Shown: positions 1-64,000, counted from the stretch's first letter. The stretch is DNA of 64,000 nt from an uncultured Latescibacterota bacterium (GCA_951812755.1 OX638329.1:5355563-5419562); one strand, 5' to 3'. Made by a program: numbers and translations. Notes: a model not told the origin generated them from the sequence alone.

Positions 1-146
1 TGTGGTTGCTAACTCTGGGTTTAATACTTTACGTTTGACCGCGCTTTTGTACGGGCGAAAAATCTTTCGCCCCTATCATTTTTCACCCCTGCACGCGGGC
101 ATTGTGAAAAGACTTTGTATTTTGTATTTTGACTCTGCCGATCGTT

Positions 147-174
147 TTTAATTCCTAATTCTTAATTCCTAATT
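147..174. repeat. Two tandem copies of a 14-mer (ttaattcctaattc) about 20 bp upstream of the sulfatase start; possible operator or slippage product
   Basis: Direct tandem duplication read from the sequence immediately upstream of the RBS (aaggag) and ATG at 196. Confidence 0.4.
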
Positions 175-195
175 CTTTTCACAAGGAGTTCCCGA

Positions 196-1764
196 ATGCC
201 AGAGCGACCAAATATTTTGCTGATTATGAACGACGATATGGGCTATTCTGATATTGGATGTTACGGAGGTGAAATCCACACGCCAAATTTAGATCGACTT
301 GCTGCCAATGGGTTGCGACTCACGCAATTTTACAACACGGCGCGGTGCTGCCCCACGCGGGCATCGCTGCTCACGGGATTGCATCCCCATCAAGCCAGTG
401 TGGGACACATGATGGATGACCGGGAATACGAAGGATATCGGGGCGATCTAAACTTCAGGAGCGCAACCATTGCCGAAGTGCTCAAAACTGTGGGATATGC
501 GACCTATATGAGCGGCAAATGGCATATCACGCGGCATACAGATGCGGATGGTCCCAAACACAGTTGGCCCTGTCAGCGCGGATTTGATCGCTTTTTTGGC
601 ATCATTACCGGTGCCGCCAATTTTTGGAAGCCGCAAACACTCACGCGGGACAACGAGCAAATTACAGTGGATGAATTTCCAGAGGATTTCTTTTTGACCG
701 ACGCCATCAGCGATCAGGCAGCGGATTATATCCGCGAACACGCGCAGGCAAATGGAGATCAGCCATTCTTTTTATACACCGCATATACCGCACCCCATTG
801 GCCCTTGCACGCGCATGATGAAGATATTGTAAAATACAAAGATCGTTTTGCCGCGGGATGGGATCAACTGCGCGAAGAGCGTTTGGCCCGCATGCGCGAA
901 ATGGGCATATTGAAACCCGAATGGGGATTGAGCGACCGCGATCCCTCTCAAGTGCCCTGGGAAGAAGCCGATCACAAGGCGTGGCAGCAGCGGCGCATGG
1001 AAGTTTATGCCGCGCAGGTTGACCGCATGGACCAGGGAATTGGGCGCATCGTCCAATCCCTCGAAGAGACCGGGCAACTGGACAACACCCTGATCGTATT
1101 TTTGGCCGACAATGGGGGATGCGCCGAAGAACTGGGAGGCGGCATGCGACGCAGCGCGATTGCCCCGGCCACCACGCGCGATGGTCGCCCAGTCCAACGC
1201 GGCAACGACCCAAACATAATGCCGGGAGACGAAACCACGTATCAAAGCTACGGCGTACCCTGGGCTAACGTATCCAACACCCCATTTCGCCTGTACAAGC
1301 ACTGGGTTCACGAAGGCGGCATTGCAACGCCCTTTATCGTACACTGGCCCGATCGCGTAACAGACGGCGGCGCATTGCGCGAGCAACCCGGCCAGCTCAC
1401 CGATGTCATGGCAACCTGCCTCGATATAGCGGGCGCCGAATATCCCGAGACCTATAATGGACACGAGATTTTACCACTCGAAGGCACGTCGCTGACGCCG
1501 ATCTTTGACAACCGGGACAACGGCAAAGAATATCTAATCTGGGAACACGAAGGCAATGGCGCTGTTCGCAAAGGCAAGTGGAAACTCGTAAAGCGCTACC
1601 CGGGCGATTGGGAACTATACGATATTGAAGCCGACAGATCGGAACTCGACAATCTGGCAAATGAAAATCCCGATGTCGTATCCGAACTCGCGGCAATTTA
1701 CGACGCCTGGGCAGAGCGTTGTGGGATTGAGCCCTGGGATAATATCCTCGCAAAGCGTGGATAA
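196..1764 (+). CDS. Arylsulfatase, Cys-type (formylglycine-dependent sulfatase family)
   Basis: 522 aa. Sulfatase signature C-C-P-T-R-A-S-L-L-T-G near the N-terminus, a GKWH motif and the overall sulfatase architecture. Good SD (aaggag) upstream. Confidence 0.9.
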   Translation: MPERPNILLIMNDDMGYSDIGCYGGEIHTPNLDRLAANGLRLTQFYNTARCCPTRASLLTGLHPHQASVGHMMDDREYEGYRGDLNFRSATIAEVLKTVGYATYMSGKWHITRHTDADGPKHSWPCQRGFDRFFGIITGAANFWKPQTLTRDNEQITVDEFPEDFFLTDAISDQAADYIREHAQANGDQPFFLYTAYTAPHWPLHAHDEDIVKYKDRFAAGWDQLREERLARMREMGILKPEWGLSDRDPSQVPWEEADHKAWQQRRMEVYAAQVDRMDQGIGRIVQSLEETGQLDNTLIVFLADNGGCAEELGGGMRRSAIAPATTRDGRPVQRGNDPNIMPGDETTYQSYGVPWANVSNTPFRLYKHWVHEGGIATPFIVHWPDRVTDGGALREQPGQLTDVMATCLDIAGAEYPETYNGHEILPLEGTSLTPIFDNRDNGKEYLIWEHEGNGAVRKGKWKLVKRYPGDWELYDIEADRSELDNLANENPDVVSELAAIYDAWAERCGIEPWDNILAKRG

Positions 1765-1781
1765 GTAAAAAGGAAAAAACC

Positions 1782-2537
1782 ATGACACCAACAGATATCA
1801 CAGATGAAATGCTGGCAACATACCGGCGCGATGGCGTCATAAAAATCCCGCAAATTATCTCGCCGGATGAAGTGGCGAAATTCCGTCAAGCATCCCTGGA
1901 TATACTCGAAGCCATGCCAAAAGATCCAAACCGGCCATTTAATCAAAAAGTGAATGTGTGGCGAGAAGACGAGATATTGAGAGAATTGACACAGCATCCA
2001 AATGTCGCCGCAGTCGCAGAGAAAATTGCGGGTGTGCGATTGCGGATCTGGCACGATCACATCCTGGCAAAAATGCCAGAGCTCGAAGTGCCGACAGCAT
2101 TCCATCAAGACCTCGTAAAATGGCCATATAGTCGCAATTCCAATGCCCTATCGGCGTGGGTCGCATTGCAGGATACACCCGTAGAAATGGGATGCATGTC
2201 ATTCGTGCAGGGATCGCACGAAATGAAAAATGTACCGGACATGGCGACAAATAACCAGGAGGGATGGCGGGAATTCGCACCAGAAATCGCGTGGCGCACC
2301 CGCGTAACACATCCGCTTCAAGCGGGGGATTGTACATTTCACCACGGCATGACATTTCACACCGCGGGACCAAATAAAACCGATGATTGGCGGGTGGGAT
2401 ACGTGATTATTTTTGTCGATGCAACAGCGAAATACACCGGAAAAAAGCATGTGGTGACAGATCCCCTGAGTATAGCCCCCAACACATTGCCGCCAGATGA
2501 TTATTTTCCACCCGTAGCGCGATTTTATGGAGACTAA
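1782..2537 (+). CDS. Phytanoyl-CoA dioxygenase (PhyH) family Fe(II)/2-oxoglutarate oxygenase
   Basis: 251 aa with an H-x-D...H facial triad (FHQD...HHGMTFH) typical of the PhyH family. It sits between two sulfatase genes. Confidence 0.75.
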   Translation: MTPTDITDEMLATYRRDGVIKIPQIISPDEVAKFRQASLDILEAMPKDPNRPFNQKVNVWREDEILRELTQHPNVAAVAEKIAGVRLRIWHDHILAKMPELEVPTAFHQDLVKWPYSRNSNALSAWVALQDTPVEMGCMSFVQGSHEMKNVPDMATNNQEGWREFAPEIAWRTRVTHPLQAGDCTFHHGMTFHTAGPNKTDDWRVGYVIIFVDATAKYTGKKHVVTDPLSIAPNTLPPDDYFPPVARFYGD

Positions 2538-2540
2538 AAA

Positions 2541-3947
2541 ATGAGCACCCCCAATATAATTTTAATGATGTGTGACGACCTGGGATATGGCGATGTGGGA
2601 TTTAACGGGAATGAAGTGATCAAAACCCCAAATTTGGACCGCTTGGCGAACAATGGGATCCGGTTCACGCGATTTTATGCAGGAGGACCCGTGTGTTCCC
2701 CAACGCGAGGGACGTGTTTGACTGGACGGCATTATTTTCGATATGGCGTAACACATGCCAATCGCGGACACTTGCCCGCACAGGAAATAACACTGGCGCG
2801 AATGTTAAAATCCTTCGGCTATGCGACTGGACACTTTGGCAAATGGCATCTGGGAACACTGGACCCGAATTATTCGGGCAAGGCCAATCGCAATCCAGCG
2901 CGCAACTACGCCCCGCCGTGGGAGCGGGATTACGATGCATCTTTTGCCACGGAGTACGCGGTTCCCACCTGGGATCCGGTAGTAGATATTAACCAGAGAA
3001 CCGGAGAGCGACTGGACCGCCCCTGGGCCTCGCCCTATTACGAAAATGGAAAACTGGCAACGGAAAATCTGGAAGGATGCGACTCCCGGGTATTGATGGA
3101 TCGCGCAATTCCATTTATCGAACAGACTGTTGAAAATGGCGAGCAGTTCCTTACGACAATCTGGTTTCACGCACCGCATAGCCCGGTCGTTGCGGGACCG
3201 GAATATCGGGCAATGTACGCCGAGTACAGCGAGGATGAACAGCACTACTACGGCTGTATTACCGCTATAGACGATCAGGTGGGGCGATTATACCAAACCC
3301 TCGAAACACTGGGCGTAGCCGACAACACCATGATCTGGTTCTGTTCGGATAACGGCCCTGAAGGTCGCACAGGTCAAGACGGCCGCAACCGGGGATCAAC
3401 AGGCGGCTTGCGCGGGCGAAAACGATCTCTATTTGACGGCGGCGTGGGCGTACCCGCGTTATTGCACTGGCCGGGTCATGCAGAACCCGGGCGCACAGTG
3501 AAAATGCCGTGCAGTACACTGGATTACTTCCCGACAATCGCCGAGGTCATGGGATATGAAATGCCCGATGATCGCCCCATTGACGGAATTAGCCTAATAC
3601 CGACGATTGAGGGAAAAATGACAGAACGCCCCGCCCCCATTCCGTATCGGTTCAACAGTCCCAAAAACGCGATGTTTGGCGCCCCGACCATATCAATGAT
3701 CGACAATCGCTATAAATGCTTGACCAACCTATCGCGCGACGGCAGCGAAGATCTGTGTTTTGATATGATTGAAGACCGCGCAGAAACGACCAATTTGGCA
3801 AATGATCAACGAGAACGCATGGGACAAACTCGCGAGACCCTGCGCCAATGGCTCCGCTCCTGCGAAGCCAGCCACAACGGTGGGGATTACGACGAGGCAT
3901 TTGAACCGGTCGCGCCATTTGAAGAAGTCACCGGAGACTGGCGCTAA
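2541..3947 (+). CDS. Sulfatase (Cys-type, second paralog)
   Basis: 468 aa with the C-S-P-T-R-G-T-C-L-T-G signature, GKWH and CSDNGP motifs. Confidence 0.9.
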   Translation: MSTPNIILMMCDDLGYGDVGFNGNEVIKTPNLDRLANNGIRFTRFYAGGPVCSPTRGTCLTGRHYFRYGVTHANRGHLPAQEITLARMLKSFGYATGHFGKWHLGTLDPNYSGKANRNPARNYAPPWERDYDASFATEYAVPTWDPVVDINQRTGERLDRPWASPYYENGKLATENLEGCDSRVLMDRAIPFIEQTVENGEQFLTTIWFHAPHSPVVAGPEYRAMYAEYSEDEQHYYGCITAIDDQVGRLYQTLETLGVADNTMIWFCSDNGPEGRTGQDGRNRGSTGGLRGRKRSLFDGGVGVPALLHWPGHAEPGRTVKMPCSTLDYFPTIAEVMGYEMPDDRPIDGISLIPTIEGKMTERPAPIPYRFNSPKNAMFGAPTISMIDNRYKCLTNLSRDGSEDLCFDMIEDRAETTNLANDQRERMGQTRETLRQWLRSCEASHNGGDYDEAFEPVAPFEEVTGDWR

Positions 3948-3974
3948 AGAGAAAATAGAAATTAGAGGTACCGA

Positions 3975-5213
3975 ATGGCAACTCAATTTGGCGATGAACG
4001 CGATTGGTTTTTGGAAAAACGACTTGGTCTATTCGTCCATTGGGGAATTTACGCAATCCCCGGATGGCAAGAACAGCACCAGTGGCGCGGACGTATGCCC
4101 GCAAATGAATACGTGAAATTAGCCGAGCAATGGAATCCCACAAACTTCAACCCCGACGCGTGGTTAGATCTCGCAGAAGAAGCCGGGATGCAATACATCA
4201 TCGTCACAACCAAACACCACGATGGATTTTGCTTGTGGGACACATCACATACGGCATTCAACACAATGAATACGCCATATGGAAAAGACCTGATGGCAAT
4301 GCTCGCCGATGCCTGTCACAAACGCAACTTCCCCCTGGGCTTTTATTATTCAATTGCCGACTGGCACCACCCCAATTATCCCAATCAGGGACGACATCAC
4401 GAACTGCCCCAACCCAAGCCGGGAGATGATCCCGACTTGATGAAATATCTGGATTTTCTAAAGGCGCAAGTATGGGAATTGTGTACCCATTACGGAAAAT
4501 TGCACGCATTCTGGTGGGATATGAACGTGGATGAACACTTCGACCCATCCGTCAACGCGATGATTCGGTCACTACAACCCGCGGCAGTAATCAACAATCG
4601 GGGATTTGACCCCGGTGATTTTGGCACGCCCGAGCGCGATCATGTGCAAGGCATAGATACCCAACAGTCATTTGATCGGCTGACAGAAGCGTGTCAATCT
4701 GTCGGATTCGAAAGCTGGGGCTATCGGATAGATGAGGATTATTATACAGATCGCCATTTGATACGGAGCATCGATCGATATCTCGCGCGCGACGCAAACT
4801 ATTTGCTCAACGTAGGTCCCAAATCCGACGGCACAATTCCAGACGCATCCAGAGACATTTTGAAGCGCATTGGAAAATGGTATCACGCCATAGAAGAAGC
4901 GGTCAAAGACGTAGAACCGTCGTCGCACCTGACGCGCAATCGCGATATATTATTGACGCGCCGGGACAATGTGATCTACGTACATCTGGTAAACGATCCG
5001 CGAACAAGTGGCGTAAAACTCGACCCAATTGACGCCGCGCCAAAAAGTGCAACCTTACTAAACACAGGTGAACCTGTGGATTTCACCGTAGATCTGGTAC
5101 CGACCAATCACATAGAGCACAAACCCTATTTGCGATTACAGAACTTACCAGTAAATGAACTGGTCAACACGGTAATGGTGGTAAAACTCGAATTTGATGA
5201 AGTAATTGAATAA
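3975..5213 (+). CDS. Alpha-L-fucosidase, glycoside hydrolase family 29
   Basis: 412 aa. HHDGFCLWDT and WWD motifs and overall GH29 organisation. No obvious signal peptide. Confidence 0.85.
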   Translation: MATQFGDERDWFLEKRLGLFVHWGIYAIPGWQEQHQWRGRMPANEYVKLAEQWNPTNFNPDAWLDLAEEAGMQYIIVTTKHHDGFCLWDTSHTAFNTMNTPYGKDLMAMLADACHKRNFPLGFYYSIADWHHPNYPNQGRHHELPQPKPGDDPDLMKYLDFLKAQVWELCTHYGKLHAFWWDMNVDEHFDPSVNAMIRSLQPAAVINNRGFDPGDFGTPERDHVQGIDTQQSFDRLTEACQSVGFESWGYRIDEDYYTDRHLIRSIDRYLARDANYLLNVGPKSDGTIPDASRDILKRIGKWYHAIEEAVKDVEPSSHLTRNRDILLTRRDNVIYVHLVNDPRTSGVKLDPIDAAPKSATLLNTGEPVDFTVDLVPTNHIEHKPYLRLQNLPVNELVNTVMVVKLEFDEVIE

Positions 5214-5283
5214 AGTGCAAGGTGGGATGACTTAGGGTGTATTGTATTGCTGGCGAGCAAGGACTTGATATAACTCAGTACTA

Positions 5284-5394
5284 TTTCAAATAAGTCTCGT
5301 GTCTAAACCCACTGGACTCCGGCTTCCGCCGGAGTGACGAACGACAGTTGTCATTGCGGCAGGGGGTTAGCCGCAATCCAGTCTATCGAAAAAA
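5284..5394 (+). repeat. Repeat family A, copy 1 (about 110 bp, structured, non-coding)
   Basis: About 90% identical to the reverse complement of 20713-20824. Contains two conserved hairpin stems (ctccggc/gccggag and ttgcggc/gccgcaa) whose loops differ between the two copies. Confidence 0.8.
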
Positions 5395-5455
5395 CATATC
5401 AACAAATTTTTTTGACAGACCACTCAGAACTTCCTTGCAACATGTATCAAAACAG

Positions 5456-6505
5456 CTACTCATTCATTGTCTCCAACAGTCGGGCTATTTCCTGCGGTGA
5501 CGGCAACTGTCCTTCGAGTTCTTTTGGCAACTGCCTGCTGACACGGTAGGTTGCCACGCCAATGGGCTTTCGGGCATCGTGCAGAGCGTATTCGACCACG
5601 GTGCGGTTCTTTTCCTTACACAGGATGATACCGATGGATGGACCTTCACTCTCTTCGCGCACCTGTCGGTCGAGAGCAGTCAGGTAAAACTGCATTTTTC
5701 CCACGAACTCCGGTCGAAATTTTCCAACCTTCAGTTCAATTGCCACCAGGCAACGCAGGCGACGGTGGAACAAAAGCAAGTCAATAAAGAACTCCTCACC
5801 ACCTACCTCCAGCCGAAACTGGCTTCCCATGAAGGCAAACATCCCACCCATGGCACGCAGAAAGTCCTCAACACGGGCAATGAGAGCCGTTTCCAGTTCT
5901 CTTTCGCTGTGTTCATCGCCTAATCCGAGGAAGTCAAAAGTATATTCGTCTCGCACCGCCAGTTCAGCCTGTGCGCGGAGTTTTGGCGTCAGGGCCTGAT
6001 CGAAGTTAGTCTGTCCCAACAAGGACTTTTCATAACTCTGGTTCTCAATTTGATGTATAAGAACATTCTTCGTCCAGCCGAACTTGCGGGTCATGCGAAT
6101 ATAAAATTCCCGCTCCAGCGGATCCTTGCAGCGTCCCATTATGATCAAGTTCTTGGCCCAACTGATTTCTCCAACCAGCGGTTGGAGTTTTACATTTTCG
6201 TGGTATTCCAGAAAGAACTGCCGCATATACCACAGGTTCTGGGCAGAGTAACCCTGCATACCGGGAAACTCAGCCTGTAGGTCCGCGGCAAGTTGCTGTA
6301 CCACTGACTTTCCCCAACCTTCAACCTTTTGCCGCTCTGCGATCATCCGACCTATGTCCCAGTACAGACCGACCAATTCCTTATTCACTGCTTTGAGTGC
6401 CGCATATCGGGCAGCACGGACGCGCTCCTTTACTTCCGCAAGAAGACCTGCGTAATCTGGTGGTACATTTTTACTCATTGGCACTCTCCTCAATGTTATC
6501 GACAT
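5456..6505 (-). CDS. YhcG-like PDDEXK nuclease (DUF1016 family)
   Basis: 349 aa. N-terminal helical region and C-terminal PD-(D/E)xK core (…IELKVGKF…) characteristic of the DUF1016/YhcG family. Confidence 0.75.
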   Translation of the reverse strand: MSITLRRVPMSKNVPPDYAGLLAEVKERVRAARYAALKAVNKELVGLYWDIGRMIAERQKVEGWGKSVVQQLAADLQAEFPGMQGYSAQNLWYMRQFFLEYHENVKLQPLVGEISWAKNLIIMGRCKDPLEREFYIRMTRKFGWTKNVLIHQIENQSYEKSLLGQTNFDQALTPKLRAQAELAVRDEYTFDFLGLGDEHSERELETALIARVEDFLRAMGGMFAFMGSQFRLEVGGEEFFIDLLLFHRRLRCLVAIELKVGKFRPEFVGKMQFYLTALDRQVREESEGPSIGIILCKEKNRTVVEYALHDARKPIGVATYRVSRQLPKELEGQLPSPQEIARLLETMNE

Positions 6506-6745
6506 TTAATTTTTCTTGCTGAAACACGCCTACAACTGTTAGATTACTGCTGCCCAAATATCCAATGGTTAACCACAGACTACGATCAAAACAAAATATA
6601 ACATTTTGCGTGAAGAGGATGGCATAAATACAACTTGACGATCACTATATTTTCTTTGAAATGCGAGTCGGTACAATCTCATCGGCGTTTTTTGTACCCA
6701 GAAATATAAAACAATTTTGGAAAATAAAAATTGTGAAAGATCCCA

Positions 6746-6800
6746 AATGGCAACTTGATTTAGAAATGAACGCGATTGGTTTTTGAAAAAAAGCGTGATG
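6746..6800 (+). pseudogene. Remnant 5' end of a second alpha-L-fucosidase gene (about 55 bp, premature stop after 3 codons)
   Basis: atggcaacttgatttagaaatgaacgcgattggtttttgaaaaaaagcg aligns to the first roughly 55 nt of the GH29 gene at 3975 (atggcaactcaatttggcgatgaacgcgattggtttttggaaaaacga), with caa changed to tga. Confidence 0.7.
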
Positions 6801-6809
6801 GAGTGAAAC

Positions 6810-7769
6810 ATGATGACTATTAGATCAATAGTTCTATATAAAGCCTTTGAAAAGGCGAGGAGTTCGGCTAGCGCATCTGTCCAAACTCTCCTGGAACACA
6901 AGCACCTCTACCAGAGTGTTGAGGTGAACATTTCCGTGGACCGTGAAGAGGTCAAAAATTTGGTAGATATGGGTGACGAGTATGCTACTGAGGATCTCCT
7001 ATTTGTCGTTCCGAGAGGTCAGTATGATAAATACATTGATGCCGGATTGGACCACAGCCGCGAGACCTTAGAAGCGGTACCATGGCGTTTTTGGATTGAC
7101 CAGCCGGATCCAGGCGACATCAACTCTGCTTCACTGGAGTACAAATTTCTCGACATTCAGCTTCCCTATATCAAGGTTGCGTGTGATTTCTGCGACGACA
7201 CAGTTCAACCTCACAATCCTGTCCAAGTAAACGGACTGAAAGATGGGGTAGCCGCTGAATTGGGATCCCAGAAACAACTCTTTTTCTTTTCTTATCTGTG
7301 CCAGTCCTGCAAACGTGAAAGTGTGATTTACGTCGTAAGACGGGAAGGAAAGAGACTGACGATTGTAGGTAGAAGCCGCTTCGAATCTGTACCTATACCA
7401 AAAGCGATGAAGAAACTACCGGAGGCCCGACGATTCTATCGGAATGCGATAATCGCTTTCAACACTGGAAGAACCTTAGCATCACTGTTTTACCTGAGGA
7501 CCCTGATAGAGCAGTACTTCCGACGTGTTATCGCAGTGGATAATGACGAGAGAATTAGTGGAGAGGATCTTGCGAAGAGCTATCGGAAGCTACTGGATAA
7601 AGAATTCCCCATGAAATTTGACACTCTGGGAAACACCTACGACTCCTTGAGCGATGCCTTGCACGCAGCATGTGATGATGAGGAACTATACACCAGCGCA
7701 AGGGCCAACATCGAAAAACATTTTGAAGCCCTTGCTCGTCTCCCCATTTCACAGGCGGCTGGAGCGTGA
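6810..7769 (+). CDS. Hypothetical protein with a two-CxxC zinc-ribbon motif (CDFCDD … CQSCKRE) and a helical C-terminal region; possibly DUF4145-like
   Basis: 319-aa ORF preceded by an AT-rich intergenic region. Cys pairs are spaced as in zinc ribbons. Family assignment is tentative. Confidence 0.45.
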   Translation: MMTIRSIVLYKAFEKARSSASASVQTLLEHKHLYQSVEVNISVDREEVKNLVDMGDEYATEDLLFVVPRGQYDKYIDAGLDHSRETLEAVPWRFWIDQPDPGDINSASLEYKFLDIQLPYIKVACDFCDDTVQPHNPVQVNGLKDGVAAELGSQKQLFFFSYLCQSCKRESVIYVVRREGKRLTIVGRSRFESVPIPKAMKKLPEARRFYRNAIIAFNTGRTLASLFYLRTLIEQYFRRVIAVDNDERISGEDLAKSYRKLLDKEFPMKFDTLGNTYDSLSDALHAACDDEELYTSARANIEKHFEALARLPISQAAGA

Positions 7770-7798
7770 GTAGATGTCTGATACCTTCGGAGAAAATC

Positions 7799-8524
7799 AT
7801 GTTTGGAGAAATCCGAAATAAAAACGGCGAAAAACTGGATTATGCTTTTCACTGTGGAAATGCCGAAAGCAAACACATCGTCGTCCTGGGCCACGGCGTA
7901 ACCGGCAATAAAGACAGGCCATTTTTGGTCGCGCTATCACAGGCATTGGAAGCCGAAGGAATCAACGTCCTGCGATTTTCTTTCGCAGGTAATGGAGATT
8001 CAGAAGGTCGGTTTGAGGATGCTACAATAACAAAAGAAGTAGATGATCTGGGTTCAGTCCTGGATGCCATAAACGGATATACAATCTGTTATGCCGGACA
8101 CAGCATGGGAGGTGCCGTAGGCGTATTGCGGGCGAGCACAGATGCGCGCATTCAGCATCTCATCTCTCTGGCAGGCATGGTAGATACAAAGGGATTTGCA
8201 CAGCGCGAATTTGGAGATGTCACCCCCGACAAAGGCAACATGTGGGATGACCCGGATTGCCCGCTATCCAGCGCGTATATGGACGACTTAACGGCCATTG
8301 ACACCGTCGTAGATCGCGCATCTCAAATCTCGGTCCCCTATTTGCTCGTACACGGCACAGAGGACGATGTAGTACCCATTGAAGACTCCCAGGCAATATT
8401 CGAGCAAGCCAACGGACCAAAAGAACTGGTCGTCCTGAACGGGGCAGATCACGTATTCAGCGATGACGCAACACCCGCCATGATACAGGCCGTTATAGAT
8501 TGGATTGCAAAACAGGAAAGCTAA
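7799..8524 (+). CDS. Alpha/beta-fold hydrolase (esterase/lipase-like)
   Basis: G-H-S-M-G-G nucleophile elbow and a C-terminal HGxxD motif. Start placed at the ATG with the GGAG SD; the track ORF begins at 7766. Confidence 0.75.
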   Translation: MFGEIRNKNGEKLDYAFHCGNAESKHIVVLGHGVTGNKDRPFLVALSQALEAEGINVLRFSFAGNGDSEGRFEDATITKEVDDLGSVLDAINGYTICYAGHSMGGAVGVLRASTDARIQHLISLAGMVDTKGFAQREFGDVTPDKGNMWDDPDCPLSSAYMDDLTAIDTVVDRASQISVPYLLVHGTEDDVVPIEDSQAIFEQANGPKELVVLNGADHVFSDDATPAMIQAVIDWIAKQES

Positions 8525-9561
8525 TGCCTCCAAAAACATACCGAGCCGCGGTAATTGGTCTGGGAATGATCGGCGGAGCTGATCAAGTCTCAGGAGATAT
8601 ATTGGGTCAGCGCGTGGACAGTATGGATGGCACGCATACTTTTGCGTATCAGAACCATCCGCGTATCGACCTCGTAGCCGGTGCAAGCCGCGACCAGGGG
8701 CGGCGCGAGCGCTATGAAGCGCGCACGGGTGCTGTAACTTATGAGAGTTGGCGTGAAATGATCGCCAACAAAACACTCGATATTATCAGCATAGCGACCT
8801 ACACCCCTACCCACGCGGAAATTGCCATAGCCTGTGCCGAGCACGGAATTCCCGTCATCTATTGCGAAAAACCCGCGGCAACCACGGTTATAGATGCCCA
8901 GCGCATGCTCGAAGCGCAAAAACACGGGTTATTGGTCTTTAACCACCAGCGAAGATTTGATCCCAATTACCACCGGCTTAGCGCACTAATTGCCGAAGGA
9001 AAACTCGGCACACTTATTTCCGCCTCTCTCCAATGGCCGACGGGACGATTGGGCAATGTGGGAACCCATGCAATCGACGCGCTCTTAATGCTCACCGGGC
9101 ATCGCGTTCAATCGGTCTCTGCAACCCTTGACCTGGCGGGAAAGCCAGATTGCCGCGGCGAGGCATTTCACGATCCCGGGGGATGGGGCGTCATGCGTAT
9201 GGACGGAGGACTAATGGTCACAGTGAGCGCACCCGATTATTCCACAGCACCGCCGCGCACGGAAATTAACGGACATAAGGGACGGGCAATTATTGAGGCA
9301 AAAGGCATCACACTCGAATACTGGACAGGAGAAACAGAACAGTGGCCACCTCATAAGGATAGCGTTTCAGGGATGGACCGCGCCGTATCGGAAATCGTCG
9401 CCTATCTCGATGATCGCGTCCCATTCTCTTATAACCCCGAAGAAGCCGTTCATACACTCGAAGCCATTGTCGCTTTCCACGCCTCTCACAAACAAAACGC
9501 AGCCTATATTGACCTACCCCTGTCAGGAAGCGACCGCGAGATTGTCGTACTAAGCGGATAA
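8524..9561 (+). CDS. Gfo/Idh/MocA family NAD(P)-dependent oxidoreductase
   Basis: N-terminal Rossmann motif AAVIGLGMIGG, an EKP motif and the C-terminal alpha/beta domain. The track ORF begins at 8500. Confidence 0.8.
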   Translation: MPPKTYRAAVIGLGMIGGADQVSGDILGQRVDSMDGTHTFAYQNHPRIDLVAGASRDQGRRERYEARTGAVTYESWREMIANKTLDIISIATYTPTHAEIAIACAEHGIPVIYCEKPAATTVIDAQRMLEAQKHGLLVFNHQRRFDPNYHRLSALIAEGKLGTLISASLQWPTGRLGNVGTHAIDALLMLTGHRVQSVSATLDLAGKPDCRGEAFHDPGGWGVMRMDGGLMVTVSAPDYSTAPPRTEINGHKGRAIIEAKGITLEYWTGETEQWPPHKDSVSGMDRAVSEIVAYLDDRVPFSYNPEEAVHTLEAIVAFHASHKQNAAYIDLPLSGSDREIVVLSG

Positions 9562-9573
9562 TGAAAGGAATAT

Positions 9574-10755
9574 ATGCCGACCATTGGAACACCGCTTTCA
9601 CCCACTGCAAATAGAGTACTCATGTGTGGCTCTGGCGAATTGGGAAAAGAAGTTGTAATTGAACTCCAGCGCTATGGCGTTGAAGTAATTGCCGTAGATC
9701 GCTATGCCAATGCGCCCGCGATGCAAGTAGCGCATTGGTCGCATGTCATTACCATGCTGGATGGGGACGCCCTGCGCGAAGTCATAGAAAAAGAACAGCC
9801 CGACTTAATCGTACCCGAAATTGAAGCAATCGCCACAGACACACTCATCGAATTGGAAAGCGAAGGATTCACAGTAATCCCAACAGCCCGAGCAACCCGA
9901 CTGACAATGAACCGCGAAGGCATCCGTCGCCTGGCTGCCGAAGAACTGGGACTAAAAACATCACCTTACCGATTTGCCTCAAATTTAGAAGAATACCGCG
10001 CAGCAGTCCAAGAAATCGGCATGCCGTGTGTCATAAAACCTACCATGAGTTCATCGGGCAAAGGGCAAAGCACCGTAAAAAACATAGCCGATGCCGAAAA
10101 ATCGTGGACCTATGCACAGGAAGGTGCGCGCGGGGGTGCAGATGCGGTCATCGTGGAAGGATTTGTGGATTTTGATTATGAAATTACGCTATTGACCCTG
10201 CGCTATGAAGGAGGCACGAGTTTTTGCGCGCCAATAGGACATCGACAGGTAGATGGTGACTATCGCGAATCGTGGCAACCACAACCGATGAGCGAGGCCG
10301 CACTTGCAGAATCACAACGGATGGGCAAAGCCATCACCGACGCATTGGGCGGCCGCGGCATATTTGGAGTGGAATTATTTGTCAAAGGCGACGACATCTA
10401 CTTCAGCGAAGTATCACCTCGCCCACATGACACGGGCATGGTAACCATGATATCGCAAGACCTCTCCGAATTTGCCCTGCATGCGCGGGCAATTTTGGGA
10501 TTGCCTGTTCCAAACATCAAACACCACGGTCCCTCTGCCTCGCATGTGATCCTGGTAGAAGGACATTCGCAACAGGTGAAATTCGGCAACCTGAGCGCAG
10601 CACTCGCCGCACCCGATACAGAAATTCGCTTATTTGGCAAACCCGAAGTACAGGGAGAACGGCGAATGGGCGTCGTCCTTGCAAGGGGCGCGACACTGCA
10701 AGAAGCGCGTAAAAAGGCAAAAGCGGGAGCGGAAGCCGTTAGCATCGCGCTTTGA
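9574..10755 (+). CDS. purT: Formate-dependent phosphoribosylglycinamide formyltransferase (GAR transformylase 2)
   Basis: 393 aa with full-length similarity to PurT (ATP-grasp; N-terminal motif [12 protein letters not shown]…). Confidence 0.9.
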
Positions 10756-10778
10756 GAAATCTCTTGTGGTATGTAAAA

Positions 10779-10807
10779 TTGCCGCGCTTATCGCGCGGCA
10801 GTTTTTG
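10779..10807. terminator. Bidirectional intrinsic terminator between the convergent purT and enolase-superfamily genes
   Basis: The tgccgcgc-ttatc-gcgcggca hairpin is followed by a gttttt tract on the + strand and an A-tract on the - strand. Confidence 0.6.
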
Positions 10808-10808
10808 T

Positions 10809-12020
10809 TTATGAAAGGATCAATCGCGCAACAGCATCTTCATCAAGCGTAATACCCAAACCGGGTTTTTCCGTCAAAGTAATATGCCCATTTTCAAGCA
10901 ACAAAGGCTCTGTAAGAAGTCCATTGCCAAAAGGACCGCGTGCAAAACCGCTGGGACATTCGGAGATAAAGCAATTGGGAGTAGCAGCACCGACATGCAG
11001 CCCCGCCATGAGATGAATAGGCGTGCTGGTACTCACATGAGACGCCCACGACACACCAAACACATCGGCTAATTGTGCAATACGCAGCGTTTCAGAAATA
11101 CCTCCAGCCCGACAAACATCCGGAAGAATGAGATCGCATTCCTTGTTCAGCAAACGATCTCGCACAACATAGCGGTTGCAGTCTGTCTCCCCAACAGCGA
11201 TCCGAATAGAAGTCGATTGGGTCAACTGCCGATACCCCTGATGATCTTCGGGCACCAGAGCATCCTCAAACCATTCTACATTGCCGAGATCCTCGAGCAA
11301 CCGGACAAAGCGGAGAGCGTCTTTAATATCGAATCCGCCATGCGCGTCAACGAGCAGCTTGCCGCGATCTCCCACAGCGCGGGACATCTCGCGGACAACG
11401 TGCATTTGTTCGTCTATCGTCCCTCGTCCACAAGAAGTTTTCACAACAGAAAAACCTTCATCCAGAACCCTTTCAATCCCCTCGCAACGAGACTCAATAG
11501 TCTGACCCGGCGTCCCCGATGAATACACGGGTATTTGCAAACGATAAGGACCTCCGAGCAAGCGCCAGATCGGTTCATTGTAATATTTGCCGAGTATATC
11601 CCAAAGCGCGATATCGACCCCCGCAATCGCCTCCAGCGTAAATCCCTGCGTATGGGAACGCAGGCGCATCGTCGAAAACATGCGTTCCCACAAAACGTCG
11701 ATTGAGCGCGGATCCTCCCCAATGAGCACAGGACTCAACAGATCTTCAACAATCGTTTTTACAACACGAGGCGCAGCCGGGGCATGAGCTTCGCCAATGC
11801 CCTCAATACCATCATCTGCACACACGCGAATAAGCGCTGTCGATCGCCCCGAAGGATAGACACAGAGATGTCGCGTATCGGCTCTGCCGAGAAAGGCCTG
11901 TGTGGATTGGGGCGCGACTTGCGGAAATTTTAATCCTGCGGTATCTTCATATCGCGTCGCACCCTGCTGGCGAGCGGTAGAGAGAATATCGCAGGTAATA
12001 GCGGTAATTTTCATTTTCAC
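10809..12020 (-). CDS. Enolase-superfamily enzyme (mandelate racemase/muconate lactonising enzyme family; dehydratase or epimerase)
   Basis: 403 aa with the MR/MLE N-terminal capping domain and a barrel domain carrying conserved KxK and metal-binding D/E/D residues. Confidence 0.75.
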   Translation of the reverse strand: MKMKITAITCDILSTARQQGATRYEDTAGLKFPQVAPQSTQAFLGRADTRHLCVYPSGRSTALIRVCADDGIEGIGEAHAPAAPRVVKTIVEDLLSPVLIGEDPRSIDVLWERMFSTMRLRSHTQGFTLEAIAGVDIALWDILGKYYNEPIWRLLGGPYRLQIPVYSSGTPGQTIESRCEGIERVLDEGFSVVKTSCGRGTIDEQMHVVREMSRAVGDRGKLLVDAHGGFDIKDALRFVRLLEDLGNVEWFEDALVPEDHQGYRQLTQSTSIRIAVGETDCNRYVVRDRLLNKECDLILPDVCRAGGISETLRIAQLADVFGVSWASHVSTSTPIHLMAGLHVGAATPNCFISECPSGFARGPFGNGLLTEPLLLENGHITLTEKPGLGITLDEDAVARLILS

Positions 12021-12121
12021 CTCTTGGGGTGTGTTATCGTGGAATATATCGAAAAGTAAAAATAGGATGGAAATCTGCTATTTGCAAATCTCTGTCAAAA
12101 AAATTTTAACAGGAGGTAGCC

Positions 12122-13483
12122 GTGGCCGAACAATCACATTTATTAAATGACGAAGCAATATTGCATTTTATAGCGCGGGGATATTGCGTGGTCAAGACCA
12201 GTGTCACGCCGCATATCCACGCACAAATACTGACAGATGCAAAAAAAACCCTGGCAGAGGGAAACCCGGGCAATGACATATTACACGCCGCACCGGGATT
12301 GCGCGAAATTTTTGACGACGAAGCAATGGTTGGCGCGCTATCGAGCCTCCTCGGCGATTCCTATGTCATGCACTGCCACAGGCATTGCCATCGCAATATC
12401 GCGGGCACAGAAGGCCGAAATTTTCATCAGGACGGATCAACGCGTCGATTCGCTGGCTGGAGCCGACCCTGGCGGCGTCACCATCGCCCCCGAACAGTAA
12501 TGGCGATTTGTTATCCACACCAGACGCCGATTGAAATGGGACCCACTGGCGTGATACCCGGAACGCAGTATTACAGCGCGAAACCCAAAAATGAGTTCGA
12601 TTACGAATTCCCATTTGCGGTTGTCGATCCCGGCGATGTATTGCTCGTACACTTTGATTTATTTCATCGGGTATCCAGCAACACAAGCGACCGCGATCGG
12701 TACATGATGAAATTTTTGTTCAAGCGCACAGAAGAGTCAACAGCCCCGAGTTGGCATGCCGCATCAAATTTTGACCCCAACTTCGACACCCTTGCCCATC
12801 GGATAGAACCCGACCATCCCTCCGACGTCTTATTGCGCCACCCCCACGTATGGGAATTTATGTGGCGCTGGATGCGCGGTGAACCCCTGCCCGAATGGAG
12901 TGATGACGCACCCGTCTCTATAGGCGATATGATGCACAACCTGAACAGCGACGACTCAGGCGTCGCACTCAATGCCACCTACGCACTGGGACGATTGGGC
13001 AAGCGCGCAGTACCCGCATTGATGGATGTATTGCTGGGACAAGATGAAGCACTGCGAGAGCGAGTTCCCGCGGCACTATCAGCAGCGGGCGGACACGCAG
13101 TAGATGCACTCGTCCATGCATTAACACACTCTGATGACTGGGTGCGCGCAACCGCTGCGGATACCCTGGGCGACATTGGTTTGCCGGCCCTCGACGCGCT
13201 ACCCGCTATTCGCAACGCACTATCAGACCGCGACGACTGGGTGCGCCACAATGCCACGCGCGCATTGACTATCTGGAGCAAAGCTGCCGAAATCGCCCGC
13301 GATGACTTGCTCACAGCACTAAAAGACGAGGAGCCTTTTGTCGGCTTCAACGCGCTAACAGCTCTGGAACACATGGACTGCGTTGACGATACACAGGTAC
13401 TGCCATTGCTAAAAGCAATGCAACACCACGAACACACGCGATTGCGCTATCAGGTGAACGAAATGCTACAGCGCGTAGCCTGA
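12122..13483 (+). CDS. Fusion of a PhyH-family dioxygenase domain with C-terminal HEAT/PBS-lyase repeats
   Basis: The N-terminal 250 aa or so is PhyH-like. The C-terminal part carries repeated DDWVR(A/H)xAxxAL HEAT-like motifs. Confidence 0.65.
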   Translation: MAEQSHLLNDEAILHFIARGYCVVKTSVTPHIHAQILTDAKKTLAEGNPGNDILHAAPGLREIFDDEAMVGALSSLLGDSYVMHCHRHCHRNIAGTEGRNFHQDGSTRRFAGWSRPWRRHHRPRTVMAICYPHQTPIEMGPTGVIPGTQYYSAKPKNEFDYEFPFAVVDPGDVLLVHFDLFHRVSSNTSDRDRYMMKFLFKRTEESTAPSWHAASNFDPNFDTLAHRIEPDHPSDVLLRHPHVWEFMWRWMRGEPLPEWSDDAPVSIGDMMHNLNSDDSGVALNATYALGRLGKRAVPALMDVLLGQDEALRERVPAALSAAGGHAVDALVHALTHSDDWVRATAADTLGDIGLPALDALPAIRNALSDRDDWVRHNATRALTIWSKAAEIARDDLLTALKDEEPFVGFNALTALEHMDCVDDTQVLPLLKAMQHHEHTRLRYQVNEMLQRVA

Positions 13484-13510
13484 TCAATTGTTAAAAATAT
13501 ATTACAAGTA

Positions 13511-13537
13511 TTGACTTTTGCGCCGAATACTTATAAT
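13511..13537 (+). promoter_or_regulatory. Putative sigma-70 promoter (TTGACT … TATAAT) for the small CBM48 gene
   Basis: TTGACT at about 13511 and TATAAT at about 13532 (15-17 nt spacer, depending on register), about 55 nt upstream of the ATG at 13592. Confidence 0.45.
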
Positions 13538-13591
13538 GTTGCCCGTGATTGAGATAAATTTCCACAATTTAACACTCTGTGAGGAACGAAC

Positions 13592-13849
13592 ATGGCAGAC
13601 AAAAAACGGGTTTACTTTCAAGTGGAAGCACCCAGAGCGGGTGATGTTGTCGTATCGGGCGACTTTAACAACTGGGAACAACGGTCTTTGAAACCCAATA
13701 AAAAGGGCCAATGGACAACCTGGACAACCCTGACACCTGGGCGATATGAATATCGGTATCAGATCGACGGTGAATGGCGCAATGATCCCGAAGCACCTGC
13801 TGTGCCCAATGAATTTGGGTCGGAGAACAATGTTGTGGTCGTAGGTTAA
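13592..13849 (+). CDS. Standalone CBM48-like (AMPK-beta/isoamylase N-terminal, glycogen-binding) domain protein
   Basis: 85 aa; the signature FxxxxxxAxxVxVxGxFNNW…W…GxYEYRYxIDG…W is typical of CBM48/E-set domains. Confidence 0.7.
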   Translation: MADKKRVYFQVEAPRAGDVVVSGDFNNWEQRSLKPNKKGQWTTWTTLTPGRYEYRYQIDGEWRNDPEAPAVPNEFGSENNVVVVG

Positions 13850-13873
13850 AACCCTCTCAAAATTCCAACACAG

Positions 13874-13910
13874 AATCGCCTGTCCTCTATATCGGGCAGG
13901 CGATTTTTGC
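13874..13910 (+). terminator. Intrinsic terminator after the CBM48 gene
   Basis: Hairpin aatcgcctgtcc…ggcaggcgatt followed by tttt. Confidence 0.65.
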
Positions 13911-13980
13911 GTTTTTTAGCACTTTCATATATTTTCTCGTATGTGTATTTTGCACGACCATAAGGCATCGAGGAGGTATA

Positions 13981-14808
13981 ATGTCTTCCAAACGCAAACA
14001 GTTAATTCGAGACGGATTCTGTGTATTTAAAAAAGTACTCACTCCCGAGATGGTCAGGCGCACAAATGAGGCATCCAATCACCTATTAGACGCGCAAGAT
14101 GCCGAGTACTTTGAGGCACAGAAATCCACGGGAAGTTTGATTAGCATTTACCATGACGACTTTTTTTCCGAACTGGTCACATGGCCAAAAGCACTAAATG
14201 CTCTGCGGGAAATGGGCTTTGATCAACCCACTTTCTCCTCGGGTTTTATAATCAGCAAACCCCCGCACAGCCCACCCCTATTCTGGCATCAAGATTGGTG
14301 GGGATGGAATGATCCCATAAGTTATGAACCCCTGCCGCAACAGGTATTTTTGATGTACTATCTCGTAGATACCTCGCGTGAAAATGGATGTTTAAGGTTA
14401 ATCGAAGGTTCGCACTTAAAACGACATCCCCTGCACGATATAACCCCCGAAGCACATACTGAAGATTTGAGGCGCGTATCCGATCCAGACCATCCGGCCT
14501 ATCAGTCGTATCCCGACGAGCGGGATGTTCCCGTGCGTGCTGGCGATCTGGTCATCGGCGATTCGCGGCTATTGCACAGCGCACACGCCAACAAAACGGA
14601 CCAACGGCGGACAGTCATCACACTGTGGTACCACCCGATATATAACGAACTGCCCGACGGCATGCGCGCTCGCCTGGCGAACCGACACCCGATTCCAGAT
14701 CACTGGTCTGAAGAAGCCGCCCACAAAATCGCGCCACTGATGCCCATTTACGAAGGCGAATGCGAAGAACTCGAATGGAATCGTGTCCCAGGACCAGCGT
14801 TAGTGTGA
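13981..14808 (+). CDS. Phytanoyl-CoA dioxygenase (PhyH) family protein
   Basis: 275 aa with the HQDWW…D and LHSAHAN motifs of the PhyH family. Confidence 0.75.
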   Translation: MSSKRKQLIRDGFCVFKKVLTPEMVRRTNEASNHLLDAQDAEYFEAQKSTGSLISIYHDDFFSELVTWPKALNALREMGFDQPTFSSGFIISKPPHSPPLFWHQDWWGWNDPISYEPLPQQVFLMYYLVDTSRENGCLRLIEGSHLKRHPLHDITPEAHTEDLRRVSDPDHPAYQSYPDERDVPVRAGDLVIGDSRLLHSAHANKTDQRRTVITLWYHPIYNELPDGMRARLANRHPIPDHWSEEAAHKIAPLMPIYEGECEELEWNRVPGPALV

Positions 14809-15068
14809 TGATTATGACCAAACCAAAACTATATGAAGAAGTGGCACTGACGCGCAACATCCCGAAAGAAAACTTAAAACAGGGTGATGTTGCTGTCGTG
14901 GTCGAGTACGTACCACATCCTGCGGGTGGAGAAGAAGGAGCAATTTTAGAAATTTTTAATGCCATTGGCGAATCCGTAGCCGTGGTCACAGTACCCATCT
15001 CCGCGATTAAATCGCTACGTGCTGATCAAGTGTTGATGGTCCGAGAGATGGCTCCTGCAAGATCGTAA
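14808..15068 (+). CDS. DUF4926-like small protein
   Basis: About 86 aa from ATG ATT ATG (MIMTKPKLYEEVALTR…), with a conserved hydrophobic core. The track ORF starts at 14760. Confidence 0.45.
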   Translation: MIMTKPKLYEEVALTRNIPKENLKQGDVAVVVEYVPHPAGGEEGAILEIFNAIGESVAVVTVPISAIKSLRADQVLMVREMAPARS

Positions 15069-15089
15069 AAACCACAAAGCGAAAACAAC

Positions 15090-16142
15090 ATGAAAATCGC
15101 CGCTCTCATCTCCGGTGGTGTCGATAGTTCGGTGGCTTTGAACATATTAAAAAACGAAGGCCACGACCTGACGGCATATTACTTAAAAGTATGGCTCGAA
15201 GACGAACTCGCTTTCCTGGGGGAGTGTCCCTGGGAAGCCGACCTGAAATTCGTCCGATCCGTATGTGACCAACTCAATGTACCCCTAAAAGTAATCTCCC
15301 TGCAATCGGAATACCTCGAACGCGTCGTATCTTATGCACTCGAAGAACTACGCGCTGGACGCACACCCAGTCCAGATATATTTTGCAATCAGCGGATCAA
15401 ATTCGGCGCATTCTTTGACCACATCGACAGCAGTTATGAAAAAGTGGCAACCGGGCACTACGCACAAATCGCACAGAGCAATGGAACTTATCATCTAAAA
15501 CGCGCCCCCGATCCCATCAAAGATCAGACCTACTTCTTATCCGGCATGTATCAATCACAGGTCGCGCGGGCATTATTTCCCATCGGAAACATGATGAAAA
15601 ACGAAGTGCGCCAACTCGCCCGGGATTTTGACCTGCCAAATCAAGCGCGAAAAGACAGCCAGGGAATATGCTTCCTGGGCAAAATCAGATACCCGGACTT
15701 TATCGCATTTCACCTGGGCGAAAAAAAAGGCGATATTATCAATAGAGAAACCGGACAAATCCTGGGACCTCATCGGGGCTACTATTATTGCACAATTGGA
15801 CAACGGTATGGCCTGGGATTGAGCGGGGGACCCTGGTACGTCGTACAAAAAGATGTTGAACGCAACATCATATTTGTATCTCACGCCACGAGGTACAAGA
15901 ACACATCGCGGAACCAATTTGTCGCGACAAATCCCAATTGGATAGCAAAACCACCAGACAAAACCGCCCTGCAATTAAAACTGCGTCACGGGCCAGAACT
16001 GATCAACTGCGAAATCGAAACAACAGACGACAACAGCTTATCCGTAACCATAGCAGAAAAAGACTCCGGCATTGCGCCCGGACAATTCGCCGTATTTTAT
16101 GACGGCGACCTCTGCCTCGGCAGCGCGGTAATTGACCACTAA
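15090..16142 (+). CDS. mnmA: tRNA 2-thiouridine(34) synthase
   Basis: 350 aa. N-terminal PP-loop SGGVDSSV and full-length MnmA similarity. Confidence 0.9.
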   Translation: MKIAALISGGVDSSVALNILKNEGHDLTAYYLKVWLEDELAFLGECPWEADLKFVRSVCDQLNVPLKVISLQSEYLERVVSYALEELRAGRTPSPDIFCNQRIKFGAFFDHIDSSYEKVATGHYAQIAQSNGTYHLKRAPDPIKDQTYFLSGMYQSQVARALFPIGNMMKNEVRQLARDFDLPNQARKDSQGICFLGKIRYPDFIAFHLGEKKGDIINRETGQILGPHRGYYYCTIGQRYGLGLSGGPWYVVQKDVERNIIFVSHATRYKNTSRNQFVATNPNWIAKPPDKTALQLKLRHGPELINCEIETTDDNSLSVTIAEKDSGIAPGQFAVFYDGDLCLGSAVIDH

Positions 16143-16157
16143 AAAAGAGAGGGCACA

Positions 16158-16493
16158 ATGAGCATTGAACAGGCGCGGGCCGCCGTTGAATCCGGCGATA
16201 TAGACACCCTTAAAAGACTGATAGCAGAAGATCCACAACTGGTCAATAAAACCACAGCGGACAATCCCCGCACACTTTTGCACACACTCTGCGATTATCC
16301 CGCGCACAGACCCAGATACCGCGAATCCGCAGAAATTTTGATACGTTCAGGTGCGGATGTCAATGCGCGGGCAAAGTTCGAGAGAAAAACCGACCCTGGC
16401 GAAACACCTCTGGATCAAGCTGTGGACAGAAAACACACCGAAGTTGCGAACTGGTTGATGACAATTGGCGCGAAACGATCCGTGAACTTATAA
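16158..16493 (+). CDS. Ankyrin-repeat protein
   Basis: 111 aa with two or three ankyrin repeats (…TLLHTL…AEILIRSGADVNA…). Confidence 0.7.
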   Translation: MSIEQARAAVESGDIDTLKRLIAEDPQLVNKTTADNPRTLLHTLCDYPAHRPRYRESAEILIRSGADVNARAKFERKTDPGETPLDQAVDRKHTEVANWLMTIGAKRSVNL

Positions 16494-16519
16494 TGTCATG
16501 GCATTGAAGGAAACCCAAC

Positions 16520-17464
16520 ATGAACAAAGTAGGCTTAGTTCAACATCCTGATTTTCAAAAACACGACACGGGAGGCGCGCATCCCGAGCGACCCGAGCGA
16601 TTAAAAACACTGCATGCCCATCTGGATGCAACGGGCCTGACAAAAGACCTCATAACACTCGAGCCCCGACATGTCGATACCTCCTGGCTGGAAAAAGCAC
16701 ACACCCCCGAGCATATTGCAAATGTGAAAGCGCGATGTACACAGGGCATCACGTACATGGACGATTTCGACACCAGAATCTGTCCACTATCTTTTGACAT
16801 TGCCCGACTCGCTGTCGGTGCGACATTTGAAGCCATTGACGCGGTCATGGACGCGCGCGTACACACGACTTTTTGTGCCGTGCGCCCCCCCGGGCACCAT
16901 GCCGAACGCGATCACGCAATGGGATTTTGCCTATTTAGCAACGCGGTCATTGCCGCGCGATATATTCAAGAAACATATTCCCTTGAACGCATAGCAATTG
17001 TAGATTGGGATGTACATCACGGCAATGGCACACAGCACATTTTAGAAACCGACCCCTCAGTATTCTTCTTTAGCATCCACCAATACCCCCATTATCCCGG
17101 CACGGGACGAACTGACGAAACAGGTATTGGCGCAGGAGAAGGATTCACACTAAATGCACCCGTACCTGCAGGCAGCGATGACGCCGTGTATTTGCGCATA
17201 TTCGACGACATATTTTTGCCCGCCATGCACACATTTAAACCGCAATTTGTCATTATCTCCGCTGGATTTGACGCGCATCGGTCCGACCCCTTATCGGCCA
17301 CTCAAGTGACAGAATCTGGTTTTGCCGAAATGACAAAGCGCGTAATGGCTGTCGCACAAGATCACGCAGAGGGAAGGCTAATCTCTCTCCTGGAGGGTGG
17401 ATATGATCTGGGCGGCCTCTCGCGCAGCGTCGAATCCCATATAAAGGAGCTAATGAATGGGTGA
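16520..17464 (+). CDS. Histone deacetylase-family (class I/II HDAC, AcuC/AphA-like) deacetylase
   Basis: 314 aa. Zinc-site motifs DWDVHHGNGTQ and SAGFDAH. Confidence 0.85.
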   Translation: MNKVGLVQHPDFQKHDTGGAHPERPERLKTLHAHLDATGLTKDLITLEPRHVDTSWLEKAHTPEHIANVKARCTQGITYMDDFDTRICPLSFDIARLAVGATFEAIDAVMDARVHTTFCAVRPPGHHAERDHAMGFCLFSNAVIAARYIQETYSLERIAIVDWDVHHGNGTQHILETDPSVFFFSIHQYPHYPGTGRTDETGIGAGEGFTLNAPVPAGSDDAVYLRIFDDIFLPAMHTFKPQFVIISAGFDAHRSDPLSATQVTESGFAEMTKRVMAVAQDHAEGRLISLLEGGYDLGGLSRSVESHIKELMNG

Positions 17465-18347
17465 AACAAAAAAAATAATCGTAGCATTTCAAGGTGAACA
17501 CGGCGCATTCAGTGAAATGGCCGCGCGTTCGTACTTTGGCAAAGATGTGGAAGTCGTACCACAACGCGATTTTTCAGCCCTGTTCGCAGCTGTCGCACAC
17601 GGAGAGTGTACACACGGCATAGTGCCGATTGAAAATTCATTAATGGGTAGCATTCACGAAAATTACGATCACCTATCGGCGCACCATTTACAGATCATCG
17701 GCGAACTGAAATTGCGCATCGTACACAATCTAATTGTAAACCCAGGTGTAAAATTAGAAGACATCCGCCATATCTATTCCCAGGCACCTGCACTGGCCCA
17801 GTGTACGCAATTCACTGCATCCCTGTCACGCGCCGAAACAATTATGACCGCCGATACCGCAGGAGCCGTAAAGGCTTTGAAAACATCGGGCGCACGCGAT
17901 GCCGCTGCAATAGCGAGTGCCCAGGCAGCCTGGGATTACGATCTGGAAATTTTGCAGGCGGGCATTGAAGACGACCACCAAAATTACACGCGATTTTTAG
18001 TCGTCACATCCGAGGCTATAGCACCTGAAAATCCGGATATCCAGATGCCCGCAAAAACATCGATCGTATTCGCCATGAAAAATGTGCCCGGCGCATTGTT
18101 TAAAAGTCTGAGCGTATTTGCATTGCGCGACCTCAATCTGCTCAAAATAGAATCTCGCCCCCTTGCGGGCAAACCCTGGGAATACGCCTTCTCGCTCGAC
18201 TTTGAAGGCCATATCCGTCAAGAACCCTGCGCCCGCGCCATTGAACACCTGCGCGAAATCGCGACCTTTGTAAAAATTCTCGGTTCTTATCGACAAGGAG
18301 AAATGGTCGAAGGCAAAGTTTGGAAAGACGTAAAACGTAAGACGTAA
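17457..18347 (+). CDS. pheA: Prephenate dehydratase
   Basis: 296 aa. PDT domain (TRF and ESRP motifs) plus a C-terminal ACT domain. Confidence 0.85.
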   Translation: MGETKKIIVAFQGEHGAFSEMAARSYFGKDVEVVPQRDFSALFAAVAHGECTHGIVPIENSLMGSIHENYDHLSAHHLQIIGELKLRIVHNLIVNPGVKLEDIRHIYSQAPALAQCTQFTASLSRAETIMTADTAGAVKALKTSGARDAAAIASAQAAWDYDLEILQAGIEDDHQNYTRFLVVTSEAIAPENPDIQMPAKTSIVFAMKNVPGALFKSLSVFALRDLNLLKIESRPLAGKPWEYAFSLDFEGHIRQEPCARAIEHLREIATFVKILGSYRQGEMVEGKVWKDVKRKT

Positions 18348-18395
18348 AACGTGAGACGTAAAAAGCACCCCCCTCTCACCTCTTACGTCTCACCT
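18330..18395 (+). repeat. Three tandem 14-nt repeats (agacgtaaaacgtr) spanning the pheA stop codon, followed by a long hairpin (gtgagacgtaa … ttacgtctcac)
   Basis: Read directly from the sequence. The repeat encodes the C-terminal residues (VKRKT*). Confidence 0.6.
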
Positions 18396-18419
18396 CTCAC
18401 CTTCTTTTAAGGATTTTAC

Positions 18420-20534
18420 ATGGCAAGCCAAAGATACAAAAATCTGTATGCACAAATAGAAACAGCACTGCGAGAAAAACCCAAACGCACACAGCTCTAC
18501 AACGCAGTCAAACGGGCGCGAGATGCACGGCGCACGGCAATTGATATTTTGCCACAAGGAGAGGCATTTCGCAAAGAAGTCCGCGACATCAAAGTGCGGT
18601 GCCTGCACAATCTGGACGACCTGGTCGATCAATTTGCCGCAAAAGTCGAATCGCGCGGAGCAAAGGTCTTTCTCGCAAAAGACGGTGCTGCTGCGATTGA
18701 CTATATCTTAAAGCTATCAGCAGAGAAAAATGCCGAGACAGTGGCAAAATCAAAATCGCTAACAAGCGAAGAGATCGAAGTCAATCACCCGATGGAGGAC
18801 GCGGGCTTAGAAGTAATCGAGACCGACCTCGGCGAGCTTATTATCCAGAAAGTCCACGAAAAACCATTCCATCTGGTATTTCCCGCAGTTCATAAAACCG
18901 CAGTTGAAGTAGCCGAAATATTTAAAAAAGAAACAGGTGAGGATGTCCCCAACGATGTAGATGCAATTATGAAAATCGTACGCAAATACCTGCGACCGAT
19001 TTTTCTCAACGCCGATATCGGCATGACAGGCGCGAATGTCGGCGTTGCCGAATCGGGCACTATCCTGATCGAAACCAACGAAGGCAATGCCCGTCTGGTA
19101 TCGAGCATTCCAGATGTACACATCTGCATTATGGGACGCGAAAAAGTAGTGGAAACAGTAGATGATGCGTTGCAAATGATGTTGGCACATCCCGTCAGCG
19201 CAGTCGGCCAACACACGACAACCTATGTAACGTGGATGAGTGGCAGATCGCCTCTGGGGCAGGGCGAGGGACGCGCACCGCGAGAATCGCATATCATCAT
19301 CCTGGACAATGGCCGCACCAGAATGCAAGAAGACCCCCTCTTTTCAGACGCACTCAACTGCATCCGCTGCGGCGCCTGTATGAATATCTGCCCGACATAC
19401 GGCGTGGTCGGCGGACATACATTTGGATACATATACCCCGGACCGATAGGCATACCCTGGACAGCTGAAGTTCACGGCGTAGATAAGGCCGGCGACTTCG
19501 CCCCGCTGTGTATCTCGTGTGGATTGTGCAAAGAAATATGCCCGGCAGAAATCGATATCCCGATGATGATAGCCGGGGTAAAAGACCGCGACAGCGAAGT
19601 CAACCCGCATCCGCGCGTCAACAAAATGCTGATGGCCGCTGAAAAAGCCGCAAAAATGGGCAGCTTGACAGCACCCATATCCAATTGGATAATGGGCATT
19701 GGATTGGTGCGATGGGCAATGGGTATTGATCGGCGGCGTCAGCTACCCAAATTCAGCCGAAAAACACTCGTAAAACGCTTCGCAAAACGCGGGCCGTCTC
19801 CCGTATCGAACCCCGTTCGCAAAGTAGCTTTTTTTACAGACCTATTTGCCAATTACAACGACCCCGACCTGGGAATGGCGGCAATCGAACGCTTGGAAGC
19901 ACTCGGTTGCGAAGTCATCATCCCCCCGCAAAAAAGCAGCGGATACCCCTACATCGGCTACGGCGACCTGAAAAACGCGAAAAAAATTGCACGCGAGAAC
20001 GTAGATCTCCTCTTGCCCTATATACAGCAGGGCTATGAGGTGGTTGCAACAGAACCCACGGCAACGTATTGCCTGAAAATTTCATACCCCAAATTGCTCG
20101 ATAAAGCAGAAGATGTCGTCTCTGTCGCCGAACACACGTATGAGTTCTTCGAGTTCCTATCCCTGCTCGAAAGCAATATTGAAGATAGTGAGCAAAATAC
20201 TCTGCGCGGACGCGCATTTGGATTCCACATCCCTTGCCACCAGCGTCCTCTGGGTGCAGGCGAACACGCAATGGCATTCTTGCGCCAGCGGGGTGCAGAC
20301 GTCGCCCTCATAGAAACAGGCACCTGCTGCGGCATGGCGGGAACATTTGGCCTGAAAGCCGGACCTCTCGGCTACGAACTCGCACAGGCTGTTGGAGAGC
20401 CACTCTTCGAAGGCTTTCGCGAAGCCAACGTAGAAGCCATCGTAACAGAAAGCAGCGTGTGCGCCATCCACCTCTCAGAAGGAACCGAACTCGAAGTCTG
20501 GCATCCCTTAAACCTGCTTCGTCTCCTGGAGTAG
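18420..20534 (+). CDS. Fused LutB/LldF-like and LutA/LldE-like Fe-S oxidoreductase (LUD domain, two 4Fe-4S ferredoxin motifs, cysteine-rich CCG domains)
   Basis: 704 aa. CIRCGACMNICPTY and CISCGLCKEICPAE ferredoxin motifs. The C-terminal half carries CCG-type motifs (…GTCCGMAG…). Confidence 0.75.
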   Translation: MASQRYKNLYAQIETALREKPKRTQLYNAVKRARDARRTAIDILPQGEAFRKEVRDIKVRCLHNLDDLVDQFAAKVESRGAKVFLAKDGAAAIDYILKLSAEKNAETVAKSKSLTSEEIEVNHPMEDAGLEVIETDLGELIIQKVHEKPFHLVFPAVHKTAVEVAEIFKKETGEDVPNDVDAIMKIVRKYLRPIFLNADIGMTGANVGVAESGTILIETNEGNARLVSSIPDVHICIMGREKVVETVDDALQMMLAHPVSAVGQHTTTYVTWMSGRSPLGQGEGRAPRESHIIILDNGRTRMQEDPLFSDALNCIRCGACMNICPTYGVVGGHTFGYIYPGPIGIPWTAEVHGVDKAGDFAPLCISCGLCKEICPAEIDIPMMIAGVKDRDSEVNPHPRVNKMLMAAEKAAKMGSLTAPISNWIMGIGLVRWAMGIDRRRQLPKFSRKTLVKRFAKRGPSPVSNPVRKVAFFTDLFANYNDPDLGMAAIERLEALGCEVIIPPQKSSGYPYIGYGDLKNAKKIARENVDLLLPYIQQGYEVVATEPTATYCLKISYPKLLDKAEDVVSVAEHTYEFFEFLSLLESNIEDSEQNTLRGRAFGFHIPCHQRPLGAGEHAMAFLRQRGADVALIETGTCCGMAGTFGLKAGPLGYELAQAVGEPLFEGFREANVEAIVTESSVCAIHLSEGTELEVWHPLNLLRLLE

Positions 20535-20564
20535 AGCGCATCCTATAGGACCTATTCCCCTAAC

Positions 20565-20605
20565 CCCCTTCCCGTCTCGGGGAGGGGTCAGAATTATTTT
20601 TGAAA
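20565..20605 (+). terminator. Intrinsic terminator after the Fe-S oxidoreductase gene
   Basis: ccccttcccgtctcggggagggg hairpin followed by tcagaattattttt. Confidence 0.6.
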
Positions 20606-20712
20606 CAATTCAAAAAAAACTTGCATTTTAATACAAGTGTATTATATTAGTAATACAGTAATTCACTTATTGGAAAAATACCTCATTGGTCTTGCAAAAA
20701 AATCTGCTAACA

Positions 20713-20824
20713 TTTTTTCTAATAGACTGGATTGCGGCTTAAAGCATGCCGCAATGACAACCGTCGTTCGTCACTCCGGCGCAGGCCGGAGTCCAGTGGA
20801 TTTAGACACGAAACTTATTTGAAA
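20713..20824 (-). repeat. Repeat family A, copy 2 (inverted relative to copy 1)
   Basis: Reverse complement matches 5284-5394. Both stems are conserved while the loops differ (ttcc vs gcag; agggggtta vs ttaaagcat). Ends 9 bp before the gntR start codon. Confidence 0.8.
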
Positions 20825-20832
20825 GACCACTC

Positions 20833-21228
20833 ATGTTGATCTCAATTGACCATCACAATGGCATACCCGTTTTTCGTCAGATCATCGACCAGGTGAAATT
20901 TCACGTAGTCAGCGGGCTACTCGCGCCGGGTGATGAACTGCCCTCGACCCGTGCATTATCGGGACAACTGGGACTCAACCCAATGACAGTGAGCAAAGCG
21001 TACAGCTTATTGGAAGCAGAGGGATTGGTAGAGCGGCGGCGCGGACGACCCTTAACCGTAAAACCCTTACGAGATCAGACCGTACACGCCGAAAAACTGG
21101 CACAACTCAAACCACAACTCACACAATTGGCAACAATGGTTCGGCAGTTGGGGGTTGATCGGGCGGAAGTCGTAGATCTTTTTCTCTCCATCTTAGATAC
21201 CCTGGAGGAAGACAATGATGGCACATGA
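20833..21228 (+). CDS. GntR-family transcriptional regulator (short, YtrA-like)
   Basis: 131 aa with the N-terminal winged HTH motif LPSTRALSGQLGLNPMTVSKAYSLLEAEGLVERRRG. Confidence 0.85.
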   Translation: MLISIDHHNGIPVFRQIIDQVKFHVVSGLLAPGDELPSTRALSGQLGLNPMTVSKAYSLLEAEGLVERRRGRPLTVKPLRDQTVHAEKLAQLKPQLTQLATMVRQLGVDRAEVVDLFLSILDTLEEDNDGT

Positions 21229-22108
21229 CCAGACATCTGTATTTGAAGCCACATCACTGACCAAAAAATTCGATGACATCATAGCTCTCAATTCCGTAAC
21301 ACTCTCTCTTGGGGCGCATCGCGTAATTGGATTGATCGGACGCAATGGCGGCGGCAAAACCACCTTAATCCAGCACATGATCGGCCTGTATTTGCCCACA
21401 GAGGGAACGTGTAAAACACTGGGACGCACATGCGATCAATTGGGGGCAAACGAACTTTCGCGCATAGGCGTGGTACACCAGGAAAATCGCTTTTTTGAAT
21501 GGATGACCGTCAAACAGCATCTGCACTACGTGTCTTCATTTTACGAGGTCTGGGACCGCGACCTGGAAGCGCATCTGCTGCGCGAACTCGAACTGGAAAC
21601 ATCTGCACGCGTGGGCAACCTGTCTTCGGGTAACATGCAAAAATTGGGAATCATTCTGGCAGTATGTCATCATCCCGAGTTATTGATCTTAGATGAGCCG
21701 GTCAGTGGCCTGGACCCCATTGCCCGAGAGACACTGTTGAAATTTCTAATGACACTCCTGGCTGAAGACCAAAACACAATCGTGATCTCCTCGCACATTC
21801 TGCGAGACATCGAAAAAATAGTAGATTGGGTCGTATGCCTCGACGAAGGTGTGGTCAAAGCCGACAAGTCCCTGGACGATCTGCACCAGACCTACGCAAA
21901 GTGGACAGTCACAGGAAACAACCTGCCCCAGCAATTTTCCGAACCTTATATCCTGTCGCAAACAGTGAACGGAGTACAGGCACAATTGATCGTCAACCAG
22001 ACACTGGGCAATGCAGATCAATTCAAACGGACTTATCAAGCTGATATCACCAGTCAGTCTCTGAACCTCGACCAGCTATTTCCCATCCTGATTCGGGAGG
22101 GTGCGTAA
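21215..22108 (+). CDS. ABC transporter ATP-binding protein
   Basis: 297 aa. Walker A GRNGGGKTT, signature LSSGNMQK and Walker B LLILDEP. Confidence 0.9.
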   Translation: MMAHDQTSVFEATSLTKKFDDIIALNSVTLSLGAHRVIGLIGRNGGGKTTLIQHMIGLYLPTEGTCKTLGRTCDQLGANELSRIGVVHQENRFFEWMTVKQHLHYVSSFYEVWDRDLEAHLLRELELETSARVGNLSSGNMQKLGIILAVCHHPELLILDEPVSGLDPIARETLLKFLMTLLAEDQNTIVISSHILRDIEKIVDWVVCLDEGVVKADKSLDDLHQTYAKWTVTGNNLPQQFSEPYILSQTVNGVQAQLIVNQTLGNADQFKRTYQADITSQSLNLDQLFPILIREGA

Positions 22109-23592
22109 TGGGTATTCTTCCGTTCTTCACATTTTTGCGAAGCCCTGTTCACATTATCATCTCATTTTTTGCATGTCTGTTACTCGCCCATGTCTCGTGG
22201 ACTGCCGACAGAGATCAGTTCTTTGTGTTTCTCGTATTTCTGCTATTCTTCTTCAGTGGATTTTGGGGCTATGCTATCGGCGGTATTGTAGCGGAGAACC
22301 AGCATCGGATACTCACATGGACCCTGCCGTATTTTCGCAAGCGTCTGCTGATCTGGTCAATAATTGTCGGACTATTTTCCGTTGTAGTGTGGACGGCAGC
22401 GCTGACGTTTGCACCCCTCAATGCATCCTGGTCAACAATCTTGCTAATAAACTTGGGCTTTTATTGTTTCGGATTTGTCTGTACAGCAGGTTGGGATTTT
22501 GGTGTTTATCATTCTATGGCGATCCAGGCATGTCAGACCATATTAATGTTTTTATTTCTCATATTGGCTTTTTTTTGGCAAGAGGTGCTCGCCTTTGGAG
22601 AGCAACAAAAATTGGGGTTGGCTCTCATCGCATTCGCCATCACAATTGCGGCTTATTATTTTTCGTTTAAGCAGACAACTTTTCGGAGAAAGCCTCTTTA
22701 CTTGCTTTGGTCACTGCGCTCGGTTTTTTATCCTCATATCTGGGAGATGTGGAAAAGGGATACAATGAAGAGGCGAAGGCCGAGTACCAGGGTATGGCAT
22801 CTTGATCACATCGGTACAGGCATCTTCAATTGGCTACGTGCGGGCCGGTATGAAAATAGTGGTGGCAAGCTATGGCTATGGCTGCTCCCCGGGTTTAGTG
22901 CAGCATTGGCAATGGTGTTCTATTTCATTGGCATGATGACGAATGGATTCGGGATATTGGGTCGGTCTCCTTACGATTTTGAGACCGTATTGAAAACGAT
23001 TTATCACATGACCTTTTATTTCGACCAGTTGGACTCTAAAATCGCCATCAATATATCTCTTTCAGCGTTTTTCGGCCTTTGGGCGTATGTGACGTATATT
23101 TGGAGTCATCCTTTTTTCTTAAAAAAAGGGTATGTGTATCCGCTTTCTCGCACCCAGCGGATGTGGATTTGGTATTGTGGTTTTCTGGTGCAAAATATTT
23201 CTTTTTTTGCAACATCTATTCTGGTGTTGGGTGTTCTGGGCATCCTGGCGGGAGCGAAGATCGGATTTGTGTCTGAAGGGAATATTTCCTTGAGAATACT
23301 TTGTGTCTTTGGGTGGGCAGTGGTTCTTTGGCCGATGTTTCAGTGGCTACAAGTCAAATATCACCTATATGAATTTCCAAGAACGCGGCGACAAATATGG
23401 GGGATGGCTTTTCTGTTCTTGATCATGATTTTGGCTTGTGGAATCGCTGGTTTTGCTGCCCTGATGCGTAATCTATACCCCGACCTATCACTGACCTTTG
23501 AAGTGCCGATCCTTTTTGTCTGTTTTATTCTCTTACAATGGTTCCTGTTAGCCCGGCTTAAACGGTATTACGCCACACAGGATCTGGTTTAG
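22108..23592 (+). CDS. Polytopic membrane protein (putative ABC-2-type permease partner of the upstream ATPase)
   Basis: 494 aa, at least 10 predicted TM segments, translationally coupled to the ATPase (the ATG overlaps its stop). About 70% identical to the paralog at 24813-26279. Confidence 0.6.
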   Translation: MGILPFFTFLRSPVHIIISFFACLLLAHVSWTADRDQFFVFLVFLLFFFSGFWGYAIGGIVAENQHRILTWTLPYFRKRLLIWSIIVGLFSVVVWTAALTFAPLNASWSTILLINLGFYCFGFVCTAGWDFGVYHSMAIQACQTILMFLFLILAFFWQEVLAFGEQQKLGLALIAFAITIAAYYFSFKQTTFRRKPLYLLWSLRSVFYPHIWEMWKRDTMKRRRPSTRVWHLDHIGTGIFNWLRAGRYENSGGKLWLWLLPGFSAALAMVFYFIGMMTNGFGILGRSPYDFETVLKTIYHMTFYFDQLDSKIAINISLSAFFGLWAYVTYIWSHPFFLKKGYVYPLSRTQRMWIWYCGFLVQNISFFATSILVLGVLGILAGAKIGFVSEGNISLRILCVFGWAVVLWPMFQWLQVKYHLYEFPRTRRQIWGMAFLFLIMILACGIAGFAALMRNLYPDLSLTFEVPILFVCFILLQWFLLARLKRYYATQDLV

Positions 23593-23600
23593 CAACCAAA

Positions 23601-23607
23601 TTAAGAA
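23601..23607. repeat. Target-site duplication TTAAGAA, left copy (transposon family B, copy 1)
   Basis: An identical 7-mer flanks the element on the right at 23855-23861. Confidence 0.7.
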
Positions 23608-23854
23608 CTGACGTTACGCATAGGTAGAATATAATGGGCCTGTCATTCTGAGCCTTTCGGCTACGCTCAAGATAAACTCCGCGCAGCGGAGTCGAAGGAG
23701 CGGGGTACAACTGGCCGGTGAACGAGCCTGAAAAGCGGCTCGTTGTACACCATCCTCAGGCTAGTTCATCTCTTACCAACACAGGTGGAACAGATGCTTC
23801 GGCTCCGTTTCACTCCGCTCAGCATGACAAAAACCCAAACCTGCGTAACATCAG
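23608..23854 (+). mobile_element. Miniature inverted-repeat transposable element (MITE-like), family B copy 1, 247 bp
   Basis: 13-bp terminal inverted repeats (CTGACGTTACGCA … TGCGTAACATCAG) flanked by a 7-bp direct repeat TTAAGAA. A second copy with different flanks lies at 59989-60211. It has internal hairpins and no ORF of meaningful size. Confidence 0.8.
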
Positions 23855-23871
23855 TTAAGAAGGAAAAAGAG

Positions 23872-24711
23872 ATGGCATATCCAAATCTGAAGCAGTCTAT
23901 TTGGCTGCTGGTATTATTGGTCCTTATTAGCGCTGGTTTGGGGATACCTGTTGCGATCCTGGGAACGATTATTGACCAGCCGTTGCACAAAAGTCCTTAT
24001 GCGCTCTGGCCATTGACACTGGTGAGTTTTGTTTTGGTCGTACACTATGTTTTGCGTCGAACCAATCGGACCTGGGCTTCGTGGTCTGATATCATGCCCA
24101 TAAAAGCCATTTCGTGGCAATTGCTACTGCCACTTGTGGTATCTATCCTTGGATTGTTGATCGTCTCTCTGGAATTGGGAAAAGTGATGATGTCTTTGGC
24201 CCCAACGCCCGAGGTAGTGAAAGATACACTCCGCGGGTTGGTCGGCAAAAAAACCTCTTATTGGTTGGCCTTTTACGGCGCGGTGATTCAAACACCTGTC
24301 ATAGAAGAGGCACTTTTTAGAGGTATTATTGTGGGTGGTTTGTTGGCGTATTGGTCAAAGTATAAGGCTGCTATTTGGTCGGCAATTTTGTTTGGCATAT
24401 ATCACCTGAACCCAGCGCAATTTCCCGTGGCCTTCATATTGGGGCTTGTATTCGCATGGTGGATTATTCAAACGGGATCTTTATTACCTTGTATCCTGGG
24501 ACACGCATTGAACAATTTTCTGGCTATTACCCTGGCACGATCGGGAATACCGGGCTTTAAAAATCCAAAAGCTCTGATCTTTCTGCCGTGGTGGGTGGTC
24601 GTGTGTGCCGTACTATTGGCCGCGATTGGGTTGTGGTGGTTCTATCAAGTAGCAAAGCGCGAAGAAACAGATCTGCTTAAAGCGGAAGTTGAACCCGAGA
24701 GACATTGTTGA
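23872..24711 (+). CDS. CPBP-family (CAAX protease/Abi-type) intramembrane metalloprotease
   Basis: EEALFRG, FGxxH and HALNN motifs. The true start is most likely ATG 23872 (MAYPNLK, SD aaggaaaaagag). The track ORF's 5' extension to 23743 lies inside the transposon. Confidence 0.8.
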   Translation: MAYPNLKQSIWLLVLLVLISAGLGIPVAILGTIIDQPLHKSPYALWPLTLVSFVLVVHYVLRRTNRTWASWSDIMPIKAISWQLLLPLVVSILGLLIVSLELGKVMMSLAPTPEVVKDTLRGLVGKKTSYWLAFYGAVIQTPVIEEALFRGIIVGGLLAYWSKYKAAIWSAILFGIYHLNPAQFPVAFILGLVFAWWIIQTGSLLPCILGHALNNFLAITLARSGIPGFKNPKALIFLPWWVVVCAVLLAAIGLWWFYQVAKREETDLLKAEVEPERHC

Positions 24712-24812
24712 AATTTCTAATGACACTTTTGGCTGAGGATGAAAACACAACCATGACATCATGCACTAAACCTCGACCAGCTATTCCCCATCCTGATACG
24801 GGAGGACATGTA
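24690..24812 (+). pseudogene. Remnant of a duplicated ABC ATPase gene (two segments homologous to 21727-21790 and 22049-22110, joined by an internal deletion)
   Basis: …ETLLKFLMTLLAED(E/Q)NT… followed by …LNLDQLFPILIREG… and then the permease ATG, mirroring the ATPase-permease junction at 22108. Confidence 0.75.
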
Positions 24813-26279
24813 ATGGGTATTCTTCCCTTTTTCACATTTTTGCGAAGCCCTGTTTACATTATCATCGCATTTTTTGCATATCTGTTGCTCGCTCACGTCT
24901 GGATGTCTTCCCAAGCAGATCGGATCTCTGTCTTCGTTTTGTTTTTCTTTATTGAATTTTGGGGCGGGACTATCGGCAGTATGGTAGGAGAGAACCAGTA
25001 TCGGATGCTCACATGGACCCTGCCACATTTTCGCAAGCGTCTGATGATGTGGTCGGCAATAGTCGGACTATTTTCCATTGTAGCCTGGACAGATGCGCTA
25101 ACTTATGCACCTCTCAATGCGTCCTGGTCAACGATTTTGCTGTTGAATCTGGGCCTCTATTGTATCGGATTTGCCTTTTCAGGAGGTTGGAGTTTTGGTA
25201 TCCAGCACCCCGGGTTGGCTTCTGTGTGCCGGGGCCTCATCGTGTTTCTGGGACTGGCATCAGCCTATTTTTGGCAAGAGGTGCTCGCTTTTGGAGAGCA
25301 ACAAAAGTTGGGGTTGGCTCTCATCGCATTCGCCATCGCAATTGGAACTTATCATTTCGCCTTTAACCAGACAACTTTTCGGAGGAAGCCATTCTCTTTG
25401 GTTCTTCCACTGCGCTTAACCCTTTTTCCCCAAACCCGGGAGTTTTGGGAAAGGAATGCAATGAACAGGCGAAAGCCGAGTACCAGAATATGGCATCTCG
25501 ATCACGTCGGTACAGGCATCGTCAATTGGCTGCGTGCCGGTCAGTATGAAAATTCTGGTCTGGGTGGGTGGAGATGGCCACTTTCCGCGTTTACTGCAGT
25601 ATCAGCAATGGTGTTTTTTTTTCTTGGCATGATAACGTCTATGTTCGGGTTGTCGGATCGATCTCCGTACGATTTTGAGACCGTCTTGAAAATGATTTAT
25701 CATATGATTTTTTATTTTAACCAGTTGGACTCCAAGGTCACCGGGGATATATTCGCTGCCGTATTTTTCGGCATTTGTATGTATATTTTTATTTCTCCTA
25801 TTTCACTTAAAAAAGGGTACGTCTATCCGCTTTCTCGCACCCAGCGGATGTGGATTCGGTATAGCAGTTTGCTGGTGCAAAATATTTCTTTTTTTGCAGC
25901 GTCTATTCTGATATTGGGGGTTCTGGGCATCCTGGCGGGGGCAAAGATCGGGTTTGTGTCTGAAGGGGATATTTCCCTGAGAATACTCTGTGTCCTGGGG
26001 TGGTGGGTCGTTCTTTTACCGCTATTGCAGTGGTTGCAAGTCAAATATGACCTGTATGATTTTCAAAGAACGCGGCAACAGGTATGGGGGATGGCTTGTC
26101 TGATCCTGATCCTGATTTTGTCTCTTGGATTCACTGGTTTTACCAGTCTGATGCGTGTCCGCTATCCCGATTTGATGCTGACCTATGAAGCGCCGATCCT
26201 TTTTCTCTCTTTTATTCTGTTGCAATGGTTTCTATTGAATCGGCTCAAACGGTATTATGCCACACAGGACCTGATTTAG
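24813..26279 (+). CDS. Polytopic membrane protein, paralog of 22108-23592
   Basis: 488 aa from ATG 24813. Colinear with the upstream permease at about 70% identity. The ORF-track extension to 24705 corresponds to the ATPase remnant. Confidence 0.6.
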   Translation: MGILPFFTFLRSPVYIIIAFFAYLLLAHVWMSSQADRISVFVLFFFIEFWGGTIGSMVGENQYRMLTWTLPHFRKRLMMWSAIVGLFSIVAWTDALTYAPLNASWSTILLLNLGLYCIGFAFSGGWSFGIQHPGLASVCRGLIVFLGLASAYFWQEVLAFGEQQKLGLALIAFAIAIGTYHFAFNQTTFRRKPFSLVLPLRLTLFPQTREFWERNAMNRRKPSTRIWHLDHVGTGIVNWLRAGQYENSGLGGWRWPLSAFTAVSAMVFFFLGMITSMFGLSDRSPYDFETVLKMIYHMIFYFNQLDSKVTGDIFAAVFFGICMYIFISPISLKKGYVYPLSRTQRMWIRYSSLLVQNISFFAASILILGVLGILAGAKIGFVSEGDISLRILCVLGWWVVLLPLLQWLQVKYDLYDFQRTRQQVWGMACLILILILSLGFTGFTSLMRVRYPDLMLTYEAPILFLSFILLQWFLLNRLKRYYATQDLI

Positions 26280-26503
26280 TTTAGGTGGATTAATAAATCA
26301 ATCGGATGGTATAGTGATTGCAATGCGTTCAACTCGAATTTCGTAGGACAAAAGCACAATTTTTGCATGATTATGCATATATGCATTTGTTTTCTCATAG
26401 ATTTTTTAATTTTTTATACATGCTAATAGCGTTTAATATTTTGGTGCGGATTATCCATCCTTTTGCACACGTATGTATTTCTATACCTGAAAAAATAACG
26501 TGT

Positions 26504-29500
26504 ATGTTTGAAAACGGAACGATTCTCGACGAAAGATATCAAATCCAGACGCACCTGGGAACCGGGGGCATGGGCGAAGTCTATCGGGTTTTAGACCTGG
26601 ACCAAAACCAGGCGTGCGCGCTCAAAATTTTGAATACCATGGTGGATCACAAGGCGGTACATCGCCGTTTTCACAGAGAATTTCAAGTGTTGAACAGATT
26701 CCATCACCCGCGCCTGGTCCGCACATACACCTGGGGCTTTGCCGAAGATCGCCCTTATTTTACGATGGAATATTTACCCGGAAAGACATTGGAAAAAGTA
26801 ATTGCCGATCATGCGCTATTAGGGCAATTCCAGGCTTCGTACTTTTTTCCCCTGATGGAACAACTTGCCGAAGGATTGGCATATATCCACGCGCAGGGTG
26901 CGGTACATCGCGATCTCAAACCATCCAATATTATGGTATTGGAAACAGAAGAGGGGATCAAGATCACGATCCTGGATATGGGACTGGCGAAACTCCGACA
27001 TCTGCATAGTGCCTCCATTACGCAGACGGGCACAGCCATTGGCACGGCAGAATATATGTCACCAGAGCAAGGTAAGGGATTATGGGTAGATCATCGATCA
27101 GATTTGTACTCATTGGGCATAATTTTATACGAGATGCTCACGGGCACACCGCCTTTTTCGGGACAAAATCCCATATCTGTTATTATGAAGCACATTCGAG
27201 AGATACCGCCCTCAATGGGCGAAATCAATATCGCTGTTCCTGATGAGATACAACAAATTGTGTTGAAGTTGCTGGCAAAGGAGCCTGTTGATCGTTTTCA
27301 GTCCGCAGACGAAGTATTGCGTGCCTTACCATCGGAGTTTGTGCTACCGGATGACGAGCAGCGCGATGTGCATAGAAAAGTTATGCGGCCGCAATTTATC
27401 GGGCGCGAATCCGAAATGAAGACATTGCGCGCAATGTTGCAGGATGTACAGGCTGGCGAACAGCGCGTGATTCTAATCTCCGGTGAATCTGGTGTGGGAA
27501 AAACGAGATTGGTTGAAGAACTATTGGGCGATGCGCTAATCCATGACTTTCTGTGTTTGAAAAGCGCAGGCCAGGAAGAGGGTGGACAAATATACGGTGC
27601 GTTGATTGATGCTTTTCAAGGAACGACGGATTTGGTTAGAAGGGAAACAGACAAGTTTTCTGTTATGGAGCGTTGGTTGCAGTTATTAAAAAGTCTGCGA
27701 CAGAAACAGCCCATCGTGTTGTGTTTAGAAAATATTCAATGGCTTGACGAATTGACCCTGGAATTTTTGCAGTATGTATTACGCGATCCAGACCCGTGTC
27801 CGTTTTTGTTATGTCTGACCTGTCAATGGTCCAACCTGGAACCGCTTTCAGAGGAAATTAAAAATTTTATACACAGTAATGAATTTGCCGAGGCGACCCG
27901 GATTCAGTTGGAGAATCTACCGCGTAAAGAGATGGGGTATTTAGCAGCGTCGATGTTGGGGGAGCGATCCATACCTCGAGATGCATTGCAAACCCTGTTC
28001 AGAGAAACGGGTGGGCAACCCCTGTTTGTCGTAGAGGCTGTGAGGACACTGGTGAATGCCGATGTGGTTCGGCAGAATGTATTTGGCGATTGGCAGTGGG
28101 GAGAATTTCCCCAAACATTATTATCCGATGATATTTCAGAGATTTTGCACAGACGCATAGCTACCCTGCCTGCTGTGCAACAGCGAGTGCTGGAATACGC
28201 CTGTGTTTTTCTCAATGATTTTTCTTTTGACTTATTGGCTGCGGTTTGGCGCGGTGATGAGTTGGAATTGTTGGATGTGCTGGACGACCTGATTGCAGAA
28301 GGGCTTTTAGCCGCCTGTGGAGAGGCTGAAGATCGATATCGTTTTTCACAGGGTCTGTATCGGCGGGCAATTTACGATCGCATGCAAAATGTGCGGCGAC
28401 GGCTGTTGCATCGAGAAATTGGCAATGCTTTGGAAAAGATGGATGATGCAGAAGAATTGACAGAAGAATTGGCGGATCATTTTGCGGCGGCGAAAGAACA
28501 AGATAAAGCTATAAAATATACGCGTCTATCAGGCAAAAAAGCATTGGAGGTACAAGCGTATCGCCAGGCATTGAGACGGTTTGAGGCTGTGCGAGGCTGG
28601 ACATCAGATGACGCTTTTGAATCACCTGCAGATACCATCGTTTTTTTATGCGATTATGCAAACGTTTTACGCTGTTGTAGTCAGCACAATAGCGCACTGG
28701 AACTTTTAGACGAGGCAAAAGCGTTATTGCCCGATAATCGGAAAGATTTAAAGGCGCGTATTTTGTGGAATGAAGGCATTATTCACAGCGTACTTCAACA
28801 TGGGAAAGTAGCAGAAGAATATATGCTGGAGGCATTGCGATTTTACCGGGAATTGGGTGATCTCGACGGAGAAATTCAGGCGTTGGGGAGTTTGGCTCAT
28901 TTATGCGATGTGTCTGAGCGTCACGAAGAAGCGATTGCATATATGTGTCGAGAAATAGAGAAATATGCTGCTCTGGGAGAAGCCCAGAACAAGGCTATTG
29001 TACAAGTCCGAGAAGGTATGGTTGCATTGGTGGAATTTCGATTTGGGACGGCCAAAGTACACCTAAAAGCGGCTGTAAAAACATCTCAGAAATTGGGACT
29101 TGAACACCATCGCATTGGAGCACTCAATTTACTTTTAAGAGTTTATTTTTATTCAGGTGATCTCGACCAAGCAGAAGCCGTTTGCCACGAAGTCATTGGT
29201 GAGTGGCAGAAGCGAGGCATTGTGTATTGGGAGGCAATGAATTTTCTCCGGTTGGGAGAATTGGCTCTGGAACGCGATGGTTTTTCAGAAGCATTGGAAT
29301 ATGCCGAGACCTCAGCAGAGCGATTTTTGGAAACACCGCGAAGAGATTACGTCTATCGCGCTTATGCGATAGCAGCAACGGCTGCTGCGAGAATGGGAGA
29401 TACAGAGACAGCTCTTGAATGGGCAGAAAGAGCCAGTGAAGGTGTGCAACAAACATCGGGTATGTACACGGGCATATTGCCCCTGGTGTATTGTGGTATA

Positions 29501-31297
29501 GGTGTTGCTTTAGACAAAGCAGGGCGAATTGCTGAGGCTGAAGAGGCTTTTGAGCAGGCTATTGAATGCCGGGGAGAATCTAAAGGCGATCACTGGGCGC
29601 GTGCGCTGCTGATGGCTGGGGAGTTTTATCTCGAGCGCGATGATATGGCAAAAGCGCAAGCCCATCTCGAAGCGGCAAAACAGGCGTTTGGAGAAATGGA
29701 AATGTCCTATTTTTTGGAGAAAACACAGATGTTATTAAATCAATTATCTCGCGACAAAGATGGTCGCGGCAGAAATGCCGCACTTAGCTCTGAGATTTCA
29801 GTCGATACGTTGTCTGTTGATCGCTGGCGCTTGCTTTACGATGTGAGCAGGGAATTGACAACAGAGCGCGATGTCAAAGTGTTATTGGATCGAACTTTGG
29901 GTAACTTGTTGGTTGTCTATCCAGCAGAGCGAGTACTTATTGCGGTGAAAAATGAGACCCCAAAAAGCTTTGTGGTTGATGCGGTACGTTACCACAATGT
30001 AGAAGCAGATGATGCGGAAGCACTGAGCCGGGGTATTATTCGTCGGGTTATTGAAACAAATGAACCCGTTTTGAGCGTTGATGCTCAGACAGACGACAGG
30101 CTAAATCAATATCAAAGCGTGATGGACTACAATATTCGGTCTGTATTGTGCGTACCCCTATTTCATGTTAGCGAAGGTGTGATGGGTGCACTGTATGTGG
30201 ATCATCGCGGCATTGACAACGCATTTTCTGAAGCAGATCAGACGTTTTTACAGGCATTTGCGAATCTGGTGGGGGTGGCACTGGTCAATGCGAGAATGTA
30301 TGAACAATTAGAAGATAAAGCGCGATATTTGCAGCAAGAGGTCGAAAGACAGTACCAGCTTGACGACCTGGTCGGGCAAAGTGATGCTATGCAGACGATC
30401 TACTATCTTATCGAACGCGCTTCACAAAGTGATATACCCGTGCTTGTGCAGGGCGAAACAGGTACAGGCAAAGAATTGGCGGCGCGTGCCATACACTACA
30501 ATAGCAGACGCAAAGACCAGCCATTTTTGTCTCAAAATTGTGCCGCACTATCACCAGAGTTGTTGCAAAGTGAGTTGTTCGGACACAAAAAAGGGGCGTT
30601 TACTGGCGCGACAGCAAATCACACGGGGATTTTTGAAGCAGCCAATGGCGGTACGGTTTTTTTAGATGAAATCGCCGATGCTTCACCACAGTTGCAAAGG
30701 AGCTTGTTGCGGGTGTTGCAAGAGGGTGAGATTCGGCGCGTGGGAGAAACAGAGGATCGCGCAGTGGATGTACGCATTATTGCAGCGACCAATCAAGACT
30801 TAAAAAAAGAAGTAGAAAACAGATCCTTCCGCGAAGATTTGTATTACCGATTGCATGTGATTCAGATCAATATGCCGCCTTTGCGAGAACGCATTGAAGA
30901 TGTGCCATTATTGGCTGAACATTTGCTCATTCGGGCAAAAGAAGATGCAAACAAGTCGGTTGGGGGACTGACAGTAGGTGCGATAAAGGTGCTTGTAAGT
31001 TACAACTGGCCTGGCAATGTGCGCGAGTTGGAGAATGAGATTCGGCGTGCAATTGCATTGGCAGAGCCAGATAGTGAAATTACGCCCGATTTGTTTTCAG
31101 AATCCATTGGGCACACAGTGTCAGATATCCCTGTCGAATCCCAGGGACGTTTACAAGACCGTGTTCAGGAGTATGAAAAACGAGTGATTCGAGACGCGCT
31201 CGAGAAATGTGTGGGCAATATTACGCATACGGCTAAAGAACTGGGAATAACGCGCGCTGGCCTGCAGAAAAAGATCAATCGTTTGGGGTTGAGATAG
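26504..31297 (+). CDS. Giant sigma-54-dependent transcriptional activator fused to a Ser/Thr protein kinase. Domain order: kinase, P-loop NTPase, TPR repeats, GAF domain, sigma-54 AAA+ activator domain, Fis-type HTH
   Basis: Kinase motifs GTGGMGEVY, HRDLKPSN, DMG and SPE. P-loop GESGVGKTRL. TPR-like helical repeats. GAF region. sigma-54 module GETGTGKELAARAIH, ESELFGHKKGAFTGA and GTVFLDEI. C-terminal HTH TAKELGITRAGLQKKI. Probable start ATG at about 26504 (MFENGTILDERYQ); the track ORF starts at 26318. Confidence 0.8.
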   Translation: MFENGTILDERYQIQTHLGTGGMGEVYRVLDLDQNQACALKILNTMVDHKAVHRRFHREFQVLNRFHHPRLVRTYTWGFAEDRPYFTMEYLPGKTLEKVIADHALLGQFQASYFFPLMEQLAEGLAYIHAQGAVHRDLKPSNIMVLETEEGIKITILDMGLAKLRHLHSASITQTGTAIGTAEYMSPEQGKGLWVDHRSDLYSLGIILYEMLTGTPPFSGQNPISVIMKHIREIPPSMGEINIAVPDEIQQIVLKLLAKEPVDRFQSADEVLRALPSEFVLPDDEQRDVHRKVMRPQFIGRESEMKTLRAMLQDVQAGEQRVILISGESGVGKTRLVEELLGDALIHDFLCLKSAGQEEGGQIYGALIDAFQGTTDLVRRETDKFSVMERWLQLLKSLRQKQPIVLCLENIQWLDELTLEFLQYVLRDPDPCPFLLCLTCQWSNLEPLSEEIKNFIHSNEFAEATRIQLENLPRKEMGYLAASMLGERSIPRDALQTLFRETGGQPLFVVEAVRTLVNADVVRQNVFGDWQWGEFPQTLLSDDISEILHRRIATLPAVQQRVLEYACVFLNDFSFDLLAAVWRGDELELLDVLDDLIAEGLLAACGEAEDRYRFSQGLYRRAIYDRMQNVRRRLLHREIGNALEKMDDAEELTEELADHFAAAKEQDKAIKYTRLSGKKALEVQAYRQALRRFEAVRGWTSDDAFESPADTIVFLCDYANVLRCCSQHNSALELLDEAKALLPDNRKDLKARILWNEGIIHSVLQHGKVAEEYMLEALRFYRELGDLDGEIQALGSLAHLCDVSERHEEAIAYMCREIEKYAALGEAQNKAIVQVREGMVALVEFRFGTAKVHLKAAVKTSQKLGLEHHRIGALNLLLRVYFYSGDLDQAEAVCHEVIGEWQKRGIVYWEAMNFLRLGELALERDGFSEALEYAETSAERFLETPRRDYVYRAYAIAATAAARMGDTETALEWAERASEGVQQTSGMYTGILPLVYCGIGVALDKAGRIAEAEEAFEQAIECRGESKGDHWARALLMAGEFYLERDDMAKAQAHLEAAKQAFGEMEMSYFLEKTQMLLNQLSRDKDGRGRNAALSSEISVDTLSVDRWRLLYDVSRELTTERDVKVLLDRTLGNLLVVYPAERVLIAVKNETPKSFVVDAVRYHNVEADDAEALSRGIIRRVIETNEPVLSVDAQTDDRLNQYQSVMDYNIRSVLCVPLFHVSEGVMGALYVDHRGIDNAFSEADQTFLQAFANLVGVALVNARMYEQLEDKARYLQQEVERQYQLDDLVGQSDAMQTIYYLIERASQSDIPVLVQGETGTGKELAARAIHYNSRRKDQPFLSQNCAALSPELLQSELFGHKKGAFTGATANHTGIFEAANGGTVFLDEIADASPQLQRSLLRVLQEGEIRRVGETEDRAVDVRIIAATNQDLKKEVENRSFREDLYYRLHVIQINMPPLRERIEDVPLLAEHLLIRAKEDANKSVGGLTVGAIKVLVSYNWPGNVRELENEIRRAIALAEPDSEITPDLFSESIGHTVSDIPVESQGRLQDRVQEYEKRVIRDALEKCVGNITHTAKELGITRAGLQKKINRLGLR

Positions 31298-31308
31298 GCG
31301 GTGAACAG

Positions 31309-31347
31309 GTGCATCCAGATGTATGCAGTGCATCCTGGCGGATGCAC
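31309..31347. promoter_or_regulatory. Upstream activator sequence: perfect 20-bp palindrome GTGCATCC-TGGC-GGATGCAC (31328-31347), overlapped by a degenerate third copy (31309-31328)
   Basis: Read directly from the sequence. About 200 bp upstream of the sigma-54 promoter. Confidence 0.7.
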
Positions 31348-31408
31348 TTTGTCTATCCTTATATAATTCAGATAGTTGTGCTTATTTTCTTTAAATAGGC
31401 GATCATAA

Positions 31409-31428
31409 GTGCATCCTATCGGATGCAC
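31409..31428. promoter_or_regulatory. Upstream activator sequence: second perfect 20-bp palindrome GTGCATCC-TATC-GGATGCAC
   Basis: Has the same half-sites as 31328-31347 and lies 81 bp downstream of it. An AT-rich tract follows, plausibly bendable or IHF-binding. Confidence 0.7.
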
Positions 31429-31537
31429 TTACACCTGAATCTCGCAGGTGTAGCACAAATAATCCTTAATTTTTATCTCTTTGTTTTTCAAGCACTTGAG
31501 AATTTTCATGTGCTTTTTTTTTGCTGAGACGATTTTG

Positions 31538-31552
31538 GGCACGGATCTTGCA
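31538..31552 (+). promoter_or_regulatory. sigma-54 (RpoN) promoter GGCACG-N4-TTGCA
   Basis: Exact match to the -24 GG / -12 GC consensus (tGGGCACGgatcTTGCAtc) with correct spacing, about 55 nt upstream of the small peptide ATG. Confidence 0.75.
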
Positions 31553-31608
31553 TCATAAAAAGGGCAAACCGTTATGGCACAGGATTTTTCCATTATAAGG
31601 AGGATAAC

Positions 31609-31788
31609 ATGGCAACACGACGCAAATTGACTTTGGTCAACGGTGCAATAGATCAAGAAGGTAGCATTCTTATGTATCAGACTGTAAAGAGTGTAGAGGT
31701 TCACTGCGAGCCTTATACTTTTGCTGTTCCCCTCCTTCCCTTCCCCGATAATGATCCCGATTGGGACGATTTTGATCAGTCTGAGTAA
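31609..31788 (+). CDS. Small peptide (59 aa), candidate RiPP precursor (MATRRKLTLVNGAIDQEGSILMYQTVKSVEVHCEPYTFAVPLLPFPDNDPDWDDFDQSE)
   Basis: Missing from the track (below 60 aa). Excellent SD AAGGAGG 6 nt upstream of the ATG. Sits between a sigma-54 promoter and a radical-SAM/SPASM gene. Basic N-terminus, single Cys, Pro-rich and acidic C-terminus. Confidence 0.7.
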   Translation: MATRRKLTLVNGAIDQEGSILMYQTVKSVEVHCEPYTFAVPLLPFPDNDPDWDDFDQSE

Positions 31789-31816
31789 ATCATCTCTATT
31801 TTAAGGAGTACTTGAC

Positions 31817-33253
31817 ATGCTATGCATTCAGAAATGCGAAATGCATCTTTTTCAAACGGAAGAACAAAAACAGCCGATTGTCTATCAGACTGAGACAGGT
31901 CTGTTTTTTACACTGGATACCCTTTTCCAGGCGATTTTAGCGTGTTGCGAGGGGCTGTCCGATTCTCAGGTTGTTCAGAGGTTGACCGATCAATACGAGG
32001 CAGAGGAAGTTGTCGAGGCTATCGAGGAATTGGCTCAGGTGGGTTTGATTTCGGATGGTGCTCTACCTGTGGTATCCAATGTGCCGACAACAGAAGGGGT
32101 GGCAGCCTGCGGCGTATCGCAGACTGATCGTTTGCAGGTGTCGTTGCACGTTTCGCATACGTGCAATATTCAGTGTGCTTATTGCTTTGCCCACGGCGGG
32201 GATTACGGCGGTAAGGCGATGCTGATGCAACCGGACGTTGCCGAGCAAGCGATACGCTGGATCATCTCCGAGGCTCAGGTGTTCGGACGGTGCCAGATCG
32301 ATTTTTTTGGCGGGGAACCGCTTCTGAATTTTCCGCTGATGCAGAAGCTGGTGCCGTTTGCCAAATCCCTGGGAGCGCGATTGGGTGTGCAGGTTGGTTT
32401 TGGCATTGTGACCAATGGCACCTTGTTGACCGACGAGATGAAGCAGTTTTTGGTTAATAAAAAGTTTCAGATTAAGGTCAGCCTGGATGGTGGACGTAAG
32501 ACACAGGACCGCATTCGCAAGTTTCACAATGGTTCTGGTACTTATGATGTTGTGGCAAAGAATGTAAAGAAATTGACTGCTGAGGCACCTGAGCGCGTGT
32601 ATTTGCAGGCTGTTATGACAGCTTATGACCTGAACGAGGATCAGATTGCCGATGAGTTGCGTTCGCTGGGTACTGAAAATGCGCTCATCGGTCCGGCGGT
32701 TGTCTCCCCCGATAAACCTTATGCTGTTCGAGAAGAACACATACCCGCTTTGAAGCAACAAATTCACAAGCGGAGCCGGCACGCGCTCAAAGCTATTCTA
32801 AATGGTGAAGAGGGTGAAGATGAAGAGTTTGATCCGAGGATTCAAAAACTTTTGACGCGCCAAAAATCTTGTCACGGATGCCTCGGCGGTAAGCAGTATT
32901 TGGCAATTGCAGCGGACGGGTCGATTTATTTTTGCTCGAGCTTAGCCGACGCGCCCGAGTTTAAGATGGGTGATGTGTTTGCGGGTATTGATCGCGAAAA
33001 GCAGCAGTATTTTGACGCGCAGTTCAATGTGAATAATCGTCCTGAGTGCAAAACGTGCTGGGCGCGCAATTTGTGTGGTGGCGGATGTCTTTGGGAGGCA
33101 CGGACAACAACGGATGATCCAATGTCTCCGAACCCGGTTTATTGTGAACAGACGCGCTATCGCTATGAACTGGCAATGGAGATGTGTATGGAGATAGCAG
33201 AAACGGATGCGTCTTTGTTGCAGCGACGATATGATCTGGAAGTGGTATCATAA
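31817..33253 (+). CDS. Radical SAM/SPASM-domain peptide-modifying enzyme with an N-terminal RRE-like extension (sactipeptide/ranthipeptide-maturase-like)
   Basis: CNIQCAYC (CxxxCxxC) radical-SAM cluster motif. C-terminal Cys-rich SPASM region (CHGC…FCSS…CKTCWARNLCGGGC). A roughly 110-aa N-terminal domain resembling the RiPP recognition elements of sactisynthases. SD aaggag upstream. Confidence 0.8.
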   Translation: MLCIQKCEMHLFQTEEQKQPIVYQTETGLFFTLDTLFQAILACCEGLSDSQVVQRLTDQYEAEEVVEAIEELAQVGLISDGALPVVSNVPTTEGVAACGVSQTDRLQVSLHVSHTCNIQCAYCFAHGGDYGGKAMLMQPDVAEQAIRWIISEAQVFGRCQIDFFGGEPLLNFPLMQKLVPFAKSLGARLGVQVGFGIVTNGTLLTDEMKQFLVNKKFQIKVSLDGGRKTQDRIRKFHNGSGTYDVVAKNVKKLTAEAPERVYLQAVMTAYDLNEDQIADELRSLGTENALIGPAVVSPDKPYAVREEHIPALKQQIHKRSRHALKAILNGEEGEDEEFDPRIQKLLTRQKSCHGCLGGKQYLAIAADGSIYFCSSLADAPEFKMGDVFAGIDREKQQYFDAQFNVNNRPECKTCWARNLCGGGCLWEARTTTDDPMSPNPVYCEQTRYRYELAMEMCMEIAETDASLLQRRYDLEVVS

Positions 33254-33287
33254 GCAAATAAGTTCTGATGAAAACCTGGTATCCAAT

Positions 33288-33345
33288 ACGGCATCCAAAT
33301 AGGGATGATAACGCCCTGTTAGATGCCGTTTATTTTGCTTTTTGG
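33288..33345 (+). terminator. Probable intrinsic terminator after the radical-SAM gene
   Basis: Long hairpin acggcatcc…ggatg…gatgccgt followed by ttattttgcttttt. The stem contains GCATCC/GGATG half-site-like sequences. Confidence 0.5.
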
Positions 33346-34349
33346 GTGGAATTCTCGTGGAAGAAATATATCAATCAAAAAAATCCGGCCTCGATAAATG
33401 GCCGCTCATTGGACAGCACCCCATACTCTTAGACGTGCAAAAGCGTGCGTACCGCGTGGCGAATAGCGAATTACCCGTCAACATCAGTGGAGAGACTGGC
33501 ACGGGCAAGGAATTGCTCGCCCGTTATATCCACGGCATTAGCCACCGCAACAGAGGACCATTTGTAACCGTTGACTGCGGCCTCCTCTCTTCTGAAATGG
33601 CGCGCAGCGAGTTATTTGGACATGTTCGAGGTGCTTTTACTGGCGCCAGCCAAACGCGCACCGGACTGGTTGAATCTGCCCACGGCGGTACGCTATTCTT
33701 CGATGAAGTAGGCGAATTGCCAGCCAATCTTCAGTTGCAATTGCTACGCCTGGTACAGGAACAGGAATTTCGCCGCATAGGCGAAGTATCCATGCGCCGG
33801 TCCGATGTGCGCCTGATCACTGCGACACACTGCAACTTGAAAAAAATGATGCGAACAGGAACTTTCCGAGAAGACCTCTATTACCGCTTAACTGTCGTAC
33901 CCCTGTATTTGCCACCCTTGCGGAAGCGACTGAGCGATTTGCCACTTTTGATCACGCATTTTTGCAAAAGTATGAAAGGATACACGCGCGCGTTTTCCCC
34001 CGAAGTAATTCAAAGGATGTCGCATTATGCCTGGCCTGGCAATGTTCGGGAACTACAAAACGAAGTCGCCCGATTGATGGTCATGAGCGAAGGGAAAATT
34101 ATCCGAGTATCCGACCTGCACCCTCGCATTCGGGGATCCAAACCCGAGGTTGATGTATTTGACCTCCCATTTAAGGAAGCCAGGCAACTGGCAAACAGCC
34201 GATTTATGCGGGAGTATCTCGACAGAGCTTTGCAGCGAACACAGGGCAATGTAACCCAGGCAGCGCAACAATGCGGGATTGGCCGACAGTACTTCCAGTT
34301 GCGTATGTCCGAGTACGGTCTGAAGTCGGCATTTTACAAGAAAAAATAA
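33342..34349 (+). CDS. sigma-54-dependent transcriptional activator lacking an N-terminal sensory/receiver domain (PspF/HrpR-like AAA+ plus HTH only)
   Basis: 335 aa. GETGTGKELLARYIHG, ELFGHVRGAFTGA, a GAFTGA loop, C-terminal Fis-type HTH. Non-ATG start (TTG 33342 or GTG about 33357). Confidence 0.8.
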   Translation: MGGILVEEIYQSKKSGLDKWPLIGQHPILLDVQKRAYRVANSELPVNISGETGTGKELLARYIHGISHRNRGPFVTVDCGLLSSEMARSELFGHVRGAFTGASQTRTGLVESAHGGTLFFDEVGELPANLQLQLLRLVQEQEFRRIGEVSMRRSDVRLITATHCNLKKMMRTGTFREDLYYRLTVVPLYLPPLRKRLSDLPLLITHFCKSMKGYTRAFSPEVIQRMSHYAWPGNVRELQNEVARLMVMSEGKIIRVSDLHPRIRGSKPEVDVFDLPFKEARQLANSRFMREYLDRALQRTQGNVTQAAQQCGIGRQYFQLRMSEYGLKSAFYKKK

Positions 34350-34376
34350 TGCCTCGCGGTGTACTAAAAAACGTCA

Positions 34377-37300
34377 ATGGAAAAACTCATTGACGTTTTT
34401 ACTTGCAGGACGTTTCTTGAGCTTATCATGCAATACATCGCCGACATACACCTGCACTCGCGTTTTGCCCGCGCAACCAGCAAAACCTTGAACCCCGAAA
34501 ACCTGTATCGGTGGAGCCTCATCAAAGGTCTAACCGTGGTAGGCACCGGAGATTTCACCCATCCCGTATGGTATGAAGAACTGCGCGACCAGCTCGAACC
34601 AGCCGAAGAAGGACTATACCAATTGCGACCAGACCTCAGGCGAGGTATCGACGCCGAATTGCCACCAGCCTGCCGCGGACAAATGCGATTTGTACTCTCC
34701 GTCGAAATCAGCCTCATCTACAAAAAAAACGACAAAACCAGAAAAATACATCACGTCGTCACAATGCCAAATTTTGACGCCGTAGCGCGTTTGAACGCGC
34801 GACTCGGTGCAATAGGCAATCTGAAATCGGACGGACGCCCCATCCTCGGCCTGGACAGCCGGGACCTGGTAGAAATTTGTCTGGAAGCGTGTGACGAGGT
34901 ACTCTTTATACCCGCGCACATCTGGACCCCTCATTTTGCGGTCCTGGGTGCAAGTTCCGGGTTCGACACCCTCGAAGAATGTTTTGAAGACATGCTGCCC
35001 CACATCTTCGCCGTAGAAACCGGCCTGTCTTCCGACCCACCGATGAACTGGCGCCTATCCATGCTGGACAACTACGCAATCGTCTCCAATTCAGACGCAC
35101 ATTCCCCGCAAAAGCTCGCCCGCGAAGCCACCTGCTTCAATACCGAATTATCCTTCCGCGGAATGTATAACGCATTAAAAGACCGCGACCCAACGCGCTT
35201 TACGGGCACTCTGGAATTTTATCCCGAAGAAGGCAAATATCACTTCGACGGACACAGAAAATGCGATATATGCTGGAAACCCGCACAAACCCTCGACGCA
35301 GACGAAATCTGCCCGGTATGTAACCGCAAATTGACCGTTGGCGTACTCCACCGCGTTGAAAAACTCGCTGACCGCGCAGAAGGCGACCGCCCCGATGTCG
35401 CGATGCCCTTTGAAAATCTGATCCCACTGCCAGAAATCATCGGCTCAGTCCTCCAGGTGGGACCCACCAGCAAACGCGTACAAACCGTGTACGAACAAAT
35501 GCTCGCAACACACGGAGCAGAACTAAAAATCTTGCGCCAACTGCCCATCGCAGAAATAGCCAAAACCGGAGACCCCCTCATCGCCGAAGGCATTCGACGC
35601 ATGCGCGAAGGCACAGTTCACATCGATCCGGGATACGATGGCGTGTACGGAAAAATTCAAGTCTTCTCCGACGAAGACCGCGCACTCCTGAGCGGACAGG
35701 AATCGCTATTTCACATACCAGCCGCAGAGCCTTTCAGGGACAAAGCTGAGACCGCGCGTCCAAATAAAAGTACAAAAGCCGCGGCGGACGCCCCTTTCAC
35801 ACTTCACACTTCTCACTTCTCACTTCTCACTTCACACCAGCAAGCAGCCGTAACAATGGAAAAAGGTCCCGTAATCGTAACAGCGGGACCCGGCACCGGA
35901 AAAACCCGAGTACTCACCCATCGCGTAATCGACCTGATCCAGAACCGCGGCGTATCACCCGCTTCTGTAATGGCCGTAACATTCACCAACCGCGCCGCAA
36001 CTGAAATGTGGGAACGCATCGTATCACTATCCTCCGGAGGCGAAGAACTGGTCCCCATGCGCGTAGGCACATTCCACCGCCTATCATTAGACCTCTTGCG
36101 AGAATATGCCCCCGAACGCCTGGGCGCAATTGCCGACCGAGGAGAAGCCCGCGCCGTCTTACAGGAAGTAATCGCCGACATCGACACCGAAATATCGGTT
36201 GATGACGCGCTCTCCCAGATCTCACTATGCAAAGCCCATGGACATGAAATATCCGACATCACCGACACCGAACTTCAAACCATTTACACAAATTATCAAC
36301 AACGCCTCACCGCTTATGGCCTGATGGACTTTGACGACATCTTGCTCATACTCCACGATGTACTCTGCGGCGATATTCTACAGACAGTGCAAGCGCGTTT
36401 CTCCCATGTACTCGTCGATGAATTTCAAGATGTCAACGCCATACAATACGCACTGATTCAAAAATTGGCCGGGGATGGATCGGGCCTCTTCGTCATAGGC
36501 GATCCCGATCAAGCCATCTACGGTTTTCGAGGCGCGAGCGCGGAATATTTTGAACAGTTAAAAACGAACTTTCCCAAAACAAACGAAGTCATCTTACAGC
36601 ACACATTTCGCTCCACCCCTCAGATTATCTCCGCAGCATCCAGTCTGCTTCGCGGACGATCGTACGATCCCGTGCGAGAAAACGGCCCGAACCTGAGAGC
36701 CTTATCCACACCCGGCGAAACTGGCGAAGGCATCGCCATAGTAGAAGAAATCTCTCGGATGGTCGGCGGCGCAGACCTATTGCAAGCCAACGAAGAAGGC
36801 AAACGCAGCCTGGACGACTTCGCCATCTTGTTCCGCACCGGACGCCAGGCAGACGCCCTGGAAACGTGCTTCTTACAGGCCGGGATCCCCTATCGCGTCG
36901 TCGGCCAGAAAAATTATCTGGATGCGGCTTCGGTACAGCACGCCCTATCGTTTTTTAAGTGTGTCCTGAGAGATGACATTTCCAGCGTCCCAATCACCAG
37001 AGACATGATCGACCTCCTCTCCATCCCCGCATTTGACCCCGGCCGGGAAGCGCGCGCATCAATACGCCAACAAATTCAAGACAACGCACTATCAGACACT
37101 GTACAGGAAAAATTGGACGCCGCGATGGAAGCTGTGAATCGCTTCCGCAATGAAACATCCCACTTATCACCCGCTGAACTCATCGCGAAGTGGGCAGACG
37201 AATTTGCGACATCAAACGATATCGACCTCGAGCGATTGGGCCTATTGGCTCAGAGCGTGGATTCCATCGCAGAGCTATTGGAAATCATCACCCTCGGACA

Positions 37301-37655
37301 GGATGGCGACTTTGTGCGTCGTGGAAAAATTGCGCGTCCCGAAGCCGTCACGCTCATGACCTTGCATGCGTCTAAGGGCCTGGAATTCCCCGTGGTATTT
37401 ATCTGTGGGGTTGAGGAAGGATTGATACCGCATGCCGAAGCGGATATCGAAGAAGAGAAACGCCTGTTTTTTGTCGGTATAACCCGCGGACAAGACGAAG
37501 TGATCTTAACCCGCGCCCGAAGCCGCAGGCGATTTGGCGAACGCATTGCGCCCGAGATATCGCGCTTTGTCACCGACATACCCGAAGACATCATCGACTT
37601 TGTCGATCTGCGAACCCAAAGACGCAAACCCGCCGAACAATTATCCCTGTTTTAA
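34377..37655 (+). CDS. Fusion protein: N-terminal Endonuclease-Q-like PHP-domain nuclease with zinc finger, low-complexity linker, C-terminal UvrD/PcrA-type superfamily-1 DNA helicase
   Basis: N-terminus YIADIHLHSRFARATS…GTGDFTHP (PHP/TIGR00375/EndoQ-like) and a CDICW…CPVCNRKL zinc ribbon. Linker PFTLHTSHFSLLTSHQ encoded by a (cacttct)n microsatellite at about 35795-35830. Helicase motifs TAGPGTGKTRVL (I), VDEFQDVN (III) and HASKGLEFPVVF (VI). Confidence 0.75.
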   Translation: MEKLIDVFTCRTFLELIMQYIADIHLHSRFARATSKTLNPENLYRWSLIKGLTVVGTGDFTHPVWYEELRDQLEPAEEGLYQLRPDLRRGIDAELPPACRGQMRFVLSVEISLIYKKNDKTRKIHHVVTMPNFDAVARLNARLGAIGNLKSDGRPILGLDSRDLVEICLEACDEVLFIPAHIWTPHFAVLGASSGFDTLEECFEDMLPHIFAVETGLSSDPPMNWRLSMLDNYAIVSNSDAHSPQKLAREATCFNTELSFRGMYNALKDRDPTRFTGTLEFYPEEGKYHFDGHRKCDICWKPAQTLDADEICPVCNRKLTVGVLHRVEKLADRAEGDRPDVAMPFENLIPLPEIIGSVLQVGPTSKRVQTVYEQMLATHGAELKILRQLPIAEIAKTGDPLIAEGIRRMREGTVHIDPGYDGVYGKIQVFSDEDRALLSGQESLFHIPAAEPFRDKAETARPNKSTKAAADAPFTLHTSHFSLLTSHQQAAVTMEKGPVIVTAGPGTGKTRVLTHRVIDLIQNRGVSPASVMAVTFTNRAATEMWERIVSLSSGGEELVPMRVGTFHRLSLDLLREYAPERLGAIADRGEARAVLQEVIADIDTEISVDDALSQISLCKAHGHEISDITDTELQTIYTNYQQRLTAYGLMDFDDILLILHDVLCGDILQTVQARFSHVLVDEFQDVNAIQYALIQKLAGDGSGLFVIGDPDQAIYGFRGASAEYFEQLKTNFPKTNEVILQHTFRSTPQIISAASSLLRGRSYDPVRENGPNLRALSTPGETGEGIAIVEEISRMVGGADLLQANEEGKRSLDDFAILFRTGRQADALETCFLQAGIPYRVVGQKNYLDAASVQHALSFFKCVLRDDISSVPITRDMIDLLSIPAFDPGREARASIRQQIQDNALSDTVQEKLDAAMEAVNRFRNETSHLSPAELIAKWADEFATSNDIDLERLGLLAQSVDSIAELLEIITLGQDGDFVRRGKIARPEAVTLMTLHASKGLEFPVVFICGVEEGLIPHAEADIEEEKRLFFVGITRGQDEVILTRARSRRRFGERIAPEISRFVTDIPEDIIDFVDLRTQRRKPAEQLSLF

Positions 37656-38954
37656 AATACCGAGCATCTCGTGTACAGCGTTGTGAATGCGGTCTTCTGT
37701 ATCTTCAACAAAGGGACCCGTGCGCTTCCAGTGTTGCTGGTTGAGCCAGACCTCGTAGCCCCCTTCTGAAATCTGCCGTTTGACGGGAATATAACCGATA
37801 ATATCATTCGTATAAGCCGCCACTAGAAGATTGTCAAAATAAGGCGCCAGTTCTCTTTTCAAACGCAACCCGTGCTCTACATTCATTTCCGCGGCAAGCC
37901 CGACTATTGCCAGCGCATCGCCAAAACGCACCGTCTGGATCTCAAATGGGAAGCTGGTCACAACGGGAATATTGTTTTCAACGCTATCGAACAAGTGTCG
38001 CGCCCATGCCCGTACATACTCCGGACCATCGTCCAGGCTGGAAGTGACCAGATCCATATCAATGGGTTCGGTCTCTATATTCAGCACCGTCTGATCAACA
38101 GAAATCGGACCGCTTATGGGCTGTAGTTGCGAAGCGAGTACCCGGGTAACGGACTCCCCCAATTCGACGCCAATATCCCGGATCTCATCAACCTCCCGCT
38201 GAACAAAAACATTTGACGTCGGATCGACGGGCTTCGTCTTCTGATCTCCGGCACAGCCCTGCAAAAAACAAGTCGCGACATCGGGATACACCGCTTCGAT
38301 ATGGTCGCACGCAAAACACACGTAGTCTCCCCCAATAAGGGTCCCGCTGCGGCTGGTGGGGTGACAGGCATAAGAAAAAATAACACATCGCAACTCGCCT
38401 TCGGGAGATTCGACCGCAATAACCGGAACATCGTGGTCGTGAGGCGCTTCCAAAGAGGGTACCCACGCCACACCGCCCTTTCCATCTGGCTTACGACGGG
38501 ACCTCGCAATACCGCAACTCCCCGTACCAAAACCAAGGCGTGCGGGAGACCGATCTTCCCAGGCTATTTTTGCACAGCGCGCGACATTTTCAAAAAGATC
38601 TTCGAGATAATCATCGTCCAGTTCCCCGTGCCGCTCCCTGTCCATCTCCCGGATACAGGGACCGCAGTGCGTATGCGAACCATTGAGAATAATATGTGCC
38701 GGATCAATACCCGTAGCCGCGTTAATTCTGCTTCTCACCTCTTCGGTGCGTTCGTAAAAACCCAGAATCTCGGCACCGACAATAATCAGCGGTGTCTGAC
38801 CGTCGTCTATCGCAACCGCCGTAGCCTTCAAAGGATGATAAACTTCGGTAGAAGGCTCTTGCCGCGCCGCGAATCCAGCGAGATAAATCCCCACGGGCGG
38901 GGTAATATCGACAGTGCTAACGCCGACTTGATAGGTATTATTGGACGATGACAT
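37641..38954 (-). CDS. Neutral/alkaline ceramidase-like hydrolase
   Basis: 437 aa. Its N-terminal segment (…VGVSTVDITPPVGIYLAGF…) resembles the neutral ceramidase N-terminal domain. Moderate confidence. Confidence 0.5.
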   Translation of the reverse strand: MSSSNNTYQVGVSTVDITPPVGIYLAGFAARQEPSTEVYHPLKATAVAIDDGQTPLIIVGAEILGFYERTEEVRSRINAATGIDPAHIILNGSHTHCGPCIREMDRERHGELDDDYLEDLFENVARCAKIAWEDRSPARLGFGTGSCGIARSRRKPDGKGGVAWVPSLEAPHDHDVPVIAVESPEGELRCVIFSYACHPTSRSGTLIGGDYVCFACDHIEAVYPDVATCFLQGCAGDQKTKPVDPTSNVFVQREVDEIRDIGVELGESVTRVLASQLQPISGPISVDQTVLNIETEPIDMDLVTSSLDDGPEYVRAWARHLFDSVENNIPVVTSFPFEIQTVRFGDALAIVGLAAEMNVEHGLRLKRELAPYFDNLLVAAYTNDIIGYIPVKRQISEGGYEVWLNQQHWKRTGPFVEDTEDRIHNAVHEMLGILKQG

Positions 38955-38966
38955 GTCATGTATTCC

Positions 38967-40100
38967 TTATAAAAATCGCGTAATTTGATACGCATCAATA
39001 TCTATCTCAAGCTCTCTCCCCAGAACCAGATCCGCGATGAGCTTGCCGCTATAGGGACCGAGTTGTAAGCCCGTGGGACCGTGTCCGGTTGCAAGATAAA
39101 TATTTTGAATATTGGGAACAAACCCCAGCACTGGCAAATGATCCTCTGTGTAAGGACGCAACCCAACCCGAACCTCGCGCACCTCTGCCTGTGCCAGACC
39201 CGGCGCAACCCGCAGAGCCTCTGCGAGAACCTCAAGCACCCCCGCGGCAGTCGTGCGAGCCTCAAAACCGGATCCCGTCTCCCGCGTCGCCCCCACAACC
39301 ACGCGACCATCCGGCCAGGGAACCATGTAATGACCCCTCACAGCACTGATAATGGGCCAGGACGACGTATCCGTATCGCCCAGACCCAGATGGATAATCT
39401 GACCGCGCTGGGGTTCAACCGGGATATGAACACCAAGCTGATCCCCAAATGCCTGCGACCATGCCCCACCCGCGATCACAACTTTACCGGCGGAGATCGT
39501 TTCTCCGCCTGTTATAACACCCGTAACCGAATCACCCTGGATCAATAACTGTTCAACGCCAGCGTGTTTAACCGCAAGTCCTCGACCTTCCGCGGCTCGA
39601 TGCAGGGCAGCCGCCAGAAGCCGACCATCCACGCGGGCGGCATCGCGGTAATAAATCGCACCGCGCACATCCCCCAGAGCAGGAAAGCACCTGCGTGCCT
39701 CATCCGATGAAATCTCGTACAAATCTTCCTCAGCGGGTTCACCGCGTTGATCCCGGCGATTAAAAATGTGCTGCCGCGCAATAGCAAAGGACTCTATCTC
39801 ATCGTACGAAACAGCGACCAGCATCATACCACAAGTTGCAAAACCCGTATCCCCATCCTGTTCCGCCTGCAAATTATCCACCAACTGTGGATAATATTCA
39901 AAAGCAAACGCAGCAAGACGCAACCAGGGATCCGGATCGCGAGTATTAGTAGCAGGCGAAAGAATCCCCGCCCCTGCATCCGTAGCACGGCCCGCATCTC
40001 TCCGATCAACGAGCAGGGTCTTTACACCGTCACACACCAGATGATACGCGGCAGAAATCCCGACAACACCGCCGCCGATAACAATAGCGTCATAACTCAT
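38967..40100 (-). CDS. FAD-dependent oxidoreductase (DAO/ThiO/DadA-like)
   Basis: Dinucleotide-binding motif DAIVIGGGVVG at the N-terminus (start taken at MSYDAIVIGGG; the track ORF extends to 40157). Confidence 0.75.
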   Translation of the reverse strand: MSYDAIVIGGGVVGISAAYHLVCDGVKTLLVDRRDAGRATDAGAGILSPATNTRDPDPWLRLAAFAFEYYPQLVDNLQAEQDGDTGFATCGMMLVAVSYDEIESFAIARQHIFNRRDQRGEPAEEDLYEISSDEARRCFPALGDVRGAIYYRDAARVDGRLLAAALHRAAEGRGLAVKHAGVEQLLIQGDSVTGVITGGETISAGKVVIAGGAWSQAFGDQLGVHIPVEPQRGQIIHLGLGDTDTSSWPIISAVRGHYMVPWPDGRVVVGATRETGSGFEARTTAAGVLEVLAEALRVAPGLAQAEVREVRVGLRPYTEDHLPVLGFVPNIQNIYLATGHGPTGLQLGPYSGKLIADLVLGRELEIDIDAYQITRFL

Positions 40101-40119
40101 TTTTTCATCTCTTTCAGTA

Positions 40120-40962
40120 TCATCCCGACAGACCCCATATCTCAGCCGCGGTCCCACCCAGAATGCGTTCTATATCCCCATCCGTCAGAAAGGGCAACCC
40201 CTCGCGAATGAGACGGAGTTCATCGGCAAGCGTGGGCCACTTGTGCTTGACCCGGTGATGCCCGGGATAACCAGTCCCCCAGACCGTACGCTGTGCAGTA
40301 AAAACCGCCAGCGCCGCCTCAATATACGGATGCACATCTTCGTACGGATGAACTTTTTGCGAACGTCCAGCCACATCCGAGAGTTTAAAAAACACATTGT
40401 CAAAACGCGCCAGATCCAGAATGGGCTGATAATCAGCAAGCGGGCGATCTATTTCTGGATATCCCATGTGATCCAGGATAAGAACAGTATTCGGATACCG
40501 CCGCGCAATCGCAGCGATTTGATCGGCATCTCCTGGCCGCAAATGAAACTGGATAATCGCATCGAGAGCCGCGATCTCTTCCCACATCGGACCGTTTTGT
40601 TCCACAAGCAGAATCTTTTCATCGGGATAATACATCGGATGCAAACGGAACCCAACCAGACCGCGCTCTCGAACCCAGTAACGCACCTGCTCGGCATTGT
40701 CGGGATCCTGGGGATCAATAAGACCGTGCCCGATAAATCGATCCGGGTATCGAACAACCGAGTCCGCGATATAACCGTTATCCCATGTGGACCAGCTCGT
40801 TTGCACGAGTACAGTCCAATCCACCCCTTCGGCATCCATATCAGCCAAGAGTTCCTCGGCAGTACCCGGTTCATCCGGATAGCTATTCCACGTCGGCGCA
40901 GTGGGACCAATCGGATACTTATCCGAAATTTCCCAAATGTGAACGTGCGTATCGACAATCAT
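40120..40962 (-). CDS. Amidohydrolase-2 family metal-dependent hydrolase
   Basis: 280 aa. N-terminal DTHVHIW metal-binding motif and TIM-barrel architecture. Confidence 0.75.
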   Translation of the reverse strand: MIVDTHVHIWEISDKYPIGPTAPTWNSYPDEPGTAEELLADMDAEGVDWTVLVQTSWSTWDNGYIADSVVRYPDRFIGHGLIDPQDPDNAEQVRYWVRERGLVGFRLHPMYYPDEKILLVEQNGPMWEEIAALDAIIQFHLRPGDADQIAAIARRYPNTVLILDHMGYPEIDRPLADYQPILDLARFDNVFFKLSDVAGRSQKVHPYEDVHPYIEAALAVFTAQRTVWGTGYPGHHRVKHKWPTLADELRLIREGLPFLTDGDIERILGGTAAEIWGLSG

Positions 40963-41048
40963 AAAGAAGTCCTATAAGAAGCAAAAGCCCGATAGAATCG
41001 GGCTTATTCATATAGTTTGAAAGATATGCATAATTCCATATAATCGCG

Positions 41049-42014
41049 TCACGCATCCAACGCTTGCTCAAATGCCTCAAGGCTGGACACTTGTATCGCG
41101 GCACGGAGCAACTGCTTGAGACGTTGCAAATCGTCAATGACCGCAATGCGGGCAGAGAGCGGGTGGGCTTCACTCAGATCAAATCGAATCTCCAACACGT
41201 CGAGGATCGCTTCAATCGTGCTTCTTCTTTCGCCTTGTTCAATACCTTGCTCAATGCCTTGCCCAATACCTTGCTTCATGCCTTCCTCTCTGCCCTGCTC
41301 TCTGCCTTGCTCTCTGCCTTGCTCAATACCCAATTGCTTAATGTATTGTGCAAACGATGATTCACGCATAATTGCGTCCATGAGACCCTCCTGTAATAGA
41401 ATACGATTGATCAGTGTCGGATCATACTCTAATCCACCTAATATCATCAACTTGCCCAAAATGTCAACTTTTATTGATTCATCCACCGCCAGAGCATTCG
41501 TCGCGTCAACACAGTGATGCAACCACCCCTCAGAATCTATTCCAACAGGACGTTTCATCAACGGGACGAATGGAAACAAGCCCGAAGGTCCGCCATCAAT
41601 AATGTCCTGTCCCTCGATCTCACTCAGCCGAACCACTGTGTATTTTATCAAAACGCGATGGCCGGATATATCATGAATAAAGTACCCCGGATCGCGCCGA
41701 CCGGCATCGTGCCGCAAGTAGATCACACTGGAATAAATCGGCAAGTCGTGCTGCTCTATCGCACGTATAATATAGCCCGCCATGCGGAGCGGCATAGATG
41801 GATCGTCAGTCGTTTGAAACTCATGATGCACCAATGTCTCCTTGCCTGAGATATGGACGCGGATGAGGCTATCGGTATGTCGTGTATCAACCGTGTTTTG
41901 CTCTGTGTCGAGTATGTTGAGGACCTCTACATCGTCCTGTTCAAGTGTGAGGCGGATAAAGTCTTTGGGATAGGTCTGGATCAGATCTTTGGAGACAGAG
42001 TCATATTCGGCCAT
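41049..42014 (-). CDS. Rpn-family recombination-promoting nuclease/putative transposase (YhgA-like PD-(D/E)xK) with a C-terminal DUF4351 domain
   Basis: 321 aa. YhgA-like N-terminal nuclease region, a (EQGR)n / GIEQG low-complexity linker, and the conserved C-terminal domain …LDVLEIRFDL…LKQLLRAAIQVSSLEAFEQALDA. Confidence 0.8.
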   Translation of the reverse strand: MAEYDSVSKDLIQTYPKDFIRLTLEQDDVEVLNILDTEQNTVDTRHTDSLIRVHISGKETLVHHEFQTTDDPSMPLRMAGYIIRAIEQHDLPIYSSVIYLRHDAGRRDPGYFIHDISGHRVLIKYTVVRLSEIEGQDIIDGGPSGLFPFVPLMKRPVGIDSEGWLHHCVDATNALAVDESIKVDILGKLMILGGLEYDPTLINRILLQEGLMDAIMRESSFAQYIKQLGIEQGREQGREQGREEGMKQGIGQGIEQGIEQGERRSTIEAILDVLEIRFDLSEAHPLSARIAVIDDLQRLKQLLRAAIQVSSLEAFEQALDA

Positions 42015-42417
42015 GTAGGATGCCCTGGGTCTGATGAGTGAATTTTACATGCAACAGTCAGACCCTGAGCAAATATCAAGCCAACGCCACAGAAATTGAG
42101 CGATAAATTGTATGGGCAGAAATTCAAGAACCCTCATCATGCTTTTAATATGCTGTATTGCGCCCTTAGCTTGAATATAAGGATCGCCTTTGGAGGCACA
42201 TACAAACGGAATGCACCGGGATACAAAAGTGTACGTTTTGATCCATGAATGATGGGGTTCGTGAAAAATTTTTACATTTAAAAAAATAGTGGGCTACGCT
42301 GTATTCAATGTTTTTTTGAGATTGGCTGATGGCATAAACAAAAGCCCGATGGATAACCAGTCCACCGGGCTTATTCATATCGTTTGAGGGATGTGCATAA
42401 TTCCACATATAATCGCG

Positions 42418-42801
42418 TCACGCATCCAACGCTTGCTCAAATGCTTCAAGGCTGGACACCTGGATCGCCGCACGATGCAACTGCTTGAGCAGTTGCAAAT
42501 CTTCAATAGCTGCAATGCGAGCAGATAGGGGGTCTGATTCATCCAGATCAAATCGAATCTCCAACACATCCAGGAGGTCTTCAATAGCGCGTTCTCTACT
42601 TCCTTCCTCAATACCTTGTTGAGTCAAGGATTGGTAAAAGGATGACTCGCGGACGAGATCCATGACGCCCTCTTTGATGAGCGCTTTAGAAATGGTTTCA
42701 GCGTCGTAATTCAATCCGCTCAAGATCGCCATGCTTGCGAGATTATTGGCCTTAGCTAACCGAGCCGCATGGATGTGACGCTGTGCTTTCTCGTCAGGCA
42801 T
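42418..42801 (-). pseudogene. Standalone fragment encoding only the Rpn C-terminal (DUF4351) domain, duplicate 1
   Basis: 127-aa ORF at about 75% identity to the C-terminal 120 aa or so of the Rpn gene. The 3' flank (42376-42465) duplicates 41012-41100. Could be a functional small protein rather than a dead remnant. Confidence 0.6.
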
Positions 42802-42813
42802 TGTAAAACCCCC

Positions 42814-43146
42814 TTAATCCGTTTCATCTAATATTTGCTGAAATGCTTCGAGATTAGACACTTGGACCGCTGCGCGGTGCAACTGCTTGAGGCGTTGCAC
42901 ATCGTTGATAGTGGCAATGCGAGCAGATAGAGGATCTGATTCATCCAGATCAAATCGAATTTCTAATACGTCGAGAAGATTTTCAATAGCGCGTTTTCTA
43001 ATCCCTTGCTCAATGCCCTGTTGCTTAATGTATTGAGCAAACGATGACTCGCGCATAATAGCGTCCATAAGACCCTCCTGTGACACGATACGACTGATTG
43101 TGCCTGGCGCGTAATCCAACCCACTCAAGATCGCCAAACCGCCCAA
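42814..43146 (-). pseudogene. Standalone fragment encoding only the Rpn C-terminal (DUF4351) domain, duplicate 2
   Basis: 110-aa ORF colinear with the Rpn C-terminal domain. Lies in tandem with 42418-42801. Confidence 0.6.
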
Positions 43147-43222
43147 ATGTCAACCTTAATTGAAGCATTCAAAGACGCTGCGAATCGGTCTCCCGCGCTG
43201 TGTTTAACGGCTTTTTTAAATC

Positions 43223-44332
43223 TCATCCATAAGTCCACCCGCAGTGAAATCCTTGCTGCTCTGCAATCGACATGAGAGGCTCCAGGGTTCTGCGATAGGC
43301 AAATCTCAATATTTCAAAATCCAGAGTGTGCTCGGGCTTTTCAATATGCAGATCTGTAATATAAGGCTCCACCTTCTTTTTCCATTCATTATTGCTAAAA
43401 ATATCTCGGGCGATAGACAGCGCGTTGCACTGGGTTTTAGCCAAGCAGTCAATATATTTTTCCGACGGGAGCCAGTCACGTTTAGAACTATTTGCCTGGG
43501 GATCAACGGGAATGAGATTCCACAACTGATTGTGCGCCACAAATTTCCAGGGCAAAAAGTGATCCAATGCATAATCGCTATTCAGATCTTTTCCCGTGTA
43601 AATACATTGGATATTTTTTTTGCTAATAACCTGTTTCCAAAACTTTCGCTGTACATCAGGATTCCCTCTCTGCGGGTCTGGAGGAAACAATTTTTGCGTC
43701 ACAGCAGGAATACTGGGATTGCGTCGCTGCATATAATCTGCCCAGTGCCACAGTGCCCAGCCCTCAATAATTGTCTGGTGTTGTTGCAAATAAGCAATCC
43801 AGTCTGGATGCAAAAAAATACACTTTCGGGCATCGTCAAAACGGTAAAGAGGGCGTCGTTTTCGAAAATGTTCAGCAGCAAGTTCGACAATTTTCTGATC
43901 TACTCCTTGCTCCGATCCGCTGGTCTCTGCGTCAAAAAACGGGCGCAAAATTCGCTTGGAGACATAACGCATCAATCCGTAATCCGACTTTTCGCGAGAA
44001 ACATCAACGTGTTTACGCAATTTTTTGAGTCCAGTTTTAGATAGAAAATTTTTATCATGGTCAAAATTTGGAATCCGTTCCCAAACGGAAGCAATTTTAT
44101 CCTGAATGCCAAATGACAGTTTGGAAAAGACATTTGGGTACCATGCAGTAACCAGCATCTCAATCTCTATATCTCTCAGCGAAATACCATCATCAATCTC
44201 GAAATCTCTGTCCTTTAGCAAAGTCAATAGAGAAAGAAAAAAGAGATACTTGTACGAAGTGGCCTTATTTCTAAACAATCTACTCAGTGCTGCAATATCA
44301 AGTTGATCTGAATGTGGTAATTGTTGAGTCAT
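43223..44332 (-). CDS. Uncharacterised protein with a C-terminal HNH-nuclease-like motif (possible defence-associated nuclease)
   Basis: 369 aa with a C-terminal …ALDHFLPWKF…HNQLWNLIPVDPQANSSKRD (H-N-N-type) motif. The N-terminal domain has no family I can name. Confidence 0.45.
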   Translation of the reverse strand: MTQQLPHSDQLDIAALSRLFRNKATSYKYLFFLSLLTLLKDRDFEIDDGISLRDIEIEMLVTAWYPNVFSKLSFGIQDKIASVWERIPNFDHDKNFLSKTGLKKLRKHVDVSREKSDYGLMRYVSKRILRPFFDAETSGSEQGVDQKIVELAAEHFRKRRPLYRFDDARKCIFLHPDWIAYLQQHQTIIEGWALWHWADYMQRRNPSIPAVTQKLFPPDPQRGNPDVQRKFWKQVISKKNIQCIYTGKDLNSDYALDHFLPWKFVAHNQLWNLIPVDPQANSSKRDWLPSEKYIDCLAKTQCNALSIARDIFSNNEWKKKVEPYITDLHIEKPEHTLDFEILRFAYRRTLEPLMSIAEQQGFHCGWTYG

Positions 44333-44355
44333 AGAGGATCATTCCGTTACAGATG

Positions 44356-44631
44356 TCAGACTTTACCACCCGTACCAGAAGGTACTGCGCTATTTTCTTT
44401 TGTGACGCGAATCAAAAATCGCAGTGCCTCATTTACAGACTCTGCGTCTGGAAACACCTCGGCAACATCGGGCGCTAACTGGACAACGGATCTACCAAAG
44501 TGCTTGCGCTCGGGGCCAACCCTTCTCACCTCTAAGGCTCGCAAATCATACTCTGACCGAAGTTCATCCTGTGTTGTTGTCTCATCCTTCTTCATAAGCT
44601 TGTCTCTCCTTGCGGGTTGTTTCTCTTGCAC
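44356..44631 (-). CDS. brnA: BrnA-family antitoxin
   Basis: Small ORF directly downstream of, and overlapping, the BrnT gene. Sequence: MKKDETTTQDELRSEYDLRALE…RFLIRV. Probable start at about 44595. Confidence 0.7.
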   Translation of the reverse strand: MQEKQPARRDKLMKKDETTTQDELRSEYDLRALEVRRVGPERKHFGRSVVQLAPDVAEVFPDAESVNEALRFLIRVTKENSAVPSGTGGKV

Positions 44632-44860
44632 TAATCAAACGAATCGCATCTTCGCGCTCAGCGTATGATACAATTAACAAACGACCGAGCTTTGATTGTC
44701 CGACGATAATATACCGATGCTCATCATAAGAGTGGTCGGGATCGTAGAAATCAACATAAAGTGCATCTTCAAAGACAGTTTTTGCTTCATCAAATGCCAC
44801 ACCGTGCTTTGACAGATTCGCGGCTGCTTTATTCTTATCCCACTCAAATTCCATTGACAT
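44582..44860 (-). CDS. brnT: BrnT-family ribonuclease toxin
   Basis: 92 aa; MSMEFEWDKNKAAANLSKHGVAFDEA… matches the conserved BrnT N-terminus. Confidence 0.8.
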   Translation of the reverse strand: MSMEFEWDKNKAAANLSKHGVAFDEAKTVFEDALYVDFYDPDHSYDEHRYIIVGQSKLGRLLIVSYAEREDAIRLISARETTRKERQAYEEG

Positions 44861-44918
44861 AAGCCAAAAACCCGATATATCAGAGAGATCGCTCCCTGCG
44901 CTTCAGCGATCAAAATTA

Positions 44919-45161
44919 TCATTTTAGTGTGTCGGACATTTCTACGATTCGATCAATGAGTGGGCGATAAGTCGAGTTATGTAAATGTTCTTTGTACCAT
45001 TCCGAATATGTTCCTGCTTCTAAGTGTTCTTGAATCATTCGATTTTCTTCCAGTAATGTCCATAGATTATGGGTAGCTCGGTTACAACAGCCATAGATAC
45101 GGTTTGCTTTAAGACCATCTATCCCATATTGTTGACAGACGGGACATTGACATTCTATCAA
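44919..45161 (-). pseudogene. C-terminal remnant (about 80 aa) of queuine tRNA-ribosyltransferase (tgt)
   Basis: Zinc motif CQCPVCQQ…H and a THNLWTL segment matching the Tgt C-terminus. No N-terminal catalytic barrel is present. Confidence 0.55.
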
Positions 45162-45358
45162 TCTTTTCCATGCTCGTTGACTTGGCTTGTGTATTTTCCA
45201 ATTACCAAGTTCAGCCTACTGCACGATCTCCAATGCCCGGCAGGCACTAATCAATATACTCAAGGGGTTGAGATTCCACAAGTTGACAGACAGTTCCACA
45301 CAACAATAGCCCGATGAATAACTGATCCCCCGGGCTATTGTTTTTTCATTATCCCAAT

Positions 45359-47815
45359 CTATTCATGCCGTAGTGCTTCCACCGGATTGGACAGAGCTAC
45401 GCGAAGGGCGTGAAAACTCACAGTAAATAACGCAATCGCCAATGCAACCGCGCCACTCAAAACAAATATCCACCATGAAAGATCCGTGCGATACGCAAAG
45501 CCATCCAGCCAACTTCGCATCGCAAAATACGCAACCGGCCATGCAAACAGATTCGCAATCAAAACCATAATTGCAAATGTTCTGGAAACCAAAATCACAA
45601 TATTTGACACACTCGCACCCAAAACCTTTCGCACCCCAATTTCTTTCACGCGCTGCTCAATCGCAAATGCCGCAAGACCAAACAGCCCCATACACGCGAG
45701 CAAAATCGCCATTCCTGAAGAGAGTAATGTAAGTGCCTGCGCCCGTTGTTCTGCAGAGTACATATATTCAAACTGCTGATCCCACATCATATATTCAAAT
45801 GCCTGATCCGCAGGGGCGAAACGCTTCCAGGTCTTTTCAAAAAAAACGAGCGTCTCTTCCATGCCTTCGGCTTTGACGCGCACGCCCAAACTGTAAAATT
45901 GCTGGTGCCGAAGCGTCAGTGCAACAGGACCAATTTTTTCTTGCAACGGACCGTAGTGAAAGTCTTGCACAACGCCAATCACCGTCCCCTTTCGATTTCT
46001 CTCTCGATCAACCCACTCAAAAGACTTGCCAATGGGATCATCCCAGCCGAGCCGCTCAACTGCCGTTTCATTGATGATAAAGGCTTTTGACGTATCTGTG
46101 GGAAATGCAATCGGATCAAATTTGCGTCCTTCTACCAATTCAACTTGAAACACATCGAGATAATCTTCATCGACCTCCAGAAGCGGCATGCGCCAGTCTG
46201 TACCCTCATGCCCCTCTGCTCGAATCGTTCGGATAATACCTCCACTCCATCCAACCCGCCAGCGATAAGCCGTTGCTTCGAGCGCGTTCGGATGGGCGAG
46301 GAATGCTTCTTTCACCGTAGCATAACGGGCAGCGAGCTTTTGCTCCGGATCCAATTTTGTTTCCTGATCGAGAACAAATATGGGCATGAGCACCATCTGC
46401 TCCATATTAAGACCCAGATGTTTATTTTTAATATAATCGAGTTGCTGATAAATCACCCCCGTACTCGCGATCAGAATAATTGAAATAGCAAATTGTGCCA
46501 CCACCAATCCCCTCCGAATCCACTGCCCCCGCGAACCCGCACGGAATGCCCCTTTTAGCGTTTCTGTGGGTTCATACGCAGAAAGAAAAAACGCGGGATA
46601 GACACCGGCAAATATCCCGACGAATACAGCAATACCAATCAAGGCAATTGCGAGCAAGGGATCACTCGACAAATTGAACTCGATCTGCTTGTAGAAAAAG
46701 GCATTAAACTCGGGAAGCACAAGTTCGACGGCACTAAGCGCGAGAACAAGCGCAATCAATGCCATGAGAACAGACTCGCCCAAAAACTGACTCATCAGTT
46801 GTGAACGATACGCACCCGACACCTTTCGCAAACCCACCTCGTGCGCCCTGCGAGCCGATTGCGCCGTAGTCAAATTTGTAAAATTAATACATCCAATCGC
46901 GAGCACCAGAACTGCAATAGCACCAAATTGATAGACGCGATCAATATCGCCGTACCAATCCAGATTGTAGTCCTGTCTCGAATAGAGATGAATGTGGTCA
47001 AGAGGCTGGAGATGATACGCATTTGTGCGCGCGATCTCTGCGCCCATATAGCGATCCATAAATTCGGGGAGCTTTGCGGACAGCGCCCTGAGATCCGCCC
47101 CTTCTCGCAGCAGAAGATATGTATTGACGGGACGCCAGCCATCGGTTGGTATCCAATCTTCCCAGAGGTATTTCGCGCCTTCGGACGCGAATCCGCCTGT
47201 TCCGATATAATCGATATAATCGGTTTCACCGTAGCGACTGAGTGTAGAATTGCGAGGCACATCTTTTATTATAGCAGTGATGGTGCGCTCGCCTCCGTGA
47301 TGCTTGCTTTCAGAGGTAATGGTCTTGCCAATCGGATCTTCGTCTCCAAATAACCGCTTTGCCCCTGATTCTGTTATAGCAATGGCATTGGGATTGGGAA
47401 ATGCAGTTTCGAGATTGCCACGCACAAATGGAAAGTCGAAAATTTCAAACAACTCGGGATCAACAATACAGATGCTCAGTGGAAATTTTTTTTCTCCCAG
47501 GCTTACGTCTATGAAATCGACCCATACGCGCACGGCTTTCTCCACTTCGGGAAAATCCCGCTCAAGTGCCCCTGCCAGTGCGCCCGACGTATCGGGCAAA
47601 TAATTCGATTGTCCCCCAGCCTTAGTCTCCCGCATCACGCGATAGATCCGATCACCTTTTGCATGCCAACTGTCAAAACTCAACTCGTCCTGAATATAGA
47701 GCACGATCAAAATGCACGTGCTCAAACCAATGGCAAGCCCCAGAATATTAATAGCACTAAAGGTTTTTTGCCGCTTGAGATTTCTTAGAGCGATAATCAG
47801 GTAATTTCTGAACAC
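45359..47815 (-). CDS. ABC transporter permease, MacB/FtsX-like with two FtsX domains
   Basis: 818 aa. The N-terminus MFRNYLIIALRNLKRQKTFSAINILGLAIGLS is typical of this family. Two four-TM FtsX modules. Confidence 0.85.
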   Translation of the reverse strand: MFRNYLIIALRNLKRQKTFSAINILGLAIGLSTCILIVLYIQDELSFDSWHAKGDRIYRVMRETKAGGQSNYLPDTSGALAGALERDFPEVEKAVRVWVDFIDVSLGEKKFPLSICIVDPELFEIFDFPFVRGNLETAFPNPNAIAITESGAKRLFGDEDPIGKTITSESKHHGGERTITAIIKDVPRNSTLSRYGETDYIDYIGTGGFASEGAKYLWEDWIPTDGWRPVNTYLLLREGADLRALSAKLPEFMDRYMGAEIARTNAYHLQPLDHIHLYSRQDYNLDWYGDIDRVYQFGAIAVLVLAIGCINFTNLTTAQSARRAHEVGLRKVSGAYRSQLMSQFLGESVLMALIALVLALSAVELVLPEFNAFFYKQIEFNLSSDPLLAIALIGIAVFVGIFAGVYPAFFLSAYEPTETLKGAFRAGSRGQWIRRGLVVAQFAISIILIASTGVIYQQLDYIKNKHLGLNMEQMVLMPIFVLDQETKLDPEQKLAARYATVKEAFLAHPNALEATAYRWRVGWSGGIIRTIRAEGHEGTDWRMPLLEVDEDYLDVFQVELVEGRKFDPIAFPTDTSKAFIINETAVERLGWDDPIGKSFEWVDRERNRKGTVIGVVQDFHYGPLQEKIGPVALTLRHQQFYSLGVRVKAEGMEETLVFFEKTWKRFAPADQAFEYMMWDQQFEYMYSAEQRAQALTLLSSGMAILLACMGLFGLAAFAIEQRVKEIGVRKVLGASVSNIVILVSRTFAIMVLIANLFAWPVAYFAMRSWLDGFAYRTDLSWWIFVLSGAVALAIALFTVSFHALRVALSNPVEALRHE

Positions 47816-48154
47816 GATAACCCTCCCCCGTTACAAGTAGAACGAATTAAAAACTATTAACCCATTAGACACACCAGAAAAATAATGGGGTGGAAAGTTT
47901 CCACCCAAAAAGAAAGCAATTTCTGTGCCAAAATTCTCTTCTCTATATTTTACAATCAGTTATGAAATTTGTGTCCTGAGCGCAGTTTAATAAGTGTCCG
48001 ATTTTGATACAGTGGTGTCCGAAAATGAACACCTAAAATAAAAATCAGGCACATTGTTTTGATCTCAATGTGCCTGCTGTATTACCCACAGAACTATTAT
48101 TTATTAGAATGGATTCAAAGTTTTTAGTCATGCCTCCATTACCTGGATTGACGA

Positions 48155-49066
48155 TCAGCGCTGGATACGCAATGCTTCCATCTTGCTCTTTATGAGCGCA
48201 ACCAATTCTTGATTCCCTGATCGGACAGCATACCCCAGGGCAGTCCATCCCTCGAAGTCTTGCTCATACACATCTGCGCCGTAACTGAGCAAGAGACGCG
48301 CCATAGCAATATCTCCCATCATGGCAGCTTGCATCAGGGGCGTCTGTCCCTTTGCCCCCTGCACATTAATATTCATCCCATCTTCTCGACTGAGAAGTGC
48401 TTCCACTAAGTCCAGGCGACCAGACTCAACAGCCACAATCAGCACCAAAGAATCACCCTGCGTTCTAACTATGGTACACGCGGTGCGAGAGATGCTATTA
48501 TCTGTCTTCGCCTCAAAGTAGTACACCCCTGAGGGAATTATCTCGCCGGCTGAAGTTACCCCATTCCAGAAATAGGCATCGTCCCAAACCTTTCCATCCT
48601 CCCTTGTTTCCGAATAAATGATCTTACCTTCTATAGAGCGGACTGATACAGATGTTGCAGCATTGGTGGTCATGTTCACGTCTAAGTCACCAGTGCCATC
48701 CCAGGTTATTAGCTGATGATTGGGCAGTCCATTTCTCACGAGTGGAAGAAAATAGGGGTTAAGCATTGTAGAAGACTCTGCAATATCCAAAATTGTCTGC
48801 CCATCTTGATCTATCGCAAGACGATCCGCGCCAGCCTCAAGAAGAGCCCTTATTATTCCACCAAAGTTTTCCCCAACCGCATAATAGAGCGGCGTCCTAC
48901 CACCGCCATCGAATATTGTGTCTGGATCTGCACCCAACGCGATTAAACGTCGTACCTCCTGCACATTTCTACCGAGAATTGCTTGAAACAGATCATTGAC
49001 TTCTGCATCTGCATCCCCGCAAAGCCCACATAAAAAGAAACTCACAAACAGAATCCTGATAATCAT
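48155..49066 (-). CDS. Secreted ankyrin-repeat protein with an inserted Ig-like (FlgD-like) beta domain
   Basis: Signal-peptide-like N-terminus MIIRILFVSFFLCGLCG. Multiple ankyrin repeats. The central segment (…GVYYFEAKTDN…) resembles FlgD-type Ig-like folds. Confidence 0.6.
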   Translation of the reverse strand: MIIRILFVSFFLCGLCGDADAEVNDLFQAILGRNVQEVRRLIALGADPDTIFDGGGRTPLYYAVGENFGGIIRALLEAGADRLAIDQDGQTILDIAESSTMLNPYFLPLVRNGLPNHQLITWDGTGDLDVNMTTNAATSVSVRSIEGKIIYSETREDGKVWDDAYFWNGVTSAGEIIPSGVYYFEAKTDNSISRTACTIVRTQGDSLVLIVAVESGRLDLVEALLSREDGMNINVQGAKGQTPLMQAAMMGDIAMARLLLSYGADVYEQDFEGWTALGYAVRSGNQELVALIKSKMEALRIQR

Positions 49067-49096
49067 TGGTCACTCCCAATAGCAAAACACAACAGG

Positions 49097-50881
49097 TCAA
49101 ATCACCAACCGCTTCATCTCGTGCTTCTTAGCGAAATACACATTATTTCCCATCACAGGACCGGGGACTTGGAAAGCGCCTTCTTCCTCGTAAAGGGAAG
49201 TAATCGCGCGGTGGGCTGGATCGAACGCATAAAAAGACCCCGTCGTAAAACCGTATATCTTCCCATCTGGACCATTCTGAAGACCCAGATCCAGAGGACG
49301 CCCATCTAAGGGAACCGCATAGAGAAACGCCCGCGAAACAGGATCAAACGCAAACAGAACAGGACCATCATCGCCCAGAGCAGTCCCATACAACAAACCA
49401 TCCTCACCGACAACAAGCGCATTAATCGCCGAAATCTGCCTATCCAGCGTCCCCTCCCAAGCCTTCTCTTCCCGCTCATAATCCCACAAAAACAACACCG
49501 CCTGTGAAACCCGCGGACGGGTACCAGACCCGCCGTTAATCGTCGTCCCCACAGCAAGCAAACCCTGGCGAGACAGCCATGCCAGCGACCAGCAACTCGC
49601 CTCACCAGCAATATCGCGGTAAGACCCAAACTGCTCCGTGCCCGGATCAAACCACGACAACGGACCGCCCCACAGGCCGTAATCCGGAACAGACGCAATC
49701 CACACCCGCCCCATCGGACCCGTCACCATCGAACGAGGGCGATAAGACACCTCATCTACACGCTCCAGGTCACGCGGATTGCTATCAGCCTCCAACCCAA
49801 AACGGTACGGACGCGAAGGATCATACACCGACAGCCTGGCACCGGGATAAGAACAAATATAGAGCTTCCCATCCAAATTCCCCATCGAATACGCCTCTCC
49901 GGTCGCCGTAGAACAAACCCCCAGATCCGTCATCTCACCCGAAGAAGGCACATACCGAAACAAATGCAACGGCAAAATACTCGACCCGTAGATATTGTCA
50001 TCCGGACCGCGATGCATCAAAAACAACTCGCTCCCCGCCGATTTGTATGTAATAGGCAACCGCCTCGTCTCGCCCGTCTCGGGCTGTCTCATCTCAACCA
50101 CGCGGTACATCTGCTCATCACGATCCGCAAAATCCACAACCGCGCCATCGGACATCGTCGGCAACGACGCAGGCTCGGGAAGCGACGCCACCCGAACCGC
50201 CTCAAACCCCGCCAGGCGAAAATTGCCCTCAGACGACTGAATATAAAGCGATCCATCGGACGCCCGCATCAACGACGACGCCCCACCATCCTCCTTCGAC
50301 ACAACCGGTCCCACCGCTTGACGAACACCCGTCCTCGGATCGAGCACCACCACATGGGGTCGCGTCATCTTAATATCGCATGCAATCGTCCCATCGGGAG
50401 CACACATCGGATAACAATACATATCCGTCTCATCCATCCGCCCATATCGCACAAACTCACCCGTCTTCGGATCGTAACTCGTCAGCCCCGCCGAACCGTA
50501 ACATCCGATCCACAGCACCCCCTGGGCATCCTCATCAATACGGCAGGGAAACGTATCATCCGGCAAATTAATCGCCCCCAAATTATCCAAACACCCTGCC
50601 TTTGGATCATAGCAAAACAAATAACCCGCGTACGCCGCCCCAATATAAATCACACCACTTCGGCTCAGCAGCATAGCCGTCGGATAATGCGCCGAAGGCA
50701 GCATCGCCGTCACCTGATCCGTATCACCCGTAATCGGATCCACCTTCACCACCATAAAACCATCTGCCTGCTGGCCCATCACAGCCACCAGACAATCGCG
50801 AGCCTCTGCATCCAGCGCCGGAAAAATACGCACCCAGTTGACACTGCGGATCGGCACGCCAAGAGTATGGACAGAAGACAC
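49097..50881 (-). CDS. Hypothetical protein (594 aa), possibly a beta-propeller fold
   Basis: Long ORF with coding-like composition and repeated Gly/aromatic-rich segments. No motif I can name confidently. Confidence 0.4.
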   Translation of the reverse strand: MSSVHTLGVPIRSVNWVRIFPALDAEARDCLVAVMGQQADGFMVVKVDPITGDTDQVTAMLPSAHYPTAMLLSRSGVIYIGAAYAGYLFCYDPKAGCLDNLGAINLPDDTFPCRIDEDAQGVLWIGCYGSAGLTSYDPKTGEFVRYGRMDETDMYCYPMCAPDGTIACDIKMTRPHVVVLDPRTGVRQAVGPVVSKEDGGASSLMRASDGSLYIQSSEGNFRLAGFEAVRVASLPEPASLPTMSDGAVVDFADRDEQMYRVVEMRQPETGETRRLPITYKSAGSELFLMHRGPDDNIYGSSILPLHLFRYVPSSGEMTDLGVCSTATGEAYSMGNLDGKLYICSYPGARLSVYDPSRPYRFGLEADSNPRDLERVDEVSYRPRSMVTGPMGRVWIASVPDYGLWGGPLSWFDPGTEQFGSYRDIAGEASCWSLAWLSRQGLLAVGTTINGGSGTRPRVSQAVLFLWDYEREEKAWEGTLDRQISAINALVVGEDGLLYGTALGDDGPVLFAFDPVSRAFLYAVPLDGRPLDLGLQNGPDGKIYGFTTGSFYAFDPAHRAITSLYEEEGAFQVPGPVMGNNVYFAKKHEMKRLVI

Positions 50882-50934
50882 GACACACCCCCAAAAAAAA
50901 TGGAATGACCCGTTTTTGGATCATCCCACAACAA

Positions 50935-53196
50935 TCAAAACTGATATTCTCGCTTAGTCTTTTTCGGTTGACTGGGCGTCGGCAAAGACTGTGTATTCGA
51001 AGTATGTATATGACACGGACGTTTGGGTTCAGTACCCGGCTTAAACACCTCGGTATAGCGCTTAGAACAATAAATAGACGCCACCTCATAAGTCTCCCCA
51101 CAAACCTCCACCTTTGGAATATCCTCCGGCAACACAAAATTTTCAACCGGCAGCCTCAGCATGGCATGGGCACGCTGCATAAACTCCGCCCAAATCGGCA
51201 ACGCCACAGCCGCGCCCGACATTCGGCTGCCCATCGACACCTTGGAATCAAACCCCACCCAAACCCCACACACAATCTGCGGCGTAAACCCGATAAACCA
51301 CGCATCGGCATACTCCTGCGTCGTACCCGTCTTCCCCGCGGCGGGACGACGAAAACCAAAAGCCGTGCGCGCAATCCGCCCCGTACCAGTCAAAACCGCG
51401 TAATTTTCACCCGCCCGCATATCCAGAATCGACTGCATCAGATTCACCGTCACAGCCGCAGTCTCCTCACTCAGCACAACTTCTTCTCGCCCCTGCACAT
51501 TCTCCTCGAGCACATTGCCATTCTTATCCTCAATCTTCAAAATCGACATCGGCGTCACCCGAATACCCTTATTCGCCAGCGTCCCATAAGCCGACACCAA
51601 CTCCAACAACTTGACCTCACTCGTACCCATCCCCAAAGACAAAACCGGTTGAACCTGTGAATCAATACCCATCCTCATAGCGTATTGCACCACCGTCTTC
51701 GGACCCACCGCTTGCAACACCTGAGTCGTCACCACATTGCGAGAACCGGCAAGCCCCTCGCGCATCGTCATCCACCCCAAAAATTTTCGGTCGTAATTCT
51801 CCGGCTGCCAATACGTCCCGTCGAACATCTTGACCGACACAGCCGTATCGGGCAACCGCCAGGTGGCCGTATGGCCCTTATCAACCGCAGCCGTATAAAT
51901 AAAAGGCTTAAAAGCAGACCCCGGCTGACGCAACGCCTGCGTTGCGCGATTGAACTTGCTCTCTTCAAAATTGCGCCCGCCCACCATCGCCAAAACATGT
52001 CCCGTATGCGGATCCAGCGCCACCAGCGCCCCCTGCAACACCAGATTGGCCAGCGTATCCTGATGCGTCTTAATCTTCGCAAAAAATGCCGCACCCGGAG
52101 GATCGCGCTTCCAATTGGCAGCCACGCGATCTTTCAGTCCCATCAATTTTTTCGACACCACATTTTCTGCAATCTCCTGTAACCGACTATCCAGCGTCGT
52201 GGTTACAGTCGCACCATCGTAAAGCACACTCAGCCCATAGGTATATTCCAAATACTTGCGAATATCCTCTGTAAAATAGGGCGCTTCTCCCGCCTCCTCG
52301 CGATTCTCCTTCAAAACAATTGGACGCTGGGCAATCGAATCGTATTCCGCCGATGTAATCTTGCCCGACCCCCGCAAATTGTACAACACCACATTATTGC
52401 GCCTATCCAGCGACCGCTCGGGATGATAAATCGGCGAATAGGGCGTCGGACCTTTCAAAAGCCCGACCAACAACGCACCCTCATCCAGCGTCAAACTTTC
52501 GACATCCTTCCCAAAAAAACGACGCGCAGCAGTCTGAATACCGTAAGCACTATTGCCAAAATACATCTGATTGAAATACATCGTAATAATTTCGCGCTTG
52601 GTATAAGTACGCTCCAAAAGCACGGCAGTCAATTGCTCCTGAATTTTGCGTGTCCACGTTGGATCCAGCGTCAAAAAAATATTGCGCGCCAGTTGTTGCG
52701 TCAGCGTACTGGCACCGTGTCCTTTTAAAGTACCCGACGTATAAACATTGCGGAACACCACGCGGATAATATCTGGAACACTCACCCCCCAGTGCCCCCA
52801 AAAACGCTGGTCTTCGGTCACGACCAGAGCGTCAATCACAGCACGCGGCAACTGCTCAAACGCAATGGGATCGCGCCTCTGCACCCAGAACTTCTTCAAC
52901 TCCACCCCATCTCGAGAAAAAATATTAGTCGTCTGCGCGGGATCCACATCCTCTAACTTATCAAAAGACGGCAAGCCATCTTTGTACCCATAAATCACCG
53001 CAACAGCAATGGTCAAATACCCCACCGCACAAATCACACAATAGATCGCCATACGGAAGAGATGGGGCCTTATCCCATAGATATACGGCTTTATCTGATC
53101 GATATATGGTTTTATGCGATCAATATATGGTTTTATCTTATCCATTTTGACCATCCTATTATTCTGCTCAGGATTTACACGACTTGAAGATATCAC
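50935..53196 (-). CDS. Penicillin-binding protein 1A (bifunctional glycosyltransferase/transpeptidase)
   Basis: GT51 motifs (EDQRFWGHWG, RKIQE) and the transpeptidase SxxK motif. The N-terminal cytoplasmic tail contains a tandem KPYID repeat. Confidence 0.85.
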   Translation of the reverse strand: MISSSRVNPEQNNRMVKMDKIKPYIDRIKPYIDQIKPYIYGIRPHLFRMAIYCVICAVGYLTIAVAVIYGYKDGLPSFDKLEDVDPAQTTNIFSRDGVELKKFWVQRRDPIAFEQLPRAVIDALVVTEDQRFWGHWGVSVPDIIRVVFRNVYTSGTLKGHGASTLTQQLARNIFLTLDPTWTRKIQEQLTAVLLERTYTKREIITMYFNQMYFGNSAYGIQTAARRFFGKDVESLTLDEGALLVGLLKGPTPYSPIYHPERSLDRRNNVVLYNLRGSGKITSAEYDSIAQRPIVLKENREEAGEAPYFTEDIRKYLEYTYGLSVLYDGATVTTTLDSRLQEIAENVVSKKLMGLKDRVAANWKRDPPGAAFFAKIKTHQDTLANLVLQGALVALDPHTGHVLAMVGGRNFEESKFNRATQALRQPGSAFKPFIYTAAVDKGHTATWRLPDTAVSVKMFDGTYWQPENYDRKFLGWMTMREGLAGSRNVVTTQVLQAVGPKTVVQYAMRMGIDSQVQPVLSLGMGTSEVKLLELVSAYGTLANKGIRVTPMSILKIEDKNGNVLEENVQGREEVVLSEETAAVTVNLMQSILDMRAGENYAVLTGTGRIARTAFGFRRPAAGKTGTTQEYADAWFIGFTPQIVCGVWVGFDSKVSMGSRMSGAAVALPIWAEFMQRAHAMLRLPVENFVLPEDIPKVEVCGETYEVASIYCSKRYTEVFKPGTEPKRPCHIHTSNTQSLPTPSQPKKTKREYQF
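53058..53135. repeat. Three imperfect tandem 24-bp repeats inside the 5' end of the PBP1A gene (encoding IKPYIDRIKPYIDQIKPYIYG)
   Basis: gatcgatatatggttttat-type units read directly from the sequence. Confidence 0.6.
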
Positions 53197-53271
53197 AGGA
53201 ATCCTCTCACCACTCCGAATCGGTGGAAGGAAGGGGCATCCTGATCATCCTTGCATCCTGTTAATCCTGAT

Positions 53272-54879
53272 CTAATCCGGGTAAAGCCACGGCACGCGGC
53301 TGATGAGATAATCGCGTTGTTCCTGCATCATCACCTCAATCACAGTAGGACCTTCCAAACCCAGCGTATCGGCAAAAACAGCTTCAAAACGATCGGGATC
53401 ATCCACGCGGATACCCCGCGCCCCCAAAGACCGCGCGAGATCCGCAAGACGAGGCGTCTTCATATCAGTATCGATCACCCGACCATCAAAAGCCTTCACC
53501 TGAGAACCGCGAATCGCCGAAAGACTACCATCATTGGAAACAACCGAAACCGTCCCAACACCGTGTTCCGCCGCAGTAGCCAGTTCACTCGCCGTCATCT
53601 GAAACCCGCCATCGCCACAAAACGCGACAACCTGCTGATCCGGACAGGCGAGCTTCGCGCCAATAGCAGCGGGAACCGCAAATCCCAGCGTAACCGAATG
53701 ACTGGGATAGAGAAACGTGCGCGGAATAGTAATCGGATACTCGTCAAACGCGCGATACCCAATAGACGTAACATCCACCACAATAATCGTATCTTCGGGA
53801 AGCGAATTGCGCGTAACGCCCATAATCGGCACTGGCTCGCGATTAGACGTGGCTTCAACCCGCGTGCGATCAATAAAATCGCCCCAATCAGCCGTATAAC
53901 CAGCCGCTACCCCTGCGAGTTGGGGAATCGATTGCGCCAGATCGCCCGCAACACCCGCCTCAATCGGATACTCGCGCCCAAGCTCCCGCGGATCGGGGTC
54001 GAGCTGAACCTGGCGATCCGGCAAAGGCAGCGACCAACCCCGCGTATCAATCTGCGTAAAGCGACAACCAATACCGAGCAGCAAATCGGCACTACCGAGA
54101 ATCGTCTTACCCGCCTGCGCCGAACAATGCCCCACAGTCAGGGGATGCCCATCTGGCATAACCCCCTTTCCCAAACGGGAATAAACAACCGGAATATTGA
54201 GACCCTCTGCGAGAGAACAAAGCGCATCGGTCGCATTGGCGTGAATAACCGCGCTACCCGCCAGAATAACCGGACGCACAGCCGCGCGAAGCACCGCGGC
54301 CACGCGGTCAATATCCGCGCTATCGGGACAAAGGCGATCCCCCTCAACCACAGGTGGAATATCCGCCATACCCTCCTCCGCGGCAACATCAGTCGGCAAT
54401 TCAATAACCGCAGGACCGGGACGCGGGGCGCGCAATGCTTTGAACGCACCGATAACAGCATCGGGAATTTCATCAACAGATTTGGGACGCGCAAAAAAGT
54501 GCGTAATAGACTTAAAAAAAGTCTCCTGATCCAAACCGTGAAAACACTTGGCGCGATCCCGCCCATCAAAAGCCACCTCTGTCCCCCCGGTAATCAACAG
54601 CACGGGAACGCAATCTGTATGGGCATCCACCAGACCCGTAGAGGCATTTGTCGAACCGGGACCCGGAACAGTAAGCGCGACCCCAACGCGCCCAGACGCA
54701 CGCGCATACCCGTTCGCAATCAGAGTCGCCCCCTGTTCGTGGCGGATAAGCAGATGGCGAATGCCACCGGCGCGCAGCACCGCATCGTACAGATGAATAT
54801 TCTGATTGCCGGGCATACCAGTAAGCGTATCAACACCCTGCGCTTTCAGGCTTTGGATAAGTATATCAGCACCGGTCAT
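53272..54879 (-). CDS. Thiamine-pyrophosphate-dependent enzyme (acetolactate-synthase-large-subunit-like)
   Basis: 535 aa with three-domain TPP-enzyme architecture and a GDG(G/S)F TPP-binding motif (FCGDGGFQM). Confidence 0.8.
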   Translation of the reverse strand: MTGADILIQSLKAQGVDTLTGMPGNQNIHLYDAVLRAGGIRHLLIRHEQGATLIANGYARASGRVGVALTVPGPGSTNASTGLVDAHTDCVPVLLITGGTEVAFDGRDRAKCFHGLDQETFFKSITHFFARPKSVDEIPDAVIGAFKALRAPRPGPAVIELPTDVAAEEGMADIPPVVEGDRLCPDSADIDRVAAVLRAAVRPVILAGSAVIHANATDALCSLAEGLNIPVVYSRLGKGVMPDGHPLTVGHCSAQAGKTILGSADLLLGIGCRFTQIDTRGWSLPLPDRQVQLDPDPRELGREYPIEAGVAGDLAQSIPQLAGVAAGYTADWGDFIDRTRVEATSNREPVPIMGVTRNSLPEDTIIVVDVTSIGYRAFDEYPITIPRTFLYPSHSVTLGFAVPAAIGAKLACPDQQVVAFCGDGGFQMTASELATAAEHGVGTVSVVSNDGSLSAIRGSQVKAFDGRVIDTDMKTPRLADLARSLGARGIRVDDPDRFEAVFADTLGLEGPTVIEVMMQEQRDYLISRVPWLYPD

Positions 54880-54961
54880 AAAAAGTTCCTTATTAGTTGT
54901 CAGTTGTCAGTCCCACACAACAACCACCCAGTCCCTCTTTTTTTCATGCATTCATCTGCGT

Positions 54962-56077
54962 TCATCTGCGTTCATCTGCGGATTGCTTTGCCTTTCCCAC
55001 AAAAAGATCGAAATATTCTGCAGCAGTCTTATCCCACGTAAATTCAGAACGCACATAATCGCGGGCTTCGCGCTCTATTTGCTCGCGCTCTGTTGCGGAC
55101 AACTCAAAAAATGCGTGAATCTGATCGACAAACGCCTGGTAATCATTGGGCGGGATCAAATAACCGCCCTTACTAACACTCTCTGTAAGCGCATCCACAG
55201 CAAAAGCAACAACGGGCGTAGCATCGTACATACATTCGAGAGGAGCGATACCAAATCCCTCCACATCGTTGGGATAGGGCACATTGGGCATGATAAAAAG
55301 ATCGGCTTCTCCTCTGATAAAACCCAATTCTTCATCGCTTAGATAAAGTAACAACACCCGATCTCGAAGACTGTTTTCTTCCCAAATCTCGCGAATGCGC
55401 TCGGCATCTGGCCCAGAACCGCTAACGATCAGTTTGATATCTCGATCGAGCAACGGCACGCCGCATTCCAAAAATTTGGACACGCCTTTTCGGGGCACTT
55501 GCCTGCCGAAATTTAGAAGAATTTTGTCCCGCCCAAATTGAATACCGTGTTTGGCCTCAAATTGCGCCTTGAGTGTCTCGCGCCGTCCTTCGGGATTACT
55601 CGGCGGATCAATCCCATTATAGACAATATCAATCTTTTCAGCAGGCACTCCCCCCTGAATAGTAATCGCTCTGGTAATTTGACTAACGACAGCCACCCTG
55701 TCACAAAACGAAACCCCAAAGCGCATCATGCGGCTAAATATCGGATTGGAATACGTCATTTCCAAACCGTGAATCGTCACCACAAAACGCATGCGCGTAA
55801 ACAGCCTCAGAAATGGCGCAATAGAACAAATCACACCATCGCTAAAATAAATTGCATCCACCCGCCTGAAAATAATAGAAAAAAAAGAAATAAAAAACGC
55901 ATAAGGCACAAACCAGATAAGATGCAAAAGCGAGTCTCTACCCAATGCGACCAGTCTTACCGAGCACATCTCAACCAGGCGATCATAGAGATTATAACAA
56001 AACGTCTCCACACCACCTATGCTGGGCGGGTAGCGACGCGCGAGAAAAAGGATGCGGGTGCTGTTTTTAGAAGACAT
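54962..56077 (-). CDS. Glycosyltransferase family 4 (GT-B fold)
   Basis: 371 aa. N-terminal GGVETF-type motif and C-terminal EGFGIAPLE. Confidence 0.8.
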   Translation of the reverse strand: MSSKNSTRILFLARRYPPSIGGVETFCYNLYDRLVEMCSVRLVALGRDSLLHLIWFVPYAFFISFFSIIFRRVDAIYFSDGVICSIAPFLRLFTRMRFVVTIHGLEMTYSNPIFSRMMRFGVSFCDRVAVVSQITRAITIQGGVPAEKIDIVYNGIDPPSNPEGRRETLKAQFEAKHGIQFGRDKILLNFGRQVPRKGVSKFLECGVPLLDRDIKLIVSGSGPDAERIREIWEENSLRDRVLLLYLSDEELGFIRGEADLFIMPNVPYPNDVEGFGIAPLECMYDATPVVAFAVDALTESVSKGGYLIPPNDYQAFVDQIHAFFELSATEREQIEREARDYVRSEFTWDKTAAEYFDLFVGKAKQSADERR

Positions 56078-56079
56078 AG

Positions 56080-57135
56080 CTATGCAATATCCGCCTGCTC
56101 ACTGCGCTGAATCAATTCTCGTTCCGCTCGCTTTCGGTCCGCTGCGTTTTCAAGCGGAATAACAGTCGCGCCGGGACAGGGCTTGGGATATAAAATGCGA
56201 CTGGCGCCAGCCTGCTTCATAGCCTCGACAACCGGTTTTGTGTCACACGCAAGCGCGATAATCGTGCCGCCACCCCCTGCGCCGGCGAGCTTTGCGCCCA
56301 GTGCGCCGCCGTCTAATGCAGCCTGAATCAGCCGTTCATTTTCCGGTCCCGATCCGCCCAGATCGCGCTGGATCTCGTGATTCTCAATCATCAGCGCGCC
56401 CAAATGCGCCCAATCTTTGGCGAGAATCGCGCGTTTGCCCATACGCGCCAGATGGGCAACCCGCAAATAACAACGCCTGACCTCTCTATCGCCCTCTAAC
56501 CACCGCTCTCGAATCGGCAGATGGACTGTACCCGACGAGCGCTGGACACCCGTATGCCCCAACACAAAGGGATAATCCCCGACATATTCGTGGAGCGGTT
56601 CAACAGTAGCATAAGGTTCATCGCCAAACGCGCGATAAAATTGTTTGCCATTGAAATCCATATAATTCAAGCCGCCAAACATGCACATATACGCATCTTG
56701 ATACCCGCACAAAGCCATATAGTTCAACTCAATATGCCGCGCCATCTCAGCGCAAAAAAAAGGATGCTCATCGCGTCCCAGAAATGCAAAAATCGCGTTG
56801 AGAATAGACACGCTCATAGCAGATGAACTGGAAAGCCCGGCGGAAAAAGGCACATTGCACGCCCAGCGCAGAGAAAACTTCGCACTGCCGAGATCCAGAA
56901 AATGGACAATAGCCTTAGCCACATCAAAATAGCCGCCATCCGGATACAGATCTTCGGGGCGATGCACTTCAAAGCGCTGCCCGGCAACTTCAAAACTGAG
57001 CACATCGGAAGGCTCAATCAGAACCGCGGCGCGTTCTTGTGTCGAACACGAAATAACGCTGCCACCGTACATATCGGTGGGATTTCCAATAATGCCACAG
57101 CGCCCTGGGGCAGTGGAAAAAAACGCATGGGTCAT
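56080..57135 (-). CDS. GHMP-family sugar kinase
   Basis: 351 aa with a GHMP motif (PFSAGLSSSSAMSVS) and a glycine-rich ATP loop. Confidence 0.75.
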   Translation of the reverse strand: MTHAFFSTAPGRCGIIGNPTDMYGGSVISCSTQERAAVLIEPSDVLSFEVAGQRFEVHRPEDLYPDGGYFDVAKAIVHFLDLGSAKFSLRWACNVPFSAGLSSSSAMSVSILNAIFAFLGRDEHPFFCAEMARHIELNYMALCGYQDAYMCMFGGLNYMDFNGKQFYRAFGDEPYATVEPLHEYVGDYPFVLGHTGVQRSSGTVHLPIRERWLEGDREVRRCYLRVAHLARMGKRAILAKDWAHLGALMIENHEIQRDLGGSGPENERLIQAALDGGALGAKLAGAGGGGTIIALACDTKPVVEAMKQAGASRILYPKPCPGATVIPLENAADRKRAERELIQRSEQADIA

Positions 57136-58037
57136 TAGAATTGTCTCAGGCGCTTTTGCAGGTACTGCCGGAGAAGGTACCCATAGCGCTGATCAAAGAG
57201 GGTAAAATCAATGAAGGATTTGAAATACGACTCAAAATCGCCGATATCGTAGCGCAATTCTTCGGGATACAACTTGATACAACGAACAGAGTGTCCCATT
57301 TTGATAAGCGTCGAAATCGCATCTGTAAGCTCGAGCTTGCCCCTGTAACTGGGAGATGTGCGCTTGAGAGCAGTAAAAATTTCGGGATTAAAAATATAAC
57401 GCGCAGCCACACCGAGATTGCTCGGTGCATTTTCCGGTGCGGGCTTTTCCACAATATGCGCGATCTCAAAATCGTCTTCAGACTCACCATTCACAGGCTC
57501 GACAATACCATACTGGTTTTCTTCGCCCTGGAGCACTTCAACAACCGCAATAGTACAACTGGACCCATTTTCGCGGTGCGATTTGATCATCCGCCGCACG
57601 AGACCCGCATGATTGCCCGACTTTATAATCGTATCGCCAAACGCGACCACAAAGGGCTCGCCAGCAACAAAGTCCTCAGCCCTGCTAATAGCATCTCCTA
57701 TGCCCGCGGGCGTAATATGACCGGAAGGGATAATTTGTCGCGTATAGAAAAATTTGACCCCTTCTCTTTCATAATCGAGTTCATCGAGTGTGTGATCGCT
57801 CTCCGAGAGATAATTCTGCAATTCCGGATCCCGATCAAAATGATCTTCTATCGTGCGCTTATCCTTTCCCGTCACAAAGAGTATCTTCTTTAACCCTTGC
57901 TCAATCATCTCTTCAACCACATACTGAACCACGGGTTTTCGTCCCACTGGCAACATCTCTTTGGGTTGAGATTTGGTCGCAGGCAACAGACTCGTCCCCA
58001 AACCGGCAACCGGAATAACGACTTTTTCAATCTCCAT
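57135..58037 (-). CDS. galU: UTP-glucose-1-phosphate uridylyltransferase-like nucleotidyltransferase
   Basis: Sequence KVVIPVAGLGTSLLPATKSQPKEMLPV matches the GalU N-terminal signature. Start taken at MEIEK; the track ORF extends to 58055. Confidence 0.8.
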   Translation of the reverse strand: MEIEKVVIPVAGLGTSLLPATKSQPKEMLPVGRKPVVQYVVEEMIEQGLKKILFVTGKDKRTIEDHFDRDPELQNYLSESDHTLDELDYEREGVKFFYTRQIIPSGHITPAGIGDAISRAEDFVAGEPFVVAFGDTIIKSGNHAGLVRRMIKSHRENGSSCTIAVVEVLQGEENQYGIVEPVNGESEDDFEIAHIVEKPAPENAPSNLGVAARYIFNPEIFTALKRTSPSYRGKLELTDAISTLIKMGHSVRCIKLYPEELRYDIGDFESYFKSFIDFTLFDQRYGYLLRQYLQKRLRQF

Positions 58038-58066
58038 AGCGCGATGCTCCTCCAAATGCCAAACGC

Positions 58067-59086
58067 TTGACAGAGTGCAAATTGTCCCTTAGAATATCAG
58101 TCAAAATAACGGTAGAGCCTTGTAGAACGCAAGGTAAAAGCAGAGAACTTATCATGTTAAACAAACAAATAACAGATCCTCGCGCGTGGACTGCCGAGAC
58201 AATTGATGCGTCTTCTGAATGGTATTACACCTTATCCGAACGCTATTTATCTGCATTGGATAGCGAAGTGCGGAAAGCGGGCGCAATATCTGATCTCCGC
58301 GTTTCCAATACCATCGCTTGTGCGCCGTGTCTCCGGCCCGTCTCAGAGGCATTACAAACCGGACGCGGATTTGCCATCATTGAGCATTTACCCATAGAAT
58401 ATTACACACTGGACGAAGCACGCGCCGTATATTGGATGATCGGACAGTGTTTGGGCGTGCCCTTTGAACAAAATATCGAAGGCACACTACTCTACGACGT
58501 GCGAGACACCGGACGAGATGTAAAATCGGGCGCGCGTTTTTCTGTAACCAACGCAGAAAGTTCGTTTCACACAGATGGTGCGTTTGGAACGCAAGTACCC
58601 GAAATAGTAGGCTTGCTATGTATCAAAACCGCGCGGTCGGGTGGGCGCAGCCAACTGATCAGTGCCTGTGCAGTACACAATATATTACACCGACAAGCCC
58701 CTGATGTTCTAAACACACTTTACTCATCTTTCTATTTTGACCGACGCGGACAATATCTCCCGGGCGAAGCACCAATAACAAAAACGCCCATTTTTTCCTG
58801 GGATAAACAAACACTAATGATGCGCTACCTGCATTATTATATCCAGGTGGGACATCGAGAAGCAGATGTACCACTCACGTCAGAACAAGAGCGCGCACTA
58901 CAAGCCGTTGGAGACATATTAAAGCGTCCCGAAATACGTGTGGAATTTAATCTCACCCCAGGACAAATGCTATTTACCAACAACAAATGGATCCTGCACA
59001 ATCGAACGGCATTTGAAGACCATCCAGACCCAGACCAAAGACGACACTATGTGCGACTATGGCTAAAAAACAACACAAGGAGATAA
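58067..59086 (+). CDS. TauD/TfdA-family Fe(II)/2-oxoglutarate dioxygenase
   Basis: 339 aa with an HTD…H facial triad (FHTDGAF … H near the C-terminus). Confidence 0.7.
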   Translation: MTECKLSLRISVKITVEPCRTQGKSRELIMLNKQITDPRAWTAETIDASSEWYYTLSERYLSALDSEVRKAGAISDLRVSNTIACAPCLRPVSEALQTGRGFAIIEHLPIEYYTLDEARAVYWMIGQCLGVPFEQNIEGTLLYDVRDTGRDVKSGARFSVTNAESSFHTDGAFGTQVPEIVGLLCIKTARSGGRSQLISACAVHNILHRQAPDVLNTLYSSFYFDRRGQYLPGEAPITKTPIFSWDKQTLMMRYLHYYIQVGHREADVPLTSEQERALQAVGDILKRPEIRVEFNLTPGQMLFTNNKWILHNRTAFEDHPDPDQRRHYVRLWLKNNTRR

Positions 59087-59088
59087 TA

Positions 59089-59973
59089 ATGTCAACCTTC
59101 ACAGTTGGCCTACTCAGCCCCGGAGACATGGGACATGTCGTCGGACAAGTGGCAATCGCCTCTGGCGCTCGGGTAATAACCTGCTTGAATGGCCGCAGTG
59201 AGCGCACGCGCAAGCTCGCAGAAATAGCGGGTATCGAAGACGTACCCACATATTCCGATCTCGTGCGCGAAGCCTCACTCGTAATATGCATTCTCGTACC
59301 CGCAGCAGCAGAATCGGTAGCCACTCGCGTGGCTGACGCCCTGAAAGAGACAGATGAACAAATTGTATATACCGACTGCAATGCAATAGCCCCGACAACA
59401 ACTGTGCACATAGGAAAAATAATCGAAACCGCGGGCAGTGTATTTGTCGATGCGGGTATTATCGGCGGACCGCCGCGCCAACCTGGGGGTACGCGGTTTT
59501 ACTGTTCGGGCCCAGACACATCGGGCTTTGAAAAATTGAACAATTACGGGCTGGACGTGCGAAAAGTCGGCGATGAGATCGGACAGGCATCGGGATTAAA
59601 AATGTGCTATGCCGCACAGACCAAAGGAACGACCGCGCTACAAACGGAACTGCTCATCGCCGCGCGGCGCATGGGCCTGTACGAAGGATTGATCGCGGAG
59701 TGGGAAATGAGTCAGAAAGACCGGTTGGCGGGTATGGAGCGGGGCTTGCCGGGAATGCCGACCAAAGCAAAGCGGTGGATAGGTGAAATGGAAGAAATTG
59801 CCAAAACCTTTGGCGATTTGGGACTCACGCCAAAAATATACGAAGGCGCCGCAGACATGTACCGACTCGTCAGCGAAACACCACTGGCAGACGAAGCACC
59901 TGAAACCCGAGACAAGAGCCGATCACTCGCGCAGGTCATCGATATATTTGCCGAGCAATCTAAAAGTAAATAG
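59089..59973 (+). CDS. NAD(P)-binding oxidoreductase (6-phosphogluconate-dehydrogenase-like NAD-binding domain, DUF1932-type)
   Basis: N-terminal Rossmann motif VGLLSPGDMGHVVG and a C-terminal helical domain. Start taken at MSTF; the track ORF starts at 59059. Confidence 0.65.
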   Translation: MSTFTVGLLSPGDMGHVVGQVAIASGARVITCLNGRSERTRKLAEIAGIEDVPTYSDLVREASLVICILVPAAAESVATRVADALKETDEQIVYTDCNAIAPTTTVHIGKIIETAGSVFVDAGIIGGPPRQPGGTRFYCSGPDTSGFEKLNNYGLDVRKVGDEIGQASGLKMCYAAQTKGTTALQTELLIAARRMGLYEGLIAEWEMSQKDRLAGMERGLPGMPTKAKRWIGEMEEIAKTFGDLGLTPKIYEGAADMYRLVSETPLADEAPETRDKSRSLAQVIDIFAEQSKSK

Positions 59974-59988
59974 ATTACAAGTTATTGA

Positions 59989-60211
59989 CTGATGTTACGC
60001 ATGTCTGGGGTTTTGTCATGCTGAGCGGAGTGAAACGGAGCCGAAGCATCTGTTCCACCTGTGTTGGTAGGAGATGAACTGGCCTGAGGATGGTGTACAA
60101 CGAGCCGCTTTTCAGGCTCGTTCACCGGCCAGTTGTACCCCGCTCCTTCGACTCCGCTGCGCTTCGCTCAGAATGACAGGCGCATTGTATTGTACCTATG
60201 CGTAACGTCAG
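59989..60211 (-). mobile_element. Miniature inverted-repeat transposable element, family B copy 2 (223 bp, inverted relative to copy 1)
   Basis: Terminal inverted repeats CTGATGTTACGCA … TGCGTAACGTCAG flanked by the 7-bp direct repeat TTATTGA (59982-59988 and 60212-60218). About 90% identical to 23608-23854 apart from a 26-bp indel or so. Confidence 0.8.
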
Positions 60212-60219
60212 TTATTGAT

Positions 60220-60474
60220 ATGGCGTATGAGATGACAGAACATGCGCGTGATAGTTTGCGTAAGCGTCCCAATATTCGTACAGAGTGGATTGAAAGCGTA
60301 CTTGACCATCCCGAGCGCGTGGACCCCGATAAACATGACCCAGAATTAGAACACCGATTAGGGCGAATTCGGGAATATGATGGCCGAGTATTGCGTGTGA
60401 TCGTAAAAAAAGATACATTTCCGTTAAAAATCATCACATGCTATTTTGATCGCAATATGCGGAGGCAATTATGA
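60220..60474 (+). CDS. DUF4258-family protein (putative toxin-like component)
   Basis: 85 aa from ATG 60220 (MAYEMTEHARDSLRKR…). The track ORF's 5' extension lies inside the transposon. Overlaps the downstream DUF2283 gene by 4 nt. Confidence 0.6.
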   Translation: MAYEMTEHARDSLRKRPNIRTEWIESVLDHPERVDPDKHDPELEHRLGRIREYDGRVLRVIVKKDTFPLKIITCYFDRNMRRQL

Positions 60475-60689
60475 AATTAAAAATAGATGAAGAAGCTGAT
60501 GCTCTTCACCTTCAACTGGTAAATATTCCTGTTGAGGAGTCAGAGGAAGTTGCGCCTGGTGTCATCATCGACTACGATGCATCTGAACAGGTCGTCGGTC
60601 TTGAAATTTTGTATCTCTCCAAAAGAGAACAACCGATCAATCTTATGGATTTTCAATTTGAGACACGACCCAAAAAGTTAGCACGTTAA
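60471..60689 (+). CDS. DUF2283-family protein (putative partner of the DUF4258 protein)
   Basis: 72 aa (MKLKIDEEADALHLQL…VGLEILY). The DUF4258/DUF2283 gene pair is a recurrent two-gene module. Confidence 0.6.
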   Translation: MKLKIDEEADALHLQLVNIPVEESEEVAPGVIIDYDASEQVVGLEILYLSKREQPINLMDFQFETRPKKLAR

Positions 60690-60901
60690 GGTATAACAGG
60701 CAGTTCATCACCATGACGCGACGCAGAAAGAATCCAGTCTTGAAGTGCTGCCGCAAGTTCCTGACGGCATTCTTCAAGTGTCTGTCCAAAAGCAATCGTA
60801 CCTGGACATTTGGGAATTTCGCCAGAGAATGAGCTATCATCCAACTCTTCATAGATGGCGTATGTTAATGCCGCATTGATGTAGTCTTGAACCATCCTCA
60901 T
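60686..60901 (-). CDS. HicB-like (UPF0150) antitoxin-fold protein, with no HicA partner adjacent
   Basis: C-terminal 70 aa or so: MRMVQDYINAALTYAIYEELDDSSFSGEIPKCPGTIAFGQTLEECRQELAAALQDWIL… The track ORF extends to 61066, but that extension is non-conserved. Confidence 0.6.
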   Translation of the reverse strand: MRMVQDYINAALTYAIYEELDDSSFSGEIPKCPGTIAFGQTLEECRQELAAALQDWILSASRHGDELPVIP

Positions 60902-61119
60902 CTCCTTTGAAGTGTCTGGTAAGTTTACGCGATTTGTGAAGCGATAGCAAGACAAATGCATAATAATTGTGAACACAAAAAAAATTCCCTCTCCTATTAA
61001 ATGGAAAAGGGGTTTATTTTTTATAAAGATATGCCCAATGTCAAATTGACTTTTCGATGGTGACAAGCTATATTACGCGGTCATAATAAGTACGTGAAAC
61101 TTTAGACCGGGGAGACCAA

Positions 61120-62163
61120 GTGAAAGCAGCACAAATCGTCGCACCCAGACGCATCGTGGTCGTCGAAACAGACGAACCACAACTCATGGGTGCCGGACAA
61201 GTAAAAATCCAACTGGAACGGGCCTGTCTTTGCGGTTCTGACGTGCCATTATGGGATTACGACCACAATGAACTGGCAGAAAGCGCGCGCCTCAACCCGC
61301 GCAAAGCAAAACACGTACCATTTGTCGATTATGTCAATGGGGATCCGTATCCCCTGCGCGTCGGCCTCTCGATTCACGAATGCCTCGGCACAGTAGTTGA
61401 ATCGACATCTGACCAATTTCAAACTGGCGATTTTGTACTTGCATTGCCCGAAGCACATACGGGATTGAGCGAATATATTTGCGCCCTCGATAGCCGAACC
61501 ATTCCACTGCCAAAAGGTGCTGTACCCGACGAACAAATTCTGATGACCCAACCCCTGGGCACAGTCGTATGGGCGTGTCAAAAACTGGGCAATATCGTCG
61601 ATAGTGATGTGGCAATTGTCGGACAAGGCCCTATGGGATTGATGTTCACGCACATGCTGGCCAATTTGGGCGCGCGAACCGTAATTGGACTCGACAAATT
61701 GGATTACCGCTTACACACCGCAAAAGAAATGCACGCAACCCATACTGTCAACGTCGATAAAGTCGATCCCGTGGAAGCCATCCGCGAGATCACCAACGGC
61801 AAAATGGCGGATCTGGTGGTCGAAGCGGTCGGCCATCAGACAAAAACGCTCAATTCATGCATGGAACTCGTGCGCCACATGGGCACACTGCTGTGCTTTG
61901 GCGTGCCAGATGATGCGTATTACCCATTTGCATATCCCGAGTTTTTTAGATTAAATCTCAACCTGATTTCTACAGTTGGGCCCAATGTAGTGCCCAATTT
62001 TTCTCTTGCCCGCGACCTGATCGCACAAGGACGTGTTGACGTGGCACCTCTGGTAACACATGTGCTACCCTTTGAACAGATTCAGCACGGGTATGAGTTA
62101 TTTACCGATCGCCTGGATGGGGCCATTAAAGTGGTTATCGATTACAATTCGCTGCGGACCTGA
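61120..62163 (+). CDS. Zinc-dependent medium-chain alcohol dehydrogenase family protein
   Basis: 347 aa. Catalytic Zn motif CLCGSD and Rossmann motif VGQGPMG. Confidence 0.85.
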   Translation: MKAAQIVAPRRIVVVETDEPQLMGAGQVKIQLERACLCGSDVPLWDYDHNELAESARLNPRKAKHVPFVDYVNGDPYPLRVGLSIHECLGTVVESTSDQFQTGDFVLALPEAHTGLSEYICALDSRTIPLPKGAVPDEQILMTQPLGTVVWACQKLGNIVDSDVAIVGQGPMGLMFTHMLANLGARTVIGLDKLDYRLHTAKEMHATHTVNVDKVDPVEAIREITNGKMADLVVEAVGHQTKTLNSCMELVRHMGTLLCFGVPDDAYYPFAYPEFFRLNLNLISTVGPNVVPNFSLARDLIAQGRVDVAPLVTHVLPFEQIQHGYELFTDRLDGAIKVVIDYNSLRT

Positions 62164-62215
62164 CCAGCGGGACAACTTTGACAAACACAAAAGGAGGTTT
62201 TTACTTGTGGCAGCA

Positions 62216-63793
62216 ATGTTTGAATACGGCGCAGTGGTAGGACAACCCGAATCTGATTCTGCGGCTGTAAGCATATTGAGAAAGGGTGGCAATGCAGTTG
62301 ATGCCGCTGTAACAGCGGCATTTCTCGCGTGTGTTCTATCACCTAAATCCTGCGGAATTGGCGGTTATGGCGGCGCGATGACCGCTTATATTGATGGCAA
62401 AGTCGTCTGCGTTGACTTTAATACTGTCGCGCCCAAAGAGGCCCATGACAGAATGTTTCGCGTAACGCGCTCCGATGGGCGATTTGGTTCTGCTGTCAGC
62501 GGTTATGCCAATGCAATAGGTTATAAGGCGATCTCCGTTCCCGGCGTACTGGCAGGTCTTGCTCTGGCTCTGGAAAAGTTCGGCAAAATGCCACTATCCG
62601 AAGTACTCGCACCTGCTATTCGCGCATGTGAACGCGGTTTTCGGGTATCGGCAAACTACGCTGCGGGTGTTGCCCAAAGCGAAGCGCGCATTCGCGAATT
62701 CCCAGAAACAGCCCGCTTATTGATGATCAGTGGCGAAGTGCCCAAGAGTGGAGACCGTGCGCAAAACCCCTATTTGGGCAGAATGCTCAGTCAGATTGCA
62801 GACAAAGGCGTACGTGAATTTTATGAGGGACGCATCGCAGAGCGCATTGTCAAACACATTCGGGATAACGGGGGGATTTTAACCCGAGATGATCTGGCAA
62901 ATTACGAAGCTCAGATCGTTGACCCCGTACAAACGGCTTGCTTGGAATACGATGTGTACAGTTCGCCCCTTTGCAGTGCTGGATTGAGCCTGGCACAAAT
63001 GTGTGCCATAGCCGACGAAGCCGAATTAGATCTCTACGCGCGAGACTCCGCCCGATTGGCCCACGGCATGATTGAAATTATTCGCGCAGCATGGATGGAC
63101 CGCTATCGGCATTTTGGCGATCCAAAGCAAATACCTGTAGATACAGACATGTTGATGTCGGATATCAATATCGGTGCAAACGCCAAAGAAATTGCCACTT
63201 ATATTGCCGAAGGAAAACGCGGTCAATCATTATTGCGACCGTTTTATACGGGTGGCACGACACATATTTGCACAATAGACGCGCAAAGCAATATGGTCGC
63301 GCTTACCCTCACACACGGACCGGGCTATGGGTCTTTTGTAACAATTCCTCGCATGGGTCTATTGCTAAATGCGGGCATGTCGCGATTTGATCCCGGGGGA
63401 GGCTTAAAAAACTCAATTGCCCCCGGCAGAGCACCAATTATGAACATGTGCCCAACCATTGTGGTGCAAGATGGCGAGCCTGTCCTGACTGTGGGCGCAT
63501 CTGGTGGCACGCGCATCCCATCGTCTGTCTTTCAGGTTTTGGCGCGAAGATTAGTACTCGACGAAGACCCCGAATGGTCCATCGCAGCCCCTCGGGTACA
63601 TTCCGAAGGCAATGAATGGGTAGGCATAGAAGAAGAGTTCGGCGAAGCTGCGCCAGACTACCTCAAGTCAACCGGTTACAAAATAAATACAAAGGGCGCA
63701 GTCGCCGCCAATGTTCGGATGATTGAGATCGTGGAAGAAGGATTGCTGGCTATGTACGATCCGCGCATGAAGGCGCGAGAAAAAGGGTATTAA
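62216..63793 (+). CDS. ggt: Gamma-glutamyltransferase
   Basis: The track ORF starts at 62060; the probable start is the ATG at about 62216 (MFEYGAV…). Autoprocessing-site region (…GGTTHICTIDAQSNMVALT…) and full-length GGT similarity. Confidence 0.85.
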   Translation: MFEYGAVVGQPESDSAAVSILRKGGNAVDAAVTAAFLACVLSPKSCGIGGYGGAMTAYIDGKVVCVDFNTVAPKEAHDRMFRVTRSDGRFGSAVSGYANAIGYKAISVPGVLAGLALALEKFGKMPLSEVLAPAIRACERGFRVSANYAAGVAQSEARIREFPETARLLMISGEVPKSGDRAQNPYLGRMLSQIADKGVREFYEGRIAERIVKHIRDNGGILTRDDLANYEAQIVDPVQTACLEYDVYSSPLCSAGLSLAQMCAIADEAELDLYARDSARLAHGMIEIIRAAWMDRYRHFGDPKQIPVDTDMLMSDINIGANAKEIATYIAEGKRGQSLLRPFYTGGTTHICTIDAQSNMVALTLTHGPGYGSFVTIPRMGLLLNAGMSRFDPGGGLKNSIAPGRAPIMNMCPTIVVQDGEPVLTVGASGGTRIPSSVFQVLARRLVLDEDPEWSIAAPRVHSEGNEWVGIEEEFGEAAPDYLKSTGYKINTKGAVAANVRMIEIVEEGLLAMYDPRMKAREKGY

Positions 63794-63890
63794 ATGTAGG
63801 TGGCGGTTGAACTGCTATCGCAGTTGTACATCACTCCAAACCGCCACCTACCCTCACGTCATACGTCTCACCTTTTAAGGAGAGCACTCA

Positions 63891-64000
63891 TGGAAAACTA
63901 TCCCTTTGGCAGTGGGCGTCCCGATCCAGCATCGTTTCCCAAGCGGGAATTGGCCGAAGCCGCCATGCGTATTTTGCCCGAGATGGGCAATGAACTGGCA
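63891..64000 (+). CDS. PLP-dependent aminotransferase, partial 5' end (runs off the window)
   Basis: MENYPFGSGRPDPASFPKRELAEAAMRIL… resembles aminotransferase class I/II (MocR-like) N-termini. Confidence 0.5.

What the first reader, a model, noticed from the sequence alone, without database searches (positions are those of the whole stretch)
34377..37655. Endonuclease-Q-like PHP nuclease fused to a UvrD-type helicase through a microsatellite-encoded linker
The N-terminal roughly 420 aa carries the PHP-domain start I-A-D-x-H-L-H-S-R-F-A-R-A-T-S, a GTGDFTHP motif and a CxxC…CxxC zinc ribbon, as in EndoQ/TIGR00375 proteins that cleave at deaminated or abasic bases. The C-terminal 600 aa or so is a complete superfamily-1A helicase (motifs I, III and VI are recognisable). 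The two parts are joined by a low-complexity HTSHFSLLTSH segment encoded by (cacttct)n repeats at about 35795-35830. Coupling a lesion-specific endonuclease to a UvrD-like motor in one chain would give a self-contained excision/unwinding enzyme. I do not know of a characterised example.
Basis: partly seen in the sequence, partly recalled or inferred. Interest (0 to 1): 0.65.

Follow-up and report, generated by a model that had tools for sequence, protein, structure and literature searches.

The report
Endonuclease Q fused to UvrD-type helicase
This is a real single gene joining a damaged-base-nicking enzyme (Endonuclease Q) to a UvrD-type DNA-unwinding motor, but it belongs to a large family found across many bacterial phyla and already listed in the literature, and no biochemical study of the long form was found.

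Summary
One uninterrupted ORF encodes an N-terminal Endonuclease Q module and a complete SF1A UvrD/PcrA-like helicase. They are joined by a roughly 45-residue, low-confidence linker whose last 14 codons are a 7-nt tandem repeat (35796-35837). The true start is probably ATG 34428 (1075 aa), not 34377.

All EndoQ metal ligands and lesion-pocket residues, and all helicase motifs, are invariant across orthologues.

The fusion is not rare. 64 of the 80 best species-level genome hits carry it, across about ten phyla, and 122 of the top 150 50%-identity cluster representatives are full-length fusions. Shiraishi et al. 2016 (Suppl. Fig. S1) already list long (945-1244 aa) bacterial EndoQ homologues with C-terminal beta-clamp motifs.

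- A second, internal QxxLF clamp-type motif sits at the module junction.
- Some phyla carry split endoQ + uvrD-like gene pairs, each product ending in QxxLF.
- The zinc site is HxxC…CxxC rather than C4.
- The linker is hypervariable but always in frame.

Likely mechanism (inferred): a clamp-tethered enzyme nicks 5' of dU/dI/AP sites, then unwinds from the nick.

The window comes from a Candidatus Latescibacterota MAG. Interest is modest: a new member of a known, apparently biochemically uncharacterised kind.

The parts
34367..34400 (+). Perfect 13-bp hairpin (AAAAACGTCAATG / CATTGACGTTTTT) between the upstream sigma-54 activator gene and the EndoQ-helicase gene.
   Evidence: Sequence. RNA fold -22.5 kcal/mol, z = -2.9, with 0 of 200 shuffles folding as well.
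34428..37655 (+). EndoQ-UvrD-like helicase gene, with the probable true coding region (1075 aa plus stop).
   Evidence: The database protein P0001 is 100% identical and 1075 aa, starting MQYIADIHLHS. The ORF is listed.
34428..35672 (+). Endonuclease Q module (aa 1-415): PHP catalytic domain, zinc-binding domain and C-terminal helical domain.
   Evidence: phmmer to PfuEndoQ 5zb8 at 1.2e-43, query 5-415 against chain 5-385. TIGR00375 at 6.7e-48. Precomputed Pfam PF27218 MJ0043_C.
34443..34457 (+). DIHLH: PHP metal ligands H8 and H10, equivalent to PfuEndoQ H8 and H10.
   Evidence: Alignment. Invariant in 37 orthologues and in 122 of 122 fused representatives.
34911..34931 (+). PAHIWTP: H164, equivalent to the PfuEndoQ H139 metal ligand and lesion-pocket residue.
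   Evidence: The role of the residue is taken from PMC5961232 and PMC8307549.
35016..35036 (+). ETGLSSD: G199-L200-S201, equivalent to PfuEndoQ G169-L170-S171, the pocket that excludes T and A.
   Evidence: Alignment. Invariant and present in 122 of 122 representatives. The role is described in PMC8307549.
35085..35105 (+). SNSDAHS: D223 and H225, equivalent to PfuEndoQ D193 and H195.
35253..35321 (+). Zinc-binding segment HRKCDIC…CPVC. The conserved ligands are H276, C279, C295 and C298; C282 is not conserved.
   Evidence: The ungapped alignment to PfuEndoQ CSRC…CPKC places H276 opposite the first Pfu cysteine. Invariance is shown. HxxC is in 120 of 122 representatives, and HxxCxxC in only 32 of 122. 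P0076 has R at position 282.
35697..35711 (+). Internal QESLF (aa 424-428): a QxxLF beta-clamp-binding-type motif at the end of the EndoQ module.
   Evidence: Q424, L427 and F428 are invariant in 37 orthologues. Stand-alone bacterial EndoQs end in GQxxLF at the same position. The QxxLF/QL[SD]LF consensus is given in PMC12309361.
35691..35828 (+). Inter-module linker (aa about 422-467), probably disordered and hypervariable in length and sequence.
   Evidence: AF2 pLDDT is below 50 for residues 422-465. The segment from the end of the EndoQ module to Walker A varies from 67 to 91 aa among orthologues about 90% identical, and is always in frame.
35796..35837 (+). Heptanucleotide tandem repeat (TTCACAC/TTCTCAC x6) encoding FTLHTSHFSLLTSH. 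It spans the linker-helicase boundary.
   Evidence: TRF period 7, 6.0 copies, 94% matches. Relatives carry 6-10 degenerate units.
35823..37652 (+). SF1A UvrD/PcrA/Rep-like helicase module (aa 466-1075). Motifs present: Q-motif Q471; motif I AGPGTGKT 35883-35906; Ia TFTNRAA 35979-35999; II DEFQD 36417-36431; III GDPDQAIYGFRGA 36498-36536; IV TFRST 36603-36617; V TLHASKGLE 37359-37385; VI VGITR 37473-37487.
   Evidence: Pfam PF00580 at 3e-64 and PF13361 at 1e-35. PDB UvrD 2is1 at 1.6e-78, aligned over residues 10-654. Motif residues are invariant; coordinates are.
37638..37652 (+). C-terminal QLSLF, an exact match to the bacterial beta-clamp-binding consensus QL[S/D]LF.
   Evidence: More than 110 of 120 orthologues end in a QLSLF-type motif such as QLSLF or QMSLF. 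111 of 122 fused representatives carry a Qxx[LMIF][FLMWI] motif in their last 14 residues. The tail has pLDDT below 50. The consensus is given in PMC12309361, and the same motif is tabulated for long bacterial EndoQ homologues in PMC4858679 Suppl. Fig. S1.

Best explanation
The gene encodes a long-form bacterial Endonuclease Q. It has a lesion-specific PHP/zinc nuclease module covalently linked, through a flexible linker, to a UvrD/PcrA-type 3'-5' SF1A helicase. It carries two sliding-clamp-binding-type motifs: an internal QESLF at the end of the nuclease module and QLSLF at the C-terminus.

Shown here:
- Domain identities.
- Intact catalytic, lesion-pocket and helicase motifs under purifying selection.
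- The fusion is genuine and phylogenetically widespread.
- In some phyla the same two modules are adjacent separate genes, each product ending in QxxLF.

Inferred:
1. The enzyme is recruited to DNA-loaded beta clamp.
2. The EndoQ module flips out dU, dI, dX or an AP site and nicks the phosphodiester bond immediately 5' of it. This leaves a 3'-OH and a lesion-bearing 5'-phosphate end, as archaeal and Bacillus EndoQs do.
3. The tethered helicase loads at that nick, translocates 3'-5' on the intact strand and peels off the lesion-bearing strand as a 5' flap.
4. A 5' nuclease (Pol I 5'-nuclease, FEN or RecJ), a polymerase and a ligase finish the repair.

This would physically realise the helicase step that was drawn in the archaeal EndoQ pathway model.
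For: Identity:
- EndoQ match at E about 1e-43 over the full PfuEndoQ chain.
- UvrD/PcrA match at E about 1e-78, plus Pfam and NCBIfam hits.

Active sites. In 37 orthologues of 54-93% identity these are invariant:
- D6/H8/H10, E93, H108, H164, G199-L-S201 and D223/H225.
- The zinc ligands H276/C279/C295/C298.
- Helicase motifs Q, I, Ia, II, III, IV, V and VI.
The nuclease motifs are also present in 120-122 of 122 fused 50%-cluster representatives, except the SNSDAH-type motif, which is in 112 of 122.

Real fusion:
- At least 120 90%-identity clusters are full length.
- 64 of 80 species-level loci in about ten phyla are fused.
- The linker is always in frame despite extreme variability.

Functional linkage independent of fusion. 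Six stand-alone endoQ genes are followed, at distances from an overlap to about 0.9 kb, by a separate uvrD-like gene. Each product ends in, or within a few residues of, a QxxLF-type motif. In L043 a single in-frame stop separates the two.

Clamp link:
- A C-terminal QLSLF-type motif is nearly universal.
- The internal QxxLF is invariant in this clade and present in 69 of 122 representatives.
- Both motifs lie in low-pLDDT segments.
- Archaeal EndoQ binds PCNA through a C-terminal PIP box and is stimulated by it. Beta-clamp motifs were noted in bacterial homologues (PMC4858679).

Chemistry and pathway: the 5' nick giving a 3'-OH and 5'-P, and a proposed helicase removal step, are described in PMC4357722.
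Against: - No biochemistry exists for this protein or, as far as I could find, for any long-form member.
- The TIGR00375 score (164 bits) is below NCBIfam's cut-off (326.6) and covers only profile positions 67-374.
- The helicase scores far below the PcrA/UvrD/Rep equivalog cut-offs (361 vs 911 bits), so it is a distinct subfamily of unknown polarity and processivity.
- The AF2 model is only moderate (pLDDT 72, and low in part of the PHP domain), and it gave no information on how the modules dock.
- There are no conserved repair-gene neighbours across phyla.
- The internal QxxLF is absent from 53 of 122 fused representatives.
- The direction of unwinding relative to the nick is inferred from UvrD polarity only.
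Confidence: 0.6

Rival explanations
1. The helicase does not excise the lesion strand. It works as a translocase: it either scans DNA to deliver the EndoQ module to lesions, or strips the tightly bound EndoQ module (or other proteins) from the nicked product so that the polymerase can take over. This would resemble UvrD releasing UvrC and the oligonucleotide in nucleotide excision repair.
For: UvrD-family motors often act as protein-displacement or turnover factors; papers surfaced report that mycobacterial UvrD1 needs ATP hydrolysis but not unwinding for NER. EndoQ sharply bends DNA and makes extensive contacts with it (PMC8307549, PMC11354406). The flexible linker of about 45 residues is compatible with either role.
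Against: All helicase motifs are invariant and the region corresponding to the 2B domain is retained. This fits a full helicase at least as well. Nothing here separates translocation from unwinding.
Confidence: 0.2
2. It is an anti-phage or anti-foreign-DNA nuclease-helicase. It would attack DNA containing uracil or other non-canonical bases, nicking it and then unwinding or degrading it, rather than acting as a housekeeping repair enzyme.
For: A role of bacterial EndoQ in antiviral defence has been suggested (PMC8307549, citing Shiraishi 2017). Nuclease plus UvrD-like helicase is a common defence architecture. The helicase module hits GajB-type PADLOC profiles at up to 4.7e-76.
Against: - The PADLOC hits are generic UvrD similarity, weaker than the hits to PcrA/UvrD (255 vs 361 bits), and none covers the nuclease module.
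- The gene sits in conserved, non-defence synteny in relatives: a sigma-54 activator upstream and a ceramidase-like gene downstream.
- No defence or mobile genes are adjacent, and no neighbours are conserved across phyla.
- Clamp-binding motifs are typical of replication and repair proteins.
Confidence: 0.1
3. The heptanucleotide repeat is a contingency locus. Slippage by one or two units would switch expression between the full fusion and an EndoQ-only protein that retains the internal clamp motif.
For: The 7-nt unit is not a multiple of three. Simulated changes of 1 or 2 units give stops at aa 472-527, leaving an intact EndoQ module plus QESLF. Changes of 3 units stay in frame. Natural stand-alone EndoQs end at exactly this motif. 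Relatives carry 6-10 degenerate units, and one (P0029/L081) has an in-frame 7-aa expansion.
Against: - There are only six copies, of two unit types.
- All roughly 55 close orthologues from independent assemblies are in frame.
- The repeat is degenerate in the nearest species representative (L030).
- More distant clades with the same fusion lack the repeat altogether.
- No read-level data are available.
Confidence: 0.04
4. The fusion is an assembly or frameshift artefact, and two genes have been merged.
For: A repeat sits at the junction, and genuine two-gene arrangements exist in other phyla.
Against: The same continuous reading frame is seen in at least 120 protein clusters and 64 species-level genomes, including isolate genomes (Neomoorella stamsii DSM 26217, Yeguia hominis NSJ-40). 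Linker lengths differ, yet the frame is always preserved.
Confidence: 0.02

Closest known systems
Archaeal Endonuclease Q (PfuEndoQ PF1551, TkoEndoQ TK0887; PDB 5zb8, 7k30-7k33)
   Same: The three-part nuclease module (PHP, zinc domain, C-terminal helical domain) aligns end to end at E about 1e-43. All metal ligands and the H139/G169/S171 lesion-pocket residues are conserved. A clamp-interaction motif sits at the end of the module: a PIP box in archaea, QESLF here.
   Different: - The archaeal enzymes are about 400-425 aa and have no helicase.
- They bind PCNA rather than the beta clamp.
- The first zinc ligand is Cys in Pfu but His here.
- This protein has two insertions, of about 12 and 6 residues, in the PHP domain.
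Long bacterial EndoQ homologues tabulated by Shiraishi et al. 2016 (Sci Rep, Suppl. Fig. S1), for example Geobacter metallireducens WP_004512662, Rhodothermus marinus WP_014066013, Caldilinea aerophila WP_014432234 and Desulfovibrio vulgaris WP_012612878
   Same: Same size class (945-1244 aa) and the same C-terminal QLxLF beta-clamp motif. The loci I examined from the same lineages (Caldilineaceae, Desulfobacterales, Rhodothermaceae, Spirochaetia) are EndoQ-helicase fusions. This protein is a Latescibacterota member of that group.
   Different: I did not align those specific accessions here. The cited text I could read does not mention the helicase domain. The statement that EndoQs fall into three families 'based on domain organisation' comes from PMC5961232 citing Shiraishi 2017, which I could not read.
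Short bacterial EndoQ (Bacillus pumilus/B. subtilis, characterised; and stand-alone forms of about 423-428 aa in Nitrospirota, Omnitrophota, Elusimicrobia and Planctomycetes)
   Same: Homologous nuclease module, 52-57% identical for the stand-alone forms found here. They end in GQxxLF, exactly where the fusion has its internal GQESLF. Bacillus EndoQ has EndoQ-type activity (PMC5961232).
   Different: There is no covalently attached helicase. In 6 of 12 stand-alone loci a separate uvrD-like gene follows downstream, at distances from an overlap to about 0.9 kb.
UvrD / PcrA / Rep (SF1A helicases; PDB 2is1, 1pjr, 1uaa)
   Same: All SF1A motifs are present and the protein aligns over UvrD residues 10-654. 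UvrD is the paradigm for unwinding that starts at a repair nick, in mismatch repair and nucleotide excision repair (established knowledge).
   Different: - It scores far below the equivalog cut-offs (361 vs 911, 332 vs 1144, 329 vs 951 bits).
- It lacks the C-terminal Tudor/RNA-polymerase-interaction domain; the chain ends within about 10 residues of the end of the aligned helicase core.
- It ends instead in a clamp motif.
- It carries an N-terminal nuclease.
AddA / RecB (UvrD-like motor fused to a nuclease)
   Same: A single chain combining an SF1A motor and a nuclease. There are weak NCBIfam hits through the motor domain.
   Different: The nuclease is a C-terminal PD-(D/E)XK domain acting on DNA ends during recombination. 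It is not an N-terminal PHP lesion-specific nicking enzyme, and the domain order and substrate differ.

Membership tests
Endonuclease Q (EndoQ / TIGR00375 / MJ0043 family) | PHP-type catalytic domain with metal ligands equivalent to PfuEndoQ H8, H10, E76, H84, H139, D193 and H195 | tested here: met
   The alignment to 5zb8 places H8, H10, E93, H108, H164, D223 and H225 opposite them. All are invariant in 37 orthologues. The residue list is from PMC5961232.
Endonuclease Q (EndoQ / TIGR00375 / MJ0043 family) | Lesion pocket residues (Pfu H139, G169, S171) that admit U/Hx and exclude T/A | tested here: met
   PAHIWTP and ETGLSSD align with them. PAH and ExG[LM]S are present in 122 of 122 fused representatives. 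The role is described in PMC8307549.
Endonuclease Q (EndoQ / TIGR00375 / MJ0043 family) | C4 zinc-binding domain (CxxC…CxxC in PfuEndoQ) | tested here: inconclusive
   The segment is present and aligns without gaps, but the first Pfu cysteine aligns with His276. The conserved set is HxxC…CxxC (120 of 122 and 121 of 122 representatives). The extra Cys282 is conserved in only 32 of 122. A C3H site is plausible, but metal binding was not tested.
Endonuclease Q (EndoQ / TIGR00375 / MJ0043 family) | C-terminal helical domain following the zinc domain | tested here: met
   The alignment continues to Pfu residue 385 of 400. Precomputed Pfam hit PF27218 MJ0043_C. The AF2 model shows helices at 334-394 with pLDDT about 80-90.
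Endonuclease Q (EndoQ / TIGR00375 / MJ0043 family) | Score above the curated TIGR00375 cut-off | tested here: not met
   164.0 bits against a cut-off of 326.6, matching profile positions 67-374 only. This reflects divergence of the bacterial long form from the seed, not absence of the domain.
Endonuclease Q (EndoQ / TIGR00375 / MJ0043 family) | Sliding-clamp interaction motif at the C-terminal end of the nuclease module | tested here: met
   QESLF at aa 424-428, with Q, L and F invariant. It is positionally equivalent to the terminal QxxLF of short bacterial EndoQs and to the archaeal PIP box. Binding itself was not tested.
Endonuclease Q (EndoQ / TIGR00375 / MJ0043 family) | Endonucleolytic cleavage immediately 5' of dU, dI, dX and AP sites | not testable with these tools
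   Requires enzyme assays.
SF1A UvrD/PcrA/Rep-like helicases | Conserved motifs Q, I, Ia, II, III, IV, V and VI | tested here: met
   Q471, AGPGTGKT, TFTNRAA, DEFQD, GDPDQAIYGFRGA, TFRST, TLHASKGLE and VGITR are all present, and the core residues are invariant.
SF1A UvrD/PcrA/Rep-like helicases | Four-subdomain architecture (1A/1B/2A/2B) | tested here: met
   phmmer aligns to UvrD 10-474 and 552-654. Pfam hits UvrD-helicase and UvrD_C. The AF2 helicase region mostly has pLDDT 80-94. The region corresponding to 2B (about 850-960) is the most divergent.
Orthologue of UvrD, PcrA or Rep proper | Score above the NCBIfam equivalog cut-offs, and a C-terminal Tudor/RNA-polymerase-binding extension | tested here: not met
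   361 vs 911 bits (PcrA), 332 vs 1144 (UvrD) and 329 vs 951 (Rep). The chain ends at QLSLF, within about 10 residues of the end of the aligned helicase core, so there is no room for a Tudor domain.
Beta-clamp (DnaN) client proteins | Accessible QL[S/D]LF / QxxLF motif, usually terminal or in a disordered segment | tested here: met
   The terminal QLSLF is an exact consensus match. Both motifs lie in segments with pLDDT below 50. Conservation is shown. Physical binding is not testable here.
Known anti-phage defence systems (PADLOC) | Specific profile match plus the partner genes of a system | tested here: not met
   Only generic UvrD-like (GajB, RTasHel) hits to the helicase half. There is no GajA-like or other partner nearby.

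The most novel reading that the evidence does not exclude
Long-form EndoQ is a single-chain, doubly clamp-tethered 'nick-and-peel' enzyme. Its two QxxLF motifs would occupy the two pockets of one beta-clamp dimer, or hand over between them. The nuclease would nick 5' of a deaminated or abasic residue, and the attached helicase would immediately displace the damaged strand. This would define a glycosylase-independent excision pathway used by a large fraction of anaerobic and environmental bacterial phyla. The split-gene forms would be the ancestral two-protein version of the same machine.
Probability: 0.4. Interest if true: 0.55.

Novelty: new member of a known kind. Interest (0 to 1): 0.3.

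Why it matters
EndoQ-initiated repair has been worked out almost entirely in hyperthermophilic archaea and Bacillus, and the literature treats it as patchily distributed in bacteria. The comparative data here show the opposite. Its commonest bacterial form is welded to a UvrD-type motor and ends in a beta-clamp motif.

If the nick-then-unwind mechanism is right, many bacteria own a compact, clamp-coupled alternative to UDG/AP-endonuclease base excision repair. That bears on how mutation spectra are interpreted in these phyla, and it could yield a useful reagent: a mesophilic, lesion-directed nickase-helicase.

For this window specifically, the gene is an ordinary, well-conserved member of that family.

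Tried and rejected
1. Looked for an explicit published description or biochemistry of the EndoQ-helicase fusion using seven full-text searches. None was found. The two most relevant papers are not held: Shiraishi 2017 BBB and Shi 2021 PNAS, PMC7958190. My recollection that 'family 3' is the helicase-fused class is therefore unverified.

2. Looked for conserved operon partners across 64 fused loci by all-against-all BLAST of the two neighbours on each side. Only lineage-local synteny appeared, such as an RdgC-like gene in five Desulfobacterales loci. There is no family-wide partner.

3. Looked for paralogous endoQ or uvrD-like genes elsewhere in the 64-kb window. None was found.

4. PADLOC scan for defence-system membership gave only generic UvrD-like hits.

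5. AlphaFold2 on a 37-sequence alignment gave pLDDT 72 and pTM 0.55. The helicase is well modelled and part of the PHP domain poorly. The tool reports no inter-domain confidence, so I drew no conclusion on docking and did not run fold searches.

6. Rejected the 34377 start codon.

7. Rejected the 'C4 zinc ribbon' reading in favour of HxxC…CxxC.

8. Considered phase variation at the 7-nt repeat. It is not excluded, but it is unsupported.

Full report

Yes. The window carries one uninterrupted ORF at 34377..37655 on the + strand, 1092 codons. The quoted N-terminal motifs are all in the translation: IADIHLHSRFARATS, VGTGDFTHP and CDIC…CPVC.

Tandem Repeats Finder reports a period-7 array of six copies at 35796-35837, with units TTCACAC and TTCTCAC. 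It encodes FTLHTSHFSLLTSH. The repeat is unique in the window apart from one 2-mismatch chance hit.

- ATG 34377 lies in the 5' arm of a perfect 13-bp hairpin, AAAAACGTCAATG/CATTGACGTTTTT, at 34367-34400. It folds at -22.5 kcal/mol with z = -2.9. The hairpin follows the stop of the upstream sigma-54 activator gene.
- The 100%-identical database protein and most other orthologues in the set start at MQYIADIHLHS, which is ATG 34428 and gives 1075 aa.
- With that start, the catalytic DxHxH sits at residues 6-10, as in PfuEndoQ.

Residue numbers below use the 1075-aa form.

**2. What the two halves are**

*N-terminal half.*
- Residues 5-415 align with the full PfuEndoQ chain (PDB 5zb8 and 7k30-7k33) at E = 1e-43.
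- TIGR00375 is hit at 6.7e-48, although this is below its curated cut-off (164 vs 326.6 bits).
- The precomputed Pfam hit on all orthologues is PF27218, MJ0043_C.

The residues shown structurally to bind the catalytic zinc ions in PfuEndoQ are H8, H10, E76, H84, H139, D193 and H195 (PMC5961232). They align with H8, H10, E93, H108, H164, D223 and H225. The pocket residues that exclude T and A are H139, G169 and S171 (PMC8307549). They align with H164, G199 and S201.

All of these residues are invariant in 37 orthologues of 54-93% identity. The corresponding motifs are present in 120-122 of 122 fused representatives of 50%-identity clusters, except the SNSDAH-type motif, which is in 112 of 122.

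One correction concerns the zinc site. Between the KYH and CPxC anchors the alignment to PfuEndoQ has no gap. It puts His276 opposite the first Pfu cysteine and Cys279 opposite the second. H276, C279, C295 and C298 are invariant, whereas C282 is not. P0076 has R at position 282, and HxxCxxC occurs in only 32 of 122 representatives.

*C-terminal half.*
- Residues 466-1069 match UvrD (2is1, 1.6e-78), PcrA, UvrD1 and Rep.
- They also match Pfam UvrD-helicase at 3e-64 and UvrD_C at 1e-35.
- Motifs Q, I, Ia, II, III, IV, V and VI are all present, and their core residues are invariant.

The module is not an orthologue of PcrA, UvrD or Rep. It scores 329-361 bits against equivalog cut-offs of 911-1144. 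The chain ends within about 10 residues of the end of the aligned helicase core, so the Tudor/RNA-polymerase-binding tail of UvrD/PcrA is absent.

**3. The junction**

An AlphaFold2 model built on the 37-sequence alignment (pLDDT 72) gives pLDDT below 50 for residues 422-465 and 1064-1075. This is consistent with a flexible linker and a flexible tail.

Among orthologues that are about 90% identical overall, the segment from the end of the EndoQ module to Walker A ranges from 67 to 91 residues, with largely unrelated sequence. It is in frame in every case.

The heptanucleotide array covers only the last 14 linker codons and runs into the helicase Q-motif region. LTSHQQAAV aligns with UvrD LNDKQREAV. 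Relatives show the same array in more or less degenerate form: about 6-7 units in L030, 7 in L083 and 10 in L081. L081 encodes P0029, which carries an in-frame 7-residue expansion. More distant clades have the fusion without any such repeat.

The microsatellite is therefore a lineage-specific feature of a hypervariable linker, not what created the fusion. Simulated gain or loss of 1 or 2 units truncates the protein at aa 472-527, leaving an EndoQ-only product. Changes of 3 units stay in frame. This makes phase variation conceivable, but nothing supports it.

**4. How common is the architecture?**

- A search of 5.8 billion proteins returned, in its top 120, full-length relatives of 1054-1131 aa that cover 95-100% of the query down to 52% identity, plus three shorter truncated relatives. 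Where named, they are called 'UvrD-helicase domain-containing protein [Gemmatimonadota bacterium]' or 'TIGR00375 family'.
- An exhaustive HMMER search of 1.84 billion 50%-identity representatives with the EndoQ module alone found 3898 hits at E up to 1e-3 and 1089 at E up to 1e-30. Of the best 150, 122 are full-length fusions with Walker A and DExQD motifs.
- Of the best 80 species-level loci, 64 are fusions and 12 are stand-alone genes of about 423-428 aa.

The fused loci come from Latescibacterota, Gemmatimonadota, Chloroflexota, Bacillota, Desulfobacterota, Spirochaetia, KSB1 and Rhodothermaceae. The Bacillota include the isolates Neomoorella stamsii DSM 26217, Yeguia hominis NSJ-40 and Bacilliculturomica massiliensis. 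The stand-alone genes among the 80 come mainly from Nitrospirota, Omnitrophota, Elusimicrobia and Planctomycetes.

The nearest genome is a Candidatus Latescibacterota MAG chromosome (OZ242311.1), 96% identical in the EndoQ module. The window therefore comes from that lineage.

**5. Evidence for a functional link beyond the fusion**

In six of the twelve stand-alone loci a separate uvrD-like gene of 483-661 aa (one copy truncated by the contig end) follows on the same strand. The distance ranges from an overlap to about 0.9 kb, and in L043 a single in-frame stop codon separates the two. This split-versus-fused pattern argues that the two activities work together whether or not they are joined.

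No other neighbour is conserved across phyla. The window's own neighbours are unrelated to DNA repair:
- a 1659-aa kinase/sigma-54 activator;
- a radical-SAM protein;
- a sigma-54 activator;
- a ceramidase-like protein;
- a DAO oxidoreductase.

Close relatives keep the same local synteny.

**6. Clamp motifs**

The protein ends in QLSLF, an exact match to the bacterial clamp-binding consensus QL[S/D]LF (PMC12309361).
- More than 110 of 120 orthologues end in a QLSLF-type motif such as QLSLF or QMSLF.
- 111 of 122 fused representatives carry a Qxx[LMIF][FLMWI] motif in their last 14 residues.

A second QxxLF, QESLF at 424-428, sits at the end of the nuclease module.
- Its Q, L and F are invariant in this clade.
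- It occurs in 69 of 122 representatives.
- It coincides with the C-terminal GQxxLF of the stand-alone bacterial EndoQs.
- The separate helicases of the split loci also end in, or within a few residues of, a QxxLF-type motif.

The parallel in archaea is experimentally established. TkoEndoQ binds PCNA through its C-terminal PIP box with a KD of 55 nM, and ring-shaped PCNA stimulates it (PMC4858679).

**7. Mechanism**

*Shown.*
- Both modules are intact and conserved.
- The fusion is real.
- The two modules are genetically linked even when unfused.
- Clamp-type motifs are conserved in flexible segments.

*Established for homologues.*
- EndoQ nicks immediately 5' of dU, dI, dX and AP sites, leaving a ligatable 3'-OH and 5'-P (PMC4357722).
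- One of the proposed archaeal pathways invokes a helicase to remove the damaged segment.
- UvrD-type motors translocate 3'-5' and can start at repair nicks (general knowledge of mismatch repair and nucleotide excision repair).

*Inferred.* The beta clamp recruits the protein. The EndoQ module nicks 5' of the lesion. The tethered helicase engages the intact strand at the nick and moves 3'-5', which is towards the lesion. This displaces the lesion-bearing 5'-P strand for removal by a 5' nuclease and for gap filling from the 3'-OH.

I put about 0.95 on the identity and reality of the fusion, and about 0.6 on this mechanism.

*Rivals.*
- A translocase or turnover role for the motor (0.2).
- Anti-phage restriction of uracil-containing DNA (0.1). 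PADLOC gives only generic UvrD hits and the genomic context is not defence-like.
- Phase variation at the repeat (0.04).
- An artefact (0.02).

**8. Comparison with what is known, and novelty**

I also found no biochemistry on the long form.

The proteins themselves are not new.
- Shiraishi et al. 2016 tabulated bacterial EndoQ homologues in two size classes, 405-464 aa and 945-1244 aa. The table gives their C-terminal beta-clamp motifs and includes Geobacter metallireducens, Rhodothermus marinus, Caldilinea aerophila, Zymomonas mobilis and Desulfovibrio vulgaris (PMC4858679 Suppl. Fig. S1).
- A later paper states that EndoQs were divided into three families 'based on the domain organization', two of them bacterial (PMC5961232). 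The source paper is not held.
- Public annotation pipelines already label these proteins with both domains.

I therefore rate this as a new member of a known kind.

- the internal second clamp-type motif;
- the split endoQ/uvrD-like gene pairs;
- the HxxC…CxxC zinc site;
- the hypervariable, repeat-bearing linker in the Latescibacterota clade.

**9. Verdict**

The fusion is an ordinary, well-conserved member of a large family with no biochemical characterisation that I could find. Interest is 0.3.

Noticed in passing
window 34367-34400: Perfect 13-bp inverted repeat with a 6-nt loop, flanked by an A-run and a T-run, between the sigma-54 activator stop (34349) and the EndoQ-helicase start.
   Followed up: partly
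window 26318-31297 (+): A 1659-aa ORF combining a Ser/Thr protein kinase, an AAA_16 ATPase, TPR repeats, a GAF domain, a sigma-54 interaction domain and a Fis-type HTH. This is an unusually long kinase / enhancer-binding-protein fusion.
   Followed up: no
window 31817-33253 (+), with the 31298-31816 gap upstream: A radical-SAM protein with cysteine-rich C-terminal motifs (SPASM-like by eye) lies between two sigma-54 activators. The 520-nt upstream gap was not examined for a small precursor peptide.
   Followed up: no
window 43223-44332 (-): A 369-aa ORF whose only Pfam hit is an HNH_4 endonuclease domain at residues 243-289.
   Followed up: no
window 37641-37655: The EndoQ-helicase gene and the convergent ceramidase-like gene (37641-38954, minus strand) overlap by 15 nt at their 3' ends. 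The same tail-to-tail overlap, of a few nucleotides, is seen in close relatives (L081-L083).
   Followed up: partly
L043 5583-8816; L079 6001-8879; L056 6001-8858; L080 3112-5863; L036 6001-10183; L063 1278-4349: Split versions of the system: an endoQ gene of about 425 aa followed by a separate uvrD-like gene (483-661 aa; the L063 copy is truncated by the contig end). Both products end in, or within a few residues of, a QxxLF-type clamp motif. In L043 the two are separated by a single in-frame stop.
   Followed up: partly
L039, L048, L050, L057, L065 (immediately upstream, divergent strand): Five Desulfobacterales loci share a divergently oriented upstream gene of about 200-250 aa that looks like RdgC (a recombination-associated protein) by eye, plus a second conserved small gene. 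This is lineage-local synteny only.
   Followed up: no
L008, L012, L020, L028, L039, L045: These long EndoQ-helicase ORFs lack the terminal QLxLF motif. L020 additionally lacks recognisable Walker A and DExQD motifs by regular expression, although it shows 44% tblastn identity to the helicase module. It may be a degenerate or frame-disrupted copy.
   Followed up: no
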